Source: an uncultured Methanosarcinaceae archaeon
Lineage (GTDB): Archaea; Halobacteriota; Methanosarcinia; Methanosarcinales; Methanosarcinaceae
DNA length: 64,000 nucleotides
Direction of reading: 5' to 3'
Assembly: GCA_963721455.1 (NCBI GenBank)
Contig: CAVRJG010000056.1
Location: 49,970-113,969, forward strand
Below the pieces are notes generated by a model. The model worked only from the letters and a program-made list of their open reading frames with translations, searched no databases and was not told where the DNA came from. Positions 1 through 64,000 of this stretch are shown here, one piece after another. The translations under genes and the position numbers were made by a program. Each line of letters starts with the position of its first letter. Positions within the stretch are counted from its first letter, which is position 1.

Positions 1-106
1 CACTGTCAAGCTCCCCGATAATTTCAAGAATATGCGGAGTAAAGCCCAGTTTATCACTCATGCTTTCAAGCAATTCTTTAGGTTCCAGATGTTTATGTTC
101 TTCCAT
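1..106 (-). CDS. Partial CDS running off the window; probable carboxymuconolactone decarboxylase/AhpD-like protein
   Basis: Manual translation from ATG at 106 gives MEEHKHLEPKELLESMSDKLGFTPHILEIIGELDS. It has a GGGGGT RBS-like upstream sequence, and the 'LGFTP.IL' pattern resembles CMD-family N-termini. Confidence 0.45.
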   Translation of the reverse strand, partial: MEEHKHLEPKELLESMSDKLGFTPHILEIIGELDS

Positions 107-261
107 ATTTAATAACCCCCGATTGTAGTTATATTAGTATTAATATCATTATGCATAATATTTATCTATTCCTGATAATCCGAAAACCACTCTGAGAAAA
201 GAGTAAGCCGAAAATAACAAAAAGAATGAAACCAATTTTAAATAAGTAATTGGGGGATCAG

Positions 262-816
262 ATGAAACCGACGGATGACTTGAGAGAAGAGCACAGGGCT
301 GTCAAGCTGATGCTGAGAATCCTCGGCGGCGTATGTACAAATATAGAGACTGGGAGAAGTGTAAAACAGGAACACCTTGAGGAACTCGTAGAATTTATGA
401 GAGTATTTGTTGATAGATGCCATCACACAAAAGAAGAGGCTTACCTTTTCCCTGAAATGGAGAAATCAGAAATTTCAGGTTCGAGAGAGATGCTAATTTC
501 CCTTAAAAATGAGCATGAAGAGGGAAGGCATTATGTCAGCAGAATTGAAAAGGTAGTCTCCGAAAAAGAAGAACACAGGGAATTACCGACTATGGTTGAG
601 AACTCAAGAGCCTATATTCAACTTCTGACCCTGCATATTGACAAAGAGGAAAATAACCTTTTCCCGATGGCTGATGCCTATCTCTCACAGGCTGTCCAGA
701 AAGATTTGCTTGAGTCTTTTGAAGCTGTGGAAACTGAAATAATAGGCATGGGGAAGCATGAGAAGTTCCACAAGCAGCTGCACACCATGGGAGAAATCTA
801 CGCAAAACCCGAGTAA
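262..816 (+). CDS. Hemerythrin (HHE cation-binding) domain protein
   Basis: EEH...HHxKEE...EHEEGR...HIDKEENNLFP motifs; ATG at 262 (MKPTDDLREEH). Confidence 0.9.
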   Translation: MKPTDDLREEHRAVKLMLRILGGVCTNIETGRSVKQEHLEELVEFMRVFVDRCHHTKEEAYLFPEMEKSEISGSREMLISLKNEHEEGRHYVSRIEKVVSEKEEHRELPTMVENSRAYIQLLTLHIDKEENNLFPMADAYLSQAVQKDLLESFEAVETEIIGMGKHEKFHKQLHTMGEIYAKPE

Positions 817-857
817 ACGTGCAAAGGTAGAGAGTGCGGACCTACATTATGTTTTTC

Positions 858-952
858 ATCCCGAGTTCCGCTTCCCGAATTGCGCCTCGCCCGAATTGCG
901 CCTCGGGAGTACGCGGTCCGTTTCGCTCGCTTCGCTTGCTCAAGCGGACTAT
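858..952 (+). repeat. Dispersed GC-rich modular hairpin repeat, copy 1
   Basis: ccgagttccgctt / ccgaattgcgcct units, then cgggagtacgcggtcc...cgcttcgcttgctcaagcggacta. Matches 54624-54697 (minus strand) and 61345-61441. Confidence 0.85.
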
Positions 953-999
953 TTTTTGGGGAAGAAGTTTAAAACTATTTTTTAAAGATATTCGAGGGA

Positions 1000-1368
1000 T
1001 TAACCATGAATCAGCGTGGGGAGGCAGCGGGTACAGACCCAGAGACTCTCCATTTTGTGCCGGATGGGAAGGAGGTAGTGGGTATTTTCTCCGGCTCCGC
1101 AGGTGAAGCAGCGAATGGAGAGGTCTTTTTGTTTGGGCTGGGCTTCTGCTTTTTCTCGATTGAATTCGATGGTGTATCTTTCCTCAATTGAGATTGCGCC
1201 TTCGGGACAGATGCCGAGGCAAAAGCCCATACCGTCACAGAGTTCTTCGGATACGACCTTCGCTTTTCCGTTAATGATTTGAATAGCACCTTCGGCGCAG
1301 GGTGCGACGCATTTTCCGCAGCCTGTGCATTTTTCTTCGTCAATTTTCACTATCATTCGTTTTACCAT
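1000..1368 (-). CDS. 2x[4Fe-4S] ferredoxin with a C-terminal CxxC...CxxC (Zn-ribbon-like) extension
   Basis: CTGCGKCVAPC and CDGMGFCLGICP motifs, plus CFTC...CTRC. Confidence 0.85.
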   Translation of the reverse strand: MVKRMIVKIDEEKCTGCGKCVAPCAEGAIQIINGKAKVVSEELCDGMGFCLGICPEGAISIEERYTIEFNREKAEAQPKQKDLSIRCFTCGAGENTHYLLPIRHKMESLWVCTRCLPTLIHG

Positions 1369-1441
1369 GAAACCGACCCCCCTTCAAGATCGAATGCCGT
1401 TAAAAATTATTTTATTTATATGTGCAGCGAACTGCCAGAAA

Positions 1442-1897
1442 TCAGATGTCGCTCAGCAATAGCTTCATTCGGAGGTCCGGCAAATAACCCTCTCTATGCA
1501 GCATTCTTTTATAATCGTTGATTACTTTGCACATTTTGCAAGTATACTTTACAAAGTCAGTCCCTGTTTCTCCTTTGAATAACAATTTTTCAGCTTTTTC
1601 CAGAAGATCCGGATAAATAAGGACAAGTTCTTCTTTAGTGTGCAGAAACAGGGCTGAAAAATCCCTGTGAATGCTCATGCTTCTCTGTAGCAGTTCCAGA
1701 TCTAAGGTATTTTCAGAGATATAGTCCTTGAATTTCGTATAAGTATAAAAGTTTGCAATATTAAGATTTAAGGAATTTAAAATTGAATAGAGTATATTGC
1801 CTGTTTTCGGAAGGGGAATATTCCGAAGTTCAGGGTCTGCACCTTCGTAATTCTTATTTTCTTCTATATTCCGGTCCTGGATTATATCATCGTTCAT
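1442..1897 (-). CDS. Hypothetical protein
   Basis: Open 151-codon frame from ATG 1897 with a CAGGT RBS-like upstream sequence; no motif recognised. Confidence 0.6.
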   Translation of the reverse strand: MNDDIIQDRNIEENKNYEGADPELRNIPLPKTGNILYSILNSLNLNIANFYTYTKFKDYISENTLDLELLQRSMSIHRDFSALFLHTKEELVLIYPDLLEKAEKLLFKGETGTDFVKYTCKMCKVINDYKRMLHREGYLPDLRMKLLLSDI

Positions 1898-2086
1898 TTT
1901 ATCGACCTGGCATATTAGCAAGTTATATCTGCAAGTTGTATTTTCACTACGAACTAAAATTTCGGCCGTTCCCCGTTAGCTGATTGATATTTCTTTATGA
2001 ATATTCCTTTCATTTAAATATGCTTTCTAAACGCTCCGAATGAGAGGCAGGATGCAATTATGTGAACGACCTGAAAAAATCTCAAC

Positions 2087-2503
2087 TTATGGTGCAGGAA
2101 AAATCCCTAGCTGCTGCATCAGACCAAGAAGGTTAGCTTCACCCCACAGCTCAATAATCTTACCGTCCTTAATGCGGAAGATCTCTATACCAGTCATGGT
2201 TATTGGCTTCCCTGTAGCCGGTAGACCCATAAAATCGCCTTTATGTATACCATGAGCTGTGAAACGAGCAGCCACATTATTACCCTCGGCAATCATATCC
2301 TCAATTGTAACATTAAGGTGCTCAAAGGCTGCCCTGCACGTGATAATTACTTCATGTATCCCCTCGATTCCTGGAGACACAGGAAGAGGAACATGAAGGG
2401 TGAAGTCAGGTGACAGCAGCTCATCAGCAATACTCAGATTACCTTTAGAGGGCCCTTCCTCAAAGAATCGTCGAACTATTGCTTTGTTCTCTTCTGTAGA
2501 CAT
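2087..2503 (-). CDS. SnoaL-like ester cyclase / NTF2-fold protein
   Basis: MSTEENKAIVRRF...TIEDMIAEG..VAARFT..G.H.G.FMG.PATGK.I...GI.IFRI.DGKI.E.W signature. Confidence 0.9.
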   Translation of the reverse strand: MSTEENKAIVRRFFEEGPSKGNLSIADELLSPDFTLHVPLPVSPGIEGIHEVIITCRAAFEHLNVTIEDMIAEGNNVAARFTAHGIHKGDFMGLPATGKPITMTGIEIFRIKDGKIIELWGEANLLGLMQQLGIFPAP

Positions 2504-2584
2504 GTTTTCCTCATTTGTGCTTCTATCGGCCCTATTTTTGACCTCTTCGTTGACGATATGTGTCTTTGAAGTGAATCTGTAGTC

Positions 2585-2929
2585 TCAGTGGTGAGTGCCT
2601 TCCACAATTTCTATTCCCGCATCCTGGATTGTCTTTTTGATGCTATCCAGATTGGGGCACTTAGGATAAGTGTTCTCCATAAGCATGCAGGAACTGAGGT
2701 GTACGGCATCCAGACCATGCTTTTTCAGGGCATTTACCAGACGGTATACTCTCCTGCCAGAGCAGCCTCCGCATGTGAAAAAGGCTATTATCTGGGTGTC
2801 TGTACCGTATGCCTCAAAGCAGGACTTTCTTTCGTTGAAAGCTTTAAAGCAGCCCACTCCAGGGCAAGTCTCCGAGACCAGGTCACAGCGGACGACAGCT
2901 ATTTTGTGGGATTTTGTTTTTTCAGTCAT
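2585..2929 (-). CDS. CGGC-domain protein
   Basis: CPGVGC, FFTCGGC, VHLSSC and KCP motifs and terminal EGTHH; likely start ATG 2929. Confidence 0.88.
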   Translation of the reverse strand: MTEKTKSHKIAVVRCDLVSETCPGVGCFKAFNERKSCFEAYGTDTQIIAFFTCGGCSGRRVYRLVNALKKHGLDAVHLSSCMLMENTYPKCPNLDSIKKTIQDAGIEIVEGTHH

Positions 2930-2960
2930 GCTTGCACAATCCAGTTTACCTGATCCGGTT

Positions 2961-3299
2961 TTACAGCAGGCGTGTGGATTCGGTTTGCCTTGGAACTTTA
3001 ATAACAAGCACCCTGAAGACCCCATCTCCGGGATTCAGAAGGCGGTGAGGGACCTTTGCAGGACTCTCGATCAGCATATCCCTGCTGACTTCCTGAGTTT
3101 CGTCTCCGACCTCAACAACGCCTTTGCCTTCAAGAATGTAGAAAAAGACATCCGTGGGGGTGACATGCTTTTTTAAGGCTTCCCCTGGTTTGAGTTCTAT
3201 GTGCACTGCCTGGGCATGTTCGGTGTCATAGAGCATCCGGACGCTCACATTATGAGGGTTCGGCTTTTCAGGTGAAGATTTCATCTCGGTAACTTTCAT
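2961..3299 (-). CDS. Cupin-domain protein
   Basis: LKPGE.LKKH.TP.DVFFYILEGKG...SPAKVPH cupin motifs; GGGGAG RBS before ATG 3299. Confidence 0.88.
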   Translation of the reverse strand: MKVTEMKSSPEKPNPHNVSVRMLYDTEHAQAVHIELKPGEALKKHVTPTDVFFYILEGKGVVEVGDETQEVSRDMLIESPAKVPHRLLNPGDGVFRVLVIKVPRQTESTRLL

Positions 3300-3616
3300 A
3301 TTATTCTCCCCTTTTGACCACAAATTTCGTATTTGTCAGCATTATGCCGGTATAATTTATAAGTATTTTTAGATTAATTTTTACCTGCTTTTTTTATACT
3401 GTATATTCCATTCTGTACATTCCATTCTGATATCCATCCCATATATGCCCGATCAGTACAAATTTTTCCATTACCTCTGAGAGCCATTATTAACTTTAAC
3501 CCCTGAAAACCCGGATTTTATTGGGGTTGAGGGTTTACAGGAGGAAACGTATTAAACGGGAGCATATCAGGAGCATATGGGACTGAATCAGGAGAATGGG
3601 GCTGAAAGTGTATGTT

Positions 3617-4276
3617 TTACAGCCCTACCTGGGTTTTGAAATTATCAAGGCCCGTATCTTCAATGAACTTTCCCAGCCTCTTTTTCGTACCTGAGCTTTT
3701 GTAGAAATTAAGGATCCTATCGACCGTTTCAAGAACTTCCTCTTCGGATAATTCCTTTGCGACAACCTCGGCAAGTCTTGGCGTCGCGGCCGCCGAGCCT
3801 CCGACCATCAGGGTGTATCCTCTGGCAGTGCCCATTACCCCTATGTCCTTGATAGCAGGTTCAGCGCAGGAATTCGGGCAGCCGGAAACAGCCATCTTTA
3901 GCTTTGAAGGCATTGGCATTCCGTGATATTTCTCATCCAGTTTCAAGCCAAGACTTACAGCATCCTGCTTTCCCTGCTTGCAGAAAGTTGTCCCCGGGCA
4001 GAATTTCACGCTTCTTACGCAAAGCCCTATAGCTGCTCCTGGTTTTATATCAAGCTCAGCCCACACATTATCAAGGTCTTCTTCTTTCAGGCCCACTATT
4101 GCAATCCTCTGGGCAGAAGTCATCTTGAGGGCCGCAGCTCCGTACTTTTCCGCAACATCAGCAATTCTTCTGAGGGTTGTCGGGTCCACAATTCCTCCGG
4201 GAAGGTGGGGGGCTATTGCGTAGGTCTCACGGTCTCTCTGAACGATTGCGCCTTTTTCCGGTAAGTTGTCTTTCAT
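3617..4276 (-). CDS. Small nitrite/sulfite reductase-like protein (siroheme-[4Fe-4S] type)
   Basis: RSVKFCPGTTFC and KLKMAVSGCPNSC motifs; TSAQRI ferredoxin-like half domain. Confidence 0.88.
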   Translation of the reverse strand: MKDNLPEKGAIVQRDRETYAIAPHLPGGIVDPTTLRRIADVAEKYGAAALKMTSAQRIAIVGLKEEDLDNVWAELDIKPGAAIGLCVRSVKFCPGTTFCKQGKQDAVSLGLKLDEKYHGMPMPSKLKMAVSGCPNSCAEPAIKDIGVMGTARGYTLMVGGSAAATPRLAEVVAKELSEEEVLETVDRILNFYKSSGTKKRLGKFIEDTGLDNFKTQVGL

Positions 4277-4454
4277 GGTTGATCCCTTGCTCCAAATTTT
4301 CTGGATTTCACTGTATGAGATTACATGGCAGTCCTGACAGAACTCAGACAGAGTTTCTCAGTCATAAACTGCTTTTGACTCTTTTTTGCCCGATACAGGG
4401 AAATTTTCAGAGTATATTTTTGTAATTAAGTTTTATAAATTACATATTATAATA

Positions 4455-4486
4455 GTATCCTTTTGATACCAGTATATTAGAGATAC
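4455..4486. promoter_or_regulatory. Tandem palindromic operator (GTATC-N5-GATAC, GTATA-N5-GATAC) between the divergent reductase and HxlR genes
   Basis: GTATC-CTTTT-GATAC at 4455-4469 and GTATA-TTAGA-GATAC at 4472-4486; resembles HypR/QsrR-type DUF24 operators. Confidence 0.65.
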
Positions 4487-4521
4487 TAATTTATATATCA
4501 GCCAGTTTCTATGTTTATACT

Positions 4522-4878
4522 ATGAAAGACTGCACAGTCTACAAAACTATGAATATCATCGGAAAAAGATGGACAATCCATATCCTCCTGGAGTTGCACA
4601 AAGGGGAAAAGAAAGAAAAACGCTTTAACGAGCTGAAAAGGAAACTCGGATACATAACCCCGAAAATACTCTCTGAGAGGCTGACGGAACTGGAAACTGA
4701 GGGTCTGATTGAAAAAAAGGTTGATGACTCGACAAATCCCCCAAAATCCGAGTATTACCTTACCGAAAGTGGAGTGGATTTCGTGAAGATAATACAGGCT
4801 ATTAAACGCTGGGGGTTGAAGTGGAAGTTTCAGAATGAAGAGTGCGAAAAGGCCATTTGCATGTACTGTGACCACTGA
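4522..4878 (+). CDS. HxlR/DUF24-family winged-helix transcriptional regulator
   Basis: C.V..TM.IIGKRW..ILLEL...RFNELK..L..ITPK.LS.RL.ELE..GLI...PPKSEY.LT..G signature. Confidence 0.9.
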   Translation: MKDCTVYKTMNIIGKRWTIHILLELHKGEKKEKRFNELKRKLGYITPKILSERLTELETEGLIEKKVDDSTNPPKSEYYLTESGVDFVKIIQAIKRWGLKWKFQNEECEKAICMYCDH

Positions 4879-4950
4879 GTTTCAGTGGTCATAGAAAATG
4901 AGATGAGTTCGAACCACTTAAAACACAATAAAGGAAACAGGGACATCGTT

Positions 4951-5030
4951 TTTTTTCAGTGCTCTCCGTGTTTTCTATGGTTGTGGAGTTTGTCCTGAGT
5001 TTTCCTTAACTTTTGGTGTTTTCCGTGTCT
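4951..5030 (-). repeat. Short dispersed repeat containing (ACGGAAAAC)-type units, copy A
   Basis: Reverse complement ggaaaactcaggacaaactccacaaccatagaaaacacggagagcactgaaa aligns with 54531-54590. Confidence 0.55.
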
Positions 5031-5201
5031 TCTTTCTTTTCTGAAGTTATCTTGACATTGTCAAATTAACTCTTATTTGGAGCTGTTACTACTATTTCTT
5101 CCAAATGATTTACGGAATAGCCTGCATGTTTGGAGTATTCCTGTACGGACACAAGGGTTTAGGGGCTGCCCCCTTCTGTCCCTGTCTCCTCTGTTTCTCA
5201 G

Positions 5202-5516
5202 TCATTTTTTACCAATCCTTATGCAATTCCCATTCTCATAATATCCCAAATAATTATTACAGTCATCATATAAAGGGAAACAGTTTTCAGAAATAAATCT
5301 CCATTCCGGCCTAGAGGGTTCGTTTTTCTCTCCTAAAATAGGTATCAAATCATTATCCCATTCCCCATTTCGCACATCGAACACTTTAATATATTTATTA
5401 ATCACCGGAGATTCGTTTCCTTTTCTAGCATTGATAATTTGATCGTATTCTTCCTTAGTTTCTGGAAGCCTGTTAATATTTACGATTCCATCGTTTCCAA
5501 TTGTAACGCCAAACAT
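5202..5516 (-). CDS. Hypothetical protein (AT-rich)
   Basis: 104-aa ORF from ATG 5516 with a GGTGA RBS; no motif recognised. Confidence 0.6.
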   Translation of the reverse strand: MFGVTIGNDGIVNINRLPETKEEYDQIINARKGNESPVINKYIKVFDVRNGEWDNDLIPILGEKNEPSRPEWRFISENCFPLYDDCNNYLGYYENGNCIRIGKK

Positions 5517-5794
5517 TTTCTTTTCACCTTCACCTATCATTCAGGAGCACAAACAAAAGACTTTCGGAGAAAGGGTATTTTTGCCCAACCCCTCCAAAAG
5601 GTATATTAAGAGTATTTTCGCCCATCCAACGAGAAGGAGATTTAAGAAAATGAGTTGATGATGTTTTATCCCTGTAATGTGACATAGTCAAGTTATAGAA
5701 CCGAAGTTTATTAAGTGTAAATATTTAAGCTCGGAACTATAATCTGCATATGATCTATCTGCATAGGATCTACAGATAATCCGGGAGGCTATCG

Positions 5795-7162
5795 ATGACC
5801 ACTGAAGAGCATATTGATTTTTTCTTCAAGCCTGAGAGCATAGCCCTGATAGGAGCCTCGCCAAATCCCGAAAAGCTTTCCTGCACAATTCTGGAAAGCC
5901 TCCTGAAGATGAGGTTTCAGGGAAGGATATATCCCGTAAATCCGGGCTACCGGGAGATTAAAGGGCTTAGATGTTACTCGGCTCCCGGAGAGATTAAGGA
6001 CACAATTGATATTGCGATTTTTGCAGTCCCGGCATCTTCGGTTCTTGAAATCCTTAAAGGCCCTGTGGAAAATATAAAAGGAGCGGTAATTGTCAGTTCC
6101 GGTTTTCGGGAAATGGGGCCTGAAGGAAAGGAAATGGAAGTTCGCCTGAAAGAAATCTTAAAGGAGAAAGGTATCCGGGCTATGGGGCCTAATTGCCTGG
6201 GGATCTATGACACGATCTCAAAAGTGGACACCTTTTTTATAGGCCAGGATAAGGTAGAAAGGCCTGGAAGAGGCGGAGTTTCCGTGCTTACCCAGAGCGG
6301 GTCCTTTGCGGCTATGATTATGGACGAGATGGCAAACGAGGGAGCAGGGGTTGCAAGGGTTATAAGCTATGGAAATAAAGTGGATGTGGACGAAAGCGAT
6401 TGCCTCGAGTTCCTGACAGGAGATGAAGCCACAAAAGCAGTTGCGATCTACATCGAATCTGTGGAAAATGGGCGCAGGTTCCTTGAAGCTGCTTCCGGCT
6501 GTGTGAAAAAGAAACCTGTGGTAGCTCTCAAAGTTGGAAAGCGGGAGCCGGGAGCAAGAGCAGCAAGTTCCCATACAGGCGCTGTTAGCGGGAGATATGA
6601 GGCTTATGAAGCCGCTTTCCGAAAAGCAGGCGTAATAGAAGTTACAAATTATGAAGAATTGAAAGATGCCTGCAAAGTCCTGAACAGGTATCCGCTGGTT
6701 AAAGGAAAAAGAGTCCTCATTATAACTGACGGAGGAGGCATAGGGATTTCAGTTGCCGATGCCTGTGAAGAGGCCGGACTAAAGGTATCCGAAATTTCCA
6801 GCGAGGCTGTGAGGAGGCTGAAAGAGAAACTTCCGGCTTTTGCTTCCGTAAGAAATCCTGTAGACCTGACAGGCAGTGTAAGGGACGAGCACTATGTTGC
6901 TGCCCTGCAGGAGGCTTTTGGGGAGGAATACGATCTTGCAATAGTGAGCCTGCTCTGGGGTCCGCCTCTTCTTACCAGAGCAGTTGCGGAGAAAATCAGA
7001 GACTTTGCTGACAGTTGCGGAAAGCCGATCCTCATATGTTCTCCAGGCGGAAAATTCACAAGGGAAATGGCTGCATCATTCACGGCAGTAGGGATTCCGG
7101 TCTTTTTTACTCCGGACAGCGCAGTCAGGGCTGCAGCGGTGCTGTGCGGAGGAAAGAGATAA
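5795..7162 (+). CDS. acdA: ADP-forming acyl-CoA synthetase alpha subunit (CoA-binding)
   Basis: PESIALIGAS, YPVNP, GPNCLG, SQSG-like TQSG, SYGNK.DV, phospho-His motif AASSHTGA, NPVDLTG. Confidence 0.85.
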   Translation: MTTEEHIDFFFKPESIALIGASPNPEKLSCTILESLLKMRFQGRIYPVNPGYREIKGLRCYSAPGEIKDTIDIAIFAVPASSVLEILKGPVENIKGAVIVSSGFREMGPEGKEMEVRLKEILKEKGIRAMGPNCLGIYDTISKVDTFFIGQDKVERPGRGGVSVLTQSGSFAAMIMDEMANEGAGVARVISYGNKVDVDESDCLEFLTGDEATKAVAIYIESVENGRRFLEAASGCVKKKPVVALKVGKREPGARAASSHTGAVSGRYEAYEAAFRKAGVIEVTNYEELKDACKVLNRYPLVKGKRVLIITDGGGIGISVADACEEAGLKVSEISSEAVRRLKEKLPAFASVRNPVDLTGSVRDEHYVAALQEAFGEEYDLAIVSLLWGPPLLTRAVAEKIRDFADSCGKPILICSPGGKFTREMAASFTAVGIPVFFTPDSAVRAAAVLCGGKR

Positions 7163-7515
7163 TTTGAGAAATCTGTGTGAACTACAAAAGAACTTCAAAT
7201 AAGCAGACTTAAAAATAAATTTAAAATCAAATTCGGATTGAGACCTGTAGAAATTATGTAAGTACATGGAAACCTTTTTTTATAAAATTTGGGATATTTA
7301 TCGTAAGAATCTGTAATCAGTAGATGAATTTCTGAAGGCAGGTCAGGACTTATTTTAAGAACAAATATTTCAATAAGTAGATAAAATCAGGTGATATTTG
7401 TAATACCAAACATATTTTTCTATATAAGCTTCAAAGAGATGTAATCATTATTCACTTGCGCCTTGATTGCTGATTTCTTCCGGGAAATGGAGGGAAAAGG
7501 GAAGGGGGATTCGGT

Positions 7516-8298
7516 ATGGAAACAGCATTTAATAAATCAAAGTTTTCCTGGGCAAAATATTTTTCGAACAAAAAAACGGGAGGACACAGGCATTCTACAG
7601 AAGAATTCCTTTTTAAAGAGGCTAGGGAAAAACTGTATCATTTAAGTGGGGGCAAATCCCTTCTCGATTTTGGATGCGGTGCCGGAGAACTTCTAATATA
7701 CTACGTGCCAAATTATGAGAGGGTAGTGGGGGCTGATTTTTCAAGTTCCATGCTTTTTGAAGCGGAAAAGAAAATGTGGCAGCAGAACTACAAAAATGTA
7801 AATTTAATCCTTGCCGATGACGAAACAATCTGGGATAAGTTGAATTTATCATTTGACCGGATTACTGCAACAGAAGTGGTCCAGTACCTGACGCCTGAGC
7901 AGGTAGATGCTTTTATCCGGCATGCATCCGACCATCTCAATGAGGACGGAAAAATAGTCTTTTTTGATATAATTGACCCAAGGCTGTATTCTTTATGGAA
8001 AATCGGATGGTTTTCACAGAATTTTAGATTATGGAAGACTTTGCCGAAGGTTGGTCTGGGATGCTTTAAGCAAGTATCGGCCATTTTGAAAAATCTTCCA
8101 AGGGATATAATTGGAGATGCTCACAGTCCCTACCTGATTGAAAAAATTGCCAATAAGCATGGCTTCAAAATGGAATATGTAAAGTCTATGTACTATGAGT
8201 ACAGGTATCATGCAATATTATCGAAGGATATTATGAAACCTTTCAGGGCATGTGAGGCTTTAGGAGAGGATCCAATGCCCTCATACCTTACAACCTGA
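7516..8298 (+). CDS. Class I SAM-dependent methyltransferase
   Basis: LLDFGCGAG motif I, GADFS..ML, FDRI, VVQYL. Confidence 0.85.
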   Translation: METAFNKSKFSWAKYFSNKKTGGHRHSTEEFLFKEAREKLYHLSGGKSLLDFGCGAGELLIYYVPNYERVVGADFSSSMLFEAEKKMWQQNYKNVNLILADDETIWDKLNLSFDRITATEVVQYLTPEQVDAFIRHASDHLNEDGKIVFFDIIDPRLYSLWKIGWFSQNFRLWKTLPKVGLGCFKQVSAILKNLPRDIIGDAHSPYLIEKIANKHGFKMEYVKSMYYEYRYHAILSKDIMKPFRACEALGEDPMPSYLTT

Positions 8299-8725
8299 CT
8301 GTGAAACTTACTATAAATGTAATTATAAATTCCTTCCTGTACTTCCCCGCAGCTTTTGTTTTTGTGTATCCGGTCCAACCCATTACTCATGCACTTCTCC
8401 TGAACATATGGGGTTGAGTATCCTCATTGACTGAAGCTTATCTGCACTTCACCCATTAATTTTTTAGATATATACAAAAATTATAAATAGAATCCAACAT
8501 ATTTCGTTAGAAATCGAACAATTTGTAATCAAACAAATAACTGGTTAAAACACTCACAATAAACATTTTGCGCTGACCTTCACATCTTATTTACAGAAAT
8601 TTCCAGAAGTACAATATCCGTAAATTTGCAGGTTTTCGAGTCCCTGAGTATTTGAAAACCGGAAAAGAAGATTGGAATGAATTCATAGAGATCAGACAGC
8701 CTGCGGGAACTTTAGAGGTAATGAA

Positions 8726-9646
8726 ATGCAATCAAATACGGCAGAGGCACTAATAAAATCATTAAATTCCACTGATCAGGAAGGTTCTTTTGACGCTATT
8801 GGGCCTGCTGAGACTTCCAGTGCCCCCGGAGACAATTCCGGCATAAATAGTGATATGGACACAGGAGACTGCACAGAGGCTTTTGAAGCTAATAATCATA
8901 CTGATACTCGTAACGTTGCTGCCAGGTCAGGGCGCAGTCCTCTCATCAAATTGACAAATCTCTGGAAAATCTACCTGATGGGAGAAATTGAGTTTGCAGC
9001 TCTCAAGAGAGTCGACCTCGAAATCTATGAAGGGGAATTTGTAGTGGTTCTCGGCCCAAGCGGAAGTGGAAAAAGTACGCTTATGAACCTGTTAGGCTGC
9101 CTTGACCTTCCCTCGGAGGGAACAGTCTTTCTGAACTCAAGGGATATTTCCAAACTTGAAGAATCCGAACTGGCCCGTATCCGGGGACAGATGATAGGAT
9201 TTATTTTCCAGAGTTTTAACCTCATTCCCACTCTGAACACACTGGAAAACGTTCTGTTGCCCCTGGAATTTCAGGAAGAAGATCCGGTAAGAGCAAGAAA
9301 AAGAGGAGAATACCTGCTAGAAGTTGTAGGGCTTTCGGATAAGAAACGCAACCTGCCGTCTCAGCTTTCAGGGGGACAGAGGCAGAGAGTTGCAATTGCT
9401 CGTTCTCTTGCCGTTAACCCACCTATTATCCTTGCAGACGAACCCACAGGGAACCTGGATACCAAAACTGGAGATTATATCCTGGGATTTCTGGCTAAGT
9501 TACATGAAAAGGAAGGAAAGACAATCATTATTGTAACCCATGACCTTGACATTGTAAAGTATGCAACAAGGGTCGTGTACATCAGAGATGGTGAAATCGA
9601 AAAAATTGAAAAACATAAGAAAAACGAACCGGTGGAACAGAAATGA
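8726..9646 (+). CDS. ABC transporter ATP-binding protein (LolD/MacB-like) with an acidic N-terminal extension
   Basis: GPSGSGKST Walker [14 protein letters not shown] signature, [15 protein letters not shown]. Confidence 0.93.
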
Positions 9647-11028
9647 AAACGTTTTCTTTGCTAACGCTCTTACTGCTGCTTACAGCATTCATATCCCTCG
9701 GAGCCGGAACAGCACTTGGCTCAAACGGAATGATAGACTCCTCATCCATGCAGGTAAATCTAACGAACCAGAATCCCGATGCTGCTCGTCCTGGAGAACC
9801 TGTTGAACTCACTGTCAGTGTGCAAAATGTAGGAAGCAATAACCTGAAAGATATTGCTGTCACAGTTAATCCGGAATATCCTTTCAGTAAGGTTTCCGGA
9901 GAAACTCTTGAAAAGGAGGTCTCCTATCTGAATGCACGGCAGGATGATAACGATGCAGCTGTCCTTAAGTTCAAGCTCATGACAGACTCCAACGCTTCCG
10001 AAGGCACTTATGATATCGACATCACCACCATTGCCAAAAAAGATGGATCCTCATCAAACACGATTACTACTACAAAAACCATCCAGCTAGAGGTAAGGGG
10101 TAAAGAGTACGCTCAGATCGTGACCATAAACAAGGCGAATATTGACATAGCAAGGGAAGAGCCTCTCGAGTTCATTATAACGAATACAGGAAACTCCCCT
10201 CTGAAAAATATGGTCGTCTCCTGGAAAGATCCCAAAGGTGTTATCCTCCCGGTCTACTCGGACAATACAAAGTACATTAAGTACCTGGAAACAGGTCAAT
10301 CCGTGACAGTTGCTTACTTGGTCATGGCAGATGTAAACGCCAATCCCGGGCTCTACACTCTGGATATAAACCTTAGCTTTGAAGACTATGAATCCAATAC
10401 AAAAAATATCCAGACCACAGCAGGACTTTTCGTAGGCGGGGAAACCGACTTTGATGTTTCCTTTTCGGAAAACGATGCGGGAGAGATTTCCCTTTCAGTT
10501 GCAAACGTGGGCAATAACATGGCATATTCGGTGAAAGTATCGGTTCCGGATCAGGACGGTTACAGGGTATCAGGAAGTTCCTCCTCTATCGTGGGAAACC
10601 TTGAGAAAGGAGACTACACAATCGCTTCATTTAATGTTGCGAGCACACAGGCTGCAGGAGGAAGTGAAGGAGGGAGTCCCGGAGCACCACCGGATAGTGC
10701 AAAAGCCAGTGATACAGGAGACAATGAAACGTCTGCTTCAACGGATTCCAATCCACTAAAAGTCCAGATTGAGTATACGGATGCAAAGGGAGAAAGAATA
10801 ACAGTCAACAAGGAAGTAAAACTCGAAATGACTTCCGGAAATATGACTGCGCAGGGAGCAGGAGAGCCAGGCAGTCGCAGCGGATTCGGTTCATACGTGC
10901 TCTATATTGCGATAATAGCACTTGCAGGAGCAGGAGTATTTGTATACCGCAAGAAAAAACAGGGAGAGAAAAAAGCCGGATACAAAGCATCTGAAAATGA
11001 TGCAAGTTCAGGAGTACTCAAGCACTGA
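9643..11028 (+). CDS. COG1361 S-layer-like/CARDB membrane-anchored protein
   Basis: Signal peptide, NQNPD.ARPGE.VEL..SVQNVG, repeated beta-sandwich segments, and a C-terminal TM helix followed by a RKKK tail. Confidence 0.85.
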   Translation: MKTFSLLTLLLLLTAFISLGAGTALGSNGMIDSSSMQVNLTNQNPDAARPGEPVELTVSVQNVGSNNLKDIAVTVNPEYPFSKVSGETLEKEVSYLNARQDDNDAAVLKFKLMTDSNASEGTYDIDITTIAKKDGSSSNTITTTKTIQLEVRGKEYAQIVTINKANIDIAREEPLEFIITNTGNSPLKNMVVSWKDPKGVILPVYSDNTKYIKYLETGQSVTVAYLVMADVNANPGLYTLDINLSFEDYESNTKNIQTTAGLFVGGETDFDVSFSENDAGEISLSVANVGNNMAYSVKVSVPDQDGYRVSGSSSSIVGNLEKGDYTIASFNVASTQAAGGSEGGSPGAPPDSAKASDTGDNETSASTDSNPLKVQIEYTDAKGERITVNKEVKLEMTSGNMTAQGAGEPGSRSGFGSYVLYIAIIALAGAGVFVYRKKKQGEKKAGYKASENDASSGVLKH

Positions 11029-11056
11029 AAAAAAGCAAAAACTGGAGGGATGCTCA

Positions 11057-12307
11057 ATTAGAAACGCAACTTACCTGAAAATGGCCCTGAACATGCTCCT
11101 GCACAGCAAACTCCGGAGCTGGCTAACTATTATCGGGATAGTTATAGGGGTTGGAGCAGTTGTAGGGATTATTTCTCTGGGGGATGCTATGGAGGCAAGC
11201 GTACAGAGCAGCCTTGCCAACATGGACCTGACAAGCATCACCATAACGCCGGGATATTCAAAAGCTCAGTCGCATATGCCCGGTCACGGGGATAACGGAT
11301 GGGGAGGAGGAGGTACTGCGACTGACGCCCAACTGACAGATCACGATATCGATGCTCTTCAGGGTATAAAAGGCATAACGTACGTTACAGGTGAGATTTC
11401 CGGCAGAGAGGAAATTAGCTACACCGGAGAAAACGCAACCCTTTCTATCACTGGAGTGGACCCCCAGGTCTGGCAATACATGAACTCTCTTGAGGTAGAA
11501 TCCGGAAGGCTTCTGGAACCGGCAGACAAGTATGTTGCGGTTATCGGAAGCGGTGTTGCCAGGGGAATTTATAAAAAAGACATTGGAGTTAACCAGCTTA
11601 TAACGATCAACGGTAAGTCTGTGAGAGTTGTCGGAATCCTGAAAGAAGAAGGTGGAAGTGGGGACAATCAGATATACATGCCGATAGAAGCTGCAGTGAA
11701 CCTGATTACAGATGCGAAAAAAGACGTCTTTGATTCCATCAACGTAAAAGCTCAGAGTGTAGATATAGTAGACACGGTGGTTACGACGATTGAAAAAAAG
11801 CTCATGATTTCCAGACACATCTCCAATGAGGATGACAGAGACTTTTCCGTAACCGCCTTAAAGTCCATGGCTCAGTCAGTTACCAGTATGATTTCCTCGA
11901 TGACTCTCTTTTTGGGAGCCATTGCTGCTGTATCGCTTGTTGTAGGAGCTGTGGGAATTGCAAATACGATGTTTACTTCTGTCCTTGAAAAGACAAGGGA
12001 AATCGGAACTATGAAAGCCATAGGGGCGAAAAATCGAGATATCCTTATGATTTTCATCTTTAACTCCGCAATGGTAGGTCTTGTTGGAGGTATCCTTGGA
12101 GTTACACTGGGAGCGCTTGTTTCAGCTATCTTCCCGATGATTGGCGTGACCATGACAAGACCAGAAAGCGGGGTAAGCCTGCCTCTTTCCCCTGGTCTGA
12201 TGATTTTTGGACTGATTCTCGCTGTCCTTATCGGTGTAATCTCAGGAGCAGTGCCCGCATACAGGGCTTCAAAAATGAAACCTGTAGACGCACTGCGATA
12301 CGAATAA
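11057..12307 (+). CDS. MacB/FtsX-family ABC permease
   Basis: KLRSWLTIIGIVIGV, GIANTMFTSV.EKTREIGTMKAIGA, PAYRASKMKPVDALRYE. The start is either ATT 11057 (after a GGAGGGA RBS) or ATG 11081. Confidence 0.9.
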   Translation: MRNATYLKMALNMLLHSKLRSWLTIIGIVIGVGAVVGIISLGDAMEASVQSSLANMDLTSITITPGYSKAQSHMPGHGDNGWGGGGTATDAQLTDHDIDALQGIKGITYVTGEISGREEISYTGENATLSITGVDPQVWQYMNSLEVESGRLLEPADKYVAVIGSGVARGIYKKDIGVNQLITINGKSVRVVGILKEEGGSGDNQIYMPIEAAVNLITDAKKDVFDSINVKAQSVDIVDTVVTTIEKKLMISRHISNEDDRDFSVTALKSMAQSVTSMISSMTLFLGAIAAVSLVVGAVGIANTMFTSVLEKTREIGTMKAIGAKNRDILMIFIFNSAMVGLVGGILGVTLGALVSAIFPMIGVTMTRPESGVSLPLSPGLMIFGLILAVLIGVISGAVPAYRASKMKPVDALRYE

Positions 12308-12451
12308 CTGGAAACCCGGACTGCTTAGAGGTATGAAGAATCGTGGATGATGCTTAAAGAAGAGTTCGGGCTTAGAAAAGGGAAGTTGAAAAAACTGAAA
12401 GTTGAAAAGGGAAGCTTTTAGAAAAACGAATAATTAAGGAAGATGCAATAA

Positions 12452-13888
12452 ATGAAAAGTAATCAAGGTAAAAGTGAAATTTCTGCCGGGCATGCAGGGG
12501 AAATGGAGACAATTGGTGTAAAAACACTGTTGGGGGACCCAAAAAAAGCTATAGTGAAACTTTCAATTCCTATGGTTATTGCGATGTCAGTACAGACACT
12601 CTACAGTCTGGTTGATACTTACTGGGTTTCCGGGCTTGGAGCAGATGCCCTTGCAGCAATGGGTTTTGTATTCCCATTTTTCTTCATCAGCATGGCTTTA
12701 TCCAATGGATTGGGTATAGGCGGGGGAGCTGCAATCTCCCGAATGATAGGAGCCAGGAATAAAGCAGGTGCAGATAATGTAGCAGTACATACGATAATTA
12801 TAATGACTCTGCTCTCGATTCTATTTACAATTCCTTTTTATATCTTTGCACCTCAAATCTTTACCCTTGTAGGAGCCGGAAAAACTACAGGTCTTGCAGT
12901 TGCATATGCCAGAGTTATTTTCCTTGGAAGCATTGCAATATTTTTTTCCAACATAGCTAATGCAATTCTTCGAAGCGAGGGAGATTCAAAGCGAGCTATG
13001 AAAGCTATGATTATAGGCGGAGTCCTGAACATTGTCCTTGATCCTATCTTCATCTACACTCTGAATATGGGAATCGCAGGTGCAGCCTGGGCGACGGTGC
13101 TTTCCATCGCAATATCTTCTCTTATGATGGCTAACTGGCTTTTCTTCAGAAAAGATACTTATGTGAACTTCAATTTTAAGGATTTCCATTTTGAAAGGAA
13201 GATTGTAAAAGACATCTTTGATGTTGCAGTTCCAGCTTCGGCCCAGCAACTTTCCATGTCTCTGTCAATGGTATTCTTGAACTTCATTATTGTGCTTGTA
13301 AGTAACACTGATGGAGTTGCAGTATATTCTACAGGATGGAGAATAGCGACAATTGCAATGGCTCCTTTAATAGGAATATCAACTGCTGTAATTTCAGTAA
13401 CCGGAGCTGCGATGGGGGCGCGTGAGTATATAAAAGCAAAAGTTGTTCTTTCCTACTCAACAAGACTTGGATTTCTTATAGAGTGTGCAGCCGGAGCTTT
13501 TATATTTATCTTTGCCACGCCAATAGCTTCCATATTTACACAATCTGAAGGGGGAGCCCATATAACAGCTGACCTTTCCCACTTCCTGAGAGTTATGTGC
13601 CTGTTCTACCCAACCGCTGCACTTGGTTTTTTCTCCTCTTCTTTTTTCCAGGGAGCGGGCAGGGGAATGAGTGCTTTGATTGCAACCCTCCTGAGAACTA
13701 TTGTTTTTACTCCCATCTTTGCAGCACTTTTAGCTTTCACCTTTAATATGGGGCAGGAAGGAGCCTGGTGGGGAATGGTTATAGGCAACGGAATAGGCTC
13801 TCTGTTAATGTATGTCTGGGCATTGTATTTCCTGAGAACACTTTTAAGAACAAAACATGTTGCGAGGGTTGAGGGAGCTTCAGCCTGA
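12452..13888 (+). CDS. MATE-family efflux transporter (paralogue 1)
   Basis: KAIVKLSIP..IAM.VQ.LY.LVDT.WVS.LG..ALAA, ILRSEGD.KR.M, NIVLDPIFI. Confidence 0.93.
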   Translation: MKSNQGKSEISAGHAGEMETIGVKTLLGDPKKAIVKLSIPMVIAMSVQTLYSLVDTYWVSGLGADALAAMGFVFPFFFISMALSNGLGIGGGAAISRMIGARNKAGADNVAVHTIIIMTLLSILFTIPFYIFAPQIFTLVGAGKTTGLAVAYARVIFLGSIAIFFSNIANAILRSEGDSKRAMKAMIIGGVLNIVLDPIFIYTLNMGIAGAAWATVLSIAISSLMMANWLFFRKDTYVNFNFKDFHFERKIVKDIFDVAVPASAQQLSMSLSMVFLNFIIVLVSNTDGVAVYSTGWRIATIAMAPLIGISTAVISVTGAAMGAREYIKAKVVLSYSTRLGFLIECAAGAFIFIFATPIASIFTQSEGGAHITADLSHFLRVMCLFYPTAALGFFSSSFFQGAGRGMSALIATLLRTIVFTPIFAALLAFTFNMGQEGAWWGMVIGNGIGSLLMYVWALYFLRTLLRTKHVARVEGASA

Positions 13889-14013
13889 AAAGGGCTGGCT
13901 CTTTCTCTACTTTCACTTACAACTATGTATCTTATTTTAAATTTATTAGGAGCCAGTAAGATATTGAATATATTTTTCAGAGTCTTTTCTCTTCCAGGCT
14001 CTTATTTATCATA

Positions 14014-15273
14014 TTAATTATTTTTTATCCAGTTGTTTATAAGTGCCCATAAATCGGGAGAATTATGATCAAGGGCTATGCTACCATGACCCTGATTATT
14101 CCAGTTTATGGAAGTAACCTTATCATTTAGTTTTCCGACCCCGTTTTTGTACCACCATGAACCATAGTCACTAAAACCTCCTCCGAGTCCGATATAAAGG
14201 ACAGGAGAATCTATTCTTGAATAATCAATCTCATAACCGTCCACGTTCCCCATCAGACCGGCCATATACAGATCCAGATGCTTCGGTGCATAAGGGACAG
14301 CACCCCCGGTTAAAGTCAAATTGAGAAGCCTATCTTCGTCAACATAATAAAGACCACCTAGATCTCCACTCCAATAGTGATAATTCGGAGTATAGGGATA
14401 TGCATTAAATGTATGAGTCTGGGTAGCCATAAGCCGGAAAAATTGCCTGTTTGTAAGGCCGGGCTGAAAAGAAGATTCCCCGTCAGGATCTGTTAAAGCC
14501 AGATTTGCTATCTGCATCATGACGGCCATATTACTACCATTATATGTCCTATTTTCCATACATTTGGAAATAATGTTAAATTCCTGGGCCTGGGCCTGTA
14601 TTAACTCTGAATATTTAGGATCATACTTAACAATTATATCAATAGATACTATCCTGTCGACAGTACCTAGAGACAAATCGTCGTATTCACTTGCCTCATA
14701 AGCAGTAAGGATCAACGCCCCATGGCTGTGGCCAATTGCAGTAACCTCTATATTATCTACAGGCTTACTGCTTAAGAGAGCTGTATGAATTCTTGATACA
14801 GCGATACCGTCGTATGTATCGCTCAGATATTTGTCAATGGTCCAGTTTTCCATATAACTGAAATCAGTCTCATTTGCTGGGATGTTTGTTTCCCTTCTAT
14901 CCAGAATATATGTACTGTATCCTTGCTGAGCATAGTATATCGCCATATCGGAATAGAAACTTCCAGTCAACGCCTGACCGGGTAAAATTATTAAATTTTT
15001 ATTTTCTTCCGTGTTCCAGGCGCTTTTTTCCTTCACATAGTTGGTAAGTATGATGTAATCATATTCCCCGGGCCCAACACTTACCTTAAGTTTATATTCC
15101 GCCACATCGCCGCGGACAAGGCCTATTCTATTGCTTTCTGTTAAGAGGCACAGCTTTGATATTCTAAATGAAGTCGGTTTACATGAAAAAATACCCGCTT
15201 TGTCTATTTTTTTATGAAGAGTTTCCATTTGTTTCTCAGGATTGGCAGCTATTAATGCTATTTGCATCTTCAT
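14014..15273 (-). CDS. Alpha/beta-hydrolase fold protein
   Basis: ILPG oxyanion region, YILDRR, nucleophile elbow IGHSHGA (GxSxG), C-terminal GHG. Confidence 0.7.
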   Translation of the reverse strand: MKMQIALIAANPEKQMETLHKKIDKAGIFSCKPTSFRISKLCLLTESNRIGLVRGDVAEYKLKVSVGPGEYDYIILTNYVKEKSAWNTEENKNLIILPGQALTGSFYSDMAIYYAQQGYSTYILDRRETNIPANETDFSYMENWTIDKYLSDTYDGIAVSRIHTALLSSKPVDNIEVTAIGHSHGALILTAYEASEYDDLSLGTVDRIVSIDIIVKYDPKYSELIQAQAQEFNIISKCMENRTYNGSNMAVMMQIANLALTDPDGESSFQPGLTNRQFFRLMATQTHTFNAYPYTPNYHYWSGDLGGLYYVDEDRLLNLTLTGGAVPYAPKHLDLYMAGLMGNVDGYEIDYSRIDSPVLYIGLGGGFSDYGSWWYKNGVGKLNDKVTSINWNNQGHGSIALDHNSPDLWALINNWIKNN

Positions 15274-16033
15274 TTTCTCACCTTTGTGAGGCTCTCAAAT
15301 TAGGTTTTAGACTTGGAGATCCGTAATTTTTTGAAGCAAGACTGGCTAATTTCCCGTTTTGACATCAAATGGTGGTAGCGTAAGATAGCAAAAAATAAGC
15401 CATAAGGCTAAAAGCCGAAGCCTGGACAGGTGATTACATAAAGGTCGTTTATCCCTGGGAATCTCTTTATAAAGATCGGATAAAAATTATTCAGCTTCTC
15501 TATCTGCACTTCTCTGTCTTGAAAACATTACCTGTTATTAGCATATAATTTTATACAGATAAAAATTGTGATTTGAAATTTCACCTATATTTTATTAAAA
15601 TGATAGTAGCTCTGGCATGGAGTACCATCCATATAAGTACGGGAGAAAGAAAAGGAAAAGTCAGGAGTCTCAGGGTCTGATGATTATTTAATATTATCTT
15701 CGGAAAAATTCCAATTAAAAATTAGCGCCCGGAATTACTCCTTTTGGAATTGATTTTATTAAATAAGTCTCACAAGCAAAGGTACAAAAAAGTACTTATT
15801 TGCACAGGAAATCACACTTTTCATTTAAAATTATTGTGATATGTAAGTAGAATCCACAGAATTTTACCAAAAACGGCCGAAAGTGAATTAAACCAAAATG
15901 TTCAATACCAGTTGGAAAGTATTGATCTAAAGCAAATCGTACCTGGAAAAAATAAATATTAAAGTTTTGAAAAAATATTTTTCAAAAAACTATTGTACAG
16001 GTAATTAAATACCCCTAGAAGGAGGTATATAAG

Positions 16034-16847
16034 TTGAAAAAATGTTTACCCATAGTATTGATGTCAATCTTTATTTTTGGGACTGTTTTCTCAAGTGCTG
16101 TTGTAGGTGCAGTAGAAAACCCATTAGTAAATGAAACGGCATCAAAGATTTTAAAGACAAATGAATCTGCTAATCAATCTGTCAATAAATCCGTCAATCA
16201 ATCAGTTAATCAATCAGTTAATCAATCAGTTAATCAATCCGTCAATAAACCCGCCAATAAACCCGCCAATGTAACCAAAGCTGCAGAAGGAATACCTGTC
16301 GCTGAACAAAAGTTCAGGGTAGGTCCGACCGTAGTCCTGCGGCCGGCTAATGATGTAATAACCGAAAAACGAAAACGGCCTTGTTGAACTTTATATCGAT
16401 AATCCATCGCTCAATGAGGTAACCCTGAACGTGGATGCAAGGATCAGCGTTCCCGCTGGAATTTCCGTATCCGGACAGGGCTTTGCCCAGGCAGGTGCAG
16501 CAGGTACGGTATACGGTACATTCTCCGTACCGCCCGGAAGCGTCCGAACGATCTACATTGATATTAAGGGAGATAAAGTAGGTAGTCATACGGTGCACTT
16601 CAGCGGCCTGTACTGGCCTGGAGATAACAAGGATAATTACAACCCGATTTCACTTACCCACCCCTTTGTAGTCGAAGAGCCTTCCAAAAAAGTCGAACAG
16701 CCTTCCAAAAATTCTGACGAAGCCCCCAATTCTGATGAGGATGGAGGAGTAAAAGCCGAGGGGCAGGGCTCATTCAGCGCTCCCGGATTTGGTGTATTAA
16801 TCGCAGCTATAGGATTATTAGGAGTTTATGCTGCTAAGAGAAAGTAA
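16034..16847 (+). pseudogene. PGF-CTERM-anchored surface glycoprotein, split by a +1 frameshift (real or an assembly error)
   Basis: Removing one A from the run at 16365-16369 joins ORFs 16034-16387 and 16431-16847 as ...NDVITENENGLVELYIDNPSLNEVTLNVDAR.... It has a signal peptide and ends in APGFGVLIAAIGLLGVYAAKRK. Confidence 0.8.
16160..16270 (+). repeat. 12-bp tandem repeat encoding (NQSV)n/(NKPA)n
   Basis: aatcaatcagtt-type units repeated about 9 times within the CDS. Confidence 0.9.
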
Positions 16848-17013
16848 ATCAGGTTAAAAAGGAGTTTAAAAACGAGTTCAGGAAAAATAAATAAATTTTT
16901 CCTATTTTTTATTATTTTGAGAAATTATCGAAGGCATCCATAATTTGGAAAAGCCTTTAGCTTAAAGCTGAGACTGGATGTTATTACAGATGACAGCCCA
17001 AAAAGGTGGTAGA

Positions 17014-17826
17014 ATGTCTGAGAGGGCTATTTTAAAAACTCTAATGGTTTATCTTTTAATTGGTTGCTTCTTAGTAAGCAATGTTCCGTGTACATATGCT
17101 TCGTCTGGCACTTCAATAAATTCTTCTTACGAGAACAAAACCGAACCTTCAGAGTACACAGAAACGGAAGTTCCGGAGTATACACAAACTGAGAGTTCTG
17201 AAAATACATCGACAGAACCTTCAAATTACACAGAAGCCGAATCTTCGGAACACACAAAAACAGAAAGCTCAGAATACCAGATAAAGCGTTCAAAGTACGA
17301 TCAGGTAGAAAATTCAAAAAACATACAAACAGAACCTTCAAAAAACACAGGATCACCTGAAAACTCCAAACCGGCGCCGCCCTCTGCAAGTGTCAGCCTC
17401 CATGGCGAAAAAACACAGGTCGTTTCCGGAGAGGATATTCTGCTCAGGCTTTCGGCAGTGAATCTTATCACAAAACCTGTTATGCATGTCCAGGTCATTA
17501 TAATTCCACCTTCAGGAATGAGTGTCTCTTCCTCGGAGTTTGTCCAGTCGGGCGCAGGACAGTATACGACAACGTATGAGCTGGACCCCGGACAGGGCAG
17601 GGATATTGGAGTAAGGATCGAATCCAATCAGCCTGGAGACTTTAATGTCGAAGGCAGGGTGATTTATTATTTCGGTGATGATACAAAAAATGCAGAAGAT
17701 TATACGCTTAATCTCCCTATACAGGTAGAAGCAAAATCATATCCTGTAGAACAAGCCTTACCCGGATTTACACTGGCAAGCCTGGTATTCGTATTAATGG
17801 CTGTATTTATCTTAAAAAGGCACTAA
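17014..17826 (+). CDS. PGF-CTERM-anchored surface protein with a Ser/Thr/Glu-rich repetitive stalk
   Basis: Signal peptide, (TEPSEY/N) repeats, a beta-sandwich domain similar to the upstream gene, and LPGFTLASLVFVLMAVFILKRH at the end. Confidence 0.85.
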   Translation: MSERAILKTLMVYLLIGCFLVSNVPCTYASSGTSINSSYENKTEPSEYTETEVPEYTQTESSENTSTEPSNYTEAESSEHTKTESSEYQIKRSKYDQVENSKNIQTEPSKNTGSPENSKPAPPSASVSLHGEKTQVVSGEDILLRLSAVNLITKPVMHVQVIIIPPSGMSVSSSEFVQSGAGQYTTTYELDPGQGRDIGVRIESNQPGDFNVEGRVIYYFGDDTKNAEDYTLNLPIQVEAKSYPVEQALPGFTLASLVFVLMAVFILKRH

Positions 17827-18363
17827 GCGCAATATAAAATTACACATACTATTTTGCCTCCGGGATATGAAGAGACTGCGCCTGAAAAAGCGCATCGGTC
17901 TCAGATTCCGGAAAAATTTCGGGAAAAATGTATTATCCTAATCACTGTCCAGGATTACTTCCTGCAATCTTTTTTTTAAACTTATTTTATCAAATAAGTC
18001 CCCACAAGCAAGGGTGCAAGAAAAGTGGTTATGAGCATAGGAGCCCATATCCTTTAAAAAGATTATAATCTGCAAGCAGAGCTTCTCAGGGATGACCCAT
18101 TACATAATTGCCAATTTTGTTTTTCAGGCATCAGGACATTCAACGGTCGCTTGCCGACCGGCCTTTTCAAAACATGAATTCAAAAGAGCACACCCAAAAA
18201 GAAAAAGCACAGGTAAACCGGAAGCGAAAAAAGTTAAATTTTGGAACTGTGTAAAACATAAATTCATTCCGGATTAAAACGGTCAGGTTATGGGTCAGGT
18301 TGATTTTGAAGTAAGCTCAAGTATTTCAGCTGACAATAACAAAAAAGAGTCGGGGCGTAAAAT

Positions 18364-18834
18364 ATGAGGACACTGGAAGATCCCATAAAAATAAACCGGC
18401 CACCTGAAGCCATTTTTGAATGGTTCGCTCATTTTACGGAAAACTACAGGTCCTGGCACAAAGACCACGTAACTGCCAGATGGATCAAAGAAAAAAATTT
18501 TGAAAAAGGCGCTGTGCTTTATGCCGAGGAGTACCTCGGGGGTAAACTGGAAAAATTAAGTTTTGAGATTACCCTATGCGTGCGGAATGAATTGATAGAG
18601 TATAAGGTATTATTCCCGGAGTCAATTATCTGTTCAGGCGGCTCGTTTTCCATAAAGCCTTCAAATGGCGGGAGTGTCTTTAAAGCTGAGCTTTCTTTTC
18701 GGTTTGGCGGGTTACTTTCAAAGGTTGCCAGAAAGAAAGTTGAAGCTATAAAGCTGCATATGAAAGAAGAAGGGGAAAATCTGAAGGTGTTGTTGGAAAA
18801 GTCGGATGATATCGAAACATCAGAAATTAAATAA
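18364..18834 (+). CDS. SRPBCC/START-like domain protein
   Basis: I.INRPPE.IFEW......NY..WH.DH pattern; terminal HM.EEGENLK..LE. Confidence 0.75.
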   Translation: MRTLEDPIKINRPPEAIFEWFAHFTENYRSWHKDHVTARWIKEKNFEKGAVLYAEEYLGGKLEKLSFEITLCVRNELIEYKVLFPESIICSGGSFSIKPSNGGSVFKAELSFRFGGLLSKVARKKVEAIKLHMKEEGENLKVLLEKSDDIETSEIK

Positions 18835-18967
18835 TCTGACTACGAAGGTTTTGTTTTTTACTTTTAAAATATCTGGAACTTCGAAAGCTGGAGAACAGGC
18901 TGTGTTATTTTGAAAGTATGAAAAATCTAAAGTTGCCTGTTTTGCAGGCAACCACGTAAGTCCTGAA

Positions 18968-19646
18968 TCAGATGAGATCTTTAAGATGGACTGATGATTC
19001 ATGGATCAAATAAGCTGCTTCATTAGAACCTAACCTGCCTTCAGTTGCCATTTCACAAACGAAAGTCATTAAAGTTGCCTATTTTTTCGATGGCTTTGAG
19101 ATCATCTCCCTTTTCGAGATGACAGAGTACGTTGTTGAGTTTTGCATTGAGAGCAGTTTTGGTAGAATCGTCTGCACAATCAAGCTCATCCACAAAGGTG
19201 ATTACAACCGGATATCCTGCGTCTATCCAGACTTTGATACCGCCCTGCATGTTATGGACATTTGTGTAACCGGCACTTACCAGAATTTTGCTTGCGTTAG
19301 TACTTCTGCTTCCGGTTTTGCAATAAACAAGTATCTTTGCATCACAATCAGCTGGTAGCTCGTCCGTTCGGTTTGCTAATAGATCTTCAGGGGGCAGAAT
19401 AGGTTCTCCCGGTGGAGTCTTAAGACTTGATAGCGGTATCAACGTTGCCCCTTCTATATTCGCTGCATTGAATTCGTCCGGGGTACGGACATCAAGAATG
19501 AAGACATCGCCCTTTTCGACCATTTTCTTAGCATCACTGACGCCCACATTTGTGTATGTGCTATCCTCTGCCGCTGCAATGCCCGGTGCGATTACGAGAA
19601 AAGCAAAAAGGACTGCAGCAAAATAGGGCAAATATTGTTTATCCAT
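18968..19646 (-). CDS. Secreted rhodanese-domain protein with a C-terminal helical (FIMAH-like) domain; +1 frameshift near the 3' end
   Basis: Signal peptide, ILDVRTP.EF...IEGA, VYCKTGSRS and NMQGGI..W. Removing one base at 19062-19064 extends the protein with ...NDFVCEMATEGRLGSNEAAYLIHESSVHLKDLI* to 18968. Confidence 0.8.
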
Positions 19647-20288
19647 CAGATTCCTCCATTTTTATCCAATTTATCCCTGTTTTAAAATCATTGAGATTTT
19701 CGGATTAATTCATTCAAACATAGTATTTATTATTAAAATCCGTATTCAAAGGCAGTACCCAGAAGTAGTAATTATTTGCTCTATTTGCAAAGACATTACA
19801 TATCCATGCACATCAACCTATCATAATTGTACAATAAATTGGTACAAATAGGCAAAGCCCAAATTTGAATTTCAATAAATGTGTAATGTATTAATTTAAA
19901 ATATATATAGTGTTAGAAATATTCGTTTCCTATAAAAAAGTTTATTTATTTATTATCTGACTTGCTTTTTGTTTTAATATCCAGCCTATACAAAGTTAAA
20001 ATGTATATGCTTTTTACCTCAGGTTCACAATTTGCTTTTAAGTTTTATAATTTGTCGAAATACTCTTTAATTTTATTTGCATGTATTTATTTTTTAACTT
20101 TAAAAGGAAGAGGAACAAAGCCGGTCAGCAGCAGAGAATATAGAGATTCAGAAAAGAAAAAAGAAGAGAAAAAAGGAGAAGAAGAGAAAAGAGAAAAGAA
20201 GAGAAAAGATCGGAATTCTTCCTTTTCCTTGACCCGGTTTTCATCTCTAATTTTAATTCGAAGGCAGGAGGGGATACTGCCTTCTTTT

Positions 20289-22100
20289 TTACATTTCGAA
20301 CCTTGTCATAACCCCATGTAACTCCTCAGGAGGGAGTTTGTAAAACTGGACAAAAGAAGGAGAGAGTTTTTTAATAATGGAGAAAACTTTCCATATTATG
20401 TTATTGGTAATTATATCCTCTATTCCGTAAAAAATCGTCTTTTCATATATTCCTTCCTTTTTTAAGATTTGTTCGACATCGACGACTTCCATGTATCCCA
20501 TTTTTATTTCAAAAACTCTCAATCCCCTTGCAAGTTCTTTTGTGAAAGAGCTTTCCACTCCAAAGGGGTCATCATGCTTAACAATTGAAATAAAGATATT
20601 ATTTTCATAAATAATATTGTTCTTAAACATTATATGAGAAATGTATTGGGGAATCCTGGTTATGTCTCGCGAAAAGAAAAGGGCAGTTCCACTGATTTTA
20701 TTTTCAGTGGCATATACCTGATTATATTTTTCAAGGAAATAATCAAATTTCGTGGGCTTCATTAGCTCATAAAGCCTCTTTTGTCCGGAAGTGTATATAA
20801 CAATAAGAGCAAAGATAATAGCTGCTATAATAACTGACCAGTAACCCCCATGCGGTATTTTATAGGTATTTGAGAGGAGGAACACCAGGTCAATAAATGT
20901 AATAAATAGAGAGATTATAGCCTTTGACATCTGTTTTTTGTGATAAAATATTGAAGTCATCAACATGCCCGTGATGGACATAGTTCCTGTAACTGCCAAT
21001 CCATATGCAGCCGCAAGTTTGCTTGATTCTTTAAATATAAATATCATATATAATACGGAGATAAGGAGCATCCAATTTATCGCACTTATATAAATCTGTG
21101 ACTTTAATTCTCCGGATGTATAATCAATTTTTAACATTGGCATTATTCGGGTCGTAATTCCCTGATAAACTATTGAAAACACGCCGCTAATCATAGCCTG
21201 AGAGGCAATAATAGTAGCTATTATACTCAGGATAAGGAATGGAACAAATATGATCTGTGCCTGATGATTTACCATCTCAAATAAAATATTTTTCGAAGCC
21301 GGGTTTCTAATAAGGAATGCTCCCTGCCCAAGATAATTAAAGACTAATGCAAAAAATATCAATCTCCAGGCTTTTAATATAGGCTCTCTCCCCAGATGGC
21401 CCATATCGGCATACAATGCCTCTCCGCCGGTGCAACAAAGGGTAACTTCAGATAATACAAAGAAGCCTACAAGTCCGTTACTTGAAAGAAACTCAATAGC
21501 ATAATATGGATTTATAGCTTTTAATACGTCTGGTGTATAAAATATTGAAGCAATACCTGAAACTGCAAGAGCCAAAAACCAGACAACCATTATTGGTCCA
21601 AATGCCCATGCAATTTTGTCAGATCCTTTTTTCTGGAATGAAAAAAGGCCTATTGCAATCAGGCTGGCAATTAACATTAGAGTGCCCTGCCCTGTATTTT
21701 CAAGTCCGGAAATAATGCGTATTCCCTCAACAGCACTCAGTATGCTTATTGCAGGCGTAATTACCCCGTCTCCAATAAGAAACGAAGTTCCAATATAGGC
21801 TAATATCGTAATTAAAGAAACATTTCTCCCTGATTTCAGCAGGGGAAGGAGAATCTCTTTTAAGACTATAGTGCCTCCTTCTCCTTTTTTTCCCAGACTC
21901 ATAGCAAGCCAGGCATATTCCATACTCACAAGTATGATAAGTGTCCAGATAATTAGAGATAAAACTCCTATTACATGAGCCTCTGTAGGTCTTGTAAGAA
22001 GAAATATAACTGTAAGGGTATAGATGGGACTTGTCCCGATATCTCCAAAGACAAGACCCATAGAATTTACTATTCCTCTAATATTATAATTGTTAAACAT
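20289..22100 (-). CDS. kup: KUP/HAK/KT potassium uptake transporter
   Basis: GLVFGDIGTSPIY, GEGGT, GDGVITPAISILSAVEG, TGGEALYADMGH, AAAYGLAVTGTM. Confidence 0.95.
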   Translation of the reverse strand: MFNNYNIRGIVNSMGLVFGDIGTSPIYTLTVIFLLTRPTEAHVIGVLSLIIWTLIILVSMEYAWLAMSLGKKGEGGTIVLKEILLPLLKSGRNVSLITILAYIGTSFLIGDGVITPAISILSAVEGIRIISGLENTGQGTLMLIASLIAIGLFSFQKKGSDKIAWAFGPIMVVWFLALAVSGIASIFYTPDVLKAINPYYAIEFLSSNGLVGFFVLSEVTLCCTGGEALYADMGHLGREPILKAWRLIFFALVFNYLGQGAFLIRNPASKNILFEMVNHQAQIIFVPFLILSIIATIIASQAMISGVFSIVYQGITTRIMPMLKIDYTSGELKSQIYISAINWMLLISVLYMIFIFKESSKLAAAYGLAVTGTMSITGMLMTSIFYHKKQMSKAIISLFITFIDLVFLLSNTYKIPHGGYWSVIIAAIIFALIVIYTSGQKRLYELMKPTKFDYFLEKYNQVYATENKISGTALFFSRDITRIPQYISHIMFKNNIIYENNIFISIVKHDDPFGVESSFTKELARGLRVFEIKMGYMEVVDVEQILKKEGIYEKTIFYGIEDIITNNIIWKVFSIIKKLSPSFVQFYKLPPEELHGVMTRFEM

Positions 22101-22572
22101 ATTAGTCTCTCTGGATTATTAGAATTATTTGGATAAATGTTTTCAGATAAAAAAACTCTAAATTTATAAATATGATCTATAAGTTACAATTTCCTGCGTC
22201 TAAAAAGAGTGAAAACCGATATAATTGTATGACTCTTGATCGTTATCGAATTTATTACTTCCATTCAAAGTTCATCTATTTATTCAAGTCTTTGCGATCT
22301 TAATTACTTAATTCGACAGAATATAGATTAGTAATTTACTATATAGATTGCATAATTGAAGAAGTTATTATTTAATGTAAAAATCAACCTCTTATAACCT
22401 GATTTTGCATTTTTACTTGCTTCCACTCATAAATATACCTTTCCCCAAGAATATTCAGTTATCTGATCTTTAATTCGGAAAAAAACCTGCCGCAGGTAAG
22501 GAAATATAAAAGGCAAAAGAAGCTGAAAAAGAAAGGATGAAAGACATTGGGATTTAAAAACGGCGGGAGAAA

Positions 22573-24009
22573 ATGAAGAAGGAAATACTAGCTGGAAGTG
22601 GAGACATAGTAGGAGAAAAAACCGAAAATTTTCAAAACACTACAGAAGGAGTAGGTATTCTCCTTGGAGACCCGAAAAAGGCCATAGTCAAACTCTCAAT
22701 CCCTATCATAGTTGCCATGTCCGTTCAGACTATATACAGCCTGACTGACACTTTCTGGGTTTCAGGCCTTGGAGCCGATGCCCTGGCTGCTGTGGGATTT
22801 GCTTTTCCCTTTTTTGTGATCCAGATGGCGCTTACTGGCGGGCTGGGAGTTGGAGGGGGAGCTGCAATTTCTCGGCGGATAGGAGCCAGGGATAAAACAG
22901 GCGCGGATAATGTTGCAGTTCACGCCTTCGTGATAATGCTTGTCCTTACCATTGCCCTTACCGTTCTTGGACTTGCGCTTATAAAGGATCTTTTTATGTA
23001 CAGCGGGGCAGGGAAAACAACAGGGCTCGGAGTTGAGTATACCAGGGTCATTTTTGCAGGCAGTTTTGTTTTCTTCTTTACAAATGTTGCAAATTCGATC
23101 CTGAGAAGTGAAGGGGATTCAAAAAGAGCTATGAAAGCTATGATCCTCGGTTCAGTCCTGAATGTAGTGCTTGACCCGATTTTTATATATCCTCTGGGGC
23201 TTGGGGTCGCAGGGGCTGCCCTGGCGACAGTAGTCTCTTATGCCAGTTCGGGGCTGCTCATGTTCTACTGGTTCTTTATCAAAAAAGATACCTATGTATC
23301 TTTCAGGTTCGGTTCCTTCAAATTCGACAAAGAGATTGTAACGGATATCTTTAGAGTAGGAATACCTTCCTCGATTGAACAGCTTGCCCTGGCGCTAACA
23401 GCACTTACAATGAACTTTATCATCGCGACCATTGGCAATACGGACGGAGTTGCAGTTTACGCCACAGCCTGGAGAGTAACAAGTATTGCAGTTGCTCCCC
23501 TTATAGGAATTTCAATAGCTGTAGTCTCGGTAAGTGGGGCTGCCTTTGGGGAAAAGAATTTTAAGAAAGCACAGAGTACCCTTATTTATGCGATTAAAGT
23601 CGGCTTTCTCGTAGAAGCCGTGATTGCTGCCGTTGTATACTTTTTTGCTCCTGAGATTGCTGCCGTCTTTACACAGACCGAAAATGCAGCCCGTATCGCC
23701 CCTGAACTAACAAGGCTCCTGAAAATTATGACGATTTTCTATCCCGTAGTCGCCTTCGGAATGCTCTCAGGCTCTCTCTTCCAGGGGGCAGGAAAAGGCA
23801 CAAGCGCCCTTATTGCCACCCTTCTGCGGAGCCTGGTTATGACTCTCTTCTTTTCCTTACTTTTTGCTTTCGGATTCGACTGGGGGTTGCTCGGAGTCTG
23901 GTGGGGACTTGTTGTGGGTACAGTCATAGGATCGATAATTACCTTTGTATGGGCCCAGATGTACCTGAGACGTATGATGAATACGAATAAAGGTGGGAAA
24001 GACTGCTAA
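22573..24009 (+). CDS. MATE-family efflux transporter (paralogue 2)
   Basis: Same MATE motifs as 12452-13888, with clear paralogy. Confidence 0.93.
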   Translation: MKKEILAGSGDIVGEKTENFQNTTEGVGILLGDPKKAIVKLSIPIIVAMSVQTIYSLTDTFWVSGLGADALAAVGFAFPFFVIQMALTGGLGVGGGAAISRRIGARDKTGADNVAVHAFVIMLVLTIALTVLGLALIKDLFMYSGAGKTTGLGVEYTRVIFAGSFVFFFTNVANSILRSEGDSKRAMKAMILGSVLNVVLDPIFIYPLGLGVAGAALATVVSYASSGLLMFYWFFIKKDTYVSFRFGSFKFDKEIVTDIFRVGIPSSIEQLALALTALTMNFIIATIGNTDGVAVYATAWRVTSIAVAPLIGISIAVVSVSGAAFGEKNFKKAQSTLIYAIKVGFLVEAVIAAVVYFFAPEIAAVFTQTENAARIAPELTRLLKIMTIFYPVVAFGMLSGSLFQGAGKGTSALIATLLRSLVMTLFFSLLFAFGFDWGLLGVWWGLVVGTVIGSIITFVWAQMYLRRMMNTNKGGKDC

Positions 24010-24248
24010 TTTTATTGAAAGTGCTGAATCCGGGATCATAAAATATAAATAGAATTTGGGCAGTAATAGTAAGAAATCAAACAATTAGATAAATAGATAG
24101 TAAGATAATAAACAATATAGGTTCGGAAGATAAGAATAGAATCAATAAGATCCAGAACTCCGCATTTTAAATTTGGACTTCAAAATCTATGAGAAAGACC
24201 GCTCAGTTTATCTTTCGAATTCGGAAAAAGCCCTGACTGTGATAACCA

Positions 24249-24707
24249 ATGAAAGAAGAAAGAATAAAAGAGACAGTAAAACTCCAGTTCGAAATGATTC
24301 ATCTATTTCACAAGAACTTTGCCAGGATTTTTCACCAAACCAGGAATAGCCAATATAACCTGAATAAAAACCAGAATAAAGCCATTATGATTATCGGGGC
24401 AATAGATAATATCATGCCTACAACCCTGGGAAAATGTCTCGATCTTCAGAAGGGAAGCCTCACAACCATGATCGATGCCCTTGAAAGAGAGGAGCTTGTC
24501 TGCAGGAAGGGAGACCCGGAGGACCGGAGAAAAACCCTGATATCCCTTACCGAAAAAGGGAAAGATTACAGGGAATGGTTCATGGGGGAAATCGAGAAAA
24601 ATGCTTCCGAAATCCTCAAAAAGCTGGATGAAGAGGATATTCTTGTGTATCAGGAGAGCCTGAAAACAATGCTTGCAACGCTGAAGAAGCTTGATGAGAC
24701 CGCCTGA
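24249..24707 (+). CDS. MarR-family transcriptional regulator
   Basis: PTTLG..LDL.KGSLT.MID.LE...LV.R..DP.DRRK.LISLTEKG. Confidence 0.9.
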   Translation: MKEERIKETVKLQFEMIHLFHKNFARIFHQTRNSQYNLNKNQNKAIMIIGAIDNIMPTTLGKCLDLQKGSLTTMIDALEREELVCRKGDPEDRRKTLISLTEKGKDYREWFMGEIEKNASEILKKLDEEDILVYQESLKTMLATLKKLDETA

Positions 24708-24739
24708 ATGAAATAACAAAATAGTGCCGGAGGCCTGCA

Positions 24740-25084
24740 ATGGACACCGAACTAATAGGTAAACTCAAGAAGCTGGGGTTCACGGAAAACGAGGCAAAAA
24801 TCTATGTTGGACTCCTCAGTTTGAATGAAGCCACGGCAAGGGAAATACATGAATTTACCCATGTTCCGAGACCGAAGATTTATTCTGTTCTGGAGAGGAT
24901 GGCAAAAAAAGGATATGTGGAAATAAGAGGAGGAACTCCTGCTTATTTCAGAAGTATTGACCCGGAGCGACTGACCGAAAGGCTCAGAGATGAATTCCTC
25001 TTTTCCCTGGATGAAACCTTAAAAGTACTTAATTCCACAGGAAACCGAAAAACAGACGCTGTTAACCCGAGACCTGCGCTTTAA
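24740..25084 (+). CDS. TrmB-family HTH regulator (DNA-binding domain only)
   Basis: LKKLGFTENEAKIY..LL....TAREI...T.VPRPKIY.VL..M..KG.V. Confidence 0.88.
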   Translation: MDTELIGKLKKLGFTENEAKIYVGLLSLNEATAREIHEFTHVPRPKIYSVLERMAKKGYVEIRGGTPAYFRSIDPERLTERLRDEFLFSLDETLKVLNSTGNRKTDAVNPRPAL

Positions 25085-25702
25085 AAAACTCTCAAAAATC
25101 CGTGATTCTGACGGGGCAAGGAAGAGTTAAGTTTAAATATAATAATGAGGAAGTAAGCTACCGTAAGCCGACTGAAGAGAAATCAGTAGATCAGAATCAA
25201 AAGGTAGCGAGAATGAAGGAAATAGTACCACAAAAACCCCTGGAGCCAGTTTTACACGGGTTCCTGTTAAAAGACCGCAAGTTCGTCCTGCCCTCAAAAA
25301 TAAAAATCCTGAACTTTCTACAGTGCTTTCCATACAGGAAGCACGAGTCTGAAAAATAGAAACTGCAGGTTTTATTCAGAAACGAAAAACATTAAAAAAT
25401 AAAACTTTATCCGGAACAGGCTAGAAAAATAGAGATCGGACTCGGGAGAGAGCTGGACAATACCAATCCGGTTCTTTACCTGCAACCCGGATATTTTATG
25501 CACTCACTGTTATTTTTGCTTTACAGGTTTTCTATGTTAATCCTTTTTTAGATTGGAAAATTGCAAATTTCTTATTCCTTCTTCTAAATAACTATTTATT
25601 ACGTACAGGGTAAAAGAACCTGTATAATACGGATAAAACATACAATAAAACAATAGATAAATACCGGATAATATAACCCGAGAAGATTCAGAGGAAGAGA
25701 CT

Positions 25703-26101
25703 TTGAAACTCAAAATTGAGACCTCCAAACGTATTGAACTGATAGATATCACTTCAGAGGTTCAGGAAGAAATAATGAAAAGCGAAGTATCTGAAGGAAT
25801 ATGCATAATCAGTACAAGGCATACTACCGCAGGTATCATAATAAACGAAAACGAAAGTGGGCTAAAAGAAGACATTCTGGCTCTTTTAAAGAAACTTGTG
25901 CCGACAGACGCAGGGTACATGCATGACCGAATAGACAATAATGCTGATTCTCATCTCAGGGCAATGCTGCTCGGAGCAAGCGAGACCCTGCCTGTTTCGG
26001 AAGGGAAGCTTGAGCTTGGGACCTGGCAGAGAATCTTTTTTGCCGAAATGGACGGGCCGAGAAGCAGGACAGTAAATATTACTCTTTTAAGGGCTCAATG
26101 A
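25703..26101 (+). CDS. yjbQ: YjbQ/UPF0047 secondary thiamine-phosphate synthase family protein
   Basis: HTTAG..INE, Y.HD..DNNADSHL, L.LGTWQRIFF.E.DGPR.R. Confidence 0.9.
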   Translation: MKLKIETSKRIELIDITSEVQEEIMKSEVSEGICIISTRHTTAGIIINENESGLKEDILALLKKLVPTDAGYMHDRIDNNADSHLRAMLLGASETLPVSEGKLELGTWQRIFFAEMDGPRSRTVNITLLRAQ

Positions 26102-26177
26102 GATAAGGAAAAAACCATAAAAGAACCAAAAAGAAAAGTGAAGAAAGTCCCTTGCGGATTGCCTGAAAAAAGCACAT

Positions 26178-27608
26178 TCAGGAACTTTCCGGATTATTAA
26201 AGTCATCCAGGTGGGTCTGTTTCTTTCTGCAGTTTTCTCCTGGGATTTCCACAGGATACTCACCTGTGAGGCAGCCAATGCACATGTCGTTTTTATCGCA
26301 CTCCATGGCCCGCATGAGTCCTTCAATACTCAGGTATCCGAGGGAATCGGCGTTAATGAGGCTTTCCACCTCTTTTATGGTCTTGTAAGAAGCGATAAGT
26401 TCCTGCCGGGTAGCCATATCGATACCCAGGTAGCAGGGAGCAATAATTGCAGGACTTCCCACCCTTGCATGAATTTCTGACGCGCCTGCCCTGCGGACCA
26501 TATCTATAATCCGCCTGGAGGTTGTACCCCGCACAATACTGTCATCAACCAGGACTACACGTTTGCCTTTGACATTATCCTTGATGGCATTCATCTTGAG
26601 CCGGACTGCGGTTTCACGCAGTTCCTGGCCAGGCAGAATAAACGTGCGCCCTATGTAGCGGTTCTTCATCAGCCCTTCCAGATATTTGGTGCCTGATTCC
26701 CGGGCATAACCGATTGCTGAGGTAATCCCTGAGTCAGGGACAGGAGAAACAATATCGGCTTCGATCGGGTACTCCCTGGCGAGTTCCCTTCCGATACTTT
26801 CTCTCACCTTATAGACCAATTTTCCGTCAATGACAGAATCGGGCCTTGCAAAGTAAATGAACTCAAAGACACAATGTGCAGGATGAGGCTCGTTTCCAAT
26901 CTGGTAACTCTCGAAGCCACTGCCACTGAAGACCATTACCTCTCCTGGCCGCACGTCCCTGAGGAGAGTGCCGTTCAGGGTATCCAGGGCTACACTTTCC
27001 GAAACAACTGCATACCCACCATCGACTTCTCCGAAGCAGAGCGGCTTAAAGCCAAAAGGATCCCTGACAGCGTAAAGAGTGCCGTCGATATGGATAACCA
27101 GGGAATAGGAGCCGACAAGCTTGCGCATCACATTCCTGATTGATTCTATAGGCTCGTGTTTTATCAGCTCTTTTACGAGAAGGTGACCAATAACCTCGGT
27201 ATCGGAATCGCTGATAAAAATACGCCCTTCACACTCCAGACTATCCTTGAGTGCTTTGGCATTAACCAGGTTCCCGTTATGGGCAATTGCAACTGTCCCT
27301 CCCTTGAAGTTCAGGACAAAGGGCTGGCAGTTTTCTAACTTCGATCCTCCAGTTGTCGAGTAGCGGACATGCCCGACTCCTACATCCCCGATCAGGCGTC
27401 CCAGAGAATCCTTATTGTACACGTCAGGCACAAGCCCCATGCCTTTGATAGAATGAGCGGACGTACCGTCATATACCATTATGCCAGTGGACTCCTGTCC
27501 TCTGTGCTGGAGGGCATACAGGGCGTAATACAGCTTGAATGCGACAGTATTGGAGTGGGGCCTGTCGTCGGGAAGAATTATGCCTGCAACGCCGCATTCT
27601 TCTTTCAA
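26178..27608 (-). CDS. purF: Amidophosphoribosyltransferase
   Basis: EECGV catalytic Cys, LQHRGQES, GHVRYST, AHNGNL, PVPDSG, VDDSIVRGTT. Confidence 0.97.
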   Translation of the reverse strand: MKEECGVAGIILPDDRPHSNTVAFKLYYALYALQHRGQESTGIMVYDGTSAHSIKGMGLVPDVYNKDSLGRLIGDVGVGHVRYSTTGGSKLENCQPFVLNFKGGTVAIAHNGNLVNAKALKDSLECEGRIFISDSDTEVIGHLLVKELIKHEPIESIRNVMRKLVGSYSLVIHIDGTLYAVRDPFGFKPLCFGEVDGGYAVVSESVALDTLNGTLLRDVRPGEVMVFSGSGFESYQIGNEPHPAHCVFEFIYFARPDSVIDGKLVYKVRESIGRELAREYPIEADIVSPVPDSGITSAIGYARESGTKYLEGLMKNRYIGRTFILPGQELRETAVRLKMNAIKDNVKGKRVVLVDDSIVRGTTSRRIIDMVRRAGASEIHARVGSPAIIAPCYLGIDMATRQELIASYKTIKEVESLINADSLGYLSIEGLMRAMECDKNDMCIGCLTGEYPVEIPGENCRKKQTHLDDFNNPESS

Positions 27609-27657
27609 TTTTGACCTCCGGTGCAGGTAAAAAATAGAAAAAGTGGAACAGAAAAGT

Positions 27658-27849
<192 letters not shown>

Positions 27850-27980
27850 TCAATTTATTAGAGCAATATTCAATAATCTGAAGCAGTTTTGTTTTTTTGA
27901 ATTTAATCTCTGCGGCCAGTCACAATAAGTCCTGTTGCTCACCGAGGTTTAACGATAATAGATGAAGTGCTTGATATAGA

Positions 27981-28220
<240 letters not shown>

Positions 28221-28657
28221 TTATAAATCAAGTCATTATCTATATCAATATAAATAGTTAATCCAGATTTAAACTGATCGCCGCGCTTAATTGTTTGATT
28301 AATTGCATCAAAGTCGTAAATACAATATATAAATGTATCGAAGCAATATATCATTTTTTTAAGTTTTCATATAAAAACACCCCGAGTATTAATAAAGGAT
28401 TCTCTCAAAGAACAACCCTCCAGAAAAAATACGATGAAAAAAATACGATAGTACTCACACACTTTCACCTCAGGAATACTCATAAAATATTTCTACGAAT
28501 AGATTTCTTGAGAGCTGCTGAAGAGATTTTTTACAAATAATTTCATTAAAACATTAAAAAAACTTCTTAGAAGTTACAATATTAAATTAATTCGTCTGAT
28601 AGGCAGAAGAAAAAGTTCCAGAAAATCGGAAAATGAACGAATAAAAGAGAGGAATAC

Positions 28658-30004
28658 ATGACAGAAAAGCCCTTCACAGTAAAAAACCCGATTGTTATGA
28701 CTATTGCAGGTTCTGATTCAGGGGGAGGAGCCGGAATTGCTGCTGATTTGAAGACATTTGCTGCCCTGGGAGTGCATGGGACCTGCGCCATTACATCGGT
28801 TACTGCCCAGAATACTACTGGAGTCCTGGAGGCTTTTGACCTCGCTCCTGCAGCTGTCGCCAGCCAGATAGAAGCTGTCTGTGCCGATATGGATGTCAAA
28901 TGGGCAAAAACCGGCATGCTTGCCTCATCGGAAATCGTAAGGGAAGTTGCAAAAGAGGTAAGGAAACATGGGCTTTCCCTTGTAATAGACCCTGTGATGG
29001 CTGCTGAAGCAGGAGGGGACCTGCTACGAAAAGAAGCTCTTTCTGTCCTTATCGAAGAACTGCTGCCCTTCTGCAAGGTCACTACTCCCAACGCGTCAGA
29101 AGCAGGCGCACTTGCCGGCATGGCGGTGAAAAACCCTGAGGATGCAAGAATTGCAGCCAGGAAAATAGCGGATCTGGGTGTAGAAGCTGTAATTGTTACA
29201 GGAGGACACCTGGATGCCACGGACCTGCTTTATGAAGCTGGTTCTGATACCTTTACCCGTATCCAGGGAACTTTTGTCAAAGGAGGAACTCATGGTTCGG
29301 GCTGCACTTATTCTGCGGCAATGACTGCCTTTCTCGCCTGCGGGAAAAGCCTGGAAGTAGCCGCAAGAGAGTCAAAGAAATTTGTAGTACAGGCAATCCT
29401 GAAAAGCCGGCCTGCAGGCAGGGGAGTAAATCCTGTAAACCCACTGGGGGCGACTCTGGAAGAAAAAGAGCGCTACCTGGTCTTAAGGAATTTAAAAGAC
29501 GCGGTTTTACTGATTGAGGAAAGCCCTGATTTTTCAAAACTTATCCCGGAAGTGGGCTGTAACATAGGAATGGCAATTCCCGGTGCAGAGAGCTATGAGG
29601 ACGTTGCGGCAGTGGAAAGTAGAATAGTGAGATATAGAAATCGGGCAGTTTCTGTAGGCTGTGTGGAGTTTGGAGCCAGCAAGCATGTAGCAAGTATCAT
29701 TCTCTCGGCCCTTCACTATAATCCTGAGATAAGGGCAGCGATTAATGTAAAATATTCCGAAAAGGCCCTTGCAGCCTGCAGGGAAATGGAGCTTGGAATT
29801 TCCTCTTTTGACAGGGCTGAAGAACCGGAAAATACCAGTACTATGGACTGGGGCACAGCCGAAGCAATCAAAAAATACGGACGCGTGCCGGAAGTCATCT
29901 ATGATGAAGGAGGCACAGGAAAAGAACCCATGATACGCCTGCCTGGCACAAATGCCATTGAAGTGGCAAAGCTTGCTGTGGAACTCGCAGAAAAGTTACA
30001 GTAA
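28658..30004 (+). CDS. thiD: Bifunctional HMP/HMP-P kinase - thiamine-phosphate synthase (ThiD-ThiN)
   Basis: [30 protein letters not shown]; C-terminal ThiN domain with [14 protein letters not shown] and GKEPMI. Confidence 0.93.
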
Positions 30005-30261
30005 AAATATAAAAAACGATAGAATTTCCTGTAAGGTATCTCCGTGATTATTTTCAGAATTGAGTTTTCGGTTCTGATCATATTCTTTTTCCCAATAACT
30101 TTCTTTATCCCAATATCCTCTTTTCCAGTTGTTTTCCTCCCGACAAGCGTTCTCTTCCGAAAGCACATAAATGAGACGTAAGAGCCGGAACTGCAAAGAA
30201 AGTAACACTTAAATACGTCGAGGTACGATTTTGTGCATACACGACATTCTGGAGAAAAGCT

Positions 30262-31560
30262 ATGGAACAGACCAAGATCATCCTTGATGAAAATGAAATG
30301 CCTAAACAGTGGTATAACGTCCTTTCAGACTTATCTTCTCCTATTGACCCGCCTCTTGACCCCCGGACCTGGGAACCTATAAGTCCGGAAGCCCTTGAGC
30401 CGATTTTCCCAAAAGCCCTTATCAAGCAGGAGATGAGCGATGAGAGGTTTATCGACATCCCTGAAGAGGTACTAGATATATACAGGCTCTGGAGGCCCAG
30501 CCCCCTTTACAGGGCTCACAGGCTGGAAAAGCTTCTCAAAACTCCAGCAAAGATATACTACAAACACGAAGGTATAAGCCCGGCAGGCAGCCATAAGACA
30601 AATACCTCCATTGCCCAGGCTTACTATAACATGAAAGAGGGAACCGAGAGGATCACAACCGAAACCGGCGCAGGGCAGTGGGGAAGTGCATTGTCTCTTG
30701 CCTGCAACTACTTCGATATCCAGTGTAAAGTCTATATGGTACGTTCCAGCTATTACCAGAAACCCTACCGGAAGTCTCTAATGACACTCTGGGGAGGGAA
30801 TGTAGTGCCTTCTCCCAGCCCGGATACGGAATTCGGGAGAAAAATCCTTAAGGAGCAACCGGAAACCCCGGGAACGCTGGGAATAGCAATCAGTGAAGCT
30901 GTAGAGGATGCAGTAGCGCATGACAACACGAAATATTCCCTCGGAAGCGTGCTCAACCATGTTATGCTCCACCAGACAATAATCGGGGCTGAAAGCAAAA
31001 AGCAACTTGAACAGGTTGAAGCCTACCCTGACATAGTCATAGGCTGCTGCGGAGGAGGAAGCAACCTTGCGGGAATATCCCTTGAGTTTATTAAAGACAG
31101 GATTGAGGGAAAGAACAATGCAAGAGTGATCGCAGTCGAGCCTTCGGCCTGCCCTACCCTGACAGAAGGGGAATACAGGTACGATTTCGGAGACGCTGCT
31201 GAAATGACTCCGCTTCTAAAAATGTATACCCTGGGCCACAAGCATGTGCCTCCTGCCATCCATGCAGGCGGGCTTCGCTACCATGGGGACTCTCCAATCA
31301 TCAGTAAACTCTGCGCTGACGGGCTTATTGAAGCTGTTTCATATGACCAGTACCCGGTATTTGATGCAGCTGTCCAGTTTGCCCGGACTGAAGGCATAGT
31401 CCCTGCTCCTGAATCTTCCCATGCTATCCGTTGCACAATCGACGAAGCCCTCAAGTGCAAGCAGACAGGAGAAGAAAAAACAATCCTCTTTAACCTGAGC
31501 GGGCACGGGCATTTTGACATGAGTTCCTATGATAAATATTTCAACAAGGAACTTGTCTGA
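30262..31560 (+). CDS. trpB2: Tryptophan synthase beta chain 2 (stand-alone TrpB2)
   Basis: GSHKTN PLP lysine, [39 protein letters not shown]. Confidence 0.95.
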
Positions 31561-31606
31561 AACAACCGGAAAAAGTTGAATAAAAAATGAAAAATAGAAT
31601 TAAAAC

Positions 31607-31627
31607 AGGATGCCTTAAAGGCATCCT
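31607..31627. terminator. Perfect hairpin between the convergent trpB2 and DUF1699 genes
   Basis: aggatgcct-taa-aggcatcct, a 9-bp stem. Confidence 0.5.
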
Positions 31628-31688
31628 CACATTTAAGGCTTTTACAAATCCCTGGTACTGCTACATAGAAGAAGGTTTTTATTAAAAC

Positions 31689-32102
31689 TTAATCTGACTC
31701 AAACTGTTTTCTATTAAGAATGTACGAGACCATTTTCGGGTTAAACTTGTGCTCCCTTGCCACTGTTTCCGCAATCTGTTCACCGGGAATTCCTTCAGCT
31801 TTCAGGCTTCTTATTTTCATCATTAAGGACTGAGGGAAAATATAGTACTCGTTGATATCTTTCCTGTGTCCCCAGACATCCCCTTCGAGCAGCTGCACTT
31901 TTTGCATTTCCAGAAACATTTCTATAGCTCTTGAAACAGTCTTTTTGTATGATTTGGGTAACTGAATTATTTCCAGTTTCGGACAGGTCTCAACAAGCAG
32001 GAAAATATCTTTATTTGAAGGCCGAAACGCCAGGTGAACAACCCTTTCATTCGGATTCAGTGAGAGAATTTCATTTCTTGAACTGACAACTCTTATCTTC
32101 AT
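31689..32102 (-). CDS. DUF1699 family protein (paralogue 1)
   Basis: MKIRVVSSR.EI..LNPNE.VVHLAFRPSN.D...L.ETCPK...EGDVWGHRKDINEYY. Confidence 0.9.
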   Translation of the reverse strand: MKIRVVSSRNEILSLNPNERVVHLAFRPSNKDIFLLVETCPKLEIIQLPKSYKKTVSRAIEMFLEMQKVQLLEGDVWGHRKDINEYYIFPQSLMMKIRSLKAEGIPGEQIAETVAREHKFNPKMVSYILNRKQFESD

Positions 32103-32665
32103 ACAAATCCCCAGACCCTAGAATAAATTAAAGAATCAATAAAATAAATTATACGACTTTATTTAAATATTTTTCTGCGTATAATCATTTACTTTTCCCT
32201 ATTTAACAGAGAATATTTGAAAAAAGCCATACAGAAAGATAAAGGCAAATATTATGATGAGAACATAAGAAATTTCAGGACCTTATAGTTTGAAAATTAA
32301 TTTCAAATGTTGTGATGATTATAAAAATTCTCCTCAAAAGAGAATATGAATTTCAATGAAACAGGATACAGGCACCGAATTCCAGCTATATGAGAAAGTA
32401 ACAGAATTCTCTGCTTCATCATAAAACCAGAGTTCTTGCTTTGAAAACTAACAACAGCTGGAATTAACAAAGCTCAGAGAAATAGAGGAAAAATCATATA
32501 TTGGATGGAAGTTCCAACCCGGAATTCCATCCTGAAGAGAAGGATCCAGAATATGAAAAGATTTTTAGACCCTCCTTTAAAGAAATATATATAATTCTGC
32601 CACTTTTCACAGGGTACAGCCTGAAAGCAGGACTTTCCGGGAAAAATGACAAAATTAGCAACCGA

Positions 32666-33073
32666 TCAGTCCACGATTTTCTTGCTCAGGATGTAGAGGA
32701 TCATATCTGAATTCAACTTGCTTTCTCTCGAAAGCTTATCAGCAATTACCTCATTGGTAAAACGATCGGCTTTTAATTCCTGAATCTTTTCCAGCACATT
32801 CTGGGAAACATTATAATATTCGTTTATATCCTTCCTGTGGCCCCAGACATCCCCTTCCAGAAGATTTATCTTCTGCATCTCCAGGAATATTTCAATTGAC
32901 TTGGAAACAGTCCTTCTGTAAGATTTAGGAAGCTGTATTGCTTCAATCTTCGGGCATGTTTCCGCAAGCATGAATACATCCCTATTAGACGGCCTGAAAG
33001 CAAGGTGGATAACCTTCTCGTTCGGATTCAGGGTAGGAATTTCCTCCCGTGAACTAACTACTCTGATTTTCAT
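32666..33073 (-). CDS. DUF1699 family protein (paralogue 2)
   Basis: Same signature; ATG at 33073. Confidence 0.9.
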   Translation of the reverse strand: MKIRVVSSREEIPTLNPNEKVIHLAFRPSNRDVFMLAETCPKIEAIQLPKSYRRTVSKSIEIFLEMQKINLLEGDVWGHRKDINEYYNVSQNVLEKIQELKADRFTNEVIADKLSRESKLNSDMILYILSKKIVD

Positions 33074-33175
33074 ACTTTTCCCCCACTCATTATTTAGAAT
33101 CAAATTTTTATTTATTTAAATATCGAATTTTGTTTACGCATTTACATTTTAAATACATATCGATTAGCCTGGATA

Positions 33176-34468
33176 TTATTTAGAGGGTTTATACCCGAAA
33201 CGAGTTCTAATAGCATCGGCATGTGCCTGTAGACCCTCTTCCTCGGCTAATGCGATAATAGTTTCTTTCAGACTTTCAAGCCCGGTCTTGCTGATTTTCT
33301 GAATACTTGAGTATTTAATAAAGTGGTTTATATTCAGACCTGAATAAACTTTCGCATATCCGGCAGTGGGAAGTACGTGGTTGGTCCCTGAAGCGTAATC
33401 TCCAACAGGCACAGGAGCATAGTTTCCGATAAAAATCGACCCTGCATTTTTTATTCTGTCAAGTACGAAATCTGAGTTTGATACCATAATCTCGAGGTGT
33501 TCGGGAGCAAATTTATTGCTGAAGCCAATACACTGTTCCAGGGAATCTGCAGTAAGAATTGCCGCATTTTCAAGAGATGCCTTTACAATGCTGTTTCTTG
33601 CAGCCTGTTCAGCCTGAACAAGCACTTCTCTTTTTACAGCTTCTGCCAACGTATCTGAGGTTGTGACAAGTATTGAAACTGCACTTGGGTCATGCTCTGC
33701 CTGAGCTATAATATCCGAAGCAGTCATAACAGCATCCGCCGACTCGTCTGCGATAATAAGTACCTCACTTGGGCCTGCCGGAAAGTCGATCTCCGCAACA
33801 TTCCTGATTTGCATTTTGGCAGATGTGACAAAAACATTTCCCGGACCTACAATTTTGTCCACCTTCTGGACAGTTTCAGTTCCATAAGCCATTGCCCCTA
33901 TTGCCTGCACGCCACCGAGCTTGAAAACTTTATCCGCTCCTGCAACCTTTGCGGCAATAAGCGTCAGCGGGTGCACAGAACCATCAGCCCTCGGAGGTGT
34001 GCACACTATAACCTTTTCTACTCCTGCAACCCTGGCAGGGATTACAGTCATCAGCACTGTTGACGGGTAGGAAGCCCGACCGCCTGGGGCATAGGCGCCC
34101 ACACTTTCGAGAGGCGTCGCCTTCTGGCCCAGCACAATCCCCGGTTTAAGTTCCATGAACCAGAGAGCCTCAGGAAGTTGAGCTTCATGGAAAGCCCGGA
34201 TGTTTGAAGCTGCGGATTTAAGGTGGTCCAGAAGTTCAGGGTCGATGCAGGAAAAAGCCTTCTCAAACTCTTCCTCACTTACTTCAAAATCTGCAAGTTC
34301 AACTTTATCAAATTTAGCTGTATATTCCCTGACGGCTGCATCTCCTTTCATACGTACATCCGAAAGTACGGCTGATACGGTTTTCGCTACATCTTCAAGT
34401 CCGGACCCCCGGGAGAGCATTTTTTGCATTTCAGCTTCCGAAACATCAGACAACTTTTTGAATAACAT
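33176..34468 (-). CDS. hisD: Histidinol dehydrogenase
   Basis: [59 protein letters not shown]. Confidence 0.97.
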
Positions 34469-34552
34469 GATGACCACCTCTGAAAGAACCTGACAAAACT
34501 TGATACGAATTGAAATCTCAAATTGAAATCCGGGAATCTTATGTAAACTAAT

Positions 34553-34595
34553 ACCAGATAACCAGATAACCGGATAACCGGTTAACCAGATAATC
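34553..34595. repeat. 8-bp tandem microsatellite (ACCAGATA/ACCGGATA) x5
   Basis: accagata accagata accggata accggtta accagata, upstream of hisD. Confidence 0.8.
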
Positions 34596-34716
34596 CAATC
34601 CCATTAAATCCCTGCCCTCATTTAATATTTTATCCCTTATCAAGCCCGTTAATAAAAAACTAAAAACGTAAGAAAGGAATTAAAATATTAAGAAATAAAA
34701 GATAAGGCAGGTAGAA

Positions 34717-36906
34717 TCAATAATCATTGATTGTCCTTTGCCCTGAAGAAGAGCCTTTCCCAGGAGGTTCAGGCTCCGTAATTTCAGGGAATGCATCTCT
34801 TTTCCCTATCTGCTTAAAGATCCTTTCCGCAACCTTCGGCCCCAGAAGAGCAGCCACTTTTTCCGGATCAGCACCTGCAAGGTCTGCTGTTGATCTGAAG
34901 CCTGCTTCGTAAAGTCTCCTTGCCCTCACGCGCCCAATGCTTCTGATATCGAGCAGATCCATCAAATCCGGGCCTGCTCCGTAATGTATCCGCTTTTCGA
35001 GTTCTGCAGCTTCTTTTGCCCCTTTGAGGCCAAGGATCCTGGCAAGCTGGGTGGCCACATGCATGATCCATTCAGCAATATCCGCAATTGCACGAATGTC
35101 GCCTTCCCCTATGCCAAACTTCAGGCAAATTTCGTTTTCAGATTTTTCACGGACCCAGTCAACAAGGAGAAGAGAAGTCTTGACCTCCCCCAGGAACCAT
35201 TCATATTCAGTAATGTTGAAGGGACTCGGGACCTTTACGAACTCGCTGGCGTGAGCCATTACGTAATCGTTGATCTCCTGATAGTCCTGGTTCCGCATGT
35301 ACAGCAGGCGCATATCAGGCGTACTGCAGACCAGATGCAGCAGGGTAAGCTCCGTCAGGGTTTCTGCTTCTCTCAGGCCCTTTGCAATGCGGGCGGCAGA
35401 AAGAGGGTCTATATAGAGCCTTGAGACAAGTTTTCCGAAATTTGTAGGAATAAGGGCATCTGTGCTCTCAAGCATCCCTTCCTGCCGCAAAAAGATAAGG
35501 CATTCTTCCACAACCGTCGAAAGCCCGAAGTTCGAATACTGGAAAGCGAAAAATGTTGCCTCCAGAAAATCCATGAGTTCTTCCTTTGTCCGCGCAAAGC
35601 CGTTGGAAATTGTAGAGAGCACATGAGTCCTGAGGGCATTTTCGGTTCCGAGCTTGGACCAGATATCTTCGGCTTCTGCCTCGATATAGTTCTCAAAAAG
35701 GAAAACAAATTCCTCATACGATTTTGCAAGAAGCACAGCTTCTCCGTACGGGTCGAGCCCTGGCCTTCCTGCCCTTCCTGCCATCTGCTTGTACTCGAGC
35801 ACAGGGATAGGCTGCATCCCGCCTTCAGAGGAATAGCGTCGGTAACTTCTGATAATTACGCGCCTGGCAGGCAGGTTGAGCCCGGCTGCAAGGGTAGGAG
35901 TGCTTGAAATCAGCCTGATTTTTCCTTCCCTGAAGCCATCCTCCACAAGTTCCCTTAAAGACGTCGTGAGCCCTGCATGGTGAAAAGCCGTCCCTGAACG
36001 GATGCAGCCTGCAAGGATCGTTGAAGTATCGGTTTCACTATTTTCGAGAACCTCGTCTGCAATCCCGGCCAGGGCTTCCCTGTCTTCTGCGGGGAGGGTC
36101 TTTTTAACTGTTGAAGCCGCCTTCTTTGCAAAAGCCGTGCAGTTTTTCCTGCTGCTTTCGAAAACCAGGCACTGCCCGCCTTCCCTGAGGGTATCCAGCG
36201 CGAGGTTTATGGCTTCATCTTTTGTGGACTGTTCAACAGGCTTTTCCCGGCCTTTACAATAGAAAATACTGTTAAACAGTACCCCTTCCAGAAGTTCGGT
36301 AGGCCTCCACTCGCTTACTACAAGTTCGGCTTCCAGCCAGGCTGCAAGCTCATCGGCATTCCCTACTGTTGCAGACAGCGCCAGGATCTGGCAGGATGGG
36401 TTCATTTTCCGAAGCTTTGCAAGAGTGACCTCAAGCGTGGGGCCCCTGTCCGCAGAATCGATAAGGTGTACCTCGTCTGCCACAACAACCGAGATTTCCT
36501 GCATCCAGGCAGTCTCGTTCCTGAGCAGAGAATCAGTCTTTTCCGATGTGGCAACGATAATGTCGTTTACCCCGAGCCCTTCGTCCCGCAGGTCATAATC
36601 CCCTGTGGAAATCCCGACCCTGACTCCAAGTTCCGAAAACTCCCGAAACCGCCTGAACTTCTCTGAAGCAAGCGCCCTGAGAGGAACGATATAGAGCGCC
36701 TTTCCTCCTGCCTGAATGGACTTCAACATCGCAAGCTCGGCAAGGAGAGTCTTCCCTGAGGCGGTCGGGATTGCAGCAAGCAGGTTTTTCCCTTCAAGCA
36801 ATCCTTTTTCCACTGCTTCCGCCTGAGGGGGATAAAGTTCCAGAATCCCGGAATCCAGATAAAAACGTTTTACTTCGTCGGGCAGATCGAGACTTTCTAT
36901 CTTCAT
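34717..36906 (-). CDS. hel308: Ski2-like ATP-dependent DNA helicase Hel308
   Basis: [58 protein letters not shown]. Confidence 0.95.
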
Positions 36907-37040
36907 TGAAAACCAGAAACTCACACATTAGATAAAAATCTATTTTGAAATCTCACGCCAGTGCCGGAAATTACTATACTGCAAAAGCCTGAGTTCCCTG
37001 TGTAAGGGAACCCCGGGGTTTGAGATTTTTAGAAAAACAC

Positions 37041-38807
37041 TCAACTGCTTGCCGAATAATAGTAATTTCCACTTTCCTTCTGTTCCCGGTCAAGCCTTGA
37101 GCCGAGGTTATTGACCCGCGGACGCCTTGTTTCCTCGTCCCTGCGGAAGGTTATGCCCAGGTTTTTCAGGAATTTGTTCATACCGGTTTCCATGCTGAAC
37201 GGGCCGTGTGCTTCACCGTATACCGAGGGCTTGCCTTCAAAAACCATAAGTCGCTGGCTCAACATATCGATCATGTAGATATCGTGGTCAACGACCAGGG
37301 CTGTCTTCTGGTTATTCTCGGCAAACCGGTTCAGGACCCTTGTGACCATGGAACGCTGTTCTACGTCAAGGTGGGCGCTAGGCTCGTCCAGAATATAGAG
37401 GTCGGCTTCCTTGGACAGGCAGGCTGCAATCGCAACTCTCTGCAGTTCTCCGCCGCTCAGGTCAGCAAGCAGGCTGTCATAAATTTTTTCAAGCTGGAGG
37501 GGATTTGAAATCTCAACCTCATAATAGCTGGTCCCGAACCGCTTTGAGATGCCGCGCAGGAAATCCTGCACGCTCAAAGGTATATCGGCTTTAATGTACT
37601 GAGGCTTGTAAGAGATTTTGACGTTTATCCCGGGATCTCCTTCATCAGGTTTTATTTCTCCGGCAAGGATTTTTACGAAGGTTGATTTTCCTATTCCGTT
37701 AGGGCCCACTATCCCGAGCACTTCACCTTCCCGAAGGCTGCCGCCTGTGGCTTTCAGGGAGAAACCATCCCCAAATTTCTTTGAAAAGCCGTTGAAGGTA
37801 ACCATGGACTTAATCTGTGAAGCTTCTCTTGGAGGATGGGTCTCAAACTTAATGGCTTCAAGCCGGATCCTTATATTTTCTTCAGGGAGGTAGCCTTTAA
37901 GGTACTGGTTAATTCCCACACGTACGCTCTTCGGGAGAGTAATCACACCGAAACCTGCAGGTTCTCCGTAGGCGATATGAATTACGTCCGTAAGCATATC
38001 CAGGATTGCAAGGTCATGCTCGACCACGAGCACAGCCCTGTCCTTTGAGATCTTCTGGATCAGGCGGGCAACATTGATCCTCTGGTAGATATCAAGGTAG
38101 GGGCTGATTTCGTCAAAGAAGTAGAACTGGGCATCCCTTGACGCACATGCAGCAATTGCCACACGCTGCAGCTCTCCACCGCTCAATTCCGAGATTTTCC
38201 TGTCAACTACGCCTCTCAAATCAAGGTAGTCGACAAGCTCATCCAGAATTCCTCTCTCATCGGTCTTTTCGAGCAGTTCGGAAGTCTTGCCTTTGAAAGC
38301 TTTAGGGATCAAATCCACATACTGGGGCTTCTGGGAAACCCGGACCTTTCCATCCACGACAGCCTTGAAATAGTCGTGAAGCGCAGTGCCAGCATAGTGT
38401 TCAAGCACATTATCCCAATCACCTTTTCCCTGGCCGAAGTTCGGGATCAAAGATCCTGAAAGTATCTGGACCGACGTGCTTTTCCCTATCCCGTTAGGGC
38501 CAAGGATTCCCGTCACTTTTCCCACCCTCGGCACAGGCAGCCCGAAGAGGGCAAAACCATTTGTCCCGTACCTGTGCGTGGGTTCTGTCAGAGCTTCAGG
38601 AAGCCCTATGATCATGATGGCTTTAAAAGGGCATTTGTTAACGCAAATCCCGCAGCCCACGCAGAGTTCTTCTGAGACGACGGGCTTCCCGTCCTCCTCA
38701 AAAACAATTGTCTCATCTCCTGTCCGGACCCTGGGGCAGTACTTTTCGCACTCCTTGCTGCACCTTCTGGGCTGACATCTATCTTTATTGAGTATAGCTA
38801 TTCTCAT
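37041..38807 (-). CDS. ABCE1/RLI ribosome-recycling ATPase
   Basis: N-terminal 2x[4Fe-4S] motifs, two GPNGIGKS Walker A motifs, two LSGGELQR signatures. Confidence 0.96.
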   Translation of the reverse strand: MRIAILNKDRCQPRRCSKECEKYCPRVRTGDETIVFEEDGKPVVSEELCVGCGICVNKCPFKAIMIIGLPEALTEPTHRYGTNGFALFGLPVPRVGKVTGILGPNGIGKSTSVQILSGSLIPNFGQGKGDWDNVLEHYAGTALHDYFKAVVDGKVRVSQKPQYVDLIPKAFKGKTSELLEKTDERGILDELVDYLDLRGVVDRKISELSGGELQRVAIAACASRDAQFYFFDEISPYLDIYQRINVARLIQKISKDRAVLVVEHDLAILDMLTDVIHIAYGEPAGFGVITLPKSVRVGINQYLKGYLPEENIRIRLEAIKFETHPPREASQIKSMVTFNGFSKKFGDGFSLKATGGSLREGEVLGIVGPNGIGKSTFVKILAGEIKPDEGDPGINVKISYKPQYIKADIPLSVQDFLRGISKRFGTSYYEVEISNPLQLEKIYDSLLADLSGGELQRVAIAACLSKEADLYILDEPSAHLDVEQRSMVTRVLNRFAENNQKTALVVDHDIYMIDMLSQRLMVFEGKPSVYGEAHGPFSMETGMNKFLKNLGITFRRDEETRRPRVNNLGSRLDREQKESGNYYYSASS

Positions 38808-39212
38808 ATTAGTCCCCGTAAATCACGTTTTTCTTTGATTTGTTAACAGATATAGATTAAATGAAGTGTCTGCTGTGATTTCAAGCTTAACCCGGCGCTT
38901 AACAATGTAAATGTTTGCTATAGTAGAGAACGGTTATCACAGCAGTGCAATATGATAATGTAACGGCTACCATAGGAGGATATTGCAAATATACAGAAGT
39001 TATCGGTTATGAAATGCCTGCTCTGGTATATGAACCGTTGGACTATTGCAGGCATGAAACATCAGTCACACGGGAGTTTAATTAAATAAACGGGCTAATC
39101 GGTACTACAGGAGTTTAGTGAATCGAACAGGTAAAAGCCGATAATTAAAAAAGAATGTGTAAAAAAGCCTTCAATTTTAAGAAAGCCTTTTTGCAGTTCA
39201 GGAAAGAAGACT

Positions 39213-39626
39213 TTAATTCAAGAGCAGAGTCCAGGTAACAAGGAAGAAATCAATGACCATAAACTCTACGTAAAACCAATCCTTTGCCTTAAATTCCTTG
39301 GGATCGATCTTGAATTGAGGATAGATAAGCTTCTGTATATAATACGTTAGTGCGATAGTGATCATCAGCACAGCATACCAGATCCTATCTTCCCCTATCC
39401 CGTACAGCTTGAAGGTTAAAACTCCTGCCAATATTCCGAGTACTGAAGCTACTATTGTCTTTATAATTCCATCTCTATGTTCCTTTTGCTTTTCCTCAGG
39501 CGTCCTTTCCTTAATCAGATTCTTCTTCTCTGGAGTCTCAACGCTCGCTACGGAACTTTCTGCAGCAGCCCCTGTGATTTTTGCGGGTTCCTTTATGGAC
39601 TTTGACTTCGGATTTTGCTTACTCAA
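39213..39626 (-). CDS. Small three-TM membrane protein (EMC6-like archaeal family)
   Basis: Charged N-terminus, then TM helices and terminal KDWFY..FM..DFFLVTWTLLLN; typical neighbour of ABCE1. Confidence 0.7.
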   Translation of the reverse strand: MSKQNPKSKSIKEPAKITGAAAESSVASVETPEKKNLIKERTPEEKQKEHRDGIIKTIVASVLGILAGVLTFKLYGIGEDRIWYAVLMITIALTYYIQKLIYPQFKIDPKEFKAKDWFYVEFMVIDFFLVTWTLLLN

Positions 39627-39764
39627 CCTGTATACTCTCCTGAACGGCAGTTAACATGCCTGGGATCTAATAGTTAGGATCTAATCTCAGTTAAAAAATT
39701 AGACCTGAATTAGAAAATTTGAATTCGCAGATTTAAGTTATCAGATTTAGATCATTCTATTTAA

Positions 39765-39965
39765 ATTATTAGAATTAAATTATTGAAATAAGATTATCGA
39801 AATTAAATTACTGGAATAAGATTAGTTGAAATAAATACTGGAATGAGATTAGTTGAAATAAATACTGGAATGAGATTAAAGGAATTAAATTACCGGAACG
39901 AGATTAAAGGAATTAAATTACCGGAACGAGATTAACGGAATTAAATTATTGGAATTAAATATTAG
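39765..39965. repeat. Degenerate intergenic tandem repeat (27-28-bp units built from ~14-bp subunits)
   Basis: attagttgaaataaatactggaatgag x2, then attaaaggaattaaattaccggaacgag x2, with degenerate flanks. Confidence 0.8.
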
Positions 39966-39982
39966 GACTGAATTTCACAGCT

Positions 39983-41002
39983 TTAAATAAATTCATTGCT
40001 TAAAACATTACCTATCTGATCTATAGATATCGAATCGATTCCTATTGAATTTAAATGTTTTGAAAATTTAGAAGGCCTGTCCCCTCCGGGGTGATAGACA
40101 AGAGTGACTTCAGGGTTAAGTTTTCGAACCATATCTTCAAGCCCGCAGGCGTCAAGGTGGTCGCTTATCCTGATTGTTGGGTAAGTATAATCCATTCGGC
40201 AGCTGAGCACGTACTTTTTCATGTTCCAGGGAAGTTTGTTAAGGTCCCAGGGAGCTACTACGAAAACCCCATCATCTCCTTCGGAATCAAAACCTGTAAG
40301 TTCCCCGGCATCTTCAAGCATACTCCGGGTAAGGGCTCTGGTCCTTGCTTCCATACGGATAGCGCCGTCATACCCAAAACCCCTTATGAGTTCAACCGCT
40401 CGCTGGGCTTTTCCAAACTCATATGCCCCAAAAGCAACCGCCCCGTGTTCAAAAAGGGCACATTTCATGCCTTCGAGGTCATCTGTAAAATGACAGGTGG
40501 GATCTGCCGGGTCCCCATAGTTAGCTTCAGTGATAAGGACATCGCAGGGAGGAAGCTTGCTCGCATCTTTGACGTCGCCTGTAACCAGAATCCTTGTCCC
40601 TACATCGTTTTCCCAGTAAAAAGCAGTAGCGCCTGCAGTATGCTCTGTAGGAAAGGTCTTTACCTTTACCCCTTCAACCTCGATTTCCTCCCCGACCCCG
40701 CATATGCTGCCCATATATTTTTTGTCGTGCCTGATTTCAAGAGCCGTTGCTGTTTTATCCGAACACACAGCATTGGGAGAGAGCATAGCCGATTTTCCGT
40801 GATGGTCGGAATGGGCATGGGTGATCAGATAGGCATCGGGCTGCGGATGCTTTCCTGGAGTGCGGGTGGTGTCAACGGAAAACGTGCGTAAATCCCCGGC
40901 ATCATCCCTGAACCGGAGAGAAATATGCGGTTTAAAAGTCCCGCGAGAATTACGCTGCCTGAGCGCCAGCACACCAAGATCAATTAGTTTTTTAGAAATC
41001 AC
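39983..41002 (-). CDS. Metallo-beta-lactamase fold nuclease (beta-CASP-like)
   Basis: LITHAHSDHH, H.AG, VTGD, LITEANYG, FGKAQR, ISDH; likely GTG start at 41002 after AGGA. Confidence 0.85.
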   Translation of the reverse strand: MISKKLIDLGVLALRQRNSRGTFKPHISLRFRDDAGDLRTFSVDTTRTPGKHPQPDAYLITHAHSDHHGKSAMLSPNAVCSDKTATALEIRHDKKYMGSICGVGEEIEVEGVKVKTFPTEHTAGATAFYWENDVGTRILVTGDVKDASKLPPCDVLITEANYGDPADPTCHFTDDLEGMKCALFEHGAVAFGAYEFGKAQRAVELIRGFGYDGAIRMEARTRALTRSMLEDAGELTGFDSEGDDGVFVVAPWDLNKLPWNMKKYVLSCRMDYTYPTIRISDHLDACGLEDMVRKLNPEVTLVYHPGGDRPSKFSKHLNSIGIDSISIDQIGNVLSNEFI

Positions 41003-41264
41003 GCAAATCCTTGAGGAGATTAAACTTAAGCTATTTAAGGTTAGGGAAATCCCATAGACTCGTGATATACTATATAGTATAAAAATAGAAGACAGCATAT
41101 AAAATTTGAGCTTTTTTCAGATTTTGCCTTAAAGCGTCGGACAATGATGTAAAGCGGGAGTTTTCCGCAGTTGCTCTTTTTATGGATATTGCCTGGGAAT
41201 CTCAAAAACGAAAAAGAAACTGTTTTAAGTGTTAAGTTTTATCGGAACTTATGGTGTTGGGCAG

Positions 41265-43561
41265 TTGATCGACCAAGAGGAAATTCACAATCAATGTCTT
41301 AGCGAAGATCCAGAAGAACGTATAAATGCGTTAGAGACAATTAAAATCTAATTTTTCACTCCATACCAGATAAACAACAAGCATGGAATGACTTACATAG
41401 ACTGACCAATGATGAAGACAGTTATGTGAGGTCTAGTGCTGCCTCTGCTCTTGGTTCTGCATTTTCTCACGTGCCAGATAAACAACAGGCATGGAATGAC
41501 TTACATAAACTGACCAATGATGAAGACAGTTCTGTGAGGTATGAGGCTAGCCTCTAGCTCTTGGTTCTGCTTTTTTCACGTGCCAGATAAACAACAGGCA
41601 TGGAATGATTTAGCATAGACTGAGCAACTGATGAAGACAGTTGATGTGAGAGTATAGTGCTGCCGATGCTCTTGGTTCTGCATTTTCTCACGTGCCAGAT
41701 AAACAACAGGCATGGAATGACTTACATAGACTGACCACTGATGAAGACAGTTGATGTGAGGTATGATGCAGCCAATGCTCTTGGTTCTGTTTCTTCTCAA
41801 TGTCCAGATAAACAACAGGCATGGAATGACTTACATAGACTGACCAATGATGAAGACAGGTATGTGAGAACGTCTATGCAAATCACTCTCTTGGAAAAGT
41901 TTCTATATTCAAGGCTTCCCAAGCAGAAAAAGAAGAAGATTACAAAAAAGAATTAGAAAAAGCAATTGAATTTTTTGAAAAAGCAGCACAATGAATCAGA
42001 TGAATGGATATAATCCATCTCAATTTTGCCTTCCTTTTTACCGTTCTTTCTATACAATAATTTTCAAAAAACAGGAAGCAAAGGAAGAAGTGGACAAATA
42101 TCTGGCAGAAGCAAAATATGCAATTAAAGGCTCAAAGAGCAAGGAACTGCTTTTTGAAGCTGTTAAAAATCTTGCAAATGCATTAAAAGAAGTCCAGAAT
42201 CTGGAAAATCTGGATTTAGAGGCAAAAAAAGGCGAGCTTAATTTTTATAGAAAATACTGTGATCGTGCAGCAGAACTAATGAGAGAAACTGAAGAAACAG
42301 CACCTTTTGCAACAGTAGCTATGAGAAAAGGGCTGCCTATTCTGGACAGAAATCTAAAAGGGCTTATCGAAGAAATTCAAAAGAAAGCAAAGACTGCATG
42401 CAAGGAATCGAAAGGAACTGATACAGAAGAAATTGCATGTGCTGTAAGTAGGGAAGTTCAAAAATGGGAAATTGGTAGTCAAGAAGAAATTACATCTTAT
42501 GTGAGAGTTTTATCTTTACTTTAGAATCAAAAATCCCAAGGCTTCCAGAGAACGAGCATATTTTTAAAATTATTAACGAGAGCAAAGATCAAAAAGACAT
42601 TAACAAATTGTTAGAGAATGCTTCAGAGTTGATAGAAATAATACCGGAAATAACCATTGATCCTGAGAGAATGAAACCTACAATCGGAATCATTACCGCT
42701 TTACCAAAAGAGTATGCAGCGGTTAACATTTTGCTGGAAAATAAAAATGATAAATATAAGATCCCAGGCTCTGGAGCAGGCCGAAGATATTGCTTAGGAG
42801 AAATACTTTCCGAGGACGGAGATAAGCACAACTTGGTTTTGGCAACCGCAGGTATGGGCAATAACATTGCTGCAACAAGGGCATCTCTTCTTCTTGAGCA
42901 CTTCCCGAATGTAAAATCGATTATCATGGTTGGTATAGCTGGAGGTGTCCCAAATCCATGTAAAGATAAAGTAGATGATCACGTTCGCTTGGGAGATATA
43001 GTTGTATCGAATGAGAATGGGGTTATCCAGTATGACTTGATAAAACAGGAGATTCAAGAAATTACATATCGAAATCCTCCGAGACCGCCGAGTGCCAGTC
43101 TTCTGGAAGCAGTAAGATACCTCGAAGCAGAAGAAATTCTTGGAAATCGCCCCTGGGAAAAATATATCGTTCAATCTCTTTCTCAGCTTAAAACTGAGCG
43201 CCCTTCTGACGATAAAGACATTTTGTACAATTCTAGCAATCAACATGAAACGATTCCTCATCCCGAAGACCCAAAGAGAATAAAAGGTCAACCCCGCGTC
43301 TTTACCGGACCTATTGCTTCCGCAAATATACTTCAGAAAAATCCAAATGCAAGAGATAAATTACGTGAAAAATTCAAAGTAAAAGCAATTGAAATGGAAG
43401 CTTCAGGTATTGCTGATGCGACCTGGAATCATGAAGCAGGTTATCTGGTGGTAAGGGGCATCTGTGATTATTGTGATTCTCATAAAAATGACGACTGGCA
43501 GCAGTATGCGGCTGTTGTTGCTGCGGCTTATACAAGGGCTCTAATTGAATCAATGCCTTAA
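41265..43561 (+). pseudogene. HEAT-repeat protein fused to a C-terminal PNP/UDP-phosphorylase (nucleosidase) domain; multiple indels
   Basis: TTG start (LIDQEEIHNQCLSEDPEERINALE), five 36-aa repeats PDKQQAWNDLHRLTNDEDxxVRxxAAxALGSAFSHV, a helical linker (ORF 41991-42524), a -1 shift near 42503, then IGIITAL..E, MVGIAGG, VRLGDIVVS, AIEMEASG and VRGICDYCDSHKNDDWQ. Confidence 0.8.
41366..41895 (+). repeat. Five tandem ~108-bp HEAT-repeat coding units
   Basis: ccagataaacaacag/agcatggaatga starts at 41366, 41474, 41583, 41695 and 41804 (spacing 108/109/112/109). Confidence 0.92.
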
Positions 43562-43828
43562 AAATTCGGACTTTCATCTTAAGAATGGTAGTTTAGAAAG
43601 AGTAAACAGTTTGATGGGTGGATGCTGCCTAAAAAACTAAAGTTAATTTGATCCTGAAGAAAGAAAAGGATCTTCTTGAAAAGCGGATCTCAATTATACT
43701 TTCAAGTTTTCTCACTTCCCCTAAATATAGGATTTAAGCTGGAGATTAGATCACGAAAGATGTAACACCTTTCTGTATAGTCCAATCTCCAGTAAAACTC
43801 CTGGAAGCATGTCTCACCCTGCGCAAAT

Positions 43829-44236
43829 TCAGGCAGGAGATTCTTTGGTCATGATATAAGCGACCATTCCGGGGTTAAGCTTGCTTTCCCTTGAAACTTT
43901 TGCTTCGATATCCTCAGTGGATTTACCTTCGATTTTCATTTCTTTTATTTTTTCAGTCACTGAAGATGGAATGGTGTAATATTCGTTTATATCCTTCCTG
44001 TGGCCCCAGACATCTCCTTCGATGAGCTGAATTCTCTGCATCCTGAGGAACATTTCTATGGACTTTGAAACCGTGGCCATGTAAGATTTGGGTAACTGAA
44101 TTACCTCAATCTTCGGGCAGGTCTCAACCAGTCCAAATATATCCTTGTTCGACGGCCTGAAGGCCAGGTGAACAACACGCTCATTAGGGTTAAGTGTAAA
44201 GATTTCTTCTCTGGAACTAACTACTCGGATTTTCAT
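43829..44236 (-). CDS. DUF1699 family protein (paralogue 3)
   Basis: Same signature as paralogues 1 and 2. Confidence 0.9.
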   Translation of the reverse strand: MKIRVVSSREEIFTLNPNERVVHLAFRPSNKDIFGLVETCPKIEVIQLPKSYMATVSKSIEMFLRMQRIQLIEGDVWGHRKDINEYYTIPSSVTEKIKEMKIEGKSTEDIEAKVSRESKLNPGMVAYIMTKESPA

Positions 44237-44815
44237 GTTTTTCTCTTCCCACTGTAAAGTTTTTTTACGTTTTTACATTAATATAGTAAGTTATACTGAC
44301 TATAAATATTTATCCTATTCAACTAACATTATTTAGATAGTATTCTGGATTTTTTATCCACGAAATATCTCATTAATCAACCGGGAGAAGCCAAGAAAGA
44401 AAATGAAATCCAATTCTTACAAATTGCCCTTCTATTTTGATTCGATTTTTGCCAATTATACTACTATAATTTTTTTCTAGAAACTGATTTAATTATTATG
44501 ATCTAATCATTATTGCCTTTAATTCCTTGAGATCTCACACTTTTTCAGCAGGTGATCCCGGTGAGACTTTCCCATCCTGAGTAAAGGAAATTTGGTCGCA
44601 GGTAAATTACTGAAAAAAAATCGTGAGCAATGGGCAGAAAAAGGGCTATCGAAACACTTCCATATAAGTGAAGCAAAAATTCCGTGGAAGCAGAGAAAGG
44701 TCTAAGAATGCAAGATTTCCAGCTGTAAGGACTATGGAAAAAGCTCAAAAGCGAATATGGAAAAAGATTAGCCCCGGGTTTCTTGAACCCCGGGCGGTCC
44801 TGTCAGAAAACAAAG

Positions 44816-45082
44816 TTAGAGAAGTTTATCGAGTTCCGACGCCAGCACACTGCCCTGGGTTACTCCCATGAAACGCTTTACTTCGGCCCCATCTTTCTGA
44901 ATGATCAGTGTTGGGACAGCGTGTATGCCGTATTTGGAGGCAAGTTCCTGGTTTTCATCCACATCGACAACTTTGAACTCAACTTTATCCCCGTACTTCT
45001 TTTCGAGCTCTTCAATAATCGGTTTTTGCATCCTGCAAGGTCCACACCATGTTGCGGAAAAGTCCAATAACATCGGTTTCAT
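44816..45082 (-). CDS. trxA: Thioredoxin
   Basis: DFSATWCGPC active site; YGI.AVPTL. Confidence 0.93.
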   Translation of the reverse strand: MKPMLLDFSATWCGPCRMQKPIIEELEKKYGDKVEFKVVDVDENQELASKYGIHAVPTLIIQKDGAEVKRFMGVTQGSVLASELDKLL

Positions 45083-45362
45083 AAAATCACCTATATCACT
45101 TTGAAACGTCTGAGACTTTCTCTATTCTTATTTCCATTCCGGAAAGCATAGAGAAAAATCGTACATATACAGCCTATAAACGCCTGTACGACAAAGCTGC
45201 CGGAAACCCAATCCTGAATGATAGGCGGCCTCAATGATGGAATTACCAAATACAGGGTCGGGACTCACTTTATTGTATATATTATCTTCGAGAATATATA
45301 ACGCTTATCTCAGTCTCATGCGCCTTATCATAAACGCATTTGAAAAAAAACCCCAGCAAGCT

Positions 45363-46187
45363 TTAACCCGTTAAGGAATCACGTATTTTTCCCGGTCCTT
45401 TATCCTCTTTCCGGCCTTTAATTATGTTGCCAAAGTACATGCAGCCTTCCATTGAGATTGTTGGCATTTCCGGAGACTCGTTTACCATACTCACCGGAGC
45501 GCCCCGGATTAACACGCAGGGCACTCTTTCCCCTGCCTCCCCCATAAGGAGTTCAGCAGCCGAAACGAGGTTGTCTGCTACAGCCTTATATGTAATAAGG
45601 AGGGGTTTTCCGTAGATATCGAAAGTTCCCCTTGCATCCTCCACAGGTACGAATCCTGAAACTCCAAGCGCAATCCCTGAGCAGCCAAGCCTGAGAGGCT
45701 GAGTCCTGCTGTCTCCGACAATTACCCCCAGCCTGCACGAATAACGCTGCTCAAGCCGGCTCCGGATATTTTCCGAACTTTTTCGCGGGTCTTCCGGAAG
45801 CAGGACTACATGGCCTTCAGGAACATTTGATGCATCGATCCCTGCGTTGGGAGCCAGAACACCTTTCGTGATGGTAAGGGCAGCTCCGGGCACACCCCCG
45901 AAAACCTCATCGCATTCCTGAAGCACGAGTTCCATTTCTCTGGGATCAATCCCGTATTTTTCCCCAAGAAGCTGGGCCCTTTCTCCGGGAGTGATGCTTG
46001 CAAGCTCGACAATTCTTTTTTCCGCCGTGCTAACCGCAGATTCGGCCAGCACGAAAATATCTCCATCAACCGGAACAAGGCCTGCGTCCTCCAGGGAAGT
46101 TTCGAGAATCTGTACGATGTCGTCCCCTTCCTTAATAATAGGGGTCTTAATCCCGAACATCTGAATGGAAGTGTTTTCTGAATTCAT
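45363..46187 (-). CDS. cofE: CofE-family gamma-glutamyl ligase (F420-0:glutamate ligase family; possibly FolC2-type)
   Basis: TP.IKEGDD, DGDI.VLAES.VS.AE, PNAGID.SN, LLP.DP, DSRTQPLR.G, AD.L.SAA.LLMGE..E..P. Confidence 0.8.
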   Translation of the reverse strand: MNSENTSIQMFGIKTPIIKEGDDIVQILETSLEDAGLVPVDGDIFVLAESAVSTAEKRIVELASITPGERAQLLGEKYGIDPREMELVLQECDEVFGGVPGAALTITKGVLAPNAGIDASNVPEGHVVLLPEDPRKSSENIRSRLEQRYSCRLGVIVGDSRTQPLRLGCSGIALGVSGFVPVEDARGTFDIYGKPLLITYKAVADNLVSAAELLMGEAGERVPCVLIRGAPVSMVNESPEMPTISMEGCMYFGNIIKGRKEDKGPGKIRDSLTG

Positions 46188-46437
46188 GTTTTACTGCCTT
46201 TAAAAGCTGATGATTAGCTCTAATTTCCTGAACCAGGAATCAATAGATATGGAGTCAAACCGTAAAATACCGGAAGATATTGATAAATGTATCCGAAAGT
46301 TCAGAAAAACTCCCTTCCAGGGATAAAAGGCTTGAAAATGAGGAAATTTCCCCGGAAACATAGCCCTGGAAACTTAAACTTACCTTCCAGAAAGATCGAA
46401 ATCGGACCTGAAAAGACTTTATCCTGATGGTTTGCTT

Positions 46438-47250
46438 TCAGGCATATGTCATAAGCGAATGTTTCAGTTCGCTGTAACACCTTTCGAAGATAGCCTGTTC
46501 AGCTTTGATTTCTGTTATTCCAAAATCATAGAAGGCTGCAAATTCCCTCACTCTGGATTCAAAATTATGCTGGTATTTTAAGCCGGTATTGATCTTTGCC
46601 ACGTGGCTATATCTGGCAGCTTTGAATACCAGCTTTGACTCCTCAAGAGATCCCATGTCCCTGGCAAACCCATTAGCTACTACCATTTTTTCCCAGTTGG
46701 CAGCCCACATCGGAGTAAGCATGAAAGTCCTTTCACCTCTTAAACTCCTTATTGTTTCCATGAAAGCTTGTTTGCCTCCGAGTGTCGCACAGATGCAGTC
46801 ATCAACGATGTTTCCTTCGGCATCCCTGAGCAATACGAGAGGACGCTCAAGGTGAGTGAAATCTTTCTCGATGTTTTTGAGCACACCCCCACAAAACCCA
46901 TAGAGCAAAAGCAATCCGTCTGAGAAGAGCGACATCCTCATAATTGCATCATATATGTTCATTTTCAGCCTGGTACGCTGTTTTCCTGTGCCAATGACTT
47001 CCAGGACGTTGAGCACAAGCATGAGTTCCTCATCCCTTTCATGCTGCACATCCCTGAAACTTCTATGTGCCTCGACATTTTTAAGAGTCAATTCCCGGCA
47101 GGGATGGCCAATTTCCCCAAACTTGCGTATAATGTCCTCCGAACTCTCATTTTTTAGTATTAGAACTTCATCCACCTCTTCATCCTGATCCACGAGATGG
47201 ACAATTTCATCCTCAAAGATTTTGCATGATATGATGCTTATTATCCTCAT
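46438..47250 (-). CDS. DUF1638-domain protein
   Basis: IISCKIFEDE, LLLYGFCG, IVDDCICATLGG, FMLTPMWA; GGAGG RBS before ATG 47250. Confidence 0.8.
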   Translation of the reverse strand: MRIISIISCKIFEDEIVHLVDQDEEVDEVLILKNESSEDIIRKFGEIGHPCRELTLKNVEAHRSFRDVQHERDEELMLVLNVLEVIGTGKQRTRLKMNIYDAIMRMSLFSDGLLLLYGFCGGVLKNIEKDFTHLERPLVLLRDAEGNIVDDCICATLGGKQAFMETIRSLRGERTFMLTPMWAANWEKMVVANGFARDMGSLEESKLVFKAARYSHVAKINTGLKYQHNFESRVREFAAFYDFGITEIKAEQAIFERCYSELKHSLMTYA

Positions 47251-47581
47251 TGCAACCTCCTTTTCGGGTTCCCCTGCTCTGGTGAAAAACTTTGAACCCA
47301 TCAAATCCGGATGTCAAAAAGAAATAGAAAAAACACCCATCTCCAGCACCCTCAAAAACTCATATCGGTTTATATACTATATTATCGGCAATGCTGATTA
47401 TAATTTATTTCCTGTGAGTATTTAAAAGTAGGTTAAAAGAACAGGATAAAAGAGGTTTTCAGATAAGCTCTTTAAGAAAAAGGAGGAAATTAACGGCACA
47501 AAATACACAAAATCGGAAGTTTTAAAACTTAAAGAAAAGGAGAAGAACCCCCCATTTTAAGAGAATATTTTTTGTATTCCG

Positions 47582-48460
47582 TTACTTCCCTGAAATTCCA
47601 GCCATAGAAAGCAGTCTGGGAGTATTTTTATGAGACCCGATAGGCATAACATGGACCCCTCTCGAGAGTTTCGTCAGCTCCTTTATGGTCTCGGAAGCTA
47701 TGGAAAGTCCTTCTTCAATAGGGTTGGAAGCTTCTTTCATGCGGAACATGATCTCCTCAGGCACAATAATTCCTGAGATATTCTTGTTCATGTATTCAGC
47801 CATCCCATGGGACTTGAGAGGAATCAAACCTGCAATCACAGGTACCTCAAGGTGGCTTATGGCTTCCATAAATTCCTCGAACATGCCCACATCATAGACA
47901 GCCTGAGTCTGGATAAAGTCAGCTCCGCACCTGGCTTTTTTTTCAAGCTTTATGAGTTGCAGGGTTTTTTCAGGATCTATCCCTGAGACAGCGCCTGTAC
48001 AGAAAGAAGTCCCTCCGTCCAACCTGTTTCCTGCAAAATCGATGCCTGAATCAAGCTTCCGGACAAGCTGCAGGAGTTGTACGGAATCGAGGTCATATAC
48101 GGGCTTTGAACCAGGGTGGTCTCCGCACGAAGGAAAATCCCCTGTCATCAAGCAGATATTCCGGATACCCAGAGCATACGCCCCCAGAAGATCTGACTGA
48201 AGCCCGATCCTGTTCCTGTCCCGACATGTGAGTTGCATAATAGGCTCGTGCCCTTCATCAAGCAGAAGCTTGCTAAAAGCCATGGAACTCATATGCATAA
48301 TCGAGCATTGATTATCCGTAACATTTAGAGCATCCGCAATGCCTTTGAGCTGGCGAGCATCTTCCAGGGGGACTGAAAACCTTGTTCCCTTAGGAGGGGA
48401 GACTTCAGCAGTAACCAGAAATTTGCTGGAATTCAGTTTTTCACGAAAATTAAAAAGCAT
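47582..48460 (-). CDS. metF: Methylenetetrahydrofolate reductase, flavoprotein subunit
   Basis: TAEVSPPKG, NVTDN, MQLTCRDRNR.GLQSDLLGA..LG..N...TGD, GADFIQTQ. Confidence 0.92.
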   Translation of the reverse strand: MLFNFREKLNSSKFLVTAEVSPPKGTRFSVPLEDARQLKGIADALNVTDNQCSIMHMSSMAFSKLLLDEGHEPIMQLTCRDRNRIGLQSDLLGAYALGIRNICLMTGDFPSCGDHPGSKPVYDLDSVQLLQLVRKLDSGIDFAGNRLDGGTSFCTGAVSGIDPEKTLQLIKLEKKARCGADFIQTQAVYDVGMFEEFMEAISHLEVPVIAGLIPLKSHGMAEYMNKNISGIIVPEEIMFRMKEASNPIEEGLSIASETIKELTKLSRGVHVMPIGSHKNTPRLLSMAGISGK

Positions 48461-48484
48461 TAAATAAGAATATCAGAAATGAAA

Positions 48485-49099
48485 TTATTTAAAACCATGC
48501 TCCTGGGGGGCATGGACAACGTAAAGAAGATCAAGTCTCTTGATTTTTTTCAAACGCTCATAGATGAGATTCCAGATACAGTCTTTCTCTGTGTTGACTT
48601 CGCACATCCCGTCAACAGCCCCTCCGCAGGGCCCGTTCAGAAGCCCTTTAGGGCACTGGGCTTTGGGGCAGAGGCCTCCGAATTCACCGATTGTGCAGTT
48701 CCCGCACAATATACACTGATCGGAAAGCAGCTTGCCCTCGCTCGAACCTCCCAGAGAAAGCGTATTATTTGAACCGTATACAGGCACCTCCGTTACACTG
48801 GCAACAGTCGAAACTCCACTGCCGCAGCCCATGACAAGGATGCAGCGCGCCTCATTTATTTTTTCATTTTTCTGGGCAAGGGACTCAAAAGACCGGATAC
48901 TGCAGGCTGCGGTGGGAAGAGACCAGCCTACGACATGCTTTCCGCTTTCCTCAAGCTGCCTGCACATTTCAAGAACCTCGGGTTCTCCTCCGGTCTCCAG
49001 TTTTGCGGCGCAGACATTGCATCCGATAACGAAGATATCGTCTTCATCTTTTAATATGGACAGGATTTCTTCAAGGGGTTTTGCTGAAGTTATAATCAT
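48485..49099 (-). CDS. metV: MetV-type Fe-S/Zn subunit of methylene-H4F reductase
   Basis: GC..CA....TGG, GCG.GV, C..CG.C......G.CP...C.KGLLNGPCGG...G.CEV....C.W..IY.RL. Confidence 0.88.
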   Translation of the reverse strand: MIITSAKPLEEILSILKDEDDIFVIGCNVCAAKLETGGEPEVLEMCRQLEESGKHVVGWSLPTAACSIRSFESLAQKNEKINEARCILVMGCGSGVSTVASVTEVPVYGSNNTLSLGGSSEGKLLSDQCILCGNCTIGEFGGLCPKAQCPKGLLNGPCGGAVDGMCEVNTEKDCIWNLIYERLKKIKRLDLLYVVHAPQEHGFK

Positions 49100-49101
49100 A
49101 A

Positions 49102-50337
49102 TTACCTCAAATATCGATATTCCAGATCGTTCCGGTTTGCAATACATTTGCGGATCATTTCGGCAATAAGTGGAAGGGAGCGTGCCTGGCCTTCAAGTTT
49201 CCTCGCAAGGCGCTCAAAATGCAGGAGAGTGCCCATTACAAGCACATCAGTTATTTCCGTTTCGTGGGAAACTGCGTCCCTTGCCAGGGCTGCATCTCCT
49301 CCCCGGGCAAGCATCTCCTGTTTTATTATCAGGGCCTCTGTAGTCGTAAGATTACGAATTTTCAGCATAAGGTGGATGCTTTTGTTCTGCATTACCTGCG
49401 AACCGGTCATGGTCGCCCCAAGTTTCCGCATAGCTATGCCTGCATCCTGTGGGGTCTTTACCTCAAGCACAGAAACCTCATACATGCCCTCTTTTACTAC
49501 ACTTGGCCGACTCCTGAGAGCCCCTGAAAGCTTTACAACATCGAAAGTTTCAGGCACATCGTGCGTACGGATAATATGGGCGCCTTTATAAACTGCAATA
49601 GCAGCCGCAGCCAGGCTGCCGTAGAGCCTTTCGGTTGCAGGCTTTTCAAGTACCTCCCCTATGAAAGATTTTCTTGAAAGGGCTGCCAACAAAGGTTTTT
49701 CAAAAATCTTCAGGCGTTCAAAGTCGTCAAGGGTTTCAAAATCATAGATAGGAAGCTTTTCTTCTGTCCACATGCCTATTGCAGGGTCAAGTATAAGGTT
49801 TTCGGGATTTATGCCGCCTGCTTCGGCAGCCTGTATAATAGAATCAAGTGCTCCGATAATAGAATCCATCCCAAGAGGATCCCCCGGAACCTTTTCAGAA
49901 GCCATAACAACGGCAGGGCACTCGTAATCTGCCACTACTTCAATCATTCCGGGGTCTGCGGTAAAACCAGAAACATCATTTATAATTTCAGCTCCTCTTT
50001 TGAGAGCTCCTTCTGCGATTTCAGGAAACATTGTATCCACGGAAATCACAGCATCCACATTGCCTTCCAGAGCTTCAAGCACTGGCAGAATACGTTCAAG
50101 CTCTTCTCCCCTGCTTATCGGCTCGGCAAGCCTCCAGGTTGAACGAGCTCCCAGATCCAGGAAGGCTGCTCCGCCCTCAACCATTTTCAGGGCTATCTCA
50201 AGCACTGAATCCGGACTTACGATCGAGTTTTCGTAAAAGGACTCCGGGCTCAGGTTAATAATACCCATTACATGTGCAGGGTATCGATCTCCTACTTTTA
50301 TACCGCAGATATCAGTATCAACAACCATTTTTGACAA
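49102..50337 (-). CDS. folP: Dihydropteroate synthase with a C-terminal Prd-like extension
   Basis: MGIINLSPESFY, DLGARST, ISVDT, INDVSG, LDPAIG, LSRKSF, IIRTHDV; an extra ~135 aa containing LIIKQEMLARGGDAA. Confidence 0.92.
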   Translation of the reverse strand: MSKMVVDTDICGIKVGDRYPAHVMGIINLSPESFYENSIVSPDSVLEIALKMVEGGAAFLDLGARSTWRLAEPISRGEELERILPVLEALEGNVDAVISVDTMFPEIAEGALKRGAEIINDVSGFTADPGMIEVVADYECPAVVMASEKVPGDPLGMDSIIGALDSIIQAAEAGGINPENLILDPAIGMWTEEKLPIYDFETLDDFERLKIFEKPLLAALSRKSFIGEVLEKPATERLYGSLAAAAIAVYKGAHIIRTHDVPETFDVVKLSGALRSRPSVVKEGMYEVSVLEVKTPQDAGIAMRKLGATMTGSQVMQNKSIHLMLKIRNLTTTEALIIKQEMLARGGDAALARDAVSHETEITDVLVMGTLLHFERLARKLEGQARSLPLIAEMIRKCIANRNDLEYRYLR

Positions 50338-51238
50338 CCCGGTTATATAGGTTTTAAATCAGCTGACGCCAATCGGCGCTTAATAGACATTGGTAAACAA
50401 GTATTGATGGATCCAGACTCACAGATGCTTTTCAGTCATGAGATATTCCAGTGTTATCCTTTTAAATCGTGGCTGGAAATGCAGTTTACTTCACCTATAC
50501 GGAGATTCCCTGAAAAAACCTTTTTATTCCGCCACCAGAGGCTTCCGGCCAGGGGGAGTTAACTGATATATCATTATCAGGATCAGATAAATAATCACTA
50601 TAACCATATATTAATTAATACATATCAGCCGGATTTTATCAGGTAGATTTGTTTAAGATCTGTTTAAGACTTATTATTGGCCCGATTTTAGCGGCCGAAT
50701 ATTTTATAGTGATAAGTCCATACAATTAAACCCAATAATTATTTTGAGTATTATTGATAGTAAACTCTTATTGTAGTAAAATAAGCTTCAATAATACATA
50801 AAAATATTGATGTGTAGAATTAATCTGATACAATTGGGAAAGCATTGTTGTGTATTAATTAAGAAATTAGCTATAAAAAACAATTGCTTTTATTGTAAGC
50901 TGGCAAGATAAAGAAAACAAGGTTGAATTTCCTTATCTGGCACAATTGGGAAAACAACTTTGCTTGCTTTAATATGAAAATGGGTAAGAATAAGAATTTT
51001 ATGTGCCTTAACCTTTATTTGCCAGTGGAATTGCCATACTGATTGTCATCCGATGCCATTGGATATAACAAGGAAACGGTTTAAGGAAACCGTTGAATGC
51101 AAAACAGTGTTACTTATCAGAAATTATTAAAAGTGTAATTAAAATCGCAGTATAAGAAAAAAGTAGCTTTAGAATAAAAAGCCCCCAAAAGAGGAAATGT
51201 TAAAAGGCCCTGTTAAAAAGGCCTTATTAAAGAAGATT

Positions 51239-52102
51239 TCAGAAGTTTTTCTCTGCACACATCAGTACATGCTTCATGAGCATTGCAATTGTCACAGGGC
51301 CCACGCCGCCAGGAACAGGAGTGATAAGGGCGGCCTTTTTGATCACGTTTTCGAAGTCTACGTCTCCGTATACGCCGCCTTCTTCCTTGGTAATTCCCAC
51401 ATCAAAGATAACTGCCCCTTCCTTTACCATGTCGGCTTTGATAAGGTGTTTGACCCCTACCGCAACCACAAGGATATCGGCGCCAAGAGTGTATTTCTTC
51501 AGGTCATCCGTGAATATATGGCAAACCGAAACTGTTGCATTCCTGTTAAGGAACATTGCTGCCATGGGTTTTCCAACAACATTGCTGTGCCCGACAATAA
51601 CCACATTTTTGCCCTTGACAGGCACATTGTATTCTTCAAGCGCCCGGATAACCCCGTGGGGAGTACAGGGAACAAGGCCTTCATCCCCGATCATTAGCTT
51701 TCCCATATTGTAGGGGTGAAATCCATCCGCATCCTTTTCAGGGGCTATGGCTTCCATTGCTTCTTGCGGGGAAAAGTGTGTCGGAAGCGGGAGCTGAAGC
51801 AGGATTGCGTGAACATCCTTATTTTTGTTAAGGGTATCGATCAGGGAGAGAAGTTCCTCCTGACTCGCTTCTGCCGGAAGAAGGTAGTCTTCTGCTCTGA
51901 TGCCCACACGTTCGCAGGCTCTATGTTTCAGGCGGACGTACATCCTCGAGGCAGGGTCGTCACCTACAAGGATCGTAGCAAGCTCGGGAGTGGCTCCCCG
52001 GCCGCTTTCCAGGTCCTCGACTCCTGTCCTTACTTCTTCTTCAATCTGCTGTGCAAGAACTTTTCCGTCTATGATCCTTGATTCATACCCTTCAGTTGAC
52101 AT
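51239..52102 (-). CDS. folD: Methylene-H4F dehydrogenase/cyclohydrolase
   Basis: [49 protein letters not shown]. Confidence 0.96.
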
Positions 52103-52127
52103 TGGTAAAACACCCGAACCTCTTCGA

Positions 52128-53366
52128 TTAGCAATAAACCGGAAACCTTGAACAGAGTTCTCTGACCTTACCACTTATTTCCGACAGGAGCCTATCGTTT
52201 GCCGCATTCTTGATTGCGATTTCGATATAATCGGCAATTAATTTCATTTCCCTCTCCTTCATACCCCTTGTGGTACAGGCAGGGGTTCCGAGCCTTACCC
52301 CGCTCGTGACAAACGGGCTGCGGGTCTCGAAGGGGACTGTGTTTTTGTTTGCAATGATCCCGGCTTTGCTCATGGCTGCTTCAGCATCCTTGCCTGTGAT
52401 ATGCATATTATTAAGGTTAACAAGCATAAGATGATTGTCCGTGCCTCCCGAAACAATATCAAAGCCTTTTTCCTTCAAAGATCTGCAAAGGGCCTTTGCG
52501 TTCTTTACGGTCTGGACCTGATCCTGCCTGAACTCTTCACTCATGGCCTCTTTAAAGGCTACTGCCTTCCCAGCTATGATATGCATGAGAGGTCCGCCCT
52601 GAGTTCCAGGGAATACAGCCTTGTTAATTCCGACTGCAAGCTCTTCTGTCCTGGAGATGATCATTCCGCCCCTTGGGCCCCGAAGGGTCTTGTGGGTTGT
52701 GGTGGTAACGAAATCTGCATAGGGCACAGGACTCTGGTGCACACCTGCAACTACAAGCCCTGCAATGTGGGCAATGTCCGCAAGCAGATAGGCTCCAACC
52801 TCGTCAGCGATTTCCCTGAATTGCTTGAAATCAATCTCACGCGGATAAGCTGAGGCACCGCAAACAATCAGTTTCGGTCTGCATTCCTTTGCTGTCTCCA
52901 TAAGTTCGGCATAGTCCAGCATCTCAGTCTCTTTACTGACTCCGTAGGGCACAATATTATAGAGCTTTCCGGAAAAACTCACCGGGCTGCCGTGGGAAAG
53001 ATGCCCGCCGTGCGAGAGGTCCATGGACATGATGGTATCCCCAGGCTGCAAAACCGAGAAATAGACAGCCATATTGGCTCCTGAACCCGAATGGGGCTGG
53101 ACGTTAACGTAATTTGCCTTGAAGATTTTCTTTGCCCTGGAAATCGCAAGGTCTTCAGCAACGTCCACGAAATCGCAGCCGCCGTAGTATCGCTTGCCGG
53201 AATACCCTTCGGCATACTTGTTTGTCAGAATCGAGCCCTGAGCTTCCATAACGGCTCTGCTTGCATAATTCTCGGATGCGATAAGGTTTAATTTATATTC
53301 CTGACGCTCGGCTTCTTTTTTGATAGCCTCGGACAATTCCGGATCAACTTTTTCAATATAAGACAT
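52128..53366 (-). CDS. glyA: Serine hydroxymethyltransferase (bacterial H4F type)
   Basis: [54 protein letters not shown]. Confidence 0.97.
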
Positions 53367-53772
53367 TACTGTCACCTGTGATCTACTTATTTAAAATTTA
53401 TTTAAAATCAAGAGTTTTTTGTGGCTTGGGTTGATTAGTGCTAACATGCGCATATTTAAGAACTGACTGACAGACTGGAAAGTTACTCAAAAGGTTAAGG
53501 TATTCAACGGCAAGAGCCGCTGACAAACGGAACTAATTAAACAGGCGTTGTAACCTTCCTTATGGGGTTTTCATACTGAAGTTTTAGAACTTCCAGCAAA
53601 AAGCTCCTGAATATTCTCAAGATCGGAGATTTCGAAAGCTGGAAAGCCCTTGTGGTCTACAAACTTTCGTGGAAGTACCAATAAGTTTGAATTATTTATA
53701 ATTATCAGGGTATTAATAAGGATATTAATCGGTAAAATCTATTCCGGTTTGAGAATGAACTTAACCGGCTGC

Positions 53773-54381
53773 TCAAATACGGGCTACTACATTTCGGCCC
53801 TCAATTTTAAGTTTGCCCTCGGTAAAGAGCTTGACAGCTTCAGGGTAGATAATATGTTCCTGTTCCAGGATTCTGGCAGTAAGAGTTTCTTCCGTATCTC
53901 CCGGAAGCACAGGCACACAGTTCTGGAGTATAATTGGCCCTGAATCCAGCCCTTCATCTACAAAGTGCACGGTACAGCCTGCAACTTTTACTCCGTATTC
54001 GAATGCCTGCTTCTGGGCGTGAAGCCCTTTGAAAGCCGGAAGAAGAGACGGATGAATATTCAGTATCCTGTTCCTGTAGACCTCGATTATTTCGTTTCCC
54101 AAAATCCGGAAATAGCCTGCAAGCAGAAGAAGGTCCGTATTATGCTGTTTCAGAATATTCAGGATTTCCCTGTCATACCCTGTTCTATCGTACTCGCCCG
54201 GATTAAGGAAAACAGCGCTTATTCGATGATTTCTTGCACGTTCGAGAGCATAGGCATTTGCCTTGTTGGAAATAACAACATTAATTGCCGCATTCTTTAT
54301 GTAACCCTTTTCAATGCCGTCTATAATCGCCTGGAGATTCGAGCCCCTTCCAGAGACCAGCACCGCAATCTTTACCGTCAT
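53773..54381 (-). CDS. purN: Phosphoribosylglycinamide formyltransferase (folate-dependent)
   Basis: VLVSGRGSNLQA, LAGY.RIL, NIHPSLLP.F.G, GCTVHFV..GLDSGPII.Q. Confidence 0.96.
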   Translation of the reverse strand: MTVKIAVLVSGRGSNLQAIIDGIEKGYIKNAAINVVISNKANAYALERARNHRISAVFLNPGEYDRTGYDREILNILKQHNTDLLLLAGYFRILGNEIIEVYRNRILNIHPSLLPAFKGLHAQKQAFEYGVKVAGCTVHFVDEGLDSGPIILQNCVPVLPGDTEETLTARILEQEHIIYPEAVKLFTEGKLKIEGRNVVARI

Positions 54382-54510
54382 CGAAGCTTTTAGATTAAAA
54401 CAGTGCTATATTAGGGTTTTGGAACGATGTCACCTGGAGGAACTACAGGTAGAAACTGGAGGGCAAATACAGCTTCGGACGTAAATATTTACACTAATTT
54501 ACTCAAGAAC

Positions 54511-54595
54511 CTATAACCATAGAAAGGCATGGAAATACTCAGAATAGACTCTATAACCACGGAAAACACGGAAAACACGGAAAACACGGAAAAAC
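54511..54595 (+). repeat. Tandem 9-mer (ACGGAAAAC)x4 repeat, copy B
   Basis: ctataaccacggaaaacacggaaaacacggaaaacacggaaaa, preceded by a degenerate unit. Confidence 0.75.
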
Positions 54596-54623
54596 TGTGA
54601 TTTCGTAAATAAGTCCTTTCAAT

Positions 54624-54697
54624 TAGTCCTCTCGAGCGCAGCGAGAAGGACCCCGTGCTCCCGAAGCGGAACTCGGGAGGCGCAACTCGGGAAAGGA
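54624..54697 (-). repeat. Dispersed GC-rich modular hairpin repeat, copy 2
   Basis: Reverse complement reads cccgagttgcgcctcccgagttccgcttcgggagcacggggtccttctcgctgcgctcgagaggacta. Confidence 0.88.
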
Positions 54698-54714
54698 TAA
54701 TCTACAAAATATGC

Positions 54715-55698
54715 TCACGCTTCATCATGTGTTTCCTTGCGTTCCTCTATGAAATTAAGGAGTTCCTGAGAATCACTTATCCGGTCAAGTTCTTTCTTTT
54801 CGATCAGGACCGTATTTTCCACGGATTTTATTTTGGAACACCCATTGATGATAAATACGGATTGGGTCTCAGTAATGCAGGAAATGCTGCTCATTAGATG
54901 AGCCCGCTTGATTACGGTTGTATTGAATTCGCTGACTCCTGTGAGGATAACTGAGGACTTATCCCGTGAAATAGCCTTGAAAGGTGCCTGTGCCGTAGGA
55001 AGGACATCATAGCCAAGCATTGAAATCGTATTAAGGATCAGGTCTTCCGGCAAAAGCGTTGAGGGTTTTGCCTGACCTTCTGTTTCGGGTTCCGCCTTCT
55101 TTCGGGGCTTCCTGCTCCCGCAGGACTTCAGGATGTTTATGGGCCTTGCCAGTTCAACTCCAAAGATGTCTTCTAGCTGGAGCACGACGTCTATCGACGC
55201 GTCCATGCCCTCTTCCTCGTACTTGCTGATAGTTCTCCTTGAAACCCCTACCATGGTAGCCAGGGCCCCAAGAGACATTGCCTGATCCACCCTGGCTTTT
55301 TTCAGGAGATCCCCTTCTATGGAGACGTATAGCCCGCCTGGAGCTGCTGAAACCAGCGGTGGAATGTTTTCAATGAAATAGTCGTGAAGAGTCTGGACAT
55401 TCAGGACAAGGATATCATAGCGCATGTACACAACGCTGTCCTCAAGCATCTGATCTCTGGTCTTGGCCCCCACGACAATAGCAGAACCTCCAAGATACTC
55501 AGCCAGGAATTTCATCTCCCTGGCAGTTTCTTCATTCAAGCCGTCAATGTTAAATAAAACCTTGCAAAGTAATAGTATTTCACCTTTCCGTGCGGCAACG
55601 TCAAAACTCCTCGGACGAATATTACAACGGTCAGAGAGTGCAAAACCCGCACGTGCCAATACATCAATAATTTGATGTATGAGAACCTCTTTTGTCAT
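54715..55698 (-). CDS. Archaeal Cro/C1 HTH transcriptional regulator (MJ1164-like)
   Basis: PRSFDVAARK, KVL.NIDGL, APGGLYV.I.G..LK.AR...MSLG.LA.MVGVSRRTISKYEE; divergent from tiaS. Confidence 0.88.
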   Translation of the reverse strand: MTKEVLIHQIIDVLARAGFALSDRCNIRPRSFDVAARKGEILLLCKVLFNIDGLNEETAREMKFLAEYLGGSAIVVGAKTRDQMLEDSVVYMRYDILVLNVQTLHDYFIENIPPLVSAAPGGLYVSIEGDLLKKARVDQAMSLGALATMVGVSRRTISKYEEEGMDASIDVVLQLEDIFGVELARPINILKSCGSRKPRKKAEPETEGQAKPSTLLPEDLILNTISMLGYDVLPTAQAPFKAISRDKSSVILTGVSEFNTTVIKRAHLMSSISCITETQSVFIINGCSKIKSVENTVLIEKKELDRISDSQELLNFIEERKETHDEA

Positions 55699-55850
55699 TC
55701 CGGTATCAATCTCTGTTTGAACATCTATATATATGTTTCTTCACTCTTGATAATCCGTACAGTGTAAAAATACGCCGGAGAATAACGAAAATTACAGTTA
55801 TCCGAAACGGGTTTGCGGAAAATAAGACGGAAAAGACCGGAACCAGAAAA

Positions 55851-57137
55851 ATGATTATCGGAATTGATGATACTGACTCAAACGAAGGGATGTGCACAAC
55901 ATATCTGGGAGCTTTGCTGCTGGAAGAACTCCAGGCCTACGGGACTGTTGAAACTCTCCCCCTGCTTGTGCGCCTGAACCCCACCATTCCCTACAAAACA
56001 AGAGGAAATGCTGCAGTAGCCCTGAAACTTAAGACCGGCTGCCCGGAAAAAGTAATTGCTCACGTTATATCCAGAATAGAAGAACTTGCACGCATGGAAT
56101 GCGAAAAAACAAATCCAGGCGCGGTTTTTATTCTGGAAAAAGATTACAAGAGCCTCAAGCCTGTCCTCAGGGACTTTCTGGAAGAGGCTGTCAGAAATGT
56201 GATAGAAATACAGGAGGCAAAAAGCCTCATCGAGGAATTTGAGATTCCATCAAAGGGCTTCAAAAACGGAAGGGGGCTGATAGGCGCTCTTGCAGCCTGC
56301 GGGGCTATGCTGAACCCTGAGGAATGGGACCACACTTTCGAGCACCTGGCATACAGGCAGAAGGAAAGATGGGGAACTTCACGCAAAATAGAAAAGGAAA
56401 GTTTTTTTGAAGCTGACAGGAAAACTTACCCCGGAACCTGGGATACGGTGGACCTTATAAACAGGCTTGTAGTCTGTGTACCCCATTCGGCCGATCCCGT
56501 GCTTTTCGGGATCAGGGGGGAAAACCCTGCCATTGTTACTGAAGCCGCAGCCATGATCAAATCTGAGCCTGTTGAACATTTTGCCGTATACAGGACAAAC
56601 CAGGGTACGGATATGCACCTGCTGCCCGCAGCAAGCGCCGCTGAAATCCGGGATATGCATTCTTACAGGCTGGAGGGCACGGTTTCGGCAGTTCCGAAAA
56701 CCATTCATGGAGGGCATGTTATTTTCCCTATCAAGGATGAGGGAGGAAACGAAATCGACTGCGCAGCCTTCGAACCCACAAAGAACTTCAGGGCACTTGT
56801 CAGGAAGCTAATGCCCGGGGATAAGGTCGTACTTTCGGGAAGTGCCAGCTCCGGAACCCTCAACATTGAAAAAATAGAAATTAAAACGCTTGCACCCCTT
56901 CATAAAGAAGAAAACCCAAAATGCCCAAACTGCGGAAAGCACATGAAGTCCTCAGGGCAGGGACAGCAGTTCCGCTGTAAAAAATGCGGGAGCCAGGCCC
57001 CCTCAAAAGTCAGATGTGAAGTGAAAAGAGACCTTGAAACAGGACTTTATGAGGTCCCGCCCTGCGCCAGACGGCACCTCGCAAAACCGCTGGTCAGGGA
57101 AAAGCGGTCTGATATCGGCATTCATCCTGCCCGATAA
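55851..57137 (+). CDS. tiaS: tRNA(Ile2) 2-agmatinylcytidine synthetase
   Basis: IGIDDTDS..GMCTTY, LVRLNP.IPYKTRGN, GRGLIGALAA, TNQGTD.H, AAFEPTK, C-terminal Zn ribbon, RRHLAKP. Confidence 0.95.
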   Translation: MIIGIDDTDSNEGMCTTYLGALLLEELQAYGTVETLPLLVRLNPTIPYKTRGNAAVALKLKTGCPEKVIAHVISRIEELARMECEKTNPGAVFILEKDYKSLKPVLRDFLEEAVRNVIEIQEAKSLIEEFEIPSKGFKNGRGLIGALAACGAMLNPEEWDHTFEHLAYRQKERWGTSRKIEKESFFEADRKTYPGTWDTVDLINRLVVCVPHSADPVLFGIRGENPAIVTEAAAMIKSEPVEHFAVYRTNQGTDMHLLPAASAAEIRDMHSYRLEGTVSAVPKTIHGGHVIFPIKDEGGNEIDCAAFEPTKNFRALVRKLMPGDKVVLSGSASSGTLNIEKIEIKTLAPLHKEENPKCPNCGKHMKSSGQGQQFRCKKCGSQAPSKVRCEVKRDLETGLYEVPPCARRHLAKPLVREKRSDIGIHPAR

Positions 57138-57218
57138 GAAGGCCGTAAACTTAAGGCCTCAAGTCCTGAGTTCGGAAGGTTTCTTGAATCTTTAGTATAA
57201 TCTCTGAACTTATTGATT

Positions 57219-57989
57219 TTAATGTATTTCCGGCACAGAAGGGGATTTTCTTTTATGTTCGTTTTTCTCGATGCGCTTTAGGACTGAATTCAGCTGCTCT
57301 ACGGAGACGCCAAGAGTGCTCAGGATGGTTTCAGGGTCTTTATTCTGCTCAAGCATTCTGAGCACCTTATCTACTTTAACATAAGAGATCCCAAGTTCGG
57401 CTTCATCGGTCTGGCCTGCCCAGAGACCTGCGGACGGTTTTTTAGTAATAAGAGGCTCCGGAACTCCTAGCCTGCGAGAAAGCTCCCAGACCTCGGTCTT
57501 GTAAAGCCCGCCTATGGGTTCAAGATCAACGCCTCCGTCTCCATATTTCGTGAAATAGCCGAGCAGGATCTCGGTTTTATTGCCGGTTCCGATGACCATA
57601 CGGTTCATCCGGTTTGCATGGAAATAGAGAAGAGACATCCTGACCCTTGCTTTAAGGTTGCCTCTGGAGAGTTTATCTGCAGATTCACTCTGAGGGACTG
57701 CAGCCATGAAAGCTGAAATGATTCCTGAGATATCAATTGTCCGAAACTCGATCCCGAGCCAGTCTGCAAGAGCTTTTGCATCTTTGCTGTCTGCAGCGGG
57801 GGTAATGCCGGATTCAGGCATATGGATTCCGAGCACCTTATCTTTTCCGAGGGCTTTTACGGCGAGTGCTGCGGCAAGGGCTGAATCTATTCCCCCACTG
57901 ATGCCTACAACGGCCCCATTTACACCTGCTTTACGTGTTTCGTTCCGGATAAAGTCAATAATCCTGTTCTGCGCGATTTCAAGGTCCAT
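57219..57989 (-). CDS. nadE: NH3-dependent NAD+ synthetase
   Basis: GISGGIDS, GNLKARVRM, GTGNKTE..LGYFTKYGDG, KPSAGLW.GQTDE.ELG. Confidence 0.96.
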   Translation of the reverse strand: MDLEIAQNRIIDFIRNETRKAGVNGAVVGISGGIDSALAAALAVKALGKDKVLGIHMPESGITPAADSKDAKALADWLGIEFRTIDISGIISAFMAAVPQSESADKLSRGNLKARVRMSLLYFHANRMNRMVIGTGNKTEILLGYFTKYGDGGVDLEPIGGLYKTEVWELSRRLGVPEPLITKKPSAGLWAGQTDEAELGISYVKVDKVLRMLEQNKDPETILSTLGVSVEQLNSVLKRIEKNEHKRKSPSVPEIH

Positions 57990-58565
57990 GCTGTCAAATT
58001 CCTGGATACCTGTGGTAATATTCCTGGATGCTTGTGGTAATAAATCTAAAAGGCACAAAGGTCTGGGTGACATTGTGGTCTGAATAATAAAGTTCGAATG
58101 GGATCAGAGTTTGAATAATATCAAACAATTTTATACACAGAAGGTCTAGATATATTTCTAGATATATTAATCCTCAGAGGAAAATGGAATGGAGGGTAAA
58201 CATATTTAATAAATGGAGGGTATAGAGGATAATATCCCGGGCATTATATAATACAAATAACTGATTATCAAATATACCTCTAACCGAAAAAATAATTGTA
58301 TGGATAGGGATACAGGCCATAAAAGGGGTTTTCGGATAGGAATACCGGACAGAAAATTCAAGGTCCCGGGTATTCCACAGCAAAGCCTCCGGGATAAAAA
58401 TCTCCCCGATCACAGGCATTGAAATAAAAAGAGCATCTAATAGAGAAAACAGGTAGTTCCATAATACGCAGTCCGGAAAAATCTGAAAAATCCGGTATCT
58501 GTTCATTTTATGTAATTATTAAATAAAAGTAACAATCAAAAAGACAACTATTTTTGGGATGATCT

Positions 58566-60890
58566 ATGGAAGAAATACAGTTGAAGGTTGAAAAGGCATA
58601 TCCTATTGACCTTGGAAGAGGAATTATCCGACTCGACCCTACAGCCTTACTGAAACTTCAGCTCTCGCCAGGCGATATCGTGGAAATAAGGGGGAAGAAA
58701 AAGACCACGGCAAAGGTATGGAGAGCTGACAGGCAGGATTGGGAACAGGGAATCGTGCGAATTGATAACTTCATCCGGCAAAATGCAGGAGTTTCCATAG
58801 GAGAGAAGGTAACCATCAAAAAGGTGGAAGCCCCGGAGGCAAAAAAACTTATTCTGGCGCTCCCGGAAAGCATGATACAGGGGGGGCCTGAACTTCAGTT
58901 CGGGGAACATGCAAATGAGATCATAAAACGGCATATCCTCAAAAGGCCGGTTTTCAGGGGAGACATCATTCCTATAATCAACTCCATGTCTCAGCCAATG
59001 ACTGAATCCCTGACAACAAGCCAGGTAATCCCCCTGGTTGCCGTTGAGACCGACCCTGCAAACACAATTGTCCTTATCACGGAAGCAACAGTCATCGAAC
59101 TTCGGAAAAAGCCGGTTCAGGGTTACGAAAAAGCAACCCGGGGTGTAACCACCTATGAAGACATAGGAGGCCTGGGACAGGAGATCATGCGTGTCCGGGA
59201 AATAATAGAGATGCCCATGAAGCATCCTGAGCTTTTCGGCCACCTTAATATAGAGCCGCCGAAGGGAGTTATCCTCCACGGCCCGCCAGGGACCGGAAAA
59301 ACCCTGATTGCAAAAGCCGTAGCCAATGAATCCGGAGCAAGTTTCCATTACATTGCCGGCCCTGAGATCGTGGGGAAGTTCTATGGAGAAAGCGAGGAAA
59401 GGCTCAGAAAGATCTTCGAAGAGGCAACTCAGGACGCACCATCGGTCATTTTCATTGATGAAATTGATTCCATTGCTCCAAAACGAGAAAACGTAACCGG
59501 GGAAGTGGAAAGGCGAGTGGTTGCCCAGCTCCTGACCCTGCTTGACGGGATGGAAGAGAGAGGACAGGTTGTGGTTATAGGGGCCACCAACCGCGTGGAT
59601 GCAATCGACCCTGCGCTCAGGAGGCCAGGCCGTTTTGACAGGGAAATCCATATAGGTGTGCCTGATACCAATGACAGGTACGAGATCCTTCAAATCCACA
59701 CCAGGGGCATGCCCATCGAGAGAGATGGGGAAGCCGGTGGAGGAGAAGCCGAAATCGAAGCTGATGAGGCTGCCCTGGAGAGGGAAAGGAAAGAGCAGAC
59801 AAATAAATACCTGAAGTACCTTGCTGAACGGACCCAGGGCTTTGTGGGCGCGGACCTTCTGGCTCTTGTGCAGGAAGCTGCCATGCGGTGCCTCAGGGAA
59901 AACCTGCCTGACCTTGACCTCGAAAAGGAACCGGTTCCACCGGAAAGACTGGAAAAAATCTTTGTAACCAAGAAAAACTTTGAAGATGCCCTGATGGAAG
60001 CCGAGCCCTCGGCTCTGAGAGAAATTTTCGTGGAAATGCCCACAGTTAACTGGGACGATGTGGGAGGGCTGGATGAAGCAAAGCAGTCTATCATTGAAGC
60101 TGTCGAGTGGCCCATTAAAAGTCCGCAAAAGTTTGTTCAGATGGGTATAAAGGCTCCGAGGGGAATCCTGCTTTATGGCCCGCCAGGGACTGGAAAGACT
60201 CTGATAGCCCAGGCCGTAGCCAAGGAGTCAAATGCCAACTTCATAAGCGTCAAAGGGCCTGAGATATTCTCGAAATGGCTTGGAGAATCGGAAAAAGCTA
60301 TCCGTGAAACCTTTAAGAAAGCACGTCAGGTTGCTCCGTGTGTAATCTTCTTTGATGAGATCGATTCGGTTGCCTCTATGCAAGGCATGGAATCCACAGA
60401 CAGCCACACCTCAGAGAGGGTGCTGAACCAGCTCCTGACAGAGATGGACGGGCTTGAGTCCCATAAAGATGTGGTGGTTATTGCCGCAACCAACCGCCCT
60501 AACCTTCTGGACCCTGCAATCCTGCGGCCCGGGCGTTTTGACAGGCTGGTCTATATGGGATCTCCTGACCGCAAAGGCAGGCTCAAGATATTTAAGATCC
60601 ACACAAAGAATACGCCCCTTGCTGAGGATGTAGACCTTGAAATTCTTGCCGATGTAACTGAAGGTTATGTGGGTGCTGATATTCAGTCAGTGTGCAGGGA
60701 AGCCGTAATGATTGCCCTCAGGGAGAATTTCGATATAGAAAAAATCGAAATGAGGCACTTCAGGGAAGCTCTGAAGAAGGTAAAGCCCACCATTACGGAA
60801 AATATTGCCCAGTTCTATGAAAAGATAGAAGCGCAGTTCAAGGGAGGCCAGAAAATAACAGAATCAGGTGCTTATGTTGGTTACAGGTAA
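58566..60890 (+). CDS. cdc48: Cdc48/p97/VAT family AAA+ ATPase
   Basis: N-domain (GRGIIRLD) and two AAA modules with [20 protein letters not shown] and ATNR..DPA..RPGRFD; C-terminal GYR (HbYX-like). Confidence 0.96.
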
Positions 60891-61039
60891 GAAAATAAAA
60901 TGAGTAACTCTTTAAAGGAGCAATTCTTAAAGGGAAAAAGTTTTAAAGAATATGGTTTCAAATTACATAAAATATTCAAAGTGGAAAGCCAGCTTTATCC
61001 AAACCCGCATAACACACTGAGACCGGAGATACGATAAAT

Positions 61040-61294
61040 ATGTCTAAAGTATTTGCAAGGAACCTTCTCTTCAATAAGCAGGTAATGGCTACCGACGGAA
61101 CGGAGATAGGAACGCTGAGCAACATTGTAGTCGAGATTAAAGGGGGAAATATCATTGACCTGATAGTCACCCCGAATGTCAATTTTGACACTTCCAGGTA
61201 CAAAAAAGTGGACAACTATATCCTTGTTCCTTTCGATTCCGTAAGTGCCATTAAGGACTACATAATAATAGACAAAATGAAAGCAAAGGCGTAA
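61040..61294 (+). CDS. PRC-barrel domain protein
   Basis: K.VM.TDG.EIG.L.NIV.E.K.G....L.V.P...VPF.SV.AIKDYIII. Confidence 0.88.
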   Translation: MSKVFARNLLFNKQVMATDGTEIGTLSNIVVEIKGGNIIDLIVTPNVNFDTSRYKKVDNYILVPFDSVSAIKDYIIIDKMKAKA

Positions 61295-61344
61295 ATTAAA
61301 ACAAAAGGAAGGGGACGAAAATTCTCCTTCTTTCCCGAATCTTC

Positions 61345-61530
61345 TTTTCACCCAGTTGCGCCACCCGAGTTGCGCCACCCGAGTTCCGCTTCGGGAGCAC
61401 GGGGTCCGTTTCACTCGCTTCGCTCGCTCAAGCGGACTAACTTATGGCTTAGAATCTTGCTCATTTTTCATAATTGATATTCGGAAACCCATCGTCCTTT
61501 TATCTCGCTTCGCTCGCTCACGAGGACTCA
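61345..61530 (+). repeat. Dispersed GC-rich modular hairpin repeat, copy 3 plus a partial copy 4
   Basis: (cccgagttgcgcca)-type units + cccgagttccgcttcgggagcacggggtcc...cgcttcgctcgctcaagcggacta to 61441; a second gtcc...cgcttcgctcgctcacgaggact at ~61494-61529. Confidence 0.88.
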
Positions 61531-61712
61531 TTTTTCCAAAGTTATAGCTTTGTCTTTCGAATAACTCCTGGGAGTATTCAATTCGTCTTTTTTTAAAATA
61601 AAATCTGGATAAATCGGGTGTAAATATTTACGTCCACATGATATGCCCACAGCAATTATAAAGACAAAACTGTATAGAATAATATGGAATAGATAAACGA
61701 AAAGTGGTCAAG

Positions 61713-62426
61713 ATGAAGTTGATAAAAAGCAACAAATATGACACTGATTTTGTTAAAGAAAATATGATGGGTCCTAATGCATTGAAAATTCTCGAGGAAC
61801 TGTCTGAATCTTTAAAGCTTGAAAAAGGCATGCGAGTACTTGATCTCGGTTGTGGGAAAGGGCTTACTTCGATATTCTTAGCAAAAGAATACGATGTTAC
61901 AGTTTTTGCTACTGACCTCTGGATTAGTGCAACAGAAAATTATGAAAGGATCAAGTCAATGGGGCTGGAAGATAAAATAATACCAATACATGCAGAAGCA
62001 CATGATTTACCATTTGCACATGAGTTTTTTGATCTTGCTATAAGTGTAGATGCCTATCATTATTTTGGGGTCGAAGCAGATTATTTGACAAAGTATTTTG
62101 CTCCACTTGTAAAAAAAGGAGGGCAAATAGCAGTTGCAGTTCCGGGCTTGAAGCAGGAATTTACAAATGGAGTTCCGGCAGAATTAGTACCATACTGGTG
62201 TGATGATATGACTTTAACACTACACTCATGTGACTGGTGGTATCATCTATGGAAAACTTCTGATTCGGTAAGTATTCAAGAGTGCAAAGAATTAAATTGC
62301 TTAAAAGAATCCTGGCAGGATTGGCTTTTGTGTGATAACGACTATGCTCGTAGAGATATTGGAATGATGGAAGCTGAGGGTGGAAATTACTTTAATATGG
62401 TTTCACTCATAGCTACTAAATTGTAA
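61713..62426 (+). CDS. Class I SAM-dependent methyltransferase
   Basis: MMGPN, VLDLGCGKGLTSIFLA, ATDLW, LPFA.EFFD..ISVDAYHYFG. Confidence 0.9.
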   Translation: MKLIKSNKYDTDFVKENMMGPNALKILEELSESLKLEKGMRVLDLGCGKGLTSIFLAKEYDVTVFATDLWISATENYERIKSMGLEDKIIPIHAEAHDLPFAHEFFDLAISVDAYHYFGVEADYLTKYFAPLVKKGGQIAVAVPGLKQEFTNGVPAELVPYWCDDMTLTLHSCDWWYHLWKTSDSVSIQECKELNCLKESWQDWLLCDNDYARRDIGMMEAEGGNYFNMVSLIATKL

Positions 62427-62476
62427 AGAAGTTTTTAACGAGTCAATTTCTGTTTTAATACAGGGAGGTCTTAGGC

Positions 62477-62638
62477 GTGAAAGATTTTCCTGAATTTATG
62501 AAGAATAAAAGTAATCATATCAGCAGTATATATCAGCAGTAAGGAGCAAAATACTGAAGATATTGATTGCTATTTTTTCGAAGGTGTGGACAGCATTCAG
62601 ATGGCGTTCTGGACCTGTTATTCTGACAGGGTTTCTAA
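62477..62638 (+). pseudogene. Truncated, frameshifted cupin gene remnant
   Basis: GTG AAA GAT TTT CCT GAA... near-identical to 63466 onward. It has an internal atatcagcagt duplication and is cut off after gacagggtttctaa. Confidence 0.85.
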
Positions 62639-62797
62639 TATACTTAGATTGGGTATTGGATTTAGTCTGTATGGCAGTTCTTTGATAAAAAAGGCTTATT
62701 CTTCTTCCGTTTTGATTCTATAAAAAAGAGATATAAATGTAAATGAATTTAACTCATTAAAAATATTAAATCAAGTCTTTTGTCTGTAATATACTGT

Positions 62798-62938
62798 TTA
62801 TTTAGGCCTTTTACTTTCATCGGGTTCCTCTTCTATGTTTATTTGTTCTACTGCACCTTCTCTTTTTTCTTCTACTGATTCTAGTTTTTCCATGAATTCT
62901 TTTTCTTTATTATCATTCTTTACTTTTCTTGCTGGCAT
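62798..62938 (-). CDS. Small charged hypothetical protein (46 aa)
   Basis: MPARKVKNDNKEKEFMEKLESVEEKREGAVEQINIEEEPDESKRPK*, with a GGGGTGA RBS just upstream of the ATG. Confidence 0.55.
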   Translation of the reverse strand: MPARKVKNDNKEKEFMEKLESVEEKREGAVEQINIEEEPDESKRPK

Positions 62939-63234
62939 TTGTTCACCCCAATAGTTTGATGTTAATAGTTTGATGTCTGCTGAAGTAATAAATATGTTGA
63001 AATGCCTGCGAATGCTGAATTGTTTTTTGGCTAATATAAACCCGCTTTTATGTCAAATATAGAATCAATAGCATTAGATACTATGATATTTTTTTAATTT
63101 ACTGCTTTATGTTGCCTCAACTTGCGAACAAGGAATACAAGTTCTCTATGGGTTGTTTTCCCCTGATTGTGAAGTTAGCGTTTTCATAAAGAATAGATGA
63201 ATTCATGGTTCATCTTTTAGGTTCTTCAATAATA

Positions 63235-63413
63235 TATGGAAAACTTCCGATTCGGTTAGCATAAAGGAATGTAAAGAATTAAAGTGTTTAAAAGAGGCAT
63301 GGCAGGATTGGCTTTCATGTGATAATGACTTTGCCCGTAGAGATATTGAAATGATGAAAACTGAAGACGGAAACTATTTTAATCTGGTTTCATCATAGCT
63401 ACTAAATTGTAAG
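63235..63413 (+). pseudogene. Orphan 3' fragment of a paralogous methyltransferase
   Basis: WKTSDSVSIKECKELKCLKEAWQDWLSCDNDFARRDIEMMKTEDGNYFNLVS matches the C-terminus of 61713-62426. Confidence 0.85.
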
Positions 63414-63465
63414 TTCTGATTTTTTTAATGAATTAATTTTTACTTTAATAAAGGAGTTCTTAGAC

Positions 63466-63816
63466 ATGAAAGATTTTCCGGAGTTTATGAAAAGTAAAAG
63501 TAATCATATCAGCAGTAAGGAGCAAAATACTGAAGATATTGACGGCTATTTTTACGAAGGTGCAGAAGGCAGTCAGATGGCTTTCTGGACCTGTTATTCT
63601 GACAGGGTTTCTAAGAAACATACTCATGAATTTGATGAGTACACGGTTTGTGTCAGTGGTCAGTATACAGCAATAATAAATGACGAGGAATTTGTTCTTA
63701 ATCCGGGTGACGAATTGTTCGTTCCGAAGGGGACAGAACAGTGGGGAAAGTGTATTGCCGGAACAAGAACTATTCATGCATTTGGTGGTAAACGCATTCA
63801 TAGGGCTGAAGAATAA
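63466..63816 (+). CDS. Cupin-domain protein
   Basis: H.HEFDEY.V.V.G.Y......E..LNPGDELFVPKG cupin motifs; AAGGAG RBS. Confidence 0.88.
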   Translation: MKDFPEFMKSKSNHISSKEQNTEDIDGYFYEGAEGSQMAFWTCYSDRVSKKHTHEFDEYTVCVSGQYTAIINDEEFVLNPGDELFVPKGTEQWGKCIAGTRTIHAFGGKRIHRAEE

Positions 63817-64000
63817 TGAATTTGTAAAACGTGGGGCTGAAAGGTGTGAAATCAGAAAAACGAATTTTAAAAAAATTAGACCAATCAAGAAGCAACCGCA
63901 ACCATAAAGCCAAGCAGATTAAGAACAAAAAACAGACTCCTTATTTAACTGTATACCAAGGATATGCCTACTTAAAAAGAATACAAAAGAGTAAAACAAG

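What the first reader, a model, noticed from the sequence alone, without database searches (positions are those of the whole stretch)
41265..43561. Hidden HEAT-repeat sensor fused to an immune-type PNP/ATP-nucleosidase effector: candidate single-gene archaeal antiviral system
Seen in the sequence: the ORF track shows only fragments, but correcting the indels gives one protein of roughly 760 aa. It comprises a capping helix, five 36-aa HEAT-like repeats, a helical/TPR-like linker (KAIEFFEKAAQ...YRKYCDRAAELM) and a PNP_UDP domain. The gene is AT-rich and sits between conserved core genes. Established knowledge: the C-terminal motifs (VRLGDIVVS..GVIQYD, PP..LL.A, RGICDYxDSHKN..WQ.YAA..AAAY) match my recollection of the PNP effector domains of fungal NLRs and of bacterial CBASS Cap17/Detocs-type ATP nucleosidases, not housekeeping MtnN. 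Inference: a repeat-based ligand sensor directly activates a nucleotide-depleting effector. I see no Walker A, so no STAND/NACHT ATPase switch, which is an atypical NLR-like architecture.
Basis: partly seen in the sequence, partly recalled or inferred. Interest (0 to 1): 0.82.

Follow-up and report, generated by a model that had tools for sequence, protein, structure and literature searches.

The report
Broken archaeal HEAT-repeat sensor with PNP effector
This stretch is a frame-broken copy of a little-known methanogen gene family that joins a variable HEAT-repeat array, through a conserved helical module, to swappable immune-type effector domains, here a nucleosidase of the kind that destroys ATP during virus infection.

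Summary
Window 41229-43561 (+) reads, across about 13 single-base frame breaks, as N-cap, five 36-aa HEAT repeats, an all-helical module of about 270 aa, and a PNP_UDP_1 domain whose 360-codon frame is intact.

The fusion is real. Open frames of 862-1168 aa occur in 6 other genomes of the genus and under Methanosarcina acetivorans, M. siciliae and M. barkeri names.

The PNP is 57-69% identical to PNP domains fused to NACHT, NB-ARC, TIR, SIR2, kinase and receiver domains. It groups with them (97/97) apart from E. coli MtnN, DeoD and Udp, and it keeps the catalytic residues. A common clade with a CBASS PNP effector is not statistically secured (AU p 0.42).

The HEAT+linker scaffold is a family of at least 563 clusters. 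Every named record is Methanosarcina-type. Its C-terminus is interchangeable: PNP, CARF/DRT-type nitrilase, retron-type PRTase-CE with EAD7, methyltransferase, transmembrane tails and unknown domains. No Walker A is present.

The gene sits in a variable slot that holds a type I restriction-modification system in two relatives.

The breaks are insertion-biased, confined to the multicopy part, and come without relaxed selection. They may be assembly errors rather than true decay.

Antiviral function and ATP cleavage are inferred, not shown.

The parts
41229..41351 (+). N-terminal cap fragment (GTG start, frame 0; ends at TAA 41349-41351). It is homologous to the '..GVGQLIDQE.IHNQCLSDDP.ER..AL' N-termini of intact family members.
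41366..41869 (+). HEAT-repeat array of five 36-aa units starting at 41366, 41474, 41583, 41695 and 41804. Unit 1 is intact. Units 2-4 carry about 8 single-base indels (7 insertions, 1 deletion) at about 41549, 41551, 41575, 41613, 41628, 41641, 41652 and 41751.
   Evidence: Pfam HEAT_2/HEAT
41872..42521 (+). Conserved all-alpha linker module (NHSLGK..FFEKAA..FCLPFYRS..YCDRAAELM..APFAT..EVQKWEIG). It is read in frames 1, 2 and 0, with breaks at about 41870, about 41989 (in-frame TGA) and about 42005. It has no Pfam family and no solved fold.
42500..42679 (+). Post-linker helical segment (FTLESKIPRLPENEHIF..IIPEITIDPER) in frame 2. The last frame break is at about 42502, where three related contigs carry one more base.
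42680..43558 (+). PNP_UDP_1 nucleosidase domain and C-terminal tail (the Pfam match covers residues 25-309 of the 317-aa ORF 42608-43561, i.e. 42680-43534). The frame is intact. Residues E35, E262-M263-E264, R283 and D287 align with E. coli MtnN E12, E172-M173-E174, R193 and D197.
43559..43561 (+). Stop codon of the gene.
39983..41098 (-). Left flank: single-copy MBL-fold hydrolase gene. It is the left border of the variable slot.
43829..44236 (-). Right flank: DUF1699 gene, one of 14 copies in this genome. It is the right border of the variable slot.

Best explanation
The locus holds a copy, broken as assembled, of a modular protein family so far named only from Methanosarcina-type archaea. 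The family has four parts. (1) An N-terminal cap and an array of near-identical 36-aa HEAT repeats, whose five hypervariable positions lie on one helix face; I infer this is a ligand-binding sensor surface. (2) A conserved helical module of about 270 aa with no known fold; I infer it couples sensing to output. (3) A short helical post-linker. (4) An interchangeable C-terminal output domain. In this copy the output is a PNP-family nucleosidase of the subgroup otherwise fused to NLR-, TIR- and SIR2-type immune proteins, and its catalytic residues are intact. The most likely role of intact members is a single-chain sensor-effector of a conflict system, probably antiviral by abortive infection. 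In that model, binding of a foreign protein to the HEAT surface releases or assembles the PNP domains, which then cleave the N-glycosidic bond of adenine nucleotides (ATP/dATP, by analogy with Cap17 and DtcC) and deplete them. Shown here: the architecture, the family, the effector swapping, the conserved catalytic residues, the patchy distribution and the variable-slot location. Inferred: ligand sensing, the activation mechanism, the substrate and the antiviral outcome.
For: The fusion is real. A single open frame carries HEAT+linker+PNP on the paralogue G000:C17. Open frames of 862-1168 aa occur in 6 other genus genomes. Named intact proteins exist under M. acetivorans, M. siciliae and M. barkeri.

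The PNP subgroup is immune-associated. It is 57-69% identical to PNPs fused to NACHT, NB-ARC, TIR, SIR2, kinase, receiver, Roc-LRR and EAD domains. These 39 rows form a clade at UFBoot 97 / SH-aLRT 97, apart from E. coli MtnN, DeoD and Udp and the genome's own housekeeping PNP. The PADLOC CBASS 'Effector PN-superfamily' model matches at E 5.3e-21. The MtnN equivalog model scores 89.8 bits against a cut-off of 169. Catalytic E, EME, R and D are conserved in 38 of 38 rows.

The C-terminus is swapped among effectors. Nitrilase matches PADLOC CARF_nitrilase at E 8e-95 to 1e-102 and also DRT nitrilases. PRTase-CE matches at E 4e-47 and the retron III-A PRTase at 2.5e-48, with EAD7 alongside. Methyltransferase and TM tails also occur. 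At one locus (cca-X-ogg) the G041 genome has the PNP tail and G012 has another tail.

The repeats look like a diversifying surface. In 345 repeat units, positions 19, 20, 23, 24 and 27 have more than 3.2 bits of entropy, while 13 positions have less than 1 bit.

The gene is accessory. The PNP is found in 8 of 59 genus genomes. The slot is empty in 8 genomes and holds type I hsdMSR in 2.

Rousset et al. 2023 (bioRxiv 10.1101/2023.01.24.525353; section 6 and passages read) report that Cap17-clade PNPs are ATP nucleosidases and occur at Avs N-termini.
Against: No experiment bears on this family, and no paper on it was found.

Grouping with a bona fide CBASS PNP effector is weak. Identity is 27% (E 8e-16). 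That effector sits on a saturated branch, and a tree placing it with the housekeeping enzymes is not rejected (AU p 0.42). The best NCBIfam and PDB sequence matches are still MtnN-type, though weak.

Most family tails are not recognisable enzymes: small unknown domains, coiled coils and TM anchors. A scaffolding or membrane-tethering role is therefore not excluded.

Neighbourhood evidence is thin. Many intact copies lie next to carA-carB-argG, and the downstream DUF5677 gene has no PADLOC match.

This copy has about 13 frame breaks, so as assembled it cannot make the full protein.
Confidence: 0.6

Rival explanations
1. The state of this copy is an assembly or consensus artefact. The gene is intact in the organism, and the roughly 13 single-base breaks were created when reads from near-identical repeats or paralogues were merged.
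For: In repeat units 2-4 there are 7 insertions against 1 deletion, and only the deletion sits in a T-run. Several insertions look like two variant states merged, for example CAA/CAC giving CAAC and TTAT/TGAT giving TTGAT. All breaks lie at or before 42502, which is where multicopy DNA homology ends (matches stop at query 1336-1349, i.e. window 42485-42498). None lies in the 1,060-nt low-copy PNP part. Selection is not relaxed on the window lineage: PNP 31-32 synonymous to 9-10 non-synonymous changes, against 34:13 on the intact G041 lineage; linker 11:7 against 10:13. The other HEAT-PNP gene of this assembly also shows a frameshift in its repeats, a 45-codon tandem duplication and a junction to high-GC foreign-looking DNA. 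In contrast, 6 of 6 copies in other genomes are open.
Against: The flanking genes and 13 of the 14 DUF1699 matches in the same assembly are intact, the exception being a partial match with one TGA on a short contig. A third HEAT gene on C3 has a 918-aa open frame. No run holding the source reads was available; the best run held only 0.16 of the sampled words. The 24-nt stretch that includes one insertion is identical in units 3 and 4, which could equally be a real lesion spread by unit duplication.
Confidence: 0.45
2. The state of this copy is a real, recent pseudogene. The full-length protein is no longer made, and the intact PNP frame reflects recency or chance.
For: About 13 frame breaks and in-frame stops are in the deposited sequence. 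G020 also carries a degraded PNP fragment with 4 stops. Such accessory genes are commonly lost, and the slot is empty in 8 relatives.
Against: Prokaryotic pseudogenes usually show deletion bias (recalled general knowledge), whereas here insertions dominate. There is no excess of non-synonymous change. If lesions fell uniformly, zero in the 1,060-nt PNP part against about 13 in the roughly 1,270 nt upstream would be very unlikely (my estimate from these counts, not a computed test).
Confidence: 0.42
3. The family is a conflict system but not antiviral. It could mediate kin or non-self recognition, or programmed cell death, within the multicellular aggregates of Methanosarcina, like the fungal HET/NLR proteins that also carry PNP domains and hypervariable repeats.
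For: The repeats are highly conserved with a few hypervariable positions. The effectors are of death-type and include the adaptor EAD7. Kaur et al. 2020 (PMC7159879, passages read) link such systems to multicellular prokaryotes and name Methanosarcina mazei.
Against: The effector types (PNP, CARF/DRT nitrilase, retron PRTase) are best known from anti-phage systems. The slot holds a restriction-modification system in two relatives.
Confidence: 0.15
4. The protein is a housekeeping or regulatory nucleoside-salvage enzyme (MTA/SAH-type nucleosidase) tethered to a HEAT scaffold, with no role in conflict.
For: The best NCBIfam and PDB sequence matches are MtnN-type, and the catalytic residues are those of MtnN.
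Against: The score is far below the equivalog cut-off (89.8 against 169 bits). The gene is present in only 8 of 59 genus genomes. It sits in variable slots. The same scaffold carries nitrilase, PRTase-CE/EAD7 and TM tails instead. The closest PNP relatives are fused to NACHT, TIR and SIR2.
Confidence: 0.05
5. The surviving 317-360-codon PNP frame is kept as a stand-alone gene after loss of the sensor part.
For: The PNP frame has no lesion and shows purifying-type substitution.
Against: The same purifying pattern holds for the broken linker. The only start is a TTG inside the post-linker, and no promoter evidence was sought. An unregulated effector of this kind would be expected to be toxic (inference).
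Confidence: 0.07

Closest known systems
Cap17-clade immune PNP domains (CBASS Cap17, Detocs DtcC, Avs/NLR N-terminal PNP; Rousset et al. 2023)
   Same: Both have the PNP_UDP_1 fold with catalytic E, EME, R and D conserved. The domain is 57-69% identical to NACHT-, NB-ARC- and TIR-fused PNPs. It matches the PADLOC CBASS PN-effector model at E 5.3e-21. Three positions that differ from MtnN (M9L, S76I, F151L) are shared with a CBASS PNP effector.
   Different: Here the domain is C-terminal and follows a HEAT array and a novel helical module. There is no SLOG/SAVED domain, no CD-NTase neighbour, no receiver domain and no STAND NTPase. The common clade with the CBASS effector is not statistically secured. 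The substrate is untested.
Avs / bacterial and fungal NLR-like STAND receptors
   Same: Both pair a repeat sensor with a swappable death-type effector in one chain. Both have hypervariable positions in otherwise near-identical repeats, and the same PNP subgroup is used.
   Different: There is no NTPase switch: no Walker A in 3 frames or in 12 of 12 intact HEAT-PNP proteins, and no NACHT, NB-ARC or AAA Pfam hit. The order is sensor, linker, effector (effector C-terminal) rather than effector, NTPase, sensor. Some relatives do add P-loop NTPases (P0003, P0023) or a precomputed MinD-like domain (P0029, P0033).
NTPase-less 'constant region + variable effector' conflict proteins (EAD10/effector-TPR-GreA/B-C-PIN system; Kaur et al. 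2021, PMC8195603, passages read)
   Same: Both keep a constant repeat-containing region and exchange one terminal domain among PNPase and other effectors or an EAD adaptor.
   Different: The constant region differs (HEAT plus a new helical module, no GreA/B-C or PIN). The variable domain is at the other end of the protein. The taxon is archaeal.
E. coli MtnN (MTA/SAH nucleosidase), PDB 1jys, 1nc1 and others
   Same: Same superfamily and the same catalytic residues.
   Different: Similarity is weak (E 2e-8 to 3e-9), the score is below the equivalog cut-off, it is separated in the tree by a long branch, and the protein is multidomain and accessory.

Membership tests
Pfam PNP_UDP_1 (PF01048) superfamily | Match to the family model above its gathering score | tested here: met
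   74.8 bits against a cut-off of 25.1, E 8.8e-21, profile positions 1-228 of 233
Housekeeping MtnN (NCBIfam NF004079 / TIGR01704 equivalogs) | Score above the curated equivalog cut-off | tested here: not met
   89.8 bits against 169, and 45.2 against 73.8
Housekeeping MtnN | Clusters with MtnN in a PNP-domain tree | tested here: not met
   It lies in a 39-row clade (97/97) of multidomain PNPs. E. coli MtnN is outside, on a branch of 7.4 changes per column. Only one MtnN sequence was included.
Cap17-clade immune ATP nucleosidase (Rousset 2023) | PNP domain falls in the clade that holds Cap17 and Avs PNPs, apart from the housekeeping clades | tested here: inconclusive
   It groups with NACHT-, NB-ARC- and TIR-fused PNPs. 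A CBASS PNP effector (Acinetobacter plasmid, next to a CBASS cyclase) falls inside the clade, but on a saturated branch. AU p 0.42 does not reject placing it with the housekeeping enzymes.
Cap17-clade immune ATP nucleosidase | Catalytic site conserved (the Asp mutated in Cap17 and DtcC) | tested here: met
   D287 aligns with MtnN D197; E35, E262-M263-E264 and R283 are also conserved, in 38 of 38 rows and in the CBASS effector. That this Asp is the one mutated in the paper is my inference.
Cap17-clade immune ATP nucleosidase | Cleaves ATP/dATP to adenine plus ribose-5'-triphosphate | not testable with these tools
   Needs an enzyme assay
Cap17-clade immune ATP nucleosidase | Embedded in, or next to, defence systems | tested here: inconclusive
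   Close PNP homologues are fused to immune domains. The window slot holds type I R-M in 2 relatives. Other copies lie beside carAB-argG, and no PADLOC system is adjacent.
CBASS (Cap17 effector proper) | N-terminal nucleotide-sensing domain (SLOG/SAVED) and a CD-NTase in the operon | tested here: not met
   The PADLOC match covers only the PNP part of the model (positions 232-496 of 506). The neighbours are the MBL-fold and DUF1699 genes.
Detocs DtcC | Receiver domain upstream of the PNP, with a DtcA/DtcB operon | tested here: not met
   No Response_reg hit in the window fragments or in the intact relatives scanned
STAND / NLR / Avs | Central P-loop NTPase (NACHT, NB-ARC or AAA) with Walker A | tested here: not met
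   No Walker A in 3 frames or in 12 of 12 intact HEAT-PNP proteins, and no NTPase Pfam hit
HEAT repeat proteins (PF13646/PF02985) | Match to the HEAT models and an alpha-solenoid fold | tested here: met
   HEAT_2 E 8.7e-7 on a 67-aa window fragment and down to 7e-61 in relatives. The AF2 model has pLDDT above 90 over the array. Foldseek hits PP2A PR65 and importins.

The most novel reading that the evidence does not exclude
Methanosarcinales carry a large family (at least 563 clusters at 50% identity) of innate-immune-type receptors that work without a nucleotide switch. A rapidly diversifying HEAT surface is wired through a previously undescribed helical transducer of about 270 aa, with two invariant cysteines, to at least six interchangeable outputs: an ATP-nucleosidase-type PNP, a CARF/DRT-type nitrilase, a retron-type PRTase-CE, the EAD7 adaptor, a methyltransferase and membrane-inserting tails. 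This would be an archaeal counterpart of NLR/Avs receptors that dispenses with the STAND NTPase. The window copy would be one member, intact in vivo if the breaks are assembly errors.
Probability: 0.45. Interest if true: 0.75.

Novelty: new variant of a known kind. Interest (0 to 1): 0.6.

Why it matters
Very few archaeal immune systems other than CRISPR and restriction-modification have been tested, and almost nothing is known for methanogens. If this reading is right, the family gives a genetically tractable example, because the intact proteins in the searches carry M. acetivorans and M. barkeri names. It would show how a repeat sensor can control death-type effectors without an NTPase switch. 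It would also extend the ATP-nucleosidase, nitrilase and PRTase effector 'vocabulary' of bacterial defence into archaea. The conserved linker would then be a new coupling module worth a structure. For this particular window the practical message is more modest. The gene is broken as assembled, and the pattern of breaks is a warning about assembly quality in repeat-rich genes.

Tried and rejected
ESM Atlas look-alikes for the linker (P0001 residues 236-505) gave no usable hit.

Foldseek of the linker-only model (pLDDT 83.3) against PDB gave 0 matches at E <= 0.001 and a best E of 0.44. No fold could be assigned.

Foldseek of the full-length model returned only generic HEAT/ARM solenoids. The PNP part of that model was poor (pLDDT 31-84 by block), so I made no structural statement about the active site.

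Complex prediction with two copies of the linker returned 'no answer' with score 0.00. It is evidence neither way.

The PDB sequence search with the nitrilase-type tail gave 0 matches at E <= 1. Pfam gave no CN_hydrolase hit. The nitrilase call therefore rests on the PADLOC models.

The look-up of sequencing runs found no run with more than 0.16 of the sampled words. Read laying on four such runs showed only related sequence at 88-99% identity. It located base differences at the lesion sites, for example one extra A after 42502 in 3 contigs. It cannot say whether the window's breaks are real. Parts of the stretch without cover are not used as evidence.

The AU test could not secure the CBASS effector inside the immune PNP clade.

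DUF1699 turned out to be multicopy and was dropped as a synteny anchor in favour of the MBL-fold and CofE-like genes.

No tRNA gene lies within 30000-52000, so a tRNA-linked integration site is not the explanation for the variable slot.

I considered and rejected programmed frameshifting and alternative genetic codes. The breaks are frame shifts in both directions at non-slippery sites, not a single recurring stop codon.

The supplementary tables of Rousset et al. (Tables S3 and S4, members of the Cap17 clade) could not be seen and might already list Methanosarcina HEAT-PNP proteins.

Full report
WHAT IS IN THE SEQUENCE

On the + strand between 41229 and 43561 the ORF list shows only fragments. 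A three-frame read shows one gene running through all three frames. In order it has:
- an N-terminal cap (41229-41351, frame 0);
- five 'PDKQQAWNDL...' HEAT units starting at 41366, 41474, 41583, 41695 and 41804;
- a helical region with NHSLGKVSIFKASQ, KAIEFFEKAAQ, FCLPFYRS and YRKYCDRAAELM (41872-42521);
- a short post-linker;
- an uninterrupted PNP frame (ORF 42608-43561; 360 open codons).

Tandem Repeats Finder gives period 109, 4.6 copies and 87% matches. The unit lengths are 108, 109, 112 and 109 nt instead of 108.

Pfam finds PNP_UDP_1 (E 8.8e-21) and HEAT_2/HEAT, and nothing for the 177-aa linker ORF. No Walker A motif occurs in any frame. GC is 0.388 against 0.428 for the window. The one correction is that I count about 13 breaks rather than a few.

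THE FUSION IS REAL ELSEWHERE

The same assembly has a paralogue on contig C17. There, HEAT repeats, linker and PNP stand in one open frame, 82-87% identical to the window PNP.

A search for longer homologues of the PNP ORF returned 1473 proteins at E <= 1e-5 among 8000 scored candidates. Among the 120 listed are intact HEAT+PNP proteins named from M. acetivorans (1156 aa, 'phosphorylase'), M. siciliae C2J (MSSAC_1868, 938 aa), M. barkeri Wiesmoor (MSBRW_2376, 944 aa), M. siciliae HI350 and M. baikalica.

In whole genomes of the genus the PNP is found in 8 of 59 (7 of 58 without this one). Open frames are 862-1168 aa in six genomes, and one genome has a degraded fragment. The gene is accessory, and the architecture is already in databases, though uncharacterised.

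WHICH KIND OF PNP

By single models the domain is ambiguous. The PADLOC CBASS 'Effector PN-superfamily' model gives 72.7 bits (E 5.3e-21). The NCBIfam MtnN model gives 89.8 bits, far under its 169-bit cut-off. PDB sequences give only weak MtnN matches (20 distinct sequences, best E 2e-8).

The homologues decide the question. At 57-69% identity the same domain is fused to NACHT, NB-ARC, TIR, SIR2, protein kinase, a receiver domain, Roc-COR/LRR, FGE-sulfatase, TPR and EAD domains.

I built an IQ-TREE tree of 43 PNP domains. It held 38 from this search including the window, one CBASS PNP effector from an Acinetobacter plasmid that lies next to a CBASS cyclase, E. coli MtnN, DeoD and Udp, and this genome's own housekeeping PNP. 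The window sits inside a 39-row clade (UFBoot 97 / SH-aLRT 97). That clade holds all the multidomain PNPs and the CBASS effector, apart from the four housekeeping enzymes.

The outgroup and CBASS branches are saturated. An AU test does not reject moving the CBASS effector to the housekeeping side (p 0.42). The accurate statement is therefore this. The domain belongs to the NLR/TIR-associated PNP subgroup and is not an MtnN. Its union with Cap17 rests on Rousset et al., who report Avs N-terminal PNPs in the Cap17 clade (section 6 read). It also rests on modest direct similarity: 27% identity (E 8e-16) to the CBASS effector, against 42+24 bits in two pieces to MtnN.

Catalytic positions are kept. 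E35, E262-M263-E264, R283 and D287 align with MtnN E12, E172-M173-E174, R193 and D197, in 38 of 38 rows and in the CBASS effector. Three positions (MtnN M9, S76, F151) are L, I and L in 38, 38 and 37 of the 38 rows and in the CBASS effector. That E12, E174 and D197 are the essential MtnN residues is recalled knowledge.

THE SCAFFOLD IS A FAMILY WITH SWAPPABLE ENDS

DNA of the HEAT+linker part (window about 41363-42495) matches many loci in 29 of 41 related genomes, often several per genome. The similarity stops just before the PNP.

The linker ORF finds 365 longer proteins. All names among the 120 listed are Methanosarcina, Methanosarcinaceae or 'Euryarchaeota archaeon', and 16 of the 120 carry PF01048. 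A profile of 20 linker sequences finds 563 cluster representatives at E <= 1e-3, and 371 at <= 1e-30, in 1.84 billion.

Of the 150 listed representatives, 144 had a near-complete linker. Their tails fall into these classes:
- 31 with a tail shorter than 50 aa;
- 28 with an unknown domain of about 100 aa ('..ITIPLQEISY..');
- 22 with a coiled coil and a C-terminal hydrophobic anchor;
- 11 with PNP;
- 11 with strongly hydrophobic TM tails;
- a cluster of 11 whose two scanned members carry class-I methyltransferase domains;
- 6 with nitrilase;
- smaller groups.

PADLOC identifies the nitrilase tails as the effector half of 'CARF_nitrilase' (E 8e-95 to 1e-102) and as DRT nitrilases. One member carries PRTase-CE (Pfam E 4e-47; retron type III-A PRTase E 2.5e-48) followed by EAD7. 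Another carries EAD7 plus TPR.

In other genera of the order the same scaffold carries nitrilase (3 loci), a two-TM tail or the unknown small domain.

At one chromosomal position (between the CCA-adding enzyme and an OGG-like glycosylase) one genome has the PNP form and another has the small-domain form.

Within Methanosarcina the same PNP, 82-95% identical, also hangs on P-loop NTPase scaffolds. P0003 has Walker A GERKIGKS with the distal half of the linker. P0023 has a KAP-type NTPase with the full linker. Precomputed Pfam lists MinD-like domains on P0029 and P0033, though my Walker A pattern found none in those two.

This exchange of death-type effectors on a constant scaffold is the signature of conflict systems.

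THE SENSOR-LIKE PART AND THE LINKER

I extracted 345 repeat units from 129 family proteins. Thirteen positions have less than 1 bit of entropy. Positions 19, 20, 23, 24 and 27 exceed 3.2 bits. That spacing (i, i+1, i+4, i+5, i+8) puts them on one face of the second helix.

AlphaFold models the array as a confident solenoid (pLDDT above 90), and Foldseek matches PP2A-PR65 and importins. Repeat number varies widely: 3-14 anchor matches in 12 HEAT-PNP proteins. Near-identical repeats with a few hypervariable surface positions are what fungal NLR repeat domains show (recalled). I infer a diversifying binding surface.

The linker models as 12 helices (pLDDT 83.3). It has no significant match in PDB, the ESM Atlas or Pfam. 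It has 18 invariant positions, including two cysteines.

How sensing reaches the effector is not shown. PNP-family enzymes work as oligomers with shared active sites (recalled), so ligand-driven assembly is a reasonable guess. The one attempt to test linker self-association gave no verdict (see Tried and rejected).

WHERE IT SITS

The left neighbour (MBL-fold hydrolase) is single-copy, and a CofE-like gene lies beyond the right neighbours. Between the MBL gene and a DUF1699 gene the distance varies as follows:
- 178-650 nt in 8 genus genomes;
- 2.7 kb here, holding this gene;
- 1.8 kb in one genome, holding a nitroreductase-like ORF;
- 4 kb in one genome;
- 9-11 kb in two genomes.

The two longest insertions hold a complete type I restriction-modification system (HsdR, HsdS, HsdM) plus a TetR regulator and two DUF1638 genes.

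The gene thus occupies a variable slot that elsewhere holds a classic defence system. Other intact copies lie after carA-carB-argG. In three genomes they are followed by a DUF5677 gene and a nearby Fic gene. That context is weaker.

IS THIS COPY DEAD OR MIS-ASSEMBLED?

Aligning units 2-4 to intact units of relatives shows 7 one-base insertions and 1 deletion. Further breaks lie at about 41345, 41870, 41989 (creating a TGA), 42005 and 42502.

Four features are odd for natural decay:
- insertions dominate;
- several look like two alternative repeat variants merged;
- every break lies in the multicopy HEAT+linker part and none in the 1,060-nt PNP part;
- substitutions on the window lineage are as constrained as on an intact orthologue (PNP 31-32 synonymous to 9-10 non-synonymous against 34:13; linker 11:7 against 10:13).

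The second HEAT-PNP gene of this assembly also has a repeat frameshift, a 45-codon tandem duplication and a junction into high-GC foreign-looking DNA.

On the other side, neighbouring genes, 13 of the 14 DUF1699 matches (the exception has one TGA) and a third HEAT gene are intact. The source reads were not available. I rate artefact and real recent pseudogene as about equally likely.

VERDICT

Its interpretation is largely borne out at the level of comparative genomics. What remains inference is ligand sensing, the activation mechanism, the ATP/dATP substrate and protection against viruses.

I found no description of this family in six literature searches or in the passages read from Kaur et al. 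2020 and 2021 and the 2026 Avs survey. Supplementary tables were closed.

It is best filed as a new variant of a known kind: repeat-sensor plus swappable effector, here without a STAND NTPase and with a new coupling module, in archaea.

Noticed in passing
L016 (G000:C17:52000-60921), about 5117-6587: The paralogous HEAT-PNP gene on contig C17 runs, after 'KVKAIEM', into high-GC sequence with bacterial-looking ORFs. It also contains a 45-codon exact tandem duplication in the PNP domain and one frameshift in its repeats. The contig looks chimeric, which is a quality flag for this assembly.
   Followed up: partly
window 43829-44236, 31707-32102, 32678-33073 (all - strand): DUF1699 is a multicopy family with 14 matches in this genome, three of them in the window, at 67-96% identity to one another. 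Relatives have 4-15 copies per genome. Its function is unknown.
   Followed up: partly
L033 (G013:C1:1030000-1041000) and L034 (G014:C2:30000-42700): The same MBL-DUF1699 slot holds a type I restriction-modification operon (hsdM, hsdS, hsdR), a TetR regulator and two DUF1638 genes. G008 has the TetR and DUF1638 genes without the R-M system.
   Followed up: yes
L051, L053, L055 (other genera of the order); P0346: The HEAT+linker scaffold is fused to a nitrilase-type domain that matches the effector half of the PADLOC 'CARF_nitrilase' model (E down to 1e-102) and DRT nitrilases. Pfam does not recognise it.
   Followed up: partly
P0299, P0280, P0274, P0335: Further family members carry PRTase-CE with EAD7, EAD7 with TPR, or a class-I SAM methyltransferase domain at the C-terminus.
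   Followed up: partly
L040:11629-12684, L041:8236-9291, L042:11084-12109: A DUF5677 gene (E about 6e-31) directly follows the intact HEAT-PNP gene in three genomes, with a Fic/DOC gene nearby in two of them (Pfam-confirmed in one). It has no PADLOC match. It could be a partner or simply co-resident cargo.
   Followed up: partly
G014:C29:242850-257899: At least seven HEAT+linker DNA matches lie within 15 kb, which suggests a tandem cluster of paralogues.
   Followed up: no
alignment A2 (linker), positions C56 and C133 of the first row: Two cysteines (in FCLPFYRS and YCDRA) are invariant in 20 of 20 linker sequences from several genera. A redox or metal role is conceivable.
   Followed up: no
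G003:C20:16193-16279: An 87-nt remnant similar to the 5' end of the window gene (window about 41201-41290) lies in the otherwise empty MBL-DUF1699 slot of a relative. This hints that the gene was once there and was deleted.
   Followed up: no
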